Virus record (IMG/VR): IMGVR_UViG_3300011337_000487
Span: 1-39,270 of that record
Origin: a virus
Taxonomy: Duplodnaviria > Caudoviricetes
DNA length: 39,270 bases
Strand: one strand, 5' to 3'
Below, piece after piece: positions 1 through 39,270 of this stretch (the stretch's first letter is position 1; each line of letters opens with the position of its first letter). Below the pieces are notes generated by a model. That model searched no databases. It was given only the letters and a program-made list of their open reading frames with translations, and was not told the origin of the DNA. The position numbers and the translations under genes are program-made.

Positions 1-127
1 CACGATAGCCGGTGTTGATGATTTTGTTGAGCCCGTTGTACTCGATATAGCCACCACTTGACCCGGCCGTATTGGTGGGGTTGCCCGTCCACACAAGGTC
101 GGCATACCGGCGTTTGAAGTCGTTGGC
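1..127. repeat. Terminal direct repeat (assembly overlap), left copy
   Basis: Bases 1-127 are identical to 39144-39270, and the capsid reading frame runs continuously across the join. This indicates a circular or circularly permuted genome of 39,143 bp. Confidence 0.97.
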
Positions 128-682
128 AAGTTCGGTGGTGAGCTTGGCCACCGTTGACCGAAAAATTGAGTCGGGGGTTTGCTGGGTTAACTGCGTTGAC
201 ACGTCGGTGCTGAACGGGTTGTTGAGCAAACGCAAATCCACGGGCGAGCCGCGGTTGATTAATTCGCCCATGTTATCCATACGGATGACTTGGCTTTTCA
301 TCGTCATTTCGCCGAACGGCCATACCTGCTGACAGAGTTTCAACGACCCCGCCACCGGTACGTTTTCATCACATGGGGCAGTGGGCTCGGAGCCAGTGGA
401 ACCGGTTTGCCCGGTGATGATACCGAACACGGGGTTGGTGTACTGCGAGGTACGCACATGCCCGGCTTTTTCGAGATAATCCTCAATACCCAAGGGCGGG
501 ATATACGTCGTAGTGATTGCGGGATCAAGGCCGGGGGTATTGAATAGCCCGTTGTTGCCAGTGGGGGCGGTGCCGGGATTGGCGCCGCTGGCCTTGTAGG
601 CCGCCTTGAAGCGCTCGTTAAACTTGGTTTCTACCATAGCCTCAATATCGGCTTCGGTCATTGCTTTGTACTTGGTAGCCAC
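1..682 (-). CDS. Major capsid protein, 5' part (continues across the circular join to 38344; about 493 aa in total)
   Basis: Manual translation from GTG at 682 (SD GAGAGGA just upstream) gives VATKYKAMTEADIEAM...ELANDFKRRYADLVWTGNPTN, in frame with ORF 38344..39237. The gene follows the protease and scaffold, and its size fits an HK97-fold capsid protein. It is missing from the ORF track because it is split by the join. Confidence 0.85.
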   Translation of the reverse strand, partial: MATKYKAMTEADIEAMVETKFNERFKAAYKASGANPGTAPTGNNGLFNTPGLDPAITTTYIPPLGIEDYLEKAGHVRTSQYTNPVFGIITGQTGSTGSEPTAPCDENVPVAGSLKLCQQVWPFGEMTMKSQVIRMDNMGELINRGSPVDLRLLNNPFSTDVSTQLTQQTPDSIFRSTVAKLTTELANDFKRRYADLVWTGNPTNTAGSSGGYIEYNGLNKIINTGYR

Positions 683-700
683 TGCTGGTTATCCTCTCTG

Positions 701-1396
701 TTATTGGTTTTGGAACCACATGCGATACGCGGCTTGCTCGACTTCACTAAGGCCCGCCATATTGCCGTCTTTATCCACGACCACGTTTTTATGCGTGGCT
801 GATGGGGCAAACGTTGACTTGGCTTCGCCCAGTTCTTTGAGGCGGGTATCAAGTGCCTCGAGTGCATCAACCATAGCGGCGGCAAATGATTCTTGTGACT
901 CAGTATACGCTTTCATGGTTGACGCCAAATCGTCATCATCGGATTTGGTGCGCTTACCGTACCCCATCCCCATGCCCTTCATCTCGGTTGACAGGCGCTT
1001 GGCCACGGCGTCGGCAATTTTGCCGATTTCGTAGTCAGTCAACAACGATTCCTCGCCGTCGCCCTCTTCCTCATCTTCCATAACCATCTCTTCGGCGTCC
1101 ATCTCTTCGCCGTCCATCTCGGCTGGGCGCTTGTCGCCCGGGGCCTTTTCGGTGGCTTTTTCGTCCATGGCTTTGTCGGCCTTTGCGGTCATTTGCTCAT
1201 CCTCCAATGATTCCATAATTGCGTCGGTAAAGTCGTCAATATCGTCAAGCGTAATAGGGTCTAACGCTTTATACGACGTTCCCTGACGCTGTGCGGATTT
1301 CTCACGCGACAGCATGTTTTTGATGAGCGCATCGGCGTTTTGTTTGCCAACGAGCGCGTCAAGTTCGCGCCGCTTTTCCTCTTTTAACATCATCAC
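701..1396 (-). CDS. Putative capsid scaffolding protein
   Basis: 231 aa, acidic, low complexity and coiled-coil-like. It lies between the protease and capsid genes, overlaps the protease by ATGA, and has many x-K-[A/S] sites. Confidence 0.65.
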   Translation of the reverse strand: MMMLKEEKRRELDALVGKQNADALIKNMLSREKSAQRQGTSYKALDPITLDDIDDFTDAIMESLEDEQMTAKADKAMDEKATEKAPGDKRPAEMDGEEMDAEEMVMEDEEEGDGEESLLTDYEIGKIADAVAKRLSTEMKGMGMGYGKRTKSDDDDLASTMKAYTESQESFAAAMVDALEALDTRLKELGEAKSTFAPSATHKNVVVDKDGNMAGLSEVEQAAYRMWFQNQ

Positions 1397-1833
1397 TCCT
1401 TCGCAATGCTAAATGCGGTCATAGGATTGGCCGCTCGACCGGCGGGCACAATCGATCGCTCGAATATTTTCACCCGATGAAATACCTTGTCTTTATCGGG
1501 TTCGGTTGGGGCATGGTGGAAGCCAATCGACATCTGGTAGTCGCGTGACTTGGTGGCGGTGATGACACTATCCGCAACCGACGCATCAAGTAATCCGCTC
1601 TCGACCAGGTACTTGCCATCAGTGCTTACCGCCTGATAGTCAGTGGTGCCAAGCTCTAGCCCGGGCTCATGCCAAAATCGCAACGGGCCAAAATTACCAC
1701 GGCGTGCCGTGCTTTCGACGGCGTCACGTAGTGCTTTTGTTGACACAATTTCGCCGTCACGGTCACGATATGCCGTGCTACTAATTGCCATCCAGCGATA
1801 CCCTTTGGTGGTTTTGTATACCGTAAACGCCAT
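1393..1833 (-). CDS. Prohead maturation protease (HK97-like)
   Basis: Motifs DRDGEIVS, LRFWH (candidate catalytic His), MSIGF (candidate catalytic Ser) and ERSIVP...AANP. Located upstream of the scaffold and capsid genes. Confidence 0.8.
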   Translation of the reverse strand: MAFTVYKTTKGYRWMAISSTAYRDRDGEIVSTKALRDAVESTARRGNFGPLRFWHEPGLELGTTDYQAVSTDGKYLVESGLLDASVADSVITATKSRDYQMSIGFHHAPTEPDKDKVFHRVKIFERSIVPAGRAANPMTAFSIAKE

Positions 1834-1908
1834 TATCCTACCTCGTATCTATGGTGTACCACGTTAATCATTGTCATACCCTCCGCGGTTTGTCAATAGT
1901 GAATTACC

Positions 1909-4344
1909 CTACTCATCCGCCTTGATTTGGTTAGCAATCTTATTCGCCCACGATTTGCCCGCATCACCACCCCATAGCAGATGCGCAATATACCCGTTCG
2001 ATGGGTTGCTGGGGTTGCTCCAATCGGGCCGCTTATCGACAGCGTGACGGGCAAAGAATGACACCATACGCATAATCGTGTCACGTGATACGCTTTTGCC
2101 GTTGCTTAAGTCACGCGCCCGGGCAATTCCTACTGATGTACCACCCCGCCCAAATTCCGAACGCAACGCCAACCCGCGCGTGGCTTGCGCTTGCACGCCA
2201 GCCGGTGGGGTGTACCCGTCATTAGATTTTTTGGTTACCCATTCGCCCCCACGCTTTTTGTACCAACTTGCCGCCCACGCGTTGGCGTACTGTGACGGGT
2301 ATACATCAAACTTGCGTTTCGCTTGGGCGATTGCTTGTGACCATAATAATTTGTTAGTGGGCTCACTGGCTTTTGTGGTTTGTTCAGTACTTGCACCCGA
2401 TTGCCCAATCAATACCGTACGCTTACGCGCCGCAATGGCCCGCGCTCGGGGTGATGCGGTTTCGTCATTGATAATCTCATCGTATGCACTGATTTGGGCA
2501 TCCATCTTGGCTTGGCGTTGCTTGCGCTTGGCGGCGTCACGGGCGAGTAACTCTTTGGCTTTATCCTCGTTACCAGCTCCAGCGGCGGCGGCAATTTTGC
2601 GCCCAAGTACTGACGGGTACGCCATGCCGTCAATATTTTCCATCAACCCTTGTTCAATCAGGCGGGCAAATTGCGGATCGCTTGCGTCCTGTGGTTTGTC
2701 GCTGGCGAGGTAATCCCAGTCACTCGCATCGAACCCCAACGCATCCATAACCCCGGCGCCCGTGTCGGCTTGTTGGCGTTTCTTTTGCGCATCTGATACC
2801 GCCGCCCGTTTAGCACCACGTTTGCCCTTGTCGCCCCCTGCCGATGCAATGCCACGGTTGATTGCGGCGCGTATAACTGCTCCTTCACCACCCACCCGGG
2901 CAAACTTGCCGCTGGTATCGCGTCCGAGATTGCCGGCGATGACTTCACCCGCCCGGGCGCCGTACTTGCGTGGGGTACCGTTTACGCTGTCATCGGCTTT
3001 GGTGGCGGTCAGCTGTTTGATATCCGCATCAAGTTTTTCTCGTAGTGTTTGCTCGCGTTCATAATCTTGTTTTGCAAGTAACAGTGAATTATCGCTCGCT
3101 ATTCCCTTGCCGTGACTAAGTTTAATTTTTGCCAATCGTGCTCGTGCATCTAATTCTCGTTGGCGCGCCCTATCCCGTTGACGTGTTAAGTCGCTTGCTG
3201 TGCCTGTAGTACGAGTAATTGATGGCGGCGTGGTCGGCGTGGTCGGCGTGGTCGGCGTGGTCGGAGCCTCAGGCTGTTTCCCAGCGCGGCGCTCAAATTC
3301 ATCTAACTTGGATTGCCGTTTTTGTAGTAAATCTTTTGATTCGGCAATTTCCGCTTTAGAAAGCTTGCGCCCAACATTAGAACGTCCGGTAGTAACCCTG
3401 TCTTGCACTTCCTGCACACGTTGTTGCAACTGCTGATGCTCAGGACTACCAAGCGATACCGATTGCGCAGTATCAATCTCGCGTATCTTCGCAAGTCCTT
3501 TATCATACTCGGCTTCTAGCGTGCTATTACGGGCACGTAGGGTTGCCCGTTCGGCGCGAAGTTGCTCATAGCGTGGATCATCAGAACTATACGGCGAATC
3601 TGGTGTGGTGTACTTTGCCATCTCCTGTTGGATTTGCTCGAGTCGTGCGCTGTTTGCACGTCGTTCAATGACGCTATCCGCCATCGTTTGTTGTAACTCA
3701 CTTTGACGTGTGCGTGACGTGGTCGGTGTTTCGGTACGGGGTGGCGGTGCGGCACTCTCAACCGCCGCCATTTGGTTAGCCGTGTGTTGATCGCGCGTCC
3801 ACTTTTCCCCCGCCGCATCTCGTGCCCGTTGCGCAGCAGTGAGTGATTCCATGGTGGCGTTTTTGTCATTGATTGCGGCTTGGTATGCGTCCTGTGCGGC
3901 GGCGTATTCCGCCTTTGATTTATCCAAAAATGCCTGCCACTTGGTGGTGGGCGTTTCGGTACGGGGTGGCGCTACTCGTTTGGGCTTAGGGTTAGCGATG
4001 CGCTCCGCCCGCTTTTCGGCACGTATCGTTTCGCGTACTTGTTCGGCTGCTGACTTCGCTTGATTGCGGGCTTCGATGTGCGATGCCCCACCCGCACGAG
4101 CGGCACTGTATGCACCACGGAACGCCGACCCCGCCCGCCCTGGCTTGCCGTGTGCGCTTTGGTCGTGTTTGCCCGGCATATGCTTAAGCCGTGCCGTCAG
4201 CGTCTTGAGTGTGGGCGGTTCGGATTTGCTATTGTCGAGCGGGTCGGCCTCCATGAGCGGGTTAAGAAATAGCGCATATGCCAAGCTATCGCGCGGTACA
4301 TCGTCGTATGACTTACGGGCTGGTAATGGTGGCAACATTGTCAT
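1909..4344 (-). CDS. 811-aa modular head-associated protein (putative packaged cargo polyprotein)
   Basis: Chain of modules: KHMPGKHDQSAHG motif, helical segments with PT-rich linkers, RDTSGKF motif, a PTNKLLW...YPSQYANAW...KKRGG module, and a C-terminal RGGTSVGIARARDL...RMVSFFARH...LLWGGDAG module recognisable from phage head regions. ATGA-coupled to the upstream gene. Confidence 0.75.
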   Translation of the reverse strand: MTMLPPLPARKSYDDVPRDSLAYALFLNPLMEADPLDNSKSEPPTLKTLTARLKHMPGKHDQSAHGKPGRAGSAFRGAYSAARAGGASHIEARNQAKSAAEQVRETIRAEKRAERIANPKPKRVAPPRTETPTTKWQAFLDKSKAEYAAAQDAYQAAINDKNATMESLTAAQRARDAAGEKWTRDQHTANQMAAVESAAPPPRTETPTTSRTRQSELQQTMADSVIERRANSARLEQIQQEMAKYTTPDSPYSSDDPRYEQLRAERATLRARNSTLEAEYDKGLAKIREIDTAQSVSLGSPEHQQLQQRVQEVQDRVTTGRSNVGRKLSKAEIAESKDLLQKRQSKLDEFERRAGKQPEAPTTPTTPTTPTTPPSITRTTGTASDLTRQRDRARQRELDARARLAKIKLSHGKGIASDNSLLLAKQDYEREQTLREKLDADIKQLTATKADDSVNGTPRKYGARAGEVIAGNLGRDTSGKFARVGGEGAVIRAAINRGIASAGGDKGKRGAKRAAVSDAQKKRQQADTGAGVMDALGFDASDWDYLASDKPQDASDPQFARLIEQGLMENIDGMAYPSVLGRKIAAAAGAGNEDKAKELLARDAAKRKQRQAKMDAQISAYDEIINDETASPRARAIAARKRTVLIGQSGASTEQTTKASEPTNKLLWSQAIAQAKRKFDVYPSQYANAWAASWYKKRGGEWVTKKSNDGYTPPAGVQAQATRGLALRSEFGRGGTSVGIARARDLSNGKSVSRDTIMRMVSFFARHAVDKRPDWSNPSNPSNGYIAHLLWGGDAGKSWANKIANQIKADE
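3227..3262. repeat. 9-bp tandem repeat x4 (encodes a PTT linker)
   Basis: (GGCGTGGTC)x4, perfect copies. Confidence 0.95.
3728..3971. repeat. 19-bp direct repeats flanking a duplicated domain
   Basis: GTTTCGGTACGGGGTGGCG at 3728-3746 and 3953-3971, 225 bp apart (in frame). Both lie within PPRTETPTT. Confidence 0.9.
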
Positions 4345-6182
4345 ATCCTTTGCAATCGTGCTACGAGGTTGGCGTATGATTTGGTGGTGTCGGTTTTTGG
4401 CTTTGTACCCCGTGACCGCTTAGGTACGGCGTCCCCAAGTTGTAACTTTGGCTTTGGCTCCGACGGCGCCGTGGTGTTGCTCTCATCGGGCTTTTTGGGC
4501 TTGGCTTCCTCGGTACGCTTGCCCCGGTCAACGCTTGCCCGGGTGGCGCTGGTGTATATCTCGGTGAGTGATAGCGGGCCACCAAAGAAACCACCCTGTC
4601 CTTCGGCGGGTTGCGCGTCCACCATCTTGGCAATGTCTTGGATAAAGTCACGCACTCGTGCCGGTCGGCTGGCAATGCTGTCAATGTGGCGCAATAATTC
4701 TACCTGCCCATCGGTGAGGTTATGCTTTTGCCCCTCGTTGAACATGTTGGATTGTTCGAGGTATACCTGTACCTTATCCTTTGCCGGTACCCCAGACAGC
4801 CCCGGGTTGCCCCGAATGCGGGCGAGTGTGTCGATAGCTGTGGCGATGTCGTTACTGGGGTCTAGCGCCGGGTTACTGGCGCGTGACGTCGATACAGTGG
4901 CGCTTAACTGTGGCAATGCACCACTAAGCCCCGCCTGTACCGATGCAAGGTCGGGGTCGAGGCTATCCAGCAACGAACGGGCCATACGGTCGCCGCTGTC
5001 GCTTTGGAACGTCGCCGTATATACCGCCGCCTTGGCTCGGTACAACCCCACCGGGTTTAGTTCGCCGTCGGCGGTCAGCAGGCTGGCGCGCTCGTTGTCG
5101 GGTACCACTTTGAGAAATGCGTTAATAAACTCTTTGTTCGCCGATGACCGTAGCGCCGCGTCAAGTGTCTGCCCTTCCTCGGACTTTAACTTTGCAATGG
5201 TGCTTTGGGGCATGGCCTCGGCATCGACCCGGGCTTGCTCAATCGGTGACATACGCAGCGTACCCGATGAATTAGCCTCGCGGGCAAACGCCACGGGATC
5301 AACGCCGGCTTCCAGTTGGCGCACCACCACCGGGTTTTTCATCTTGGCGACTTCGGCAGGGTCGATGCCCAATTCTTTGGCAACCCGCAACACCTCGGCA
5401 CGGTACTCGGATTGTTTGCCCGGGTATGCGCTCCCGTCTTCCTGCCGTTGTAGCGCTAACGTTCGCCCGTTACCTGACAGCACCATACCCCGGGCGTCAA
5501 TGATTGGTGACCCGGCGTCAATACGCTTGAAGTCTTCGGTCATCACCTCGGGGTTGAGCCCCCGGGCAATCTTGTCTATTTGCGCTTGGCTACTTGCCCG
5601 CCGTCGGTCGCGGGGTTGTAACTCTGCGTCGTACTGTGGATTGACCCCGCCGCCGCGGGTGTTCGATGGGATGAGGTCATCCATTTCGACGATACGGTGA
5701 GTCATGCGGTACGAGGTATTTGGGTCAACACCGTACGCCTTGGTGGGCGTGCCGGTTAGCCCTAACCCGCCGTCTTGTTGTGCCAGTGGCTTGGCTGGGG
5801 TCGTGGTGGTGGCTTGGGGTTGTGGGCTCAATCGGTTGGCCCGTTCGCGTAATTGCGCCGCGCGGTTGACGTTGCGCTGTTGTTGCTCGGCTTGCCGTAC
5901 CTCACCCGATGCACGCTTGCCGGCGTCTAGTGCCTCGCGGTGACTTGCCCCACCCGACCGGGCGGCGGTGTATGCGGCGCGTGATGCCGACCCCGCCGGC
6001 CCCTTGCGTCCGTGGTCGGCTTGGTTGTGCTTGCCGGGGAGGTGTTTGGTGGTGGTGCGCTTGCGCTTGGCAAGTAGCGCAAACCGACGCTTGCCACCGG
6101 GCGTCATCTTTGCCCAGCGGTGTGCAAACTCTTGGTCGGTGGCAAATGCCCAACGCCACTGTGCTTGACTCTGAAATGGCAT
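4341..6182 (-). CDS. 613-aa modular protein with a DdrB-like ParB-superfamily domain
   Basis: LQPRDR...IDKIARGLNP...DAGSPII...VLSGNGRT...NPVVVR...FAREAN resembles the ddrB-like ParB domain of phage/plasmid polyvalent proteins. It also has an N-terminal MPFQSQAQWRWAFA module and a KHLPGKHNQADHG motif. Confidence 0.75.
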   Translation of the reverse strand: MPFQSQAQWRWAFATDQEFAHRWAKMTPGGKRRFALLAKRKRTTTKHLPGKHNQADHGRKGPAGSASRAAYTAARSGGASHREALDAGKRASGEVRQAEQQQRNVNRAAQLRERANRLSPQPQATTTTPAKPLAQQDGGLGLTGTPTKAYGVDPNTSYRMTHRIVEMDDLIPSNTRGGGVNPQYDAELQPRDRRRASSQAQIDKIARGLNPEVMTEDFKRIDAGSPIIDARGMVLSGNGRTLALQRQEDGSAYPGKQSEYRAEVLRVAKELGIDPAEVAKMKNPVVVRQLEAGVDPVAFAREANSSGTLRMSPIEQARVDAEAMPQSTIAKLKSEEGQTLDAALRSSANKEFINAFLKVVPDNERASLLTADGELNPVGLYRAKAAVYTATFQSDSGDRMARSLLDSLDPDLASVQAGLSGALPQLSATVSTSRASNPALDPSNDIATAIDTLARIRGNPGLSGVPAKDKVQVYLEQSNMFNEGQKHNLTDGQVELLRHIDSIASRPARVRDFIQDIAKMVDAQPAEGQGGFFGGPLSLTEIYTSATRASVDRGKRTEEAKPKKPDESNTTAPSEPKPKLQLGDAVPKRSRGTKPKTDTTKSYANLVARLQRI

Positions 6183-6185
6183 TGC

Positions 6186-6683
6186 TTACCTCCCGTTCAT
6201 TTCTACGCTAATCGCCCGCTGTACGATGATGGGGAGTAGCTTTTGATACTTGATTACGGCCGTGTCTGTCCAGATGCGGGCCTTGGTGCCGGGGTGCTTG
6301 ACCTGCTTGCGATAGTTTATGGTAGTGGGGTATTTGGCGTTCTTACTGCCGAGGAACCCCGGGCGGGTCTTGGCGCCGTACGACCCGAACCCGTTCCACG
6401 CAAACCGCAGTGCCTTGGCGCGCTTGACGCGGATAATATGCGGCTTGGTGCCCACGTCTAGCATACTCCACACGGCATCATCGGTACCCACGGCGATGGT
6501 TTCGGCGTCAACGTCGGTACGGGTAAACTTCGGCTTGTGGTTCCATGTATTGGTGGTCGCCACAAAGTCAACCCGCGCCGCCTCGCCCGTCATGTGTAAC
6601 TTGTTGATGATTGCCCGTTGCAGTTTCACGGGGTCGGCTATCTGGGTAATGTCGAATACGACCTTTATAAACGTAGTACTCAT
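6186..6683 (-). CDS. HK97 gp10-like virion morphogenesis protein
   Basis: GTKPHIIR...KALRF...KQVKHPGTKAR motif. Start placed at ATG 6683, which gives an ATGA overlap with the upstream stop. Confidence 0.6.
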   Translation of the reverse strand: MSTTFIKVVFDITQIADPVKLQRAIINKLHMTGEAARVDFVATTNTWNHKPKFTRTDVDAETIAVGTDDAVWSMLDVGTKPHIIRVKRAKALRFAWNGFGSYGAKTRPGFLGSKNAKYPTTINYRKQVKHPGTKARIWTDTAVIKYQKLLPIIVQRAISVEMNGR

Positions 6684-7258
6684 ATCAGTTCTAACCCCCG
6701 TATCAGTAGCGGGCTCCACTCACGCTCGCGCGCAATGCACGTGCTGCAGCTATCATCGGCGCCCCGTCGCCAAAAACAATCGAAGTCGCCGGCTTCCTCG
6801 TCAATGGTTGCAATTTCCCATGAGCATTTGCAATTCGTGTGACAGATGGTACCCTCGGCGGGCATGGCGGGCAATGGCAATCCACCAGTAAACCCTGCAC
6901 TATACGGCTGGCGTAGTGCCGGCGCGTACATATCCGCCCGGGCGCGTATCTGATTGGGGGTCATGTTGCCCCCGGCGATGGTGTCGGCGAAGTTGTTGAG
7001 GTAATTCAGCTGCGCCGCAACCATCTCGGATAACTGGCCCTGCATACCCATACTCAACGGCTTGCCATCGTTACCCGCAATCATCGCCGCGGTTTGGTAC
7101 TGGGCAATCGCCGCCGCTACTTTGTCACGCCATACCGCCACGTCATCGGGATCAACCGCGCCGTCGTTTTGCTCGGCAAGGTCGGCAATACGAGCCGTGG
7201 CGGCGCGGATTATCTCTAGTAGTGCGTCAGTAAGCTTCTGTAGCGGTTCCTCGTTCAT
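6680..7258 (-). CDS. MuF/SPP1 gp7-like minor head protein
   Basis: Immediately follows the portal gene. Cys-rich motifs LPAMPAEGTICHTNCKC and W...DSCSTC. Confidence 0.6.
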   Translation of the reverse strand: MNEEPLQKLTDALLEIIRAATARIADLAEQNDGAVDPDDVAVWRDKVAAAIAQYQTAAMIAGNDGKPLSMGMQGQLSEMVAAQLNYLNNFADTIAGGNMTPNQIRARADMYAPALRQPYSAGFTGGLPLPAMPAEGTICHTNCKCSWEIATIDEEAGDFDCFWRRGADDSCSTCIAREREWSPLLIRGLELI

Positions 7259-8895
7259 AGCGCGTCCTGTGCAATCGTGGTCGCCTTGCCCATGGCCTTG
7301 GTAATCAGTGCCATGGCCTCATCGTTGCTTATCACCCGTGGGGGTGGCGTACCCTGCCACGTTGCCCGGGTGCGTAGTCGTGACGGGGTCAGCGCCTTGA
7401 GCCGTGCGGTTAGTTGTTCGGGCTGGGGTACGTCGTACCAGGTATCACGGTTGCGGTATGACTTCTGCCCGATAAGTTTACGCCGTATTTGGCGCATGGC
7501 GTTCAGGTTGTCTTTAAGTGGTTGCATAGGTACCGGTGTCTGGGCAATCTCGGTGGGCGACGCGTCAATGGTGCTACTTGCCCCGATGCTGTCATCATCG
7601 GACACCGTGGCGCCCTGTGTGCTGTCGGTCGGCAAAAACTCTTTGGGCATATACCCGCCGTCCACCAAGACATTGAGCGCCTGTATCGGGGTGATGGTTT
7701 GGGTTTCGATGAGTGTCTTAAGCGCCCCGGCCCAGGCGGCGAGCGTGTCGGCTTTTTGCTTTTTGTCTTTGAAGTCGGCGGCGGCAAATGCGAACGTGGT
7801 TTGTGTGGGGAATACCCGGTGCGTGATTTCGTGACTAAACGCCCGGCGCCACGCCGCCAACCCGCGCCCGTCGGCACTCTCATCGAGGATGGTCGATTGG
7901 GTGCCGGTACCGAGCCCTTGGCCGCTCAGTGGTTGCACCTCCCCCACGAAGATACCCAGCGCATTGGCGTATCGCAAATACGCGTCTTTGCGTTCACTGT
8001 CAGCGTTGAACCCGTCGGGGATTTCGGCAAGTGGGATTGTTACCAGCGACGGCGTTTCGTTTTTCAACATGGGGATAATGGTTGACCCCTTGTAGACCAC
8101 AAACCCCTTTTGTTTGGTGCCGTTATCGCTTGACGTTAACGCGCCCTCCAACTGCTGGGAGCTAATCCCGTTCACGATGTGAATTGCGAGGTTGCGCGAC
8201 CCGCTGATTTTTTCGCGGATATACGTTTCCATCGCCGTCATTTTTAGAATCGTTTCCCATGCCCGCCGGGCGGCGCAAATGCCATACCCGCGAAACTCTA
8301 CCCGGCTTGACGGCATATCAGATAGCATAATGACATCGTCATAATTTAGCAGGTGGTGACGCCCAACGCTGTCGATATACACGAGCGGCCGTTCAGGATC
8401 ACCCGTACGATAGCACCGGATGCTGTCGAGGTGTCGGAGCCCGACAATACGCGACCCCGCCGCGCTTGATTGGCGTACAATCTCAATGAACGCCCCGTTA
8501 TCGGTGGTGAGGTAATCCCGCAGGTGCTTGCCCAGCCCTGACACATACGCGCTGTCGTAGTCGAGCATAAGTTGCTGGCATTGCTTGATACGCCGGGCGC
8601 TGTCGGCGGTATCGTTGATAGTGAACCCGAGCGCGGTTTGCTTACTGATTGCACTGTTGACCGCCGATGCCCACATGTTTTCAATCATGGGGGTTTCTGA
8701 CAAAATCACGTCGGCGTTCTTGGAGCCGTACGCCGGTAGCCCCGTGGCGCCCTTGACCCCGTCAAGCAACCCGGCGCTAAAGTATGACGACCACCCCGCC
8801 GGCCCCAAGAGTACCGTAACCGCGCCTTGTGCGTTCGCGGTAAGCGTATCGTCGGCGGTTACAGATTTCTTGATTACGTCGGCTATGTCAGTCAT
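7255..8895 (-). CDS. Portal protein
   Basis: 546 aa directly after TerL. Has a DYLTTDNGAFIEIVR...LRHLDS segment typical of portals and a low-complexity C-terminal extension. Confidence 0.8.
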   Translation of the reverse strand: MTDIADVIKKSVTADDTLTANAQGAVTVLLGPAGWSSYFSAGLLDGVKGATGLPAYGSKNADVILSETPMIENMWASAVNSAISKQTALGFTINDTADSARRIKQCQQLMLDYDSAYVSGLGKHLRDYLTTDNGAFIEIVRQSSAAGSRIVGLRHLDSIRCYRTGDPERPLVYIDSVGRHHLLNYDDVIMLSDMPSSRVEFRGYGICAARRAWETILKMTAMETYIREKISGSRNLAIHIVNGISSQQLEGALTSSDNGTKQKGFVVYKGSTIIPMLKNETPSLVTIPLAEIPDGFNADSERKDAYLRYANALGIFVGEVQPLSGQGLGTGTQSTILDESADGRGLAAWRRAFSHEITHRVFPTQTTFAFAAADFKDKKQKADTLAAWAGALKTLIETQTITPIQALNVLVDGGYMPKEFLPTDSTQGATVSDDDSIGASSTIDASPTEIAQTPVPMQPLKDNLNAMRQIRRKLIGQKSYRNRDTWYDVPQPEQLTARLKALTPSRLRTRATWQGTPPPRVISNDEAMALITKAMGKATTIAQDAL

Positions 8896-8902
8896 AAGTA
8901 CC

Positions 8903-10222
8903 TCAATATAGATTCAATTCCAGCGCCCGATATGCGGCCATGGATAACGCCACGGCGGCGTCAATTTTTAGGTGTGATTGGCGTTTGACGATACGCAACT
9001 TGTGCCCGGTATCGTCAATCTTTGCATCGGCGTTCATGAGATGCTCGCGGAGCGTGGTCATACTGCCATCATGCCCGATACCCCGTTGAATAATCAATGT
9101 GCGGAGCTGTGCATCTGATTCAAGGCGCATGGCGCTCTGATTGAACGGGTCACACCATACCACATCAGTTAGCCGTTGTGCGAGGTAGTGGAGCTGGTAC
9201 GGGTCATACGCCACTTGTATTACATTATACCGTTCTATCAAATCACGCAATACCAATTCTATTTGTGTGAAGTCGATACTACTATCGCCATTTGGCACCC
9301 ATACGCGCTCATAGCGTACTAGTAGCCCCGTATCGTCACGCGGGTTACGTGATACCCCAATCAGCGCAAACGTGTCGCCATTAATCGCCGCGTCAAGGGC
9401 TATTACCATCGGCTGGCGCCCGTCAAGTGGTGGCACGTCGGTGATACACCCGTCCCACATGGCAATGGACGGGAGGAACGCTTCAGGGCCGTCATCATAC
9501 ACCCATTCACCCATACGCAATCGGCTATACCGCGGGCCGGTCAGTGCGTCCAGCGTGTCAAGCGTCCGTCGCCCCTGTGGCGTCCAATCACTTCCATCGT
9601 GGAGTGTGGGGTTATCCTCGTGGCGTGAGGTGAGCATCGTCAGCGCCCCGCTACTTGCCCGGGATAATATCCAATGTTCGGGGTCATCGGGGTTGCAATC
9701 CCCAAACAGCATGGGGTGTGGGGTTACGGCACCACGTCCGGTCGTGCGGGTGGTGAGTGTTTCCCAATCATCGGCGGTGAGTTCCTCGGCTTGATTTACG
9801 TAGATGTAATCACGTTCGCCTGACAGGATTTTTGCGGCGTTATCCAGCCCACCCACATACACGCGTGATCCGTTGGGGTATACATACAGTGACGATTTGG
9901 TACCCCCGTATGTTTTGGGTTGCATTGTACCGTACTGTATCACCCGCTCCCACGTGTCGAGCGCCGTACCATACAGACTTGCCCGCACCTTGCGCAGTAT
10001 GGTAGCCCGTGCGCCTGGGTACGTGGCAAGGAGGGTATGCAGGCGATACAGTGTCGCAAATGTTTTGCCGGTTTCACTTGGGCCCGCTACAATCCACTCT
10101 TTGGCCGTGAGTGATTGCACGGCAAGCGCCGCCCCCCGAAATGCAGGCATACGAAGCGCACCGGCTCGACGTCGGCGCTCTAACTCTAACTGCATTAGCA
10201 TAACAGGGCTGGTGGTGGTCAT
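8903..10222 (-). CDS. terL: Terminase large subunit
   Basis: Walker A-like GPSETGKT, YPNGSRVYVGGLD, coupling motif DCNPDDPEHW and DNP. Nuclease domain with ALDAA...D, YDPYQ and KIDAAVALSMA. Confidence 0.93.
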   Translation of the reverse strand: MTTTSPVMLMQLELERRRRAGALRMPAFRGAALAVQSLTAKEWIVAGPSETGKTFATLYRLHTLLATYPGARATILRKVRASLYGTALDTWERVIQYGTMQPKTYGGTKSSLYVYPNGSRVYVGGLDNAAKILSGERDYIYVNQAEELTADDWETLTTRTTGRGAVTPHPMLFGDCNPDDPEHWILSRASSGALTMLTSRHEDNPTLHDGSDWTPQGRRTLDTLDALTGPRYSRLRMGEWVYDDGPEAFLPSIAMWDGCITDVPPLDGRQPMVIALDAAINGDTFALIGVSRNPRDDTGLLVRYERVWVPNGDSSIDFTQIELVLRDLIERYNVIQVAYDPYQLHYLAQRLTDVVWCDPFNQSAMRLESDAQLRTLIIQRGIGHDGSMTTLREHLMNADAKIDDTGHKLRIVKRQSHLKIDAAVALSMAAYRALELNLY

Positions 10223-11658
10223 AGGCTTGTTAGCGGTGTTTCAACCGCATAATGGGCGATGCGCTTCTGTGCAATCGCCACGTACTCCGGCGTGATATCA
10301 ATGCCGACAAAGTCACACCCCTCGAGTACACTAGCGCACCCGGTGCTACCACTGCCCATAAACGGGTCTAACACTTTGCCGCCCTTAGGCGTGACCATGC
10401 GTACTAAGTAGCGCATGAGGGCGAGGGGTTTAACGGTGGGGTGATGATTGGCACGGGGTTGTGTAATTGCGCCAAGGAATCCATCCCTGCCATCCATTAC
10501 ACCTGCCGATTGCCACTCTTCGTAATACAACCCCGCCTCCCGCTCCGCTTTCGACGCTTTGGCGACGTAGAAAAAGCGTGACGGCTCACCAAGTAAAAGC
10601 GCCGCCTCTTCGTCGAGGATGACGTTGGCGGGCAAGCGACCGCCTGTTGGCTTGTTTGCACTAATGTCTACTGCGTGCGTACCGCTTACCGAAGACTTGC
10701 CCGTGTCAAACGTCGCACTACCCTTGCTGATGTTTGTACGCACTGGTGTATCCCACGCTTTTTCGTAGCCATCAAACGCTTCAAACCTCGTGCCGTCGAT
10801 GTTTAGCGCACCGACACCCCACGCCCGGAAATTGTCTGCCACCGTGCCACAAAGTGGCTTCCGTGCGAGGACGGCGGGTTCGTGCGCTGGTTTGAGCGCC
10901 GTGCCCCAGCCCTGCCATTGCTTTGCGAGGTCGGTGGCGGGGGCGGTGAGGTCCCATGTTTTATATATTGTTTTGCCATTAGATGGCAAAGCAATTTTTG
11001 TACCTGTACTCCGTGCTTTTTGCCCCGTCACCTCCCGCTGTCCCCACGCCTCGCCCGGCCGACCTTTGGGTCCATTCAATGTCCAAATCAGCGTCCGCAC
11101 GTCGTCGGGCACGTCATCCAACGTTAAGCCGAAGAGGTCAAGCAGTACGGGTATCTGGTCAAGCGTTGGCACCGATGGCTGTGACGCTTGCGACGTCCAA
11201 TGCCCTGCCATGCCATTGAATTCGAACGCCTTGTCGATGTCGGCGTTACTCAGTCCGGCATTGTCACGGGCTTGGCGAATCCACGCCGTGACCTCCAGTG
11301 TCTGCGCTCGGTTGTGGCGTTGCTTATCCATCGCCTTGCTCACGTCGAGCGACTTAGGGAATCCGCTTCCATAAATCCACTGTATTTGGTCCCGTATCTC
11401 AAAGCCGGCATCTTCGATAGCCACGGCGAGGCGGTGGTACGTCCGTGAGCCACCAAACGCAATCAGATGCCCGCCTGGCTTAAGCACACGATAGCACTGT
11501 TGCCACACCGTCACATCGTAGGCAATGCCCGAGTTATCCCACGCTTTACCCATGAAGCCGAGTTCATACGGCGGATCGCACACGATGGCGTCGATGCTTG
11601 CATCGTCAAGCGTGGCGAGGACGGTGCGACAATCGCCGAGGTGTAGGGTGTGGGTCAT
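10219..11658 (-). CDS. N4/N6 DNA methyltransferase (beta class) with an internal HTH insertion
   Basis: DPPY catalytic motif near the N-terminus, plus HPTVKP and VLDPFMGSGST SAM-binding motif near the C-terminus. Confidence 0.92.
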   Translation of the reverse strand: MTHTLHLGDCRTVLATLDDASIDAIVCDPPYELGFMGKAWDNSGIAYDVTVWQQCYRVLKPGGHLIAFGGSRTYHRLAVAIEDAGFEIRDQIQWIYGSGFPKSLDVSKAMDKQRHNRAQTLEVTAWIRQARDNAGLSNADIDKAFEFNGMAGHWTSQASQPSVPTLDQIPVLLDLFGLTLDDVPDDVRTLIWTLNGPKGRPGEAWGQREVTGQKARSTGTKIALPSNGKTIYKTWDLTAPATDLAKQWQGWGTALKPAHEPAVLARKPLCGTVADNFRAWGVGALNIDGTRFEAFDGYEKAWDTPVRTNISKGSATFDTGKSSVSGTHAVDISANKPTGGRLPANVILDEEAALLLGEPSRFFYVAKASKAEREAGLYYEEWQSAGVMDGRDGFLGAITQPRANHHPTVKPLALMRYLVRMVTPKGGKVLDPFMGSGSTGCASVLEGCDFVGIDITPEYVAIAQKRIAHYAVETPLTSL

Positions 11659-11861
11659 ATCGTCTCCTTCACCTTGCGCATCATCGCCACTCGCTCCATC
11701 TCATCCATGTGTGGGTGATGCCTAACCTCGCAGTATGCCATGCGCTTCCCGAGATTGTCAGCGTACTGCAAAATTAGCAGGCTCCCCTTTGCGATGGTGT
11801 CGTCGGGAATAAACTTTACAAATTTTCCATTGTCCTCAATGAATTGCGGTTCGTCATTCAT
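11655..11861 (-). CDS. Hypothetical protein
   Basis: 68 aa, overlap-coupled to both neighbours. Confidence 0.65.
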   Translation of the reverse strand: MNDEPQFIEDNGKFVKFIPDDTIAKGSLLILQYADNLGKRMAYCEVRHHPHMDEMERVAMMRKVKETI

Positions 11862-12333
11862 CGTCTACATCGCTTTCCATATGGATGCTTTCCCATATCC
11901 ACTGCTTAAAATGTGCAAGATTTGGGGGGATGACTGCCGAATACCACGGCGATGTGTACTGATTGTCAATTGCATACGAATCATCACCGGCATAGTACCG
12001 CCAGCATGTACCATCCTCGGCACGGTGCACGTAAAAAATGACGGTGCCTGCATGGTACTTTTTTGCCGTATCCTTGATAGTGCGAAAAAACTCTTTACCA
12101 TGCTGTGCGAGATACCATGCCGACATCTGCTGATCGGCGGCAATGCACTTTGTGACGTCAATTCCGTAAGCACTCGAATATCGTGTAACCGTTTGGCCGT
12201 TGATTTGCATACCATCACGTTTTATCGTCACGTGATACGCCACGCCGTTGACCTCTACGGTGCCAAGTAATCCGCCTTTGCCGTCTGGGTGCATCACTAA
12301 TTCGTTGTCGAATATGTAGTACTTGTGCGTCAT
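11854..12333 (-). CDS. Hypothetical protein
   Basis: 159 aa, ATGA-coupled to dcd. Confidence 0.65.
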
Positions 12334-12881
12334 CGTTCCACCTTTGGCAACGTGACACCCCGTTGCCCCTGATACTTGCCGCCTTTATCCGCATAGCTCG
12401 TTTCGCACGGTCGGCCACGAAAAAAGAGTACTTGTGCAATACCTTCATTGGCGTATACACGGATAGGGAGTGATGCGGTATTACTCAATTCGATGGTGAC
12501 GTGTCCTTCCCAGCCCGGCTCTAATGGCGTGCAATTCACCACCAGCCCACAGCGGGCATACGTGGATTTGCCCACCACCACGCACAGCACATCGGCAGGG
12601 ATGCGGAAGTACTCATACGACCGACACAGTACAAACCCGCCCGCTTCGATAACAATGCTATCACTAATGACGGGGTGCATAAGGTCGGCAAGGTTTTTTT
12701 GTTTGGGGTCAATAATTCCCGTATCGGTACCGCATACTGTCCACTCATCGGTACAGCGCATATCATATCCGTATGAGGTGACGCCGTAACTAATCACCCC
12801 GTTGCGTACCTGATACAATGCCGCATCATCAATCATGCCGTGGGCGATACACTCGCGAATCTCGGTGTCTGACAAAATCAT
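12330..12881 (-). CDS. dcd: dCTP deaminase
   Basis: [48 protein letters not shown] and [18 protein letters not shown]. Confidence 0.93.
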
Positions 12882-12887
12882 TGCTCA

Positions 12888-13319
12888 TTATCCTTTAGAA
12901 AATTGCTCAATCATCCGCTGTAAATCGCTGTCACTCATGGCCGCTAACTCATCGGGGGTTAGCGTGACGTTTACTTGCTTAGTCGCCACGGGGGTATCAA
13001 GCCCTAACAGCTTTGCTCGCCGTTCCATGATTTTAAGTACCGTTTCGATTGCCCGCCGATCACCCATAGCGGCTTGCTCCCACATCACCCGTTGGAGGTC
13101 ATCAAGCCGCGCGGCCTCGATTGCCATGATTTGGGTATGATGTTCGCGGGCTTCGTCAATAAATGTTTTGATGGCGGCTTGCACATCACGGTACACCAGA
13201 CTATGAGCAACCCCCAATTCAAGCGCAATGTCACGATACGATAACCCGGCCTTGCGTAGGGCAAATGCCCGGGCGGCGCGTTCAGTGCGGGCTGGTGATT
13301 TAGGATTGCTCATGTTCAC
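12888..13319 (-). CDS. Terminase small subunit-like HTH protein
   Basis: N-terminal HTH (LRKAGLSYRDIALELGV) and the MERRAKLLGLD motif typical of putative TerS. Upstream of TerL. Confidence 0.7.
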   Translation of the reverse strand: MNMSNPKSPARTERAARAFALRKAGLSYRDIALELGVAHSLVYRDVQAAIKTFIDEAREHHTQIMAIEAARLDDLQRVMWEQAAMGDRRAIETVLKIMERRAKLLGLDTPVATKQVNVTLTPDELAAMSDSDLQRMIEQFSKG

Positions 13320-13867
13320 TCCCTATGGCGTTCACTTACTCCATACGTGGCAAATGCGTACACGTCACCATGGTCATCACTCGCATGTACTTCACACTCT
13401 AATATTATAATATATGCCGGTGGTTCCATAAGTAACTCGCGTAACGTCCGAGGCCATACGTTATAATAATATTCGCCGGGCTTCAGTTCGGGCGCCCCGT
13501 CGGCGCTGTGCGTTTGGCGACTGGGGCCGGCGCATGTTATGACCACTTTGCAGGTGTCGTGCATAAATTGCCACATAGCCCCGATGATGCTCGCCGGGTC
13601 TACGTGTTCGAGTACCTCAGTACAGATGATGGTATGAAACCGCTCACGCAGGTAGTAATCTTGTGACGGGTCGGTGATACCCCGAATATCAACCACGTAA
13701 TCCACATTGGGGCCGGGTACAATATCCACCCCGACGTATGGTTTGAGGTCGCCCCATAGCTCACGGGCTGAGCCGTTGATATTGATACTGCCAATCTCTA
13801 ACACGGGCCCCTCGAAGTAATTCCCGCGCCGTATCTTTTTCAGATAGTTCATTGCACTATCGTGCAT
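13316..13867 (-). CDS. Class I SAM-dependent methyltransferase (non-DNA type)
   Basis: VLEIGSININGS, YVGVD..PGPNVD and IICTEVLEH. The start could be 13867 or 13885. Confidence 0.8.
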   Translation of the reverse strand: MHDSAMNYLKKIRRGNYFEGPVLEIGSININGSARELWGDLKPYVGVDIVPGPNVDYVVDIRGITDPSQDYYLRERFHTIICTEVLEHVDPASIIGAMWQFMHDTCKVVITCAGPSRQTHSADGAPELKPGEYYYNVWPRTLRELLMEPPAYIIILECEVHASDDHGDVYAFATYGVSERHRE

Positions 13868-14417
13868 AGCGGTACCCCCAATCATCTAACGCCAGCACCT
13901 GCCGGCGTACGTGGTCAAGATTGATAGCCGTGCCTGGGCATGTCTTGGGGCTGTTACAATCGCGGTGCCCCTTGAGGGTCTTGGGGGTGGTGTCAAGTTC
14001 GCGCCAATCAAACAACGCCCGTACGGCATGGGTAACGAGTGACTGGGTTGCATCTGGCCATGGCGTTTTATCATAATCGCCAACCACCTCAATACCCCAC
14101 GTCGTAGGATTGCACACCGTGGCATGCACCCCACGCAGATTTAACGGGGTGAGTTGGAATATTCCATCATCGGCGGGATTGGGTGCCCCCGCACAAATAA
14201 ACAAGTGCGGCCCCGCTGTCCAACCCTTGGCAATGTAGAACCGTTTCAGCGACTCAACACTTGCAACACCCCGCCAATCGGATTGTACGGGCTTCCACGT
14301 GTGATGGATTACCGCGCCACCCACCCAATTACAGATACGCCGATCATGCTGAAATAAGTGCTCTCGGAACGCTTGCCACGTAGGCCACTGTCGTATGTCG
14401 GCATTAAAGTAGCTCAT
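13857..14417 (-). CDS. Endolysin, N-acetylmuramoyl-L-alanine amidase (Amidase_2-like)
   Basis: VIHHTW, GVHA, WGIEVVGDY and GHRD...KTCPG Zn-amidase motifs. Start set at ATG 14417 (ATGA overlap with the holin). Confidence 0.88.
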   Translation of the reverse strand: MSYFNADIRQWPTWQAFREHLFQHDRRICNWVGGAVIHHTWKPVQSDWRGVASVESLKRFYIAKGWTAGPHLFICAGAPNPADDGIFQLTPLNLRGVHATVCNPTTWGIEVVGDYDKTPWPDATQSLVTHAVRALFDWRELDTTPKTLKGHRDCNSPKTCPGTAINLDHVRRQVLALDDWGYRYAR

Positions 14418-14695
14418 GAGCCAACACGTTTTTGTAATTCGGTTACCCCAATCGCCTGCCCGGCCGCCAAAATGCCGATGATGATTTGCTGGGCGCTTGA
14501 TTGTATGGTGAGTACGCCACCCGCCGCCAAAAACAACAACCCCGCCGCAATAAACCCCAGCAACACGGCCGCTATTGGCCATACCCATGACGGGGTGGCG
14601 TTGCCGTTGCGGACGTTGTAATACTTGAACAAATCAATAATGATTTTTACAATCATTGACGCCGCCATTGAGTCGGTAATCGTTTGCGTAGTCAT
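14414..14695 (-). CDS. Putative holin
   Basis: 93 aa with 2-3 hydrophobic segments, directly upstream of the endolysin. Start set at 14695. Confidence 0.7.
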   Translation of the reverse strand: MTTQTITDSMAASMIVKIIIDLFKYYNVRNGNATPSWVWPIAAVLLGFIAAGLLFLAAGGVLTIQSSAQQIIIGILAAGQAIGVTELQKRVGS

Positions 14696-14934
14696 GGCCT
14701 TGCCGTCCCTTCGCTTATCATCTTGAACACGTATGGAAGTAGTGCCGATATGGCACCAGTAGCGCCCGCAATCATCCACATTTTTCGCTCGACCTCGTAC
14801 AATTTGGTTTTAATCTCACTGATTTCCGCCTTATTGTCATTGAGTAATTCATCAACCCGCTTAGTGAGGTGTTGCACGGTTACCCGCAATTCAACCAACA
14901 TTTCGCGCATCTCACGGATATCATTTTCATTCAT
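14692..14934 (-). CDS. Coiled-coil membrane protein (XhlA-like lysis accessory)
   Basis: Coiled coil followed by a C-terminal TM segment (MWMIAGATGAISALLPYVF). First gene of the lysis cassette. Confidence 0.55.
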   Translation of the reverse strand: MNENDIREMREMLVELRVTVQHLTKRVDELLNDNKAEISEIKTKLYEVERKMWMIAGATGAISALLPYVFKMISEGTARP

Positions 14935-14972
14935 TGCGGCCCCGCGCTAATCACATCTTATGATGAGTATAC

Positions 14973-15014
14973 CAAACACCCCCAACACATTCTAGACGGT
15001 GTTGGGGGTGTTTG
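14973..15014 (-). terminator. 16-bp perfect hairpin ahead of the late/lysis genes
   Basis: CAAACACCCCCAACAC-N10-GTGTTGGGGGTGTTTG. The U tract is weak, so terminator function is uncertain. Confidence 0.55.
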
Positions 15015-15074
15015 ATAGTTATTAGGATAGTTCCCGTGTTTTGGTACCAGACGCATCGCCAACAACACGCGATG

Positions 15075-15083
15075 ATTATATCA
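15075..15083 (-). promoter_or_regulatory. Extended -10 promoter (candidate late promoter)
   Basis: TGaTATAAT on the minus strand immediately after the stop of the last middle gene. There is no well-spaced -35. Confidence 0.55.
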
Positions 15084-15260
15084 TTACTTTCGCTTGGTCG
15101 CCTCAATAGCGGCATCCCATCCCCGGGCGAATTCCTCGACCATCATCTCGTGATGCCATTGTGCAATTTTGCGCTCGTACCAGTACCAACACTGGGTTAT
15201 GGTGACGGCGATAACCATAATCATTGCCGTGATAGCCAACCCTACAAGAATCGTGCTCAT
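15084..15260 (-). CDS. Small membrane protein
   Basis: MSTILVGLAITAMIMVIAV... with an N-terminal TM segment. The start at 15260 is ATGA-coupled and has an SD GGAGG. Confidence 0.65.
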   Translation of the reverse strand: MSTILVGLAITAMIMVIAVTITQCWYWYERKIAQWHHEMMVEEFARGWDAAIEATKRK

Positions 15261-15412
15261 ATCTGCAACCTCCATAACGCAATCAATACCACTACTACTG
15301 CGATTATCCATCCTCGCACGTGCCAAATGGTGCCGTACCATATTGACCATACAAACGCAAACCAAAACGTTATCGCAAGTACAAACCCGCCAAACATTGC
15401 AAATATACTCAT
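15257..15412 (-). CDS. 51-aa two-TM membrane protein (not in the ORF track)
   Basis: MSIFAMFGGFVLAITFWFAFVWSIWYGTIWHVRGWIIAVVVVLIALWRLQI, with ATGA overlaps at both ends. Confidence 0.7.
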   Translation of the reverse strand: MSIFAMFGGFVLAITFWFAFVWSIWYGTIWHVRGWIIAVVVVLIALWRLQI

Positions 15413-15768
15413 TCAAAAAACCCTTCCCATGCCTGAAGAATCAACGGCTTAATTTGCGCATCAATGGTTTGTTCTTTGTTGAGCCAATCCACCCATTTGG
15501 CAATCTCCAATTTTAATAATTCATCTGGGTTGGGGAGTTCTAATACATTGGCGTGATACGCAAACCGAAAATTGCATTTAATGTTGTACCCATGGCCCCA
15601 TGATGTGGTTAATGTGACATTCGCCACTTCATGGCCAAACTCATTCACAGGATAACGATTAAGTATAGCCAATTCCGCATGTACTGATTTGTTGTTTGAA
15701 AATGAGTATACGTGATGCATCAAATACAACACACGAAACAATACTGATTTAGTGTAATCATTGCTCAT
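15409..15768 (-). CDS. Hypothetical protein (AT-richer than its flanks)
   Basis: Start MSNDYTK at 15768, after an SD AGGAG. Confidence 0.6.
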   Translation of the reverse strand: MSNDYTKSVLFRVLYLMHHVYSFSNNKSVHAELAILNRYPVNEFGHEVANVTLTTSWGHGYNIKCNFRFAYHANVLELPNPDELLKLEIAKWVDWLNKEQTIDAQIKPLILQAWEGFFE

Positions 15769-15779
15769 TATTACCGCTC

Positions 15780-15950
15780 CTATTGATGAATTGTTGGCGT
15801 GGTGGTGTTGACTGATGGTACTGCTGACGGCATGGTGATTTGTGGGGCGGCGGGTGGTGGCGTGGTTGGTATGGCACGGCAAATTATCACCAGTGCATAG
15901 GCGCCAACAAGTGCCAAAATCAGCTTACTTCGTGGGGTGAGGTACTTCAT
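15780..15950 (-). CDS. Small membrane-anchored Pro/Thr-rich protein
   Basis: MKYLTPRSKLILALVGAYALVIIC...PTTPPPAAP, SD AGGAG. Confidence 0.6.
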   Translation of the reverse strand: MKYLTPRSKLILALVGAYALVIICRAIPTTPPPAAPQITMPSAVPSVNTTTPTIHQ

Positions 15951-16129
15951 ACTTGCTCCTGAATCCACAGCATAGCGGCGGCATAGGTGAGGGTTGACAA
16001 TCGTTTGGTGCGGTACTTGTCGATCAGTACTTGGTACCGTATCACGGCCTGATACCCATACTCAAGTTCTTAGATAGACCACTCGGTACTGCTGGTGGTG
16101 CCACGAGTAAGGAGGTTACGTTGTTTCAT
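15947..16129 (-). pseudogene. 60-codon gene interrupted by an in-frame TAA
   Basis: MKQRNLLTRGTTSSTEWSI*ELEYGYQAVIRYQVLIDKYRTKRLSTLTYAAAMLWIQEQV. ATGA overlaps at both ends; the internal TAA is at 16070-16072. Confidence 0.6.
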
Positions 16130-16356
16130 CGCATCACCGCCTTTTCTTTTAGTATTGATATCGCCCAGCCTTTGGCTATTTTCCGGGTAGGGTGAAACTT
16201 GCATGCTGTCAATTTATCGCCATTCCATATCATGCATTCATGTGAATCCGCCTCTTCACTGTGGCGTATGGTGACACGGTGTTGCGGCGCGCCAACAACC
16301 TCGTAGATGAAATACCCGAATAAATCTGTGCGCATGTATTGTAGTTTTAGTCTCAT
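16126..16356 (-). CDS. Hypothetical protein
   Basis: 76 aa, ATGA-coupled. Confidence 0.65.
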   Translation of the reverse strand: MRLKLQYMRTDLFGYFIYEVVGAPQHRVTIRHSEEADSHECMIWNGDKLTACKFHPTRKIAKGWAISILKEKAVMR

Positions 16357-16715
16357 CGCATTACCGCCCGGTCGTCATCGCCGACTACCAACCACTTATC
16401 CCAACACGCTTTACTTGACCGCCAGTGTCGCCAGCCCAAACCACCCCGCCACAACCACACAAAACTGTCGTACTGATTGCGTGGCGTGTCCAGCTCCGCA
16501 TTAGTGTACCCATTCATCCACAAATACGTAGCGTCGTTGAACTGCCATATACCGCTGTCACTCGTGTGACTCCTCGCGTGCAGTTCATAGCTACCAAGCG
16601 TCACCGTGTCGCCACTCTCACACGCCGCAATCGCTAACGCTTCGGGGGTCACCATCAGCGGGGTTGGCGTGCAATGCCCTAGCGTGCAACTTAAATAGAC
16701 TAGTAGTTCAAACAT
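16353..16715 (-). CDS. Lysozyme-fold transglycosylase (SLT/Rpf-like)
   Basis: IAACESG (candidate catalytic Glu), SGIWQF, NQ and GWRHW motifs, with a hydrophobic N-terminus. Confidence 0.75.
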   Translation of the reverse strand: MFELLVYLSCTLGHCTPTPLMVTPEALAIAACESGDTVTLGSYELHARSHTSDSGIWQFNDATYLWMNGYTNAELDTPRNQYDSFVWLWRGGLGWRHWRSSKACWDKWLVVGDDDRAVMR

Positions 16716-16941
16716 GATTACTCCATCCCTCTACACATGTGCTAATCGCTCGTATCATCCCATTTTGGTGGTAGCGCTTAGCGCATCCGCATATGAACCA
16801 CAACGTGATGTATGATGCCGTGTCCTGATGCCGTGCAACCACCGTGTTATAAATTTCTTGAGTGGGCGTGCTGATCGTCCACAGGTCATTGCCCCGACAG
16901 ACGTCTACCTTTTTTGGCACTGGCTCGTTTGGAATGCGCAT
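16708..16941 (-). CDS. Hypothetical protein
   Basis: 77 aa within the operon, overlapping its neighbours. Confidence 0.5.
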   Translation of the reverse strand: MRIPNEPVPKKVDVCRGNDLWTISTPTQEIYNTVVARHQDTASYITLWFICGCAKRYHQNGMIRAISTCVEGWSNHV

Positions 16942-17512
16942 TGCTTGTGAGTCCTTTCCGATAGTAGAGTGCGGCAGTCTTGGACATGCCGTACTTTGCC
17001 GCTACGGCACGTGATGACATGGTAAGTAAATCCGTGACGAATTGCTCATCTTTGAGCCGCGCAAACTTTGCGTATTTGCGCGTGACTTTGTATTTGCGGC
17101 GCGCTACATTGACCGCTGACATGGACACCCCGTAAATCGCCACAACCTCTTTTGCAAGGCGGGTTTTAATCGCCTGCTTAAACTCTTTTGACTTCACAGT
17201 AAGCTTTGCGCCAACGCCGATTTGCCGGCGCATTTCGAGGATAGACGGCCCTGACCAGCCGTATTTATATTCAAGTGCTTTCACCTGCATACTGCGTACA
17301 TCACTCACCCAATCCGGGTATTTCTGCCAAGCCCCAGACGATACCAGGCCGTGGGGCAATCGGCCGCCATATGGGCGCCCATGGGCGCGGCGCAACTCAC
17401 GGCAGCGCGTTTCGCTAATCCCGTAGCTTGCGGCAATCTCTGCGGTTTTGCGGGTGGTATCAATGAGTGCAATCTTGAACCCCGGATTATCCATGATTGA
17501 TGTGCGCGTCAT
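16886..17512 (-). CDS. Basic protein with tandem HTH-like repeats
   Basis: Four repeats of the type 'EIAASYGISETRCRELRR', 'EVVAIYGVSMSAVNVARR', 'AVAAKYGMSKTAALYYRK'. Confidence 0.6.
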   Translation of the reverse strand: MTRTSIMDNPGFKIALIDTTRKTAEIAASYGISETRCRELRRAHGRPYGGRLPHGLVSSGAWQKYPDWVSDVRSMQVKALEYKYGWSGPSILEMRRQIGVGAKLTVKSKEFKQAIKTRLAKEVVAIYGVSMSAVNVARRKYKVTRKYAKFARLKDEQFVTDLLTMSSRAVAAKYGMSKTAALYYRKGLTSNAHSKRASAKKGRRLSGQ

Positions 17513-17727
17513 TGTGCAAGCTCCTGTACTAATGCACCCACTATGGCGGTAATTTCGGTCTGGTTGCGTGCGACGCGTACCCCTTGGGTGAGTGATCCTG
17601 TTTGCTTGTACCGAACCATGATGTATGGGTGCGGCTCATTGACGAACCGCACCCCCACAAACACGTAGTACAACAAGCGGCCAATTTGGTGCCGGGCCTG
17701 TAGTGCGCCGTGGTCGTGTAGTATCAT
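17509..17727 (-). CDS. Hypothetical protein
   Basis: 72 aa, ATGA-coupled. Confidence 0.6.
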   Translation of the reverse strand: MILHDHGALQARHQIGRLLYYVFVGVRFVNEPHPYIMVRYKQTGSLTQGVRVARNQTEITAIVGALVQELAQ

Positions 17728-18227
17728 CCCAGCAGCCCTTTTAGGTACTTGCCAAACGTCACCAGTTCCTCGTAGGTCATCTCATGGGCTTGCAGGCTGG
17801 CTAAATCATGGTCAATCTTTAACCCCGCATTGGTGCACTCTTCCGCCAACTCAACAACCCGGTTTTGAGTCTTGAGCCGGGTTTGTACATCGGGTTCAGG
17901 GTCGCGTTGCTGGGCTACTTGCATTTCCATCCTACTCGCTAACGATTTGCTCGTAGCGAAGCCGAGGAACGCCAGCGCCCGACCTAACGCCGATGTTTCG
18001 GCATCCTCGAGCGGGTTGGTTTTCTGCGCGCCCTTCTGGGCGTCGAGCCGAAACGATGCCATTGCCGACGCGCTTCGGCCGTCGTTGAATGTGACCATCA
18101 CCCGAACGTACCCCAGCACGTCCGACATCATCACGGGATCGCTGCTGACTACTGATTGGATGAGGTGCGCGGCTTTGGCGACCCGTTCCGCCACACTCTC
18201 GTAATCATTGAGGTTGTACATTGCCAT
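17724..18227 (-). CDS. Single-strand annealing protein (Rad52/Sak-like)
   Basis: DYESVAERV...NPLEDAETSALGRALAFLGF motif. Confidence 0.7.
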   Translation of the reverse strand: MAMYNLNDYESVAERVAKAAHLIQSVVSSDPVMMSDVLGYVRVMVTFNDGRSASAMASFRLDAQKGAQKTNPLEDAETSALGRALAFLGFATSKSLASRMEMQVAQQRDPEPDVQTRLKTQNRVVELAEECTNAGLKIDHDLASLQAHEMTYEELVTFGKYLKGLLG

Positions 18228-18239
18228 TGGGGGCGCTCC

Positions 18240-18611
18240 TTACTTTGACGCGGTTATACGTAGGGTGGCCTTGCGGACAGCGTCTTTACGGGCGCCGTTG
18301 ATGATTTGAGCAATTTCGGCAAGTATGCGAAATGTATGCAAATCGCCATCTTGTTGTGCCTGGGCGCTAAGCATAATAATCCGTGATAGCGCGTGATTGA
18401 TGCCCGCTTTATCATAGCTCTGTGACGTGCTTGCCGGGGTGATTGCGGCGCTCCCGACGTGGTCAACCTTGATTGGGCCATGTGCTGATACGTAGTCTTC
18501 GATAACGCGCCGCAAATCGTCCTGCATGGCTTCGTGGGCCTTGATTTCGTCGGCCATGGCGAAATAGTCTTCCAACCATTTCGCCACCTCGTTAGGGGTG
18601 GGGTTACTCAT
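18240..18611 (-). CDS. Hypothetical protein (coiled coil, next to the SSAP)
   Basis: 123 aa, ATGA-coupled, ending ...ATLRIT. Confidence 0.65.
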   Translation of the reverse strand: MSNPTPNEVAKWLEDYFAMADEIKAHEAMQDDLRRVIEDYVSAHGPIKVDHVGSAAITPASTSQSYDKAGINHALSRIIMLSAQAQQDGDLHTFRILAEIAQIINGARKDAVRKATLRITASK

Positions 18612-18868
18612 TGCAATAATCCTTTCACGGCGACCAACTTCGCCAAGCTATTCAACAGCTGGGCGACCGCGGCCCGGTGGGTGGCGAACAATTCCTCGAT
18701 GGACTCGGGCTTTTCGTCGTAAGCCTGATAGATTTCCACAAACCCATGCCCAGCCACCACTTGGGCAACTACGTGCCAGCGGTTCCCAATACCGCGGGTA
18801 TACCCAAACTCAACCCGCACCCCGTCATCATTGATGTAGACGTCTTGAAATGTCGTGTAGTGATCCAT
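18608..18868 (-). CDS. Hypothetical early protein
   Basis: Start MDHYTTF at 18868, after an SD AAGGAG. Confidence 0.65.
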   Translation of the reverse strand: MDHYTTFQDVYINDDGVRVEFGYTRGIGNRWHVVAQVVAGHGFVEIYQAYDEKPESIEELFATHRAAVAQLLNSLAKLVAVKGLLQ

Positions 18869-18916
18869 TGTGCTATACTCCTTATGTGCCGGTTGCTCAT
18901 TGCCGGCACGCTTCAA

Positions 18917-19144
18917 TTACTCCCCCTGATTCCCCACACCACCCACACCACCAGCGCCGGTTTCCCCATCACCGCCGCGCTGTGCCCGGTGTTGCTCGAG
19001 GTAGCGCGCGATGCGCCCCTCAATTTCGTCAACCTGTTTCATGAGCCGCTCGGCTTGGATAGGATTACCGCGGCTGATAGCATTGCGGTACCGGTCATTG
19101 GCGACCGCGAGCCCCATGGTCAGGGCCTCAAGTGATAGTTCCAT
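18917..19144 (-). CDS. Hypothetical early protein
   Basis: 75 aa, SD GAGGGG, directly downstream of the ribozyme. Confidence 0.6.
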   Translation of the reverse strand: MELSLEALTMGLAVANDRYRNAISRGNPIQAERLMKQVDEIEGRIARYLEQHRAQRGGDGETGAGGVGGVGNQGE

Positions 19145-19165
19145 CGTGTCCCCTCTTTCTAAATA

Positions 19166-19235
19166 CGCTACTCATCAGTGACGGCGTAACCGTCATACAC
19201 CCCGGGAAGGTTTCCGCCCGGGGTGTTTCGTAGTG
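19166..19235 (-). ncRNA. Hammerhead ribozyme, type II
   Basis: Minus strand reads cuac-GAAA-CACCCCGGG[cggaaaccuu]CCCGGGGUG-UA^UGACGG[uuacg]CCGUCA-CUGAUGA-guag. The catalytic core is complete, with three stems and a GUA cleavage triplet, and it is fully intergenic. Confidence 0.92.
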
Positions 19236-19496
19236 TTACAACACTTCTGGGATTGCCATGTACCATAGTAACGGCTGGGGCAACCGGTTGCCATGTGCGT
19301 CGATTGGCGTGACCGGTCGGTTGCTCATACGCCAATCCCAGATAGCCATGTGAATGTCAGTGAGGGCTACGCCGGTGTCGTTGGGGAGGTGGCTGGCGAC
19401 CACGTCGGCCAATTCACCAACCGGCGTATAGTGGACGTCGTGGGCTTCGTGGATGTCGTGGAGGATTTGTTCGAGGTGTTCGGCGTGGTATTTCAT
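19236..19496 (-). CDS. Hypothetical early protein (His/Asp-rich)
   Basis: 86 aa, SD AAAGGAG. Confidence 0.7.
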   Translation of the reverse strand: MKYHAEHLEQILHDIHEAHDVHYTPVGELADVVASHLPNDTGVALTDIHMAIWDWRMSNRPVTPIDAHGNRLPQPLLWYMAIPEVL

Positions 19497-19514
19497 GGTT
19501 GCTCCTTTCGTGGT

Positions 19515-19534
19515 GGGGCGGCGTGACCCGCCCC
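19515..19534 (-). promoter_or_regulatory. GC-rich intergenic hairpin just upstream of an SD
   Basis: GGGGCGG-N6-CCGCCCC with no U tract. Confidence 0.4.
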
Positions 19535-19548
19535 GACCGGTCTGTAAA

Positions 19549-20124
19549 CTACTTGCTAGTAATCATGGCGTCAATTTTTCGTTCCCAGCCTGCCCGGTTT
19601 ACCCAGCGCCCTTGCCGGTCGAACCAGCCCCGACCGGAGGCGATGGCCTCACACGTTTCGGCGTGGGTCAGCACTTGGCCGTCGGCGCCCCAGGCAACCC
19701 CGAAGGCCTCGTTTTCGTTAATAGTGGCGATGACTTCCGCGGCGGTTGGGGTGGTGGCTTTTGCGGCCTCTGCGGCTTCGACCCGTGCCCAGGCATCGCG
19801 GACGATTTGGCGCCCCATGGGGCCGGTCAGCTCATCGGCGTCGTACTCGGCTTGAACGGTCTCGGCGTACTCGCGAAGCTCGGCGGTGGTCATGGTGGCG
19901 AAGTCTTGGGTGGCGGGCTCAACCGCCGCCATCTGGTTGGCGGTGTGCTGGTCGGTAGCCCATTGAGCGCCGGCGGCGTTGTAGGCATCTTGGGCGGTGG
20001 TGAGTGATTCCATGGTAGCGTCGGCATCGTTCAGGGCAGTCTGGTAGACGTCGCAAGCCGTGGCATACTTGGCTTTGGCGGTGTCGAGGAAGGCCTGCCA
20101 TTGGGTGGTTGTCTGCTGACTCAT
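19549..20124 (-). CDS. First gene of the early operon; N-terminal domain paralogous to a segment of the 811-aa head protein
   Basis: 191 aa, Ala/Thr-rich, strongly C/G-ending codons, directly downstream of a near-consensus promoter. Confidence 0.8.
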   Translation of the reverse strand: MSQQTTTQWQAFLDTAKAKYATACDVYQTALNDADATMESLTTAQDAYNAAGAQWATDQHTANQMAAVEPATQDFATMTTAELREYAETVQAEYDADELTGPMGRQIVRDAWARVEAAEAAKATTPTAAEVIATINENEAFGVAWGADGQVLTHAETCEAIASGRGWFDRQGRWVNRAGWERKIDAMITSK

Positions 20125-20172
20125 TGGGGGTCTCGCTTTCTCTGAAAACTACTCTAATTCCTATCCACCCGT

Positions 20173-20202
20173 ATATTAGCATAATATATTATTTGTTGTC
20201 AA
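20173..20202 (-). promoter_or_regulatory. Sigma70-type early promoter
   Basis: TTGACA-N18-TAATAT with a TG extension. The spacer holds the palindrome ATAATATATTAT (20181-20192). Confidence 0.7.
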
Positions 20203-20389
20203 GCGGTTTTATAGACTTCTTTTTGATGGCCCCGCGCTGTCGCTTAAGTGCGTAGTAATGCGCCTTGGTCATGCCGTACCAGCGCTCGGCTTCCTCTATC
20301 GTGATGCTGAATAGCTCGTTATCCGATACGTGCTGATATATCTCAGCAAGCGTCGGCGCGGAATCAATCTTACGGCGTCGTTTCGTCAT
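20189..20389 (-). CDS. Small basic HTH-like protein
   Basis: MTKRRRK...IEEAERWYGMTKAHYYALKRQ. The start at 20389 is ATGA-coupled. Confidence 0.55.
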   Translation of the reverse strand: MTKRRRKIDSAPTLAEIYQHVSDNELFSITIEEAERWYGMTKAHYYALKRQRGAIKKKSIKPLDNK

Positions 20390-20637
20390 CGCCGCCCCGC
20401 CTTCTGGAACCAGTCGCCCACCGACCACGCCAACCAATCATCACCTGCTTCGACCACCGCCACGACGTCCCGCACCGTCAACCCGGCGGGTAGCGTGAAT
20501 CGTATCATCTCGCGACCGGTGGCGCGGTCGCTAATCATGACCATTAACCCATCAATAGCCACGGTATAAATACCGACATCGTAGCAGGTAAGCCACGGCT
20601 GGGGCTTGCGTACTGTGGTAAATAATCCTAGTTGCAT
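20386..20637 (-). CDS. Hypothetical protein
   Basis: 83 aa, SD AAGGAG. Confidence 0.65.
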   Translation of the reverse strand: MQLGLFTTVRKPQPWLTCYDVGIYTVAIDGLMVMISDRATGREMIRFTLPAGLTVRDVVAVVEAGDDWLAWSVGDWFQKAGRR

Positions 20638-20736
20638 AACACTCCTTTTCTTGTGCTATCCTACTTCTACCCCTACGCGTCGATAATGCCCGGCGGTGCC
20701 GATGTTTCGTGACCGTGGGGGTGCGTGTAGTGATCA

Positions 20737-21261
20737 CTATTGACCACTTTTTAGTACACTACCAAACTTCGTAAACACTCGCGTAAATGCCTCCAAATCG
20801 CCCCCAAAGTAAAAGAACGCTTGACCACGGGTGTTACTGCCCCCCATGGTTATTCCGTCGCTCTTAACGAAGCGTATGCGCTTTGCCGTGAAACACACGG
20901 CATTGCACGACCCGAGCGCCATCTGGAACCAGCGCGCATCGGTGGCCACGTTGACCAGTACAATCGTTGCCGACCCGTTGACGCGGTGATTGTGAATGAT
21001 GGTATTGATACACCGGTCAATCAGCCCGCGCTCGTAGGGTGGATTAGCGAACACGGTTTTCACCACCGGCCACGGTGTCATCGTGGCGTCATCGGCGGCC
21101 GTGTAGTAATCATCGGCACCGACCAGGGTATTCGCAACCTCACAGCTGAACGGGTCAAACTGAATCGACCCCAACACCGCCCGCACCGCATCGATATAGA
21201 CCGGCGGGGTGTACCACTCATTGGTACTGCTCGCAATCAAGTACTGTTTCTTTTCTGACAT
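20737..21261 (-). CDS. Phage DNA N6-adenine methyltransferase (Dam-like, T1/HP1 type)
   Basis: NEWYTP, FDPFS, FANPPY, TDARWFQ and RIRF motifs. Confidence 0.85.
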   Translation of the reverse strand: MSEKKQYLIASSTNEWYTPPVYIDAVRAVLGSIQFDPFSCEVANTLVGADDYYTAADDATMTPWPVVKTVFANPPYERGLIDRCINTIIHNHRVNGSATIVLVNVATDARWFQMALGSCNAVCFTAKRIRFVKSDGITMGGSNTRGQAFFYFGGDLEAFTRVFTKFGSVLKSGQ

Positions 21262-21294
21262 GGGATAATCTCCTGTTTGCTCATTCCTAAATCT

Positions 21295-21323
21295 ATGCTA
21301 TTATATTATTGTATTGTTGTCAA
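21295..21323 (-). promoter_or_regulatory. Sigma70-type promoter at the divergence point
   Basis: TTGACA-N17-TAGCAT on the minus strand. It overlaps a plus-strand TGcTATTAT that could drive the replication operon. Confidence 0.6.
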
Positions 21324-21339
21324 TGAGAGGGAGGGGTAA

Positions 21340-21732
21340 TTGGAGGAACAACTACAGATTGCGCTATTCGAGTTTTACGCGCGGGCATCAGGACAGATAC
21401 CGGCGCTAGAGCTAGCGTTCCATGTTCCTAACGGCGGCGTTCGGCACCCCGCCACCGGTGCCCGGTTTAAGGCGATGGGAGTCAAGCCCGGCGTTCCTGA
21501 TGTACTGTTGCCCGTTCGGTCGGGGCCATATGTTGGGCTGGCTATTGAGTTAAAAGCCGGCAAAAACAAGCCCACCGATCACCAGCAATGGTGGCTAACT
21601 GAATTACGGGTAAGCGGGTGGTATACCATGGTCGCTTACGATTGGGTGCCCGCCGCCGTGACCACGCTCATCTACCTGGGGCACGACCCCAAAGCATACG
21701 GGTTGCCTAGCGCAACCCTACAAACACTATAA
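21340..21732 (+). CDS. VRR-NUC domain nuclease
   Basis: E..LQ, FHVPNGG, GVKPGVPD and IELKAGKNKPTDHQ form a PD-(D/E)XK pattern. TTG start after GGAGG. Confidence 0.88.
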   Translation: MEEQLQIALFEFYARASGQIPALELAFHVPNGGVRHPATGARFKAMGVKPGVPDVLLPVRSGPYVGLAIELKAGKNKPTDHQQWWLTELRVSGWYTMVAYDWVPAAVTTLIYLGHDPKAYGLPSATLQTL

Positions 21733-21741
21733 GGAGCAATC

Positions 21742-21945
21742 ATGTCACAACGCGTCCGCCCACCCCGCTATGTGGTGACCTCGTTTACCATTGAACAGGA
21801 CCAATACGACTGGCTCGCCAAAGAGGCGATGCGCCTCACCACTGCAACCCAGTCCCGGGTCAGTATGTCCGAGATAATCCGGGCCGTTATCGCCTCAATG
21901 ATGAAGTCGAAAGCCGCGACCGATGCACACACAGATACCGAATGA
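21742..21945 (+). CDS. Ribbon-helix-helix-like DNA-binding protein
   Basis: Beta strand VTSFTI, then a helix, then SMSEIIRAVI. SD AAGGAG. Confidence 0.6.
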   Translation: MSQRVRPPRYVVTSFTIEQDQYDWLAKEAMRLTTATQSRVSMSEIIRAVIASMMKSKAATDAHTDTE

Positions 21946-22687
21946 AATGTTTCATATGATGCGCCATATGTCGGCGTCGGCATGGATGTGTTACACACTG
22001 ATATGCCGGCGTACCATCGGCTGGCATAAGTGTGCCGACGTGATTAGCAACTCGCAATTTTGTACTGATACGGGGCTATCGAAGCCCACGGTAATTCGGG
22101 CGCTTGCCGAGCTGTCGGCACTTGGCATGGTGGAAGTGGTGCCCACCAAAGTGCACGGCCAACCCGCCAATCAGTACACAATTGTAGGGATAACTATTGA
22201 CACTTTCGGTAGTATCATTTTTTTACCCCCTAGTATCAAAACGTTACCCCCTAGTAAAGAATCTTTACTCCCTAGTAAAAAAACGTTACTAGGAGGTAGT
22301 AAAGAATCTTTACCCACAAAAGAAAGAATACAAAAGAAACAAACTAAAGAAAGGAAGGGAACGCGTATTGCGATACGCGACCCCGCGTTGGATAGTTGGC
22401 AAGTGTTAACGTATCAGCAAATTGCCAAACGTCATATACCGGTAACGTGGCGACAAAAAGTAATCGACACGGTAACCGATGAAGCGCGCTGGAAATCGCT
22501 ACTGGTACAATGGATTGGCTCGGGTTGGAACATCGGCAACATATCAGGAATATTGCAACGATACGAAGGAGCGTCAAATGAGCGACGAACACCACGACAA
22601 AATGATGGCGGGGGCAAACCTCCAACCTCTAACGGCCTTACTGTCCGGGAATATCTTGAAGCCGAAGGGTACACCGGACTTCAATGA
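21923..22687 (+). CDS. Replication initiator (lambda O-like)
   Basis: TQIPN, RRTIGW...ISNSQF...TGLSKPTVIRALAEL winged helix, internal iterons, and a DnaC-like gene directly downstream. Confidence 0.85.
   Translation: MHTQIPNEMFHMMRHMSASAWMCYTLICRRTIGWHKCADVISNSQFCTDTGLSKPTVIRALAELSALGMVEVVPTKVHGQPANQYTIVGITIDTFGSIIFLPPSIKTLPPSKESLLPSKKTLLGGSKESLPTKERIQKKQTKERKGTRIAIRDPALDSWQVLTYQQIAKRHIPVTWRQKVIDTVTDEARWKSLLVQWIGSGWNIGNISGILQRYEGASNERRTPRQNDGGGKPPTSNGLTVREYLEAEGYTGLQ
22210..22313. repeat. Iterons / putative replication origin
   Basis: Five TAGTA-N8-TTAC units at 22210, 22231, 22252, 22273 and 22297 (period 21, 21, 21, 24), followed by an A-rich tract. Confidence 0.8.
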
Positions 22688-23492
22688 TTACGATATGCTT
22701 GGCATTACACGACACGACATGACCTATTACGAACGCTACCAAGCGGTGAAAGCGTACTGGGGGCAACAGCGCAAAGCGGGGATGATCAAGAAGCGCGCGC
22801 CATACCCAGACCCCGCTAACGTGACGCCGGGGTGTAACTGTGATGGGGCCGGGTGGTATATCCAGCGCACGGCTGCCGGATTATCAGAGATGAAAAAATG
22901 TGCGTGTGGGATTGCGGGCCCATCGGCGTTTGAACGGTCGCTCAATCGTGAGTTGGATATTCTCGCCAATCGCACGTTTGAAAACTTTCATCTTGACCGT
23001 CCGTACAAAGACACCCCAGCCGCATCGGCGACGATGCAACGCGCTATGGTAGAAAACGCTGTAAACAAGGCCAGGAGCTTCGCAAATACGCCAAGTGGCT
23101 GGTTATATATCCACGGCACGTTTGGTGCCGGAAAAAGCCATTTAGCGGCCGCTGTGGCGAATGTGTGCGGACGTTCCCACCGGGTGATATATCGGAGCAT
23201 GCCGGCGATGCTCGACACGATACGCGAAAACTCTCAAATGCTGGATAAACTGTTCGACCAAATCAGCAATGCCGACGTGGTGGTGCTTGACGATATCGGC
23301 GCCGACGGCACGCCGACCGAGTGGGCGGAAGCCCGTATTTTTCGCCTCATCAACGACCGGGTGGATAAACCGACCGTATACACCTCCAACGTTGACGTGT
23401 GGGACTTGCCCTACCATGAACGCATCAAAGACCGGCTAAACGCCAGCCGCCGGGCATGGCTCAATACCACCAGTATGCGAGGGCAAGTATGA
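22578..23492 (+). CDS. DnaC/IstB-like AAA+ helicase loader
   Basis: Zn motif CNCDGAGW...CAC, Walker A GTFGAGKS, Walker B VVLDD and YTSN. The start at 22578 follows AAGGAG and overlaps the end of the initiator gene. Confidence 0.88.
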   Translation: MSDEHHDKMMAGANLQPLTALLSGNILKPKGTPDFNDYDMLGITRHDMTYYERYQAVKAYWGQQRKAGMIKKRAPYPDPANVTPGCNCDGAGWYIQRTAAGLSEMKKCACGIAGPSAFERSLNRELDILANRTFENFHLDRPYKDTPAASATMQRAMVENAVNKARSFANTPSGWLYIHGTFGAGKSHLAAAVANVCGRSHRVIYRSMPAMLDTIRENSQMLDKLFDQISNADVVVLDDIGADGTPTEWAEARIFRLINDRVDKPTVYTSNVDVWDLPYHERIKDRLNASRRAWLNTTSMRGQV

Positions 23493-23905
23493 ATAATGAT
23501 GACATTCTTTTTCGGGAGTTAAGGAAAAAACTGGCTGCTCGTTTGGGCATTGATCCTGTTAATCACCAGCCATATGTTCCTCGGTACGACGTAAGTTTTG
23601 AGCACACCGCAAGTAAGTATGATTTGGGTTTTTCGGTGCGCGTACGTGCAGACAACGTGTTGCATGGCTGGGAGATTTGCACATGGGTGTTTCTGCCAGT
23701 TAGCGGATTCCCCGGGATAAGAGATGTGTATTTTGTGCCGCACATGCCAAAAATTAACGCATTTCTGTACGCAATGCCGAACCAAGAGCACAAGTTATGG
23801 AATTGGCGGCATACCGATGAGGACGGGGTGGAATCGCAAATACTTACCGATGATGAAATAGTGGTGGTTTTGCAACGAATCAAAGGACAAATTTACGGTG
23901 GTTAA
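23489..23905 (+). CDS. Hypothetical protein
   Basis: ATGA-coupled start at 23489. Confidence 0.6.
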   Translation: MNNDDILFRELRKKLAARLGIDPVNHQPYVPRYDVSFEHTASKYDLGFSVRVRADNVLHGWEICTWVFLPVSGFPGIRDVYFVPHMPKINAFLYAMPNQEHKLWNWRHTDEDGVESQILTDDEIVVVLQRIKGQIYGG

Positions 23906-23920
23906 TCATAAGGAGCAAGT

Positions 23921-24472
23921 ATGATTGGTAATAAGCACAATGATGATGCGCACAATATGCATATGAGCCTCATACGGGCAATGTACCGCGCCATTGGCCA
24001 TCCGTTGCCCGAACCAACACCCGAACCAACACCCGAACCCGAACCGCCAATCGTTGACCCAATCGACAAAGCCGAAGCCGAGTACCAAGCGCTGGTTGCC
24101 GCGTTTCATCGGCTACGACCACGGAACGGTTGGAGCATCTCCACAACCAACCGTGATGAGGTGGTGTATCAGTGTAGCGTGCCGATTGACGGAGCAAAGG
24201 AGCACCCGTACTGCGTAAGCGTGTTGTATCCCGTACCGCTTAAACGGTTTGTGGATTACCTTACACAGGAAGCCGAGGAATTAGAAAAACTACGGGACTT
24301 GGGTATCAGTCGCAACTACCCCACCACCAATCAGCAATACCAACCCGTACCACCGAATTACATCACACAGGAGCTAGACAAACAGGGGTATGATTTTATC
24401 CCGGGCGCGTTCCTGGCAATCAAGCGTACCGGTATGTGGGCAACCGCAATTAGTAAGGAAGGCGGGCAGTAA
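23921..24472 (+). CDS. Hypothetical protein with a PEPT linker
   Basis: SD AAGGAG. CCCGAA-based repeats at about 24008-24045. Confidence 0.65.
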   Translation: MIGNKHNDDAHNMHMSLIRAMYRAIGHPLPEPTPEPTPEPEPPIVDPIDKAEAEYQALVAAFHRLRPRNGWSISTTNRDEVVYQCSVPIDGAKEHPYCVSVLYPVPLKRFVDYLTQEAEELEKLRDLGISRNYPTTNQQYQPVPPNYITQELDKQGYDFIPGAFLAIKRTGMWATAISKEGGQ

Positions 24473-24535
24473 TCAAGGAATCCTTGACACCTCAACTGCC
24501 GAGGAATCCTCGGCAGTTGAAAGAGAAATTTTCTC
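24473..24535. repeat. Cluster of three palindromes with 1-nt centres
   Basis: TCAAGGA-A-TCCTTGA, TCAACTGCCGAGGA-A-TCCTCGGCAGTTGA and GAGAAA-T-TTTCTC. Confidence 0.8.
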
Positions 24536-24596
24536 CTTAACTCACAATAAATCCTTGTAAGTTCGATTTTTATGCAATGAGAGGACAATAAATAGC

Positions 24597-24788
24597 ATGA
24601 AACAACGCAATCAGCTATACCGTACAATCCGCTATGCACGCACCCGGCGCAAGGTAACCATGCGCTGGCGCATCACCCTAGACACGGCCTTTGCTGCACT
24701 AAATCGGGTGTTTGATACATTGCCCAAAATCATGCAATCACTGGTCGAGCAGATACGACAATCGGCGGAGGTATTGCGCCTACCATGA
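24597..24788 (+). CDS. Hypothetical basic protein
   Basis: 63 aa, GAGGA upstream, ATGA-coupled to the next gene. Confidence 0.55.
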   Translation: MKQRNQLYRTIRYARTRRKVTMRWRITLDTAFAALNRVFDTLPKIMQSLVEQIRQSAEVLRLP

Positions 24789-25117
24789 AACGCAACGTGC
24801 CCATAATCCAACGCTTGCCCGTGGTGCTGGACGACTTCAAAATTGAGTACACCACCAACGCGTTTACGCTGTATCACGTGTACATACCGATCAGTCACCA
24901 TGTACTGTTATCGGTGGTCAACCTCGGGCCAATGTATGCAATGAACCTCGATGTGACCATGGCGACCAATTACGAGGTGATGCTCACGTTCCCACGATTT
25001 AACAAGTTAGTCGATACGCTATGTATGCACATGAAAACCCCGCCGGGTGTTGAGCGGCGGGGGATGACACTAGCACAAGTGAACGCGCTTGCAGAGGAAT
25101 TGCGGGCACTGGTATAG
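24785..25117 (+). CDS. Hypothetical protein
   Basis: 110 aa. Its stop abuts the stop of the convergent tail operon. Confidence 0.6.
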   Translation: MKRNVPIIQRLPVVLDDFKIEYTTNAFTLYHVYIPISHHVLLSVVNLGPMYAMNLDVTMATNYEVMLTFPRFNKLVDTLCMHMKTPPGVERRGMTLAQVNALAEELRALV

Positions 25118-25444
25118 TTACGGCCCCGGCGGCGTTGGCCATGATACCGCACCGTCCCAGCCCTGCGCTTGCACCATCTCCGGTGTATCGCGTAGGGCTT
25201 TACGGTATACCCGCCACTGTGCAACCACGGCAGGCGTTAGTGGCACGTCGGGGAGTTGCGTCCAATCGCACATCATAAGACGGCTATCACGCTCAAACCG
25301 CAGTGCCGCCATGGCTTCGGGGTGAGTATAGGGCTTGTCGATTACCTCGGCGCCTTCGGGTGGCTGCGGGTACTCGGTACCGTAATCGTCATAGTACGAA
25401 ATGCTGATGGTGAAGGGATCGTAGATGCGATTAATTACTAGCAC
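25118..25444 (-). CDS. Tail fibre assembly chaperone-like protein
   Basis: RFERDSRLMMCDWTQLPDVPL...WRVYRKALRD...WPTPP motif. Confidence 0.8.
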   Translation of the reverse strand: MLVINRIYDPFTISISYYDDYGTEYPQPPEGAEVIDKPYTHPEAMAALRFERDSRLMMCDWTQLPDVPLTPAVVAQWRVYRKALRDTPEMVQAQGWDGAVSWPTPPGP

Positions 25445-25905
25445 TATTTAGCTCCTGTCAATTGTACGATATGTAAAAATGGCGATTGTGCATTTTGATT
25501 TATAGTCACGTTCACACTTGGCGTTACCGTCAGCCGTACCACGTCGCCCGTCGTATAGTATCCCATCTGTATATACCCATGCACAAATGCACTCCCAGAC
25601 TGCCCTGCCATGATTGCAGTGAAAACGCCACCCACAGAAATCGAACCAAAAGCGCTGTGGTTGGTTGCAGAGGTGTACACGAGGCTGATTGCGTAGTACC
25701 CATCGGTTGGTATCGTGATGGCTGTACCCGACCAGGTGAAACCCTGGTTTCGTGTTTCGGTTTGCCACGTGATAATGGTGCCTGCCGTGGTAATTGCCAG
25801 CGTCGCCGACCGGGTGAGGGTAAGCGCTGCGCTCGGTATTTCTACGTTCGTTTGTACGTCTACCTGCTTTTGGAGTGACTGAAGCCCGCGGGTCAAACTC
25901 ATCAT
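25444..25905 (-). CDS. Short tail fibre / receptor-binding-like protein (C1q/TNF-like beta fold)
   Basis: Short N-terminal coil, then a beta-rich ITIPTDGYY...GDVV domain. Confidence 0.55.
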   Translation of the reverse strand: MMSLTRGLQSLQKQVDVQTNVEIPSAALTLTRSATLAITTAGTIITWQTETRNQGFTWSGTAITIPTDGYYAISLVYTSATNHSAFGSISVGGVFTAIMAGQSGSAFVHGYIQMGYYTTGDVVRLTVTPSVNVTINQNAQSPFLHIVQLTGAK

Positions 25906-26996
25906 ACAAGCCTCAATTCTGCCCGCTCGGTGACGCCGTTGGCGTTGATGGTGATGTCAATTACATCAAGCCGGGTGGTGTACTGTGTTTTGTTGAAATC
26001 AACCGTAAGGATGTCCCCCACGTTGTAATCGACGCCACGCACAAATTGGGGTGTCTGAATGAGTGCGGCGCTAAAGCTGAACGTCGCCCGATTGGCACGG
26101 GTGAGGTTCAGCGCAGCCGTGTTTACTGCGGCTTGTGACGTTAATTGCGGGTTACTGTAGAAGTACTCTTTGCGATTGTAGAGCGAGGCGGTAATCTCGG
26201 TACTAAAGTTTGTACCGATAAACCGCGCCGACTCTGTACCCGCCCCAGCCGCAATAACGGCGGTATACTCTTGGGTGCGATCATAGGTAAGTTCAACCTG
26301 CTCAACGTTGCGATTTCCTAAACTTAGCACACTCTGCCCACGCCTATCCTGGCCGAAGTACTGCGGGTATGTGTCAAACACCCACGCGCTCCCGTTGCTC
26401 GTTATCTGTCCGACAATCCACGTTCCTGATTGTATACTCGCCTGACTTGCGGTGGTGATTGCCTGTAGCAAGTTGTTACGACTGCAGCTATACGTCAATA
26501 GCACCCCGTCGTTGGCGTTGCCGACCACGGTGAGGTTGTCAATCGCCACGTAGGTATCAACCCCGTCGCGGTTTGCGGCAAACCCACTGGTGAGGTTTGT
26601 GCGTACCAGTATCTTCATCAGATTACCGGCGTAGACGTTTGTGAACGTGCTGTAATTGGCGAGCCCGGCATAGTATGCCACGATGCGCCGTTGGAGCAGG
26701 GATTGCAATGACAACGCCGTAACAGTGATACGGTCATCGGTAATTTTCCAGCCGACCGTGAGGAACTCGGTAGCACCCTCGAGGAGCCCCTGCTGATTGT
26801 TGATTGACCGCCATACCGTCAGGCGATAGTCAACGTTACTTGGATTGAACCAATTAAAGTATGTTACCGCGGTGACCATCTCCATAGCGCCAATACCCCC
26901 ATCACCACGGATGACATACCGGCATGACTCAAAGTCACTCACGAACCCCAGCACGTTCCCGGCACTATCGGCTACTCTTACTGTGTATGTAATCAT
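25902..26996 (-). CDS. Minor tail / baseplate hub protein (ReqiPepy6 Gp37-like)
   Basis: Follows the distal tail protein. Motifs SLLQRRIV, AAGAGTESAR and GVDYNVGDILTV. Confidence 0.7.
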   Translation of the reverse strand: MITYTVRVADSAGNVLGFVSDFESCRYVIRGDGGIGAMEMVTAVTYFNWFNPSNVDYRLTVWRSINNQQGLLEGATEFLTVGWKITDDRITVTALSLQSLLQRRIVAYYAGLANYSTFTNVYAGNLMKILVRTNLTSGFAANRDGVDTYVAIDNLTVVGNANDGVLLTYSCSRNNLLQAITTASQASIQSGTWIVGQITSNGSAWVFDTYPQYFGQDRRGQSVLSLGNRNVEQVELTYDRTQEYTAVIAAGAGTESARFIGTNFSTEITASLYNRKEYFYSNPQLTSQAAVNTAALNLTRANRATFSFSAALIQTPQFVRGVDYNVGDILTVDFNKTQYTTRLDVIDITINANGVTERAELRLV

Positions 26997-29683
26997 GTGG
27001 CGTTAACCCCATCGAATAGTGTGTTATAGGTTTTGCGCCAAAATGCGGCAATGTCGATATTTGCAGTCGTGGCGGTGGTAACATACCAGTACATCAGATA
27101 GTTTTGACCCGGCATGATACGCTGTGAAGTGATGCCCGAGCCGAGGGTATACCGCAATTGATTGCCCATCATATCCGAGGTAATTGTACCGGTGGCGGTA
27201 TTGATTTGTACAAATTCTTTGTAGGTGATGGGCAATTGCTTAAACGATATAACCGTCTGCTGGGTCAGGTTAGCAACCTGATTTAATACAAAATCATATA
27301 CCACGGAATCGTTGTGATAGATTTGCCAAAAAATTGGTGAAAGCGCCGTTCCGTCATTAATAACTGAGGTTACATAGCCAGATGCAAAGTTGTCATTAAT
27401 TACTCCTAGATATAATATATTACCGGGAGTTACGATAGTACTGTAATATCCGTTACCAAGACCTGACGCGGCCATAGGCGCTAGTGATTGACCGTTGTAC
27501 CATACAAGTCCGTTAAAATATCCTGTATACCCGCCGCCGCTGGTAAATGTTCCCGACAATACAAAGCCATTATTGTACGGTTGAATGTCGTAAACAATTC
27601 CATCACTTAGCCCTACATCCAATTGATTCCACACAACCCCGTTAAACGATGCCGCGCGAAGTAGTGCGGTCCCTGCAAATGTTGCAGTAAACGAGCCGCC
27701 AATATATAACGCGTTGTCTACGTCAGATGAATATATTGAGTATACGTAGCCCCCAGCCGATACGTTGACGCCGGTATAAAATGCAACCGTTGTACTAAGT
27801 GCGCTAGCATTGATATAACAAATGCCCGTAAACGCGTTCACAGCACCGGCTTGTGACGTGCTAAACGAACCGCCAATATATAATCTGTCGAGGTTATTAT
27901 TGTATGCCAAGGATAATACGTCGCCGTTCATGCCATTCCCAGTACCTATCTGTAACCACGCACTAGCGGCTTGCGATGCAACGGCCACACGATATACGAG
28001 CGTCCCACTGGTGGCTGCAGTAAATGCACCGCCGATAAACACTTGATAGGCGTACCCGGCGCCGGTTGCAGAAAGCCGCCTTGGTCTGATGGCGATTGCA
28101 TACACTGCCCCGTTGACCCCACCACCAACCCCACCACCAAATGTTGACCATGCACCCGTGGCAATCGTATACTTTGCAATGCGGTTAGTCGTTACAGCGT
28201 TTGCCGTGGTAAACGTTCCGCCCACCCATAAATCGACACCGTCAGGACTTACTGCTAGTGCGTATACGGCCCCGTTTAGCGCGTTAAATGCACCACTTGC
28301 CATTATACTTAGGGTGTTTGTGCTTGGTACATACTTTACAATATATGCAGAGTTGGCCAATCCATTGAATACGGTAAAATCCCCGCCTATAAATATTGTT
28401 CCATCATTTGCCACCGCAAGTGCGCGAGTATTTCCATTGCTCGTAAACAACTGCTGAACATATTTAAATAATGTACTGTCGCTTGTAGTGGTGAAGTCTG
28501 GAATGTAACTTAATGACCCATAACTGTAATTTAAATTTGAAAATGGAACCCGAAACCCTTGAGTGTTACCGTAGAAGAACGGGTCAATCATGTTTATGGT
28601 AATTGACACGCTATACGCAAGGTCATTAGACAGCGGCATGTTGGCCGTGTTCATAATAACACCGCTGAAATACATTGGCTGTCCAATGCTTTCACGACCG
28701 TCTTTAAACTGAAATACAAAATATTTTGGTTGGCGTATAGCAGTTGTATCACGGCCAAAGTACTGTAGAAACGTACTTACTTTACGCGCTAGTGACGTTT
28801 TGTCGGTACTCGATATACGCCCTATAAATGTGATTTGCCGGGGCGGTATGAGTATGTCTTGAAGTGATGCGCCATCAGTGCCGTTAAAGCTCACTATTTG
28901 ATTATTATGGGCTGGGTTATCGGCTCCAATAACGCCTACAATCGTAAATCCTAATTTGTTTTGCAAATCAACAAGATCGCCTCCATTAGCAGCCCCAACG
29001 CTTCGTGCTGATGTACTTGCATGAGCTTTACCTTGCCACGTATACTGTGGACTTGTTACCTGCGAATTACTAACGGTTCCAATGGTTGAACCGTCAAAAT
29101 ATGTGGTTGCGCCTTGATTTGGCGGTATATTTGAACCACTAACATCAACTGTTTGTTCAATCTGCACCGCATCAATTACAACGGTATTTGATGTATTTGT
29201 AGTTATACGAAATGTACAATTTTTTGTACCAATAGCTGAAGGAACATAAAAGTTTAATATTATTCTTGACCAATTATTGGTGATTGGTTGTGTTATTTTT
29301 GCTACTGATACACCTATGGTGGTAAAAACTTCGATTGTAATTGTGTATGAAAGGTTCCCGCCTAGCTTTTTTGTAACATAGCCATAAAATGAAATTGCAT
29401 AATAACCCCTTGATTGAATAGGAAACGGTGTTGTTGTGCCATAATCCAAGTAAACCGAAGAAGTGGCAGACCAAGACAACGACCATGCCCCCGCCCAAGG
29501 ATTGTTAGCACGAACAATTGAACTTGATGATGACCAATTATCGGTATTAGTTTCAAAGCTTGGATTAGTGCATAGATTAGTAGACGCCCTCGGCGAGATA
29601 ACCCACAACGTCCCGTCGCACTCATTGAGCGGCGATTGCGTAGCCGATGCGTCGGGTAATTGATTGAACTGTGGTAGCGTCAT
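26993..29683 (-). CDS. Distal tail protein with a carbohydrate-binding-like module and a beta-propeller insertion
   Basis: Follows the tape measure gene. NLCTNPSFE CBM-like start, DPFFYG Dit-like motif, repeated 'vyala...lyiGGsF' blades and a C-terminal PGQN. Confidence 0.7.
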   Translation of the reverse strand: MTLPQFNQLPDASATQSPLNECDGTLWVISPRASTNLCTNPSFETNTDNWSSSSSIVRANNPWAGAWSLSWSATSSVYLDYGTTTPFPIQSRGYYAISFYGYVTKKLGGNLSYTITIEVFTTIGVSVAKITQPITNNWSRIILNFYVPSAIGTKNCTFRITTNTSNTVVIDAVQIEQTVDVSGSNIPPNQGATTYFDGSTIGTVSNSQVTSPQYTWQGKAHASTSARSVGAANGGDLVDLQNKLGFTIVGVIGADNPAHNNQIVSFNGTDGASLQDILIPPRQITFIGRISSTDKTSLARKVSTFLQYFGRDTTAIRQPKYFVFQFKDGRESIGQPMYFSGVIMNTANMPLSNDLAYSVSITINMIDPFFYGNTQGFRVPFSNLNYSYGSLSYIPDFTTTSDSTLFKYVQQLFTSNGNTRALAVANDGTIFIGGDFTVFNGLANSAYIVKYVPSTNTLSIMASGAFNALNGAVYALAVSPDGVDLWVGGTFTTANAVTTNRIAKYTIATGAWSTFGGGVGGGVNGAVYAIAIRPRRLSATGAGYAYQVFIGGAFTAATSGTLVYRVAVASQAASAWLQIGTGNGMNGDVLSLAYNNNLDRLYIGGSFSTSQAGAVNAFTGICYINASALSTTVAFYTGVNVSAGGYVYSIYSSDVDNALYIGGSFTATFAGTALLRAASFNGVVWNQLDVGLSDGIVYDIQPYNNGFVLSGTFTSGGGYTGYFNGLVWYNGQSLAPMAASGLGNGYYSTIVTPGNILYLGVINDNFASGYVTSVINDGTALSPIFWQIYHNDSVVYDFVLNQVANLTQQTVISFKQLPITYKEFVQINTATGTITSDMMGNQLRYTLGSGITSQRIMPGQNYLMYWYVTTATTANIDIAAFWRKTYNTLFDGVNAT

Positions 29684-32574
29684 GATGCAAGCGCCCCCAT
29701 AATAGCAAATGATTGTATTGTGTCACTAGCTGATGCCGTGGTACTAACCCCGAGGTTGTACGCCGTGGCGTTGCTGTTATTATAGATGTTTGTCACCATG
29801 CCACGGGTTGCGCCAAATGCGGCGGCGTTTGCGGTGGCGCTAATTGAATTCGATAGCTCATTAGCCGCTTGTGTAACCGCCGTGGTCTTGACGGTTTTGG
29901 GCTCTTCCGGTTTGGGCTCTTCCGGTTTGGGCTCTTCCTTTTTGACCTCAACTTTTAACCCGGCGAGAAACGAATCAATAATCGACTTACCCAAGTTATT
30001 CATCCACTCGATGATGAGATTGACGTTTGCTTTTAGGCCGTCAAGTATACCGGTCGTCACTGACTTGCCCACCGTATTGCCGTCCCAGATACTTGCAAAT
30101 GACTTCTTAAGCGTTGCCCACGTGGTATCGAGCCACTTGGTGAAATCCTCCGGAAACTTTGCCAGCGCTGTTTTGGTGTCGGCCCACGCGTTCTCCCACA
30201 TCTTGACCACCCTTGCCCACCCATCAGCAAACCCCTTGGCGATGCTGTCGCCGGTGGTTTTAAGCCACTTGTCGAGGTCGTTGCCGAGGTTCGTCAGTGC
30301 CTTATCAATCAGCGGGCCCGCATCGTTGAATATAAACAGCACCGCGTCCCACGACAGCTGGAACGACAATACAATGAGGTCGTATATCGTGCGGAGCGCC
30401 CGCCCGATGTTGAACGCAAAGTTGATAAAGTACTGGGCAACCAGTGTCCAAAAATTATCTAGCACGTACATCACGCCCGATACAATGTTATTCCACGTGC
30501 CGATGATGGTTTCTTTGATGCCCATAATCCATACACCAACCGAGATAATGATCGGTTCGATTGCGGTCATGATGATGGTGCCGATTGCATCCCACACCCC
30601 AGCAAACCACACTACTAGCGCGTCCCACTGCTGATAAAAGTACACATCAAACCCGTCGAAGATTGCGGTAATGGCTGCCATGTGCGTATTGATAATACCG
30701 GGTATTTTACCCATATCATTAGTAAATACTGCGTTGAGTACCTCTATAATCCCTGCCACGGCCTCATACATCACTTGAAACGCCGTTACAAGGGTAACAA
30801 GTACAAACTTAATTGCCGGCGCCTGAAGGATTACGCGCAATCCCTTAATCAAATCAGCGACTACGCGCACAAGGCCAACCAACGTAAATCGTATTGCCTC
30901 AGAGATGAGCTTAAACGTACTCACGAGCGCGTCACCGCCATCAGTGCCAGCAATCCCCAAGACGTCCCCAAGGTCGGCAAAGATAGTTGACAGTTCGCCC
31001 CACATCTCCATGCCGATTTTTTGCACGTCATCAAACGCCACAATCAGCGGTTGCACTGCTTCGATGAGCCCCGGCGGTATGATGTCGTTGAGTGTCTTTT
31101 TGTCATCAAACAGCGTCAGGAACGATGACGCCAACTCATTCACGTAGGTATAAAACTGTTCGATGTACGGTAAGATATACGTCCCCAGCGTGATTTGAAT
31201 TGCCTCAAGTGTGCCCTCAAAATTGTCACTCGCAAACGTGGCGCCCTTCATGGCGGCGTCATATTGCTTTTGTACGCCGTTGGCTTTTTCCATTTTTTTC
31301 GCAAACTCATCCATGCCCGCCGTGCCGAGGTCGGCAAGTTTTACCGCCGCCTGCATGGCGTCATTACCAAATATTTGCTGAAGCGCTTGCCCTCGTTGTT
31401 CATTCGTCAGGTTTTTGAGGCTATCGCCAAGGATGCCCGATATTTCGGCCATGCTTTTGAGATTGCCTTGCGCATCATAAAACGCACTCGACCCGAAGTT
31501 AGTAGTGATTGACTTCGTAATTTCGGCTTTACTCAACCCTTCGGATTCTTTGAGGTATTTGGCAACTTGCTCGGTGAGCGTTGCCATATCCGTACCCAGT
31601 GGCTTGATGCCCTGATCGGTAAGAAATGTCATCATCTTTGACGTGTTCAGGCTAAACAACCCGAGCCGCGTCATCGTTTCCTGTGCTTCTTTGGTGGTAG
31701 GACTTAGTCGTACAAGAAAGTTTTTGAACCCGGTGCCCGCTTCGGCGCTTGACCCGAATGCGCTCGATATGGCGCCCATGGTCATAACAAAGTCTTTATA
31801 CGTGAGTCCTACCGCCTTTGCCGTACCACCCGCCTGGAGCAACCCACCCGACAACCCCGCCACGTCAGTAGTGGAGGTATTGGCAACCTGGGTCATGATG
31901 TCCATAGCTTCGGCGGCAAACTTGGCTTGCTCTGCAGCCGACGCACCCGCAGGCACAAACGAGCCTACCTGCTTTGCTACCAAGTCGGCAGCCGTTGCAA
32001 GCTCAAGATTTGCCCCGAGTGCAAATTGCAATGTATCGGTATAAGTGCCAGCGGCAAGCGTGGCGGGGTCAAATCCGCCCTTGAGAAGGTTTGCATATGC
32101 GTCGGCGGCGTCATTGGTTGATATGGGTAACTCTTTACCCACTTTGATGATAAGCTTACGGATTTTGTCTTCGTTTTTAGCGACTTCTTCGCCACCAACC
32201 GCTAATATTTGATTGAATTTTGCTTGAAAATCGCCCGCAAGTTTTGGCGCATCGGTGGCAAACTTCAGGATTGCGCCCCCGGCCTCCATCATTTTTTGCG
32301 TAGCAAATCCACCAACCTGCCGAAGTGCACCCGTCCATACTTCTTGAAATAATCCCGCTTTGCCCTGCGCTTGGGCGGCGTGTTTAGATAGATTGTCGAT
32401 TGCTTTACCGGTATTATCAATACCGGTAGTCGGGATGTTATTGATTTTGTTTGCGGCGTTTGCTGTGGAAGTGGCAAAGTCAGTCATTGCTTGGTTTGAT
32501 TCATTTATCTGACTAAGCCACTTGGTCACCCCTTCGGCGACCAGCATAACGCCGGCTTTTGGTAAATTTGTCAT
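29680..32574 (-). CDS. Tape measure protein
   Basis: 964 aa helical protein with a TP901-type core (AEAGTGFKNFL...IFGNDAM) and Trp/Phe-periodic repeats. Follows the tail chaperones. Confidence 0.92.
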   Translation of the reverse strand: MTNLPKAGVMLVAEGVTKWLSQINESNQAMTDFATSTANAANKINNIPTTGIDNTGKAIDNLSKHAAQAQGKAGLFQEVWTGALRQVGGFATQKMMEAGGAILKFATDAPKLAGDFQAKFNQILAVGGEEVAKNEDKIRKLIIKVGKELPISTNDAADAYANLLKGGFDPATLAAGTYTDTLQFALGANLELATAADLVAKQVGSFVPAGASAAEQAKFAAEAMDIMTQVANTSTTDVAGLSGGLLQAGGTAKAVGLTYKDFVMTMGAISSAFGSSAEAGTGFKNFLVRLSPTTKEAQETMTRLGLFSLNTSKMMTFLTDQGIKPLGTDMATLTEQVAKYLKESEGLSKAEITKSITTNFGSSAFYDAQGNLKSMAEISGILGDSLKNLTNEQRGQALQQIFGNDAMQAAVKLADLGTAGMDEFAKKMEKANGVQKQYDAAMKGATFASDNFEGTLEAIQITLGTYILPYIEQFYTYVNELASSFLTLFDDKKTLNDIIPPGLIEAVQPLIVAFDDVQKIGMEMWGELSTIFADLGDVLGIAGTDGGDALVSTFKLISEAIRFTLVGLVRVVADLIKGLRVILQAPAIKFVLVTLVTAFQVMYEAVAGIIEVLNAVFTNDMGKIPGIINTHMAAITAIFDGFDVYFYQQWDALVVWFAGVWDAIGTIIMTAIEPIIISVGVWIMGIKETIIGTWNNIVSGVMYVLDNFWTLVAQYFINFAFNIGRALRTIYDLIVLSFQLSWDAVLFIFNDAGPLIDKALTNLGNDLDKWLKTTGDSIAKGFADGWARVVKMWENAWADTKTALAKFPEDFTKWLDTTWATLKKSFASIWDGNTVGKSVTTGILDGLKANVNLIIEWMNNLGKSIIDSFLAGLKVEVKKEEPKPEEPKPEEPKTVKTTAVTQAANELSNSISATANAAAFGATRGMVTNIYNNSNATAYNLGVSTTASASDTIQSFAIMGALAS
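29896..29938. repeat. 15-bp tandem repeat x3 (EEPKP)
   Basis: TTTGGGCTCTTCC(GG) x3 in the 3' end of the tape measure gene. Confidence 0.9.
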
Positions 32575-32586
32575 GCTGGCCCCTGC

Positions 32587-32812
32587 CTACTTCTTTCGGT
32601 TCGCTTCGTGGTTATAGATAGCCTCGAGCCGGTGAATGATTTCATAGTGCGCTACCGTATCGGCCTGATCTTCCTCATCGAGGTCACAAAATTGCATCCA
32701 TGTAAGGTTTGCCCAGCGTGCTGCTTCGCGACAATGCAATTCATACGAGTACTCTGTTTGCCCAGCGGGGAGCTTGATCCGCTCAATCGGCCGACGTTTG
32801 TACTTCGCCTGA
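32587..32812 (-). CDS. Tail assembly chaperone, frameshift extension (gpT-like)
   Basis: Open frame FQAKYKRR...EAARWANLTW...EANRKK between the chaperone and tape measure genes, with no convincing SD or start of its own. It is in the +1 frame relative to the upstream gene. Confidence 0.65.
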
Positions 32813-33310
32813 AAACAGGTTGCGGCGCAAGGCCACCATCTCCTGACTCGGCAGCGACTTGCCGAACACTTCAAACATCAACGTAGCCATATCATCTTGG
32901 GCTTGTGCCACGATGTACGCAAGCGTGAACGCCATAACACCATCGGGTACTGTCAACCCCATCGCCTTGTACGCCGCCTGAACCTCGCGCCCTTCCTCGA
33001 GGTACGGTTTAAGTACCTCATTCGACACAACCCCGATTTGGGCAATAGCCTCGCTCATGAGGTCGGTAAACGTTTGGGCAACGATTGAGTTCCATTCCTC
33101 CACACGCTCAACGTATGCCGGGTCGTTAATTACTTCAATTTCGGCGGTGATGTTGGGACCGGTCTGTACCGTTTGAATGGGCGGCTTGGGCTTCGTGTCA
33201 GCGTTGATTTGCTCGGCGCGTACCTTCAGTGACTTCATTACTCCGGCGGGTTGGCGTCGGATGGTTAGCGTGATACCAGATACCGGTAACGTGATTTCGG
33301 CGTGTTTCAT
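32783..33310 (-). CDS. Tail assembly chaperone (gpG-like)
   Basis: 175 aa, located between the putative major tail and tape measure genes. SD AAGGAG. Confidence 0.7.
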   Translation of the reverse strand: MKHAEITLPVSGITLTIRRQPAGVMKSLKVRAEQINADTKPKPPIQTVQTGPNITAEIEVINDPAYVERVEEWNSIVAQTFTDLMSEAIAQIGVVSNEVLKPYLEEGREVQAAYKAMGLTVPDGVMAFTLAYIVAQAQDDMATLMFEVFGKSLPSQEMVALRRNLFSGEVQTSAD

Positions 33311-33340
33311 ATCGGCTCCTTAAAATATAGCTCCGTGGTA

Positions 33341-33394
33341 CTGCTAGGAAGCGCGGGAGCATCGCGTTTTCGGGCCGTCGCCCTATCCTAGCAG
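33341..33394 (-). ncRNA. Candidate cis-regulatory three-way-junction RNA
   Basis: CUGCUAGGA/UCCUAGCAG stem enclosing GGGC(GACG)GCCC, GAAA and CGCG(AUGCUCC)CGCG. Confidence 0.55.
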
Positions 33395-33404
33395 GTGAGT
33401 GCGG

Positions 33405-34922
33405 TTATTTGATGGTTGGGCCTGCGGTGAGCAAAATGCCGTCGGCACCACCGGTCACAAGCCCGCCAATCGAGATGTAATTCGCGGCAATGCTGGGTTC
33501 GGCGTACTTCGGCACGGCAAGCCGGCTGATTGATTGGAACGTGGGCCAATTGAGCAACCGGGGTGATCCGCTGGCGTTGTTAATCCACGTGTTGCCACCG
33601 TCAAGCGTGGTCACGAGGTAGGCCACATTGCTGATAGTTTGCCCAATCCAGATAACCTCACGAGTGGCAATCTGAATGTCATTGATCGCCCCGGTGCCGG
33701 CGTTTTGGAACGCAAGCGTTGTCCACGATGCGCCCCGAGTGGTGGTCTTGTACACGTTGCCGTTGTTCCCGCCGACGTACCATGTGTACTCATCCATCGC
33801 CGCCACGGCGTGCAAAATGGTTGAGGCGGGCACGGTGGCGTTAACCCAGCCGTTACCGTTGCTATTCGAGAAACGCACCACCCCAGCAGCGCCCGTAGCA
33901 ATGATGGTGTCATTAACCCCGGTAATGCGATGCAACGACGCACCCGCACCCGCATCAATCGACGTGGGGGCAATGGTGACGTCATTGGCGCGCCAAATAG
34001 CGCCCGATGATACATACCAAATCGAGGTGGGGGATTGTACGTATACATCAACCATAGCGGCCGGCATGGTGATTGTCTGCCACGTGGTGGGGGCGCCGGT
34101 GTTTTCGTCTAGTACCGTGTAGAACACGCTTGTACCAGCGGCGAGGAATAGCACGTTACCGGCAATGTCAATAAAGGTGGGTTGGTTGGTGGTGCCGATA
34201 CCAGTAACGGTTGAGGTTGACCACGTCACGCCGCCATTGAGTGTATACACGACTTGCCCGGGTGCCGATGGCGATCCCACGTTGGCACGGGTTACCGCAT
34301 AGATGAATTGCGAGCCGTCGTTTTCGGTGCCACAGTTGGCGCACTGCACATTCGTGCCGTACACAATGTCAATGACTTCCACTACGACCTCGGTAGTGGC
34401 TTCCTCGCCAAACCCTAACGAGCCGACGGGGTACGCCGCAATGCCGGTAGCGCTGACGCCATCAGCCAACATTTCGTCGCTGGTGGGATTACTGCGGGCG
34501 CCCATGTCTACGGTATCAACGAACTTGAAGCCGCTATAAATCATCATGTAGCCTTCCCAGCCTCGGTTAAAGTCTGAGATGTCGCTACAACGGCCGTGTA
34601 CTTCGTAGAGATTGAATTCACACTTGGGCGCCATGAGGATGCGCGGAATCCCACCCCATGACTCCATAAATTGGATTTTGATTTGTGGCAATGCGGGGGC
34701 TGCAACCTTGCGCCCTACCAGCTTGTACCGGCCGGGTTGGCGTGGGTCGGGGATAAAGATGGGGTCGATTGCGCCGTTCGTGGGGATGGTTGCCGAATCG
34801 AGAAAGTGATACTCCGTATCAAGCCCGAAAAAGTATGCAGGGGTACCAGGGCCGCCGGGTTGGTAAAACGTGCGTGTATTACCCTGTTTTAGCAGTTCAT
34901 TTGCATCTAATGGGTTAGCCAT
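33405..34922 (-). CDS. Putative major tail protein with a C-terminal BNR/Asp-box beta-propeller
   Basis: Located just before the chaperone and tape measure genes. Asp-box-like repeats TLNGGVTW, SNSNGNGW, TTTRGASW and TLDGGNTW. Confidence 0.6.
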   Translation of the reverse strand: MANPLDANELLKQGNTRTFYQPGGPGTPAYFFGLDTEYHFLDSATIPTNGAIDPIFIPDPRQPGRYKLVGRKVAAPALPQIKIQFMESWGGIPRILMAPKCEFNLYEVHGRCSDISDFNRGWEGYMMIYSGFKFVDTVDMGARSNPTSDEMLADGVSATGIAAYPVGSLGFGEEATTEVVVEVIDIVYGTNVQCANCGTENDGSQFIYAVTRANVGSPSAPGQVVYTLNGGVTWSTSTVTGIGTTNQPTFIDIAGNVLFLAAGTSVFYTVLDENTGAPTTWQTITMPAAMVDVYVQSPTSIWYVSSGAIWRANDVTIAPTSIDAGAGASLHRITGVNDTIIATGAAGVVRFSNSNGNGWVNATVPASTILHAVAAMDEYTWYVGGNNGNVYKTTTRGASWTTLAFQNAGTGAINDIQIATREVIWIGQTISNVAYLVTTLDGGNTWINNASGSPRLLNWPTFQSISRLAVPKYAEPSIAANYISIGGLVTGGADGILLTAGPTIK

Positions 34923-34934
34923 TGGTGCGCTCTC

Positions 34935-36176
34935 CTATCCTGTAATAATGCCGGTAACGCCTTGTATCTGTTGAACGGTGCGCCATGCAAAGATGTGCCC
35001 CCGTCTGCTCCCAAATGGATTTGTCGCATCGTTGGGTTGTGCGTATGTTTCATTCGTCGAACCAAGCCGCATGACGTCTAATTGCCATTCGCCAAGCTCC
35101 TTGTTTGCCGATGTACATGCACATACCGGGCGGGCTAACTCTGCGGCGGCAAGTCGTGCAATAACAATGTCAAGGTTTTGACTATCATTGCCCGCATAGT
35201 ACCGAAACGTTACCCGATCGGGTGGGCGACACTCTGAAAAACCAGTGAGCCCCGACCACTCCCCCGTACTTGCATTGTAGACACTTTCACCGGTGTATAC
35301 AATACCCTGATTTGCATCACGGATATTTGCCCGGGCTGGGGCATAGGCAAGCTCGGCAGGGTCGCCCGTGGCGTTGTTGAATGTCCACACGGTCGCCCAT
35401 GGCGGGAATGGCCGTGTTTCCCATATCATGACCGCTTGCGCCGTGTCTAACGTGGTGCCCGTATCGTCGCAATACCGCCGTGATACGTTGACGGTCGCAG
35501 CCAGCGGACTCCCGGCGGTTGGTGGTAACACACTAGGGTCGAGTTGCACCGGGCGAGGGACGGTATAGAGGATAGGCCGCACTAGTGTGGGGGTGTTGAA
35601 TAGGATTGTGGCGGTGGTACCGACAATGCTCACACTTCGCGGGGTGATGATATTCGCCCCTACATCATCGTACACATAGTCAGCCGCAACAAACGTACAG
35701 TAGACCTCACTTGCCAGCGTGCCAGCCGGTACCGTAGCAATAGCGCGGGCTGTTTCAAACAACCCGTCGCCATCCAAATCAAGATAGGTGAGTGTTGGGG
35801 TTACGGGCGTGGTGATATGCTCATACCCCATTTTTTTGATATACCGGTCGGGCAATTGAAACCCCATCCAGTGCCCGGTATAGTCTGACCCCGTGTACCG
35901 CGTCAACGCTTGATTGCCAAGCCGTGGATAGGGCAGCGTTACGGTGCGAAATGTAGGAGACGGGTAAAAATGCGCATACTCAAAGAAGAGGTCTTCGGCC
36001 CGTTCGATTGACCGGCGTATATCCTGACGTCCGGCACGATCAGCAACCTGCCACGCATACTCGTATGTCACGTCTGGGCATTGTGATGTGACGGGTATCA
36101 TTGCATTGGCCAATTGATATTTGTGCCATGGGTGCATACCCATAATTTGAAACCACTTATACAACGGTAACGTCAT
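34935..36176 (-). CDS. Virion structural protein (putative head-tail connector)
   Basis: Start MTLPLYKW at 36176 (ATGA overlap). Ends with FRYYAG...IARLAAAEL...NPFG, resembling adaptor C-termini. Confidence 0.55.
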   Translation of the reverse strand: MTLPLYKWFQIMGMHPWHKYQLANAMIPVTSQCPDVTYEYAWQVADRAGRQDIRRSIERAEDLFFEYAHFYPSPTFRTVTLPYPRLGNQALTRYTGSDYTGHWMGFQLPDRYIKKMGYEHITTPVTPTLTYLDLDGDGLFETARAIATVPAGTLASEVYCTFVAADYVYDDVGANIITPRSVSIVGTTATILFNTPTLVRPILYTVPRPVQLDPSVLPPTAGSPLAATVNVSRRYCDDTGTTLDTAQAVMIWETRPFPPWATVWTFNNATGDPAELAYAPARANIRDANQGIVYTGESVYNASTGEWSGLTGFSECRPPDRVTFRYYAGNDSQNLDIVIARLAAAELARPVCACTSANKELGEWQLDVMRLGSTNETYAQPNDATNPFGSRRGHIFAWRTVQQIQGVTGIITG

Positions 36177-36436
36177 GGGATGCTCCTTACGGCATACGCA
36201 ACGATGCCCGCACACGCCAGCAGGTGATAGTCACCAAACGCCACCGCCACCGCCACCGATAGCCAAAACGATACACAGATAGCGCACGTAGCCCCCACGG
36301 TTACCCAATGCGTAGCCCCAAACACTTGGGCAATGATGGTGCGATACCATGTGAACACCTCGAACGGCCCGTCCATTACCGTAATATCGGTCGCAACACG
36401 GTATATGATGGCGCTCCACACAATGATTGTTACCAT
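36173..36436 (-). CDS. DUF1360-like membrane protein
   Basis: YRVATDIT..DGPF...CAICVSFW motif and TM segments. Confidence 0.65.
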   Translation of the reverse strand: MVTIIVWSAIIYRVATDITVMDGPFEVFTWYRTIIAQVFGATHWVTVGATCAICVSFWLSVAVAVAFGDYHLLACAGIVAYAVRSIP

Positions 36437-37089
36437 GCTGTCCAATTCGATGCCTTTCGCCGCTCAAACAGATTGCCGTCACGACTAAACAACAGGCTGC
36501 CTTCCTCATAGGTGGCGTCATAGTTTTGTGCGGCGCCAATCATGGGGTGATTGTGGTACAGGATTGCATAGGGTGATTTGTACCAGATGCCCTCTTGTTT
36601 GGCACGGGTCACAATCTCATTGTCGCCAAAGTTATGGTCATACCACACCGGCCAGCCACCCCACCGGCGGATTACGCGCATTGATACAAGCCAGTGGCAC
36701 GCATGCTCATCGCCGTACCCATCGCCATTGAACCCAATTACCGCATCACGGTTTACCCGTGTATGGTAGTCGTAGTCACGGTGCGCTCGTGCGAGCCAAC
36801 CGGCCACGGGTAACAAATCATTTGCCACAGTGGCTACCAACACATTATCATCAAGCGCTTGGGTTGCCATGCTGAGTGCTTGCCAGTACGACAAGCGCGG
36901 TACATCGGCAATGATTGATGTCACGTGCGCTACTTCTGTAACGACCGCCTGTATCGTGTCTATATCGTCACGACCACTAACGGCGATGTAGCGCGCTGGG
37001 GTGTTGGCCGTTGCCCATAAGCGCCGAAACGCGTCAACGGTTTGGGTTGTGCGCCCACGTACAGGCATAACCACGACAATGTCAGCCAC
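36430..37089 (-). CDS. Glycosyltransferase family 2
   Basis: VVVMPVRGR, degenerate DxD (ANDLL), GGW...FGDNE and HNHP. Confidence 0.75.
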   Translation of the reverse strand: MADIVVVMPVRGRTTQTVDAFRRLWATANTPARYIAVSGRDDIDTIQAVVTEVAHVTSIIADVPRLSYWQALSMATQALDDNVLVATVANDLLPVAGWLARAHRDYDYHTRVNRDAVIGFNGDGYGDEHACHWLVSMRVIRRWGGWPVWYDHNFGDNEIVTRAKQEGIWYKSPYAILYHNHPMIGAAQNYDATYEEGSLLFSRDGNLFERRKASNWTAW

Positions 37090-38302
37090 GGCGCCCCCGC
37101 TTGACGGGTTGTTCGGGTGGTGTAGATAGTTGCGCCGCTACTTGTGGCATAACGGCTCCAAGCTCCGCCATAAACGCCGCCACGGCCGCAGGGTCGGGGT
37201 TGGTGTGAGATTGTGCTACCTCGGCGTTTATCGTCGCTTGTGGGGCTTCCTGTGCGGGCGGTGGGGCTTCCTGTGTAATCGGGGTGATTGCGGTCAGTGG
37301 TTGCGCTTGAACACTTGCCGGATTATATACGGGTGGGTTGGTGTACTCGGGCATCGGCATCACCCGGCGGAACGTTCCCATGGATAGCAGATAATCAACA
37401 TCTTCGAGCGGCACGCTGATATGACGCACCGACGCATTACGCCCGGCCTTGTACGTACGCCCGCTGTCGGGGTGCCGTAGCATAAATGCGCCTTGCATCG
37501 GTCCGATATATTCCAAAATTGCACTACCATCGGTAGCGGTAGGGATTGCGGGCAATGAATTAACGACCCCGGTCGCAACCCGTCGGTCACTCCCGCCACC
37601 ACAACACTTTGCCATTTTGATTGCTCCTTCTGCATTACGGTACGGCTTTACGACTTGCGCCATAAGCTCCGCACCCCCAGCGACGTCGATTACATGATTG
37701 ATGCTATGGGTGTACTCATACACAAATACCGGGCCTACGACAAACTCACCACAGTACCCGGCAATGGCAAGCCGTAGCCACAACGTCCAATCCTCCCACC
37801 CTGGCGCAAGCTCATCGAACCCGCCCACGGCCATTACTCCTGCACGGGGCACGAGTGCCGTGATTGGGTGGAGGTTAAACACTTCCATGCGCTCTTGGTT
37901 GTAATCAGGTGGGCGCATGTGCTTACGATCAACGTAGTGGCTGCTATAGGTGTAATACGCATTGTGGCTTACCTGACCCCGTAGCATGATTTCTAGCGCG
38001 GTCGGCAAAAGGTAATCATCGGCATCAAGAAATACGAGGTATTCACCCCGTGCATGCCTAATACCGTGATTGCGTGCCACGGCGGCACGGTTGCCTACTT
38101 GCTCGCCATAGGGTATATATCGGTTCGGGCTGTCAATCGTGATAATCCGTGCATCGTCATACACGGCAAAGTCTTGACCGCCGTCATTGATAAGAATGAC
38201 CTCGAATTGCCCCACGGTTTGCCACAGACACGACGCTACCGCCGTGCTTACATACTGGTGATGTTTTGCCCCAACGGGAATGATGATACTTACTGCAATC
38301 AT
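37082..38302 (-). CDS. Glycosyltransferase family 2 with an extra C-terminal domain
   Basis: VSIIIPV, EVILINDG, ARNHG...FLDADD and GGFDE...WEDW. Confidence 0.9.
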   Translation of the reverse strand: MIAVSIIIPVGAKHHQYVSTAVASCLWQTVGQFEVILINDGGQDFAVYDDARIITIDSPNRYIPYGEQVGNRAAVARNHGIRHARGEYLVFLDADDYLLPTALEIMLRGQVSHNAYYTYSSHYVDRKHMRPPDYNQERMEVFNLHPITALVPRAGVMAVGGFDELAPGWEDWTLWLRLAIAGYCGEFVVGPVFVYEYTHSINHVIDVAGGAELMAQVVKPYRNAEGAIKMAKCCGGGSDRRVATGVVNSLPAIPTATDGSAILEYIGPMQGAFMLRHPDSGRTYKAGRNASVRHISVPLEDVDYLLSMGTFRRVMPMPEYTNPPVYNPASVQAQPLTAITPITQEAPPPAQEAPQATINAEVAQSHTNPDPAAVAAFMAELGAVMPQVAAQLSTPPEQPVKRGRRG

Positions 38303-38343
38303 GAGTAATAGCGCCGATGCTCCCGGCGCTACCCCCTTTCAGA

Positions 38344-39270
38344 TTATGACGCCCAGTTTGAGTAGAACGACGCACCGGGGAACGAGGTGTTACCACCGTC
38401 TTGGAAGAACGAGGTGCCGGGTTCGTAGTCGCGCTCATGAATGTAGACGTTGTACCGAATGTTATCAATACGGGCGGCGAGGAACGGCGTTCGCATCACC
38501 AGACGCTTACGGGTGCGCATGAGTACCTGCCGACAGAATGATTGCGGGCTGAGTAACATCATGGCAAATCGACCGTCGCCCGACACTTTGTAGATTTGGT
38601 CAGGTGCCATATCGCCAAGCGCCGATTGCATGCCGTACGGCCCGCGATAGTCGAAGTACTCCATGTAGGACAGCATGCCGTTGGTCTCACTGAATGAGCC
38701 AGGGGCGGCAAGTGGTACGAGGTATGCACTGGATTGGAAGTTCCCGGCGCCCACGTTCAACTCTTCCATGCTATTGTCGATGATGACCGGCACTTGGGTA
38801 CCGTCGATGAGCAGGTATTGACCGGCGCGCATGGCGTCACGCATTGCTACTTGGGTATTGGTATCGACAAACGCGGTGGCGTTGCCCGTTGGTGAGGCGG
38901 CGTAACAACGGTACGTGTAGTACGCACATGGCCACACTTCAGTGAGTGCGAGGAACAGCTGGCGACGCATCACCCAGGCATGCACCACAGGCCCGAATTG
39001 GATTTGCTCGGCAAGTAATCGGCGGTCGCGGGTGGCTTCCACGAAGTTGCGTACAATCGTCACGGCGTTGTTCTGTACAATCCCGTTGCCAAACGACAGT
39101 ACCAAACTGTCGGCAGCCGAACAGGTCGTACCGCTGATGGCGTCACGATAGCCGGTGTTGATGATTTTGTTGAGCCCGTTGTACTCGATATAGCCACCAC
39201 TTGACCCGGCCGTATTGGTGGGGTTGCCCGTCCACACAAGGTCGGCATACCGGCGTTTGAAGTCGTTGGC
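38344..39270 (-). CDS. Major capsid protein, 3' part
   Basis: The frame is open from the window end and continuous with 1..682 through the 127-bp overlap. Confidence 0.85.
   Translation of the reverse strand, partial: ANDFKRRYADLVWTGNPTNTAGSSGGYIEYNGLNKIINTGYRDAISGTTCSAADSLVLSFGNGIVQNNAVTIVRNFVEATRDRRLLAEQIQFGPVVHAWVMRRQLFLALTEVWPCAYYTYRCYAASPTGNATAFVDTNTQVAMRDAMRAGQYLLIDGTQVPVIIDNSMEELNVGAGNFQSSAYLVPLAAPGSFSETNGMLSYMEYFDYRGPYGMQSALGDMAPDQIYKVSGDGRFAMMLLSPQSFCRQVLMRTRKRLVMRTPFLAARIDNIRYNVYIHERDYEPGTSFFQDGGNTSFPGASFYSNWAS
39144..39270. repeat. Terminal direct repeat (assembly overlap), right copy
   Basis: Identical to bases 1-127. Confidence 0.97.

Follow-up and report, generated by a model that had tools for sequence, protein, structure and literature searches.

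The genome of the phage studied here raises the question of why one 66-residue module is encoded both inside a large gene lying among the head genes and at the start of a small protein with the hallmarks of an early gene product, and whether the same effector is thereby delivered twice. The whole stretch of DNA that was analysed (39,270 nt, hereafter the window) is the phage record itself and has a 127-nt terminal overlap. Its minus strand carries, in this order, the terminase and portal genes, two small genes, a gene for a 613-aa ddrB-ParB protein, an 811-aa ORF and a gene for a 146-aa protein, followed by a likely scaffold and the capsid gene. The features at the centre of the question are the following.

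1909..4344, minus strand: 811-aa predicted capsid-cargo polyprotein with fixed platforms and variable cassettes (gene context, homologue architectures).
3751..3948, minus strand: cassette M1, aa 133-198 of the 811-aa protein, paralogue of the N-terminal module of the early protein.
19549..20124, minus strand: 191-aa acidic protein with three predicted modules, putative first early gene, directly behind a sigma70-type promoter.
19912..20109, minus strand: early copy of the hairpin, aa 6-71 of the 191-aa ORF, presumed donor (alignment, tree, codon usage).
20173..20202, minus strand: promoter-like site TTGACA-18-TAATAT (TTGACA conserved in position among relatives).

Relatives of the capsid protein with 38-39% identity were found in one Anaerolineales and one Herpetosiphonaceae MAG contig (2 loci from 39 pattern matches), the Herpetosiphonaceae contig having the same gene order as the window. 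Because these distant capsid matches lie in such contigs, the host is probably a Chloroflexota bacterium. Elsewhere in the window, 21-bp iteron-like repeats at 22210-22328 lie within an O-type replication gene and probably mark the origin, and a 24-bp near-perfect hairpin (88%) is found at 14970-15017, in the intergenic region ahead of the lysis genes.

The duplication proposed in the original prediction was confirmed. The head copy aligns without gaps to the early copy with 46 of 66 residues identical (129 of 198 nucleotides; BLASTP E 9e-27), residues 53-64 of the module agree at 12 of 12 positions between the window's two copies, and 31 of the 48 positions assigned by hand to the non-core are kept. 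In 1,000 composition-preserving shuffles the best window reached 13.4 +/- 1.1 identities, with a maximum of 19. The many synonymous differences that had been noted are also present, identity at codon positions 1, 2 and 3 being 48, 57 and 24 of 66. By NG86, pS was 0.835, which is beyond correction, and pN was 0.201; the bootstrap 97.5% bound on dN/dS between the two copies was 0.146, not near 1. This combination of turned-over synonymous sites and low pN points to an old head copy that purifying selection has maintained. The early copies differ among themselves at pS 0.19-0.40, and the head copy differs from every early copy at 0.72-0.84. Where both copies use a degenerate codon for the same residue, 24 of 41 codons differ, with 23.5 expected if the codons had been wholly redrawn from late-gene usage. 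Since the early gene has 70% C at fourfold sites, versus 41% in late genes, this redrawing suggests that the early codon bias wore off during a long stay in the head gene, with 70% of the residues retained. The shift in codon bias inflates dS, which for this reason provides no clock or date, but the ratio still shows selection. Recent gene conversion between the copies was considered and rejected: of the two patches of identical DNA, the longer one recurs unchanged in a further early copy, from which the shorter one deviates by a single base.

In a midpoint-rooted tree of 57 distinct domain rows, the four head rows group on one side of a branch (support 64/85, not starred) that sits inside one subgroup of the far more varied early family (53 early rows). 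The simplest reading is a single capture from early to head, a direction that the tree makes probable. An all-ORF self-search of the window gave no second head-to-non-head duplication. The duplication region is covered by contigs from four runs, possibly the source runs, for which no base differences are listed; one of these contigs spans all of it.

The carrier protein and its neighbours are composed of the following elements (a slash marks the predicted cut).

3976..4185, minus strand: platform A, tag plus basic helix (79-97% in close homologues).
4147..4185, minus strand: K/HMPGKHDQxxHG tag, aa 54-66, predicted protease site and cargo tag (Lys context, diverse domains in tagged ORFs).
2383..3003, minus strand: platform B, opening with TK/ADD and a GRDxxGKF motif (homologue architectures, motif contexts).
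1921..2367, minus strand: DUF5872-like piece and C-terminal domain D (homologue search).
4341..6182, minus strand: 613-aa neighbour with K/H tag and ddrB-ParB domain (PF18763, E 2e-28).
1393..1833, minus strand: predicted HK97-type (Peptidase_S78) prohead protease, 146 aa (ESM Atlas feature score 0.95-0.96).

The 811-aa protein matches phrog_2859 at its C-terminus and has no Pfam match, neither to the MuF domain PF04233 nor to a recognised toxin domain. Its gene sits between the portal and protease genes; the predicted 146-aa protease gave no match in Pfam or NCBIfam, and its nearest clusters in the ESM Atlas include HK97-type prohead proteases. Platform A also opens the 613-aa neighbour (52% to window positions 5856-6047), and domain D is fused in other phages to portal, MuF, protease or capsid proteins. 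The gene neighbourhood and these fusions to head proteins bear out the head-cargo context that had been proposed. Judged from this context, it is highly probable that the 811-aa protein is packaged in the virus head, and its ejection with the DNA is somewhat favoured. Cargo platforms were also seen in one chain with the prohead protease in P0014, P0015 and P0017, and again in P0020. A scan of genomes for the portal gave no match.

The tag that opens platform A is widespread. A pattern scan for K/H[LMF]PGxH[DN]QxxH found it in 26 viral loci (L021-L046), on many contigs unrelated to one another, with up to five copies per ORF, and the window has a second copy at 6009-6047 (minus strand) in the 613-aa neighbour. 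A Lys stands directly before the tag in all 30 protein contexts, some of which share descent, and in all 17 locus contexts where the search pattern could not force Lys. Pfam matches above cut-off were obtained for 12 of 28 tagged ORFs scanned, and the domains in tagged ORFs include ART, GNAT, zeta-toxin-like, Topo IB, HNH, M90 peptidase, 2H and MuF. The K/H tag is thus a candidate for a general cargo or ejection signal. In P0010 (aa 70-463) and in G001, a related phage of 39.9 kb (L047, 13213-17141), the tagged domain has Arg, Ser-Thr and Glu motifs that look ADP-ribosyltransferase-like by eye; Pfam gave no match for this region in P0010 and two G001 ORFs. The early family had no counterpart in five tag-bearing viral records, among them G001, and no duplication between head and early genes was seen in G001. 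For the second motif, TK/ADD...GRDxxGKF (2902-3003, minus strand), the nearest upstream Lys motif is K/AD or K/AE in 20 of 20 cases among 49 homologues.

With respect to processing, the motif [TM]K[ASH], chosen after inspecting the sequences, occurs 12 times in head proteins versus 3.6 expected (0 of 500 shuffles) and 4 times in other proteins versus 5.8 expected. The residues that follow TK in 13 head proteins are Ala (36), Ser (6), Trp (5) and His (3), the Trp appearing once per carrier of the M1 cassette. The HK97 protease's own cut site is given as K103/S104 (PMC10275583). The head copy of the module indeed has TTK where the early copy has TTQ, as originally stated. The proposal that this TTK is a cut site finds no clear support: Trp after TK departs from the apparent A/S/H consensus, and two early rows also have Lys there.

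The original prediction described M1 as bracketed by direct repeats, and the region between the platforms is built as follows.

3953..3971, minus strand: 19-bp direct repeat copy 1, PPRTET linker (relatives' contigs end or switch sequence at 3944-3961).
3728..3746, minus strand: 19-bp direct repeat copy 2, PPRTET linker (relatives' breakpoints at 3719-3744).
3004..3714, minus strand: exchangeable cassettes M2/M2b and M3 with a 9-bp (Thr-Thr-Pro) tandem repeat between them (homologue architectures, contig breaks).

The two 19-bp copies are perfect, and elsewhere in the window there is no site within 4 mismatches of them. As synonymous sites are identical in the repeats while M1 is saturated relative to its donor, the repeat would have been homogenised recently, as a handle for recombination, and would not be a scar left by the first capture. 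A search with the 811-aa protein, of which the best 120 of 209 matches were analysed, gave 12 close homologues among the matches listed. Their common layout consists of the fixed platforms A and B with a variable cassette array between them, for example:

Window: A-M1-M2-M3-B
P0001: A-M1-M4-M3-B
P0002: A-M5-M1-M6-B
P0003: A-M1-M7-M8-M4-M3-B
P0005: A-M9-M7-M1-M10-M6-M11-B
P0004: A-M9-M6-B
P0007: A-M13-M6-B
P0008: A-M14-M11-B

M1 is carried by four of the 12 (P0001, P0002, P0003 and P0005; 94-97% identity) with different neighbours each time, and is missing from the other eight (P0004, P0006-P0012), two of which are partial sequences; the cassette is thus dispensable. M7 follows M1 in P0003 and precedes it in P0005. 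Overall, roughly 15-20 cassette types are swapped and reordered among relatives between Pro/Thr linkers, and the cassette boundaries are mostly PPRxET or Thr-Thr-Pro linkers; the 20 cassette seeds other than M1 were cut by hand, and some are halves of one cassette. Back-to-back linkers without a cassette between them are present in P0002, P0004 and P0005. In relatives different cassettes fill the slot, in line with the behaviour of a repeat-bounded cassette that had been predicted for M1. Contigs from four other studies change sequence at the linker-coding repeats. In contig X14 (8,312 nt), A and M1 are separated from B by about 1,110 letters of different sequence; X15 joins 3017 to 3944; and in X19 one loose end, at 3961, continues for 30 letters that match in frame the beginning of M14 of P0008, and a second, at 3950, has different DNA upstream of M1. 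Breakpoints within cassettes were found at 3518 (three runs) and 3038-3049, so linkers are favoured but not exclusive sites of exchange; loose ends at 3219-3266, which probably include unrelated GC-rich repeats, were left out of the breakpoints. In the contigs of eight runs, no clean loss of the 225 nt between the 19-bp repeats was seen, contigs being assemblies that drop rare variants. Taken together, the paralogy and shuffling of the module are nearly certain.

It had further been suggested that the polyprotein captures early genes as cassettes. M1 is the single case in favour of this generalisation. When 49 head homologues were compared with 241 kb of DNA (the window together with relatives; 22 sequences in all, for the most part pieces of phages that are more distant), non-head matches arose through M1 alone, and no other cassette matched a non-head gene. 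A search for stand-alone versions of six P0005 cassettes gave no match, and the same search also missed its positive control.

The assignment of the 191-aa ORF as the first early gene is a fair one. TTGACA lies at the equivalent place in nine of ten related loci among the matches listed, the tenth locus being incomplete, and the early codon bias described above sets the gene apart from late genes; a promoter scan of the whole window gave 10 promoter-like sites versus 7.8 in shuffles, that is, no more than shuffles. A second promoter-like site, TTGACA-17-TAGCAT, lies at 21295-21323 (minus strand) upstream of a Dam-type methylase. A model of the whole early protein has three separately folded modules (pLDDT 83, pTM 0.42), and its net charge is -14 over 191 aa. 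The early family (P0121-P0225) is modular too, with at least six alternative modules in varied combinations around TTPTAAEV linkers; its C-terminal WGADG/WFDRQGRW domain is conserved and is the most widespread part of the family. In four early-family proteins (P0216, P0217, P0222 and P0223), M1 stands by itself or in two copies.

Family and fold searches gave no support for the anti-defence or host-takeover function that had been proposed; anti-defence is suggested by context only. The AlphaFold model of M1 is a plain two-helix hairpin (pLDDT 97; helices 3-27 and 33-65). Foldseek searches with the hairpin and with the complete early protein had no match at E <= 0.001, and VIA-align returned only generic hairpins (Z <= 8.6), a search in which the C-terminal modules of the early protein were barely tested. 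The early protein has no family in Pfam, PHROG or PADLOC and one NCBIfam match far under its cut-off; the ESM Atlas contained no usable match for its function, and a search of 50,697 phage records had no match. A profile search for the early family yielded 25 clusters, two of which are repeat noise. The module does not fit an Ocr-like DNA-mimic anti-restriction protein, which would have a strongly acidic surface: the net charge is -6 for the early copy and -1 for the head copy.

The claim that both copies are the same effector stood in part. What is kept is the most conserved patch of the family (W50, D53, Q54, T56, A57, N58 and M60), which is invariant in all five head copies. On the other side, the other two modules of the early protein are missing: its second hairpin and C-terminal WGADG/WFDRQGRW domain were found in 0 of 120 head-family proteins (best 120 of 209 matches). 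Ten changes are common to all five head copies and occur in none of 14 sister early copies, and seven of these are Lys/Arg gains (p 0.0004 against the 17.6% Lys/Arg of the other cassettes). These gains, the charge shift from -6 to -1, a change of Tyr43 to Arg and a variable His55 (kept in 32 of 35 early rows and in two of five head copies) show that the surface of the head copy has been remodelled. The head copies are 91-100% identical to one another, versus 81-100% for platforms A and B.

The reading that we tentatively favour, with less than even confidence, is that M1 is an old copy of the first domain of the early protein, which would be injected within the head cargo and would bind the same host partner in a charge-remodelled form; if the cargo is ejected, binding to the same partner would be fairly likely. 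On this reading the first domain of the early gene would have been captured into the head gene, likely once, and cassettes would since have been exchanged by recombination between the Pro/Thr linker repeats. The 811-aa protein would be packed into the prohead, where the neighbouring S78 protease would cut after Lys at K54/H and K449/A. These cuts would free a piece of about 395 residues, comprising the tag, platform A, M1, M2 and M3, and no free hairpin. The cargo piece would then be ejected with the DNA, and the host partner would be bound through the retained W50/DQxTANQM end of the hairpin.

Another reading, only slightly less probable, is that the module has been repurposed: the early job would be lost, and a soluble spacer or DNA-compatible internal capsid module would remain, selected for its fold and a new surface. 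The burst of Lys/Arg gains followed by stasis, a composition shifted toward that of the other cassettes (Lys/Arg 12-22%) and the relaxed His55 are consistent with this, as is the fact that most cassettes are charged, aromatic-poor and without a Pfam match and substitute for one another freely. However, D53, Q54, T56, A57, N58 and M60 are invariant in five of five head copies despite fully redrawn codons, and the conservation of M1 equals that of the fixed platforms or exceeds it, which speaks against a repurposed module. The strict version of the original prediction, in which the protease frees M1 at TTK as an effector equivalent to the early protein and early genes are routinely captured, is improbable. 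Lys3 is fixed in five of five head copies and missing from the 14 sister early copies, M1 occurs by itself or doubled in the four early-family proteins named above, and T4 Alt with ModA/ModB (PMC9503650) offers a precedent; but Lys3 is one of the seven Lys/Arg gains, it is followed by Trp, outside the A/S/H preference, no consensus site lies at the C-terminal side of the cassette, and no second captured early gene was found in the 241 kb. About as improbable is a docking handle, whereby the more basic head copy would pair with the acidic early copy and load leftover early protein into proheads or tune its activity on arrival. The charge shift between the copies is complementary, antiparallel hairpins commonly form four-helix bundles, and P0217 has a tandem M1 pair. 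Most relatives, however, lack the head copy, and both copies in one genome are shown for the window only; a complex prediction of the two hairpins scored 0.01, which is no evidence either way. Finally, although the module is 36% Ala plus Gln, a chance resemblance between Ala-rich helices, or a chimera created by assembly, is ruled out for practical purposes by the shuffle maximum of 19 versus 46, by the four independent head homologues that carry M1 and by contigs of other studies that hold M1 in the head gene.

The favoured reading builds on principles that are already known from polyvalent proteins, T4 Alt/Mod and T4 internal proteins. Polyvalent proteins (Iyer et al. 2017), of which the P1 DdrB/DarA operon is the prototype, are described as having ddrB-ParB as a hallmark of the packaged ones and as being assembled from solo domains, possibly by cassette recombination (PMC5512222). 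Like them, the 811-aa family has multiple domains among head genes, and polyvalent proteins in this position were predicted to be packaged, processed and injected (PMC5512222). The family combines distinct domains with an architecture that varies among orthologues, and it is encoded among head genes or fused to head proteins. Hallmark effector domains were not found by Pfam in the 811-aa protein itself; ddrB-ParB is present in the neighbour and is fused to the platform in four of 29 homologues scanned (P0030, P0036, P0043 and P0046). Unlike polyvalent proteins, the 811-aa protein has a variable part made up of small non-enzymatic cassettes, most of them charged, with linker-coding DNA repeats at their borders, the gene that donated one of them persists in the same genome behind an early-type promoter, and processing is predicted to be carried out by an S78 prohead protease after Lys and not by a built-in metallopeptidase. 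The 811-aa protein probably works like a polyvalent capsid-cargo polyprotein. In T4, Alt is packaged, and ModA and ModB are made after infection and act later (PMC9503650), so that there too a single phage uses one protein family in two ways, packed in the virion and expressed from a gene; but these are whole ADP-ribosyltransferases from separate genes, whereas the module described here is a charge-remodelled, non-enzymatic 66-aa unit inside a polyprotein. The T4 internal proteins Ip1-3 are described as small, variable, tagged and injected anti-defence inhibitors at polymorphic loci (PMC12373910). They have separate genes and an N-terminal signal, whereas the cassettes here are fused in one chain behind an internal Lys/His tag. 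MuF-fused effectors are likewise head-associated carriers with variable effector domains, as presented in PMC5512222 and PMC9503650, and the same K/H tag occurs in four MuF-containing ORFs scanned. In a literature search, with most subscription papers outside its scope, neither the tag nor a case of repeat-mediated shuffling in which an early gene was the donor came up.

A bolder view, which we consider unlikely though conceivable, is that the head polyprotein is a repeat-driven gene trap sampling the phage's own fast-evolving early genes, with cassettes delivered ready-made behind a portable Lys/His ejection tag. The array could then be read as an inventory of counter-defence modules, and the tag would be a general signal, not yet described, for loading or ejection in tailed phages.

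The locus holds a real, old and selected duplication within the shuffled cassette array of a polyvalent-like cargo protein. This is important because domain accretion into a virion cargo protein has been caught with the donor gene still in the genome, which makes the two copies directly comparable. Their comparison shows how an early protein from inside the cell is altered on its way to capsid cargo, namely by seven added basic residues and rewritten codons, and the repeat-bounded cassettes suggest a route by which such cargo proteins diversify. If M1 is packaged, a remodelled copy would enter the cell together with the DNA. The Lys/His tag would allow cargo enzymes to be predicted from sequence in many phages, and it could serve to load chosen proteins into phage heads.
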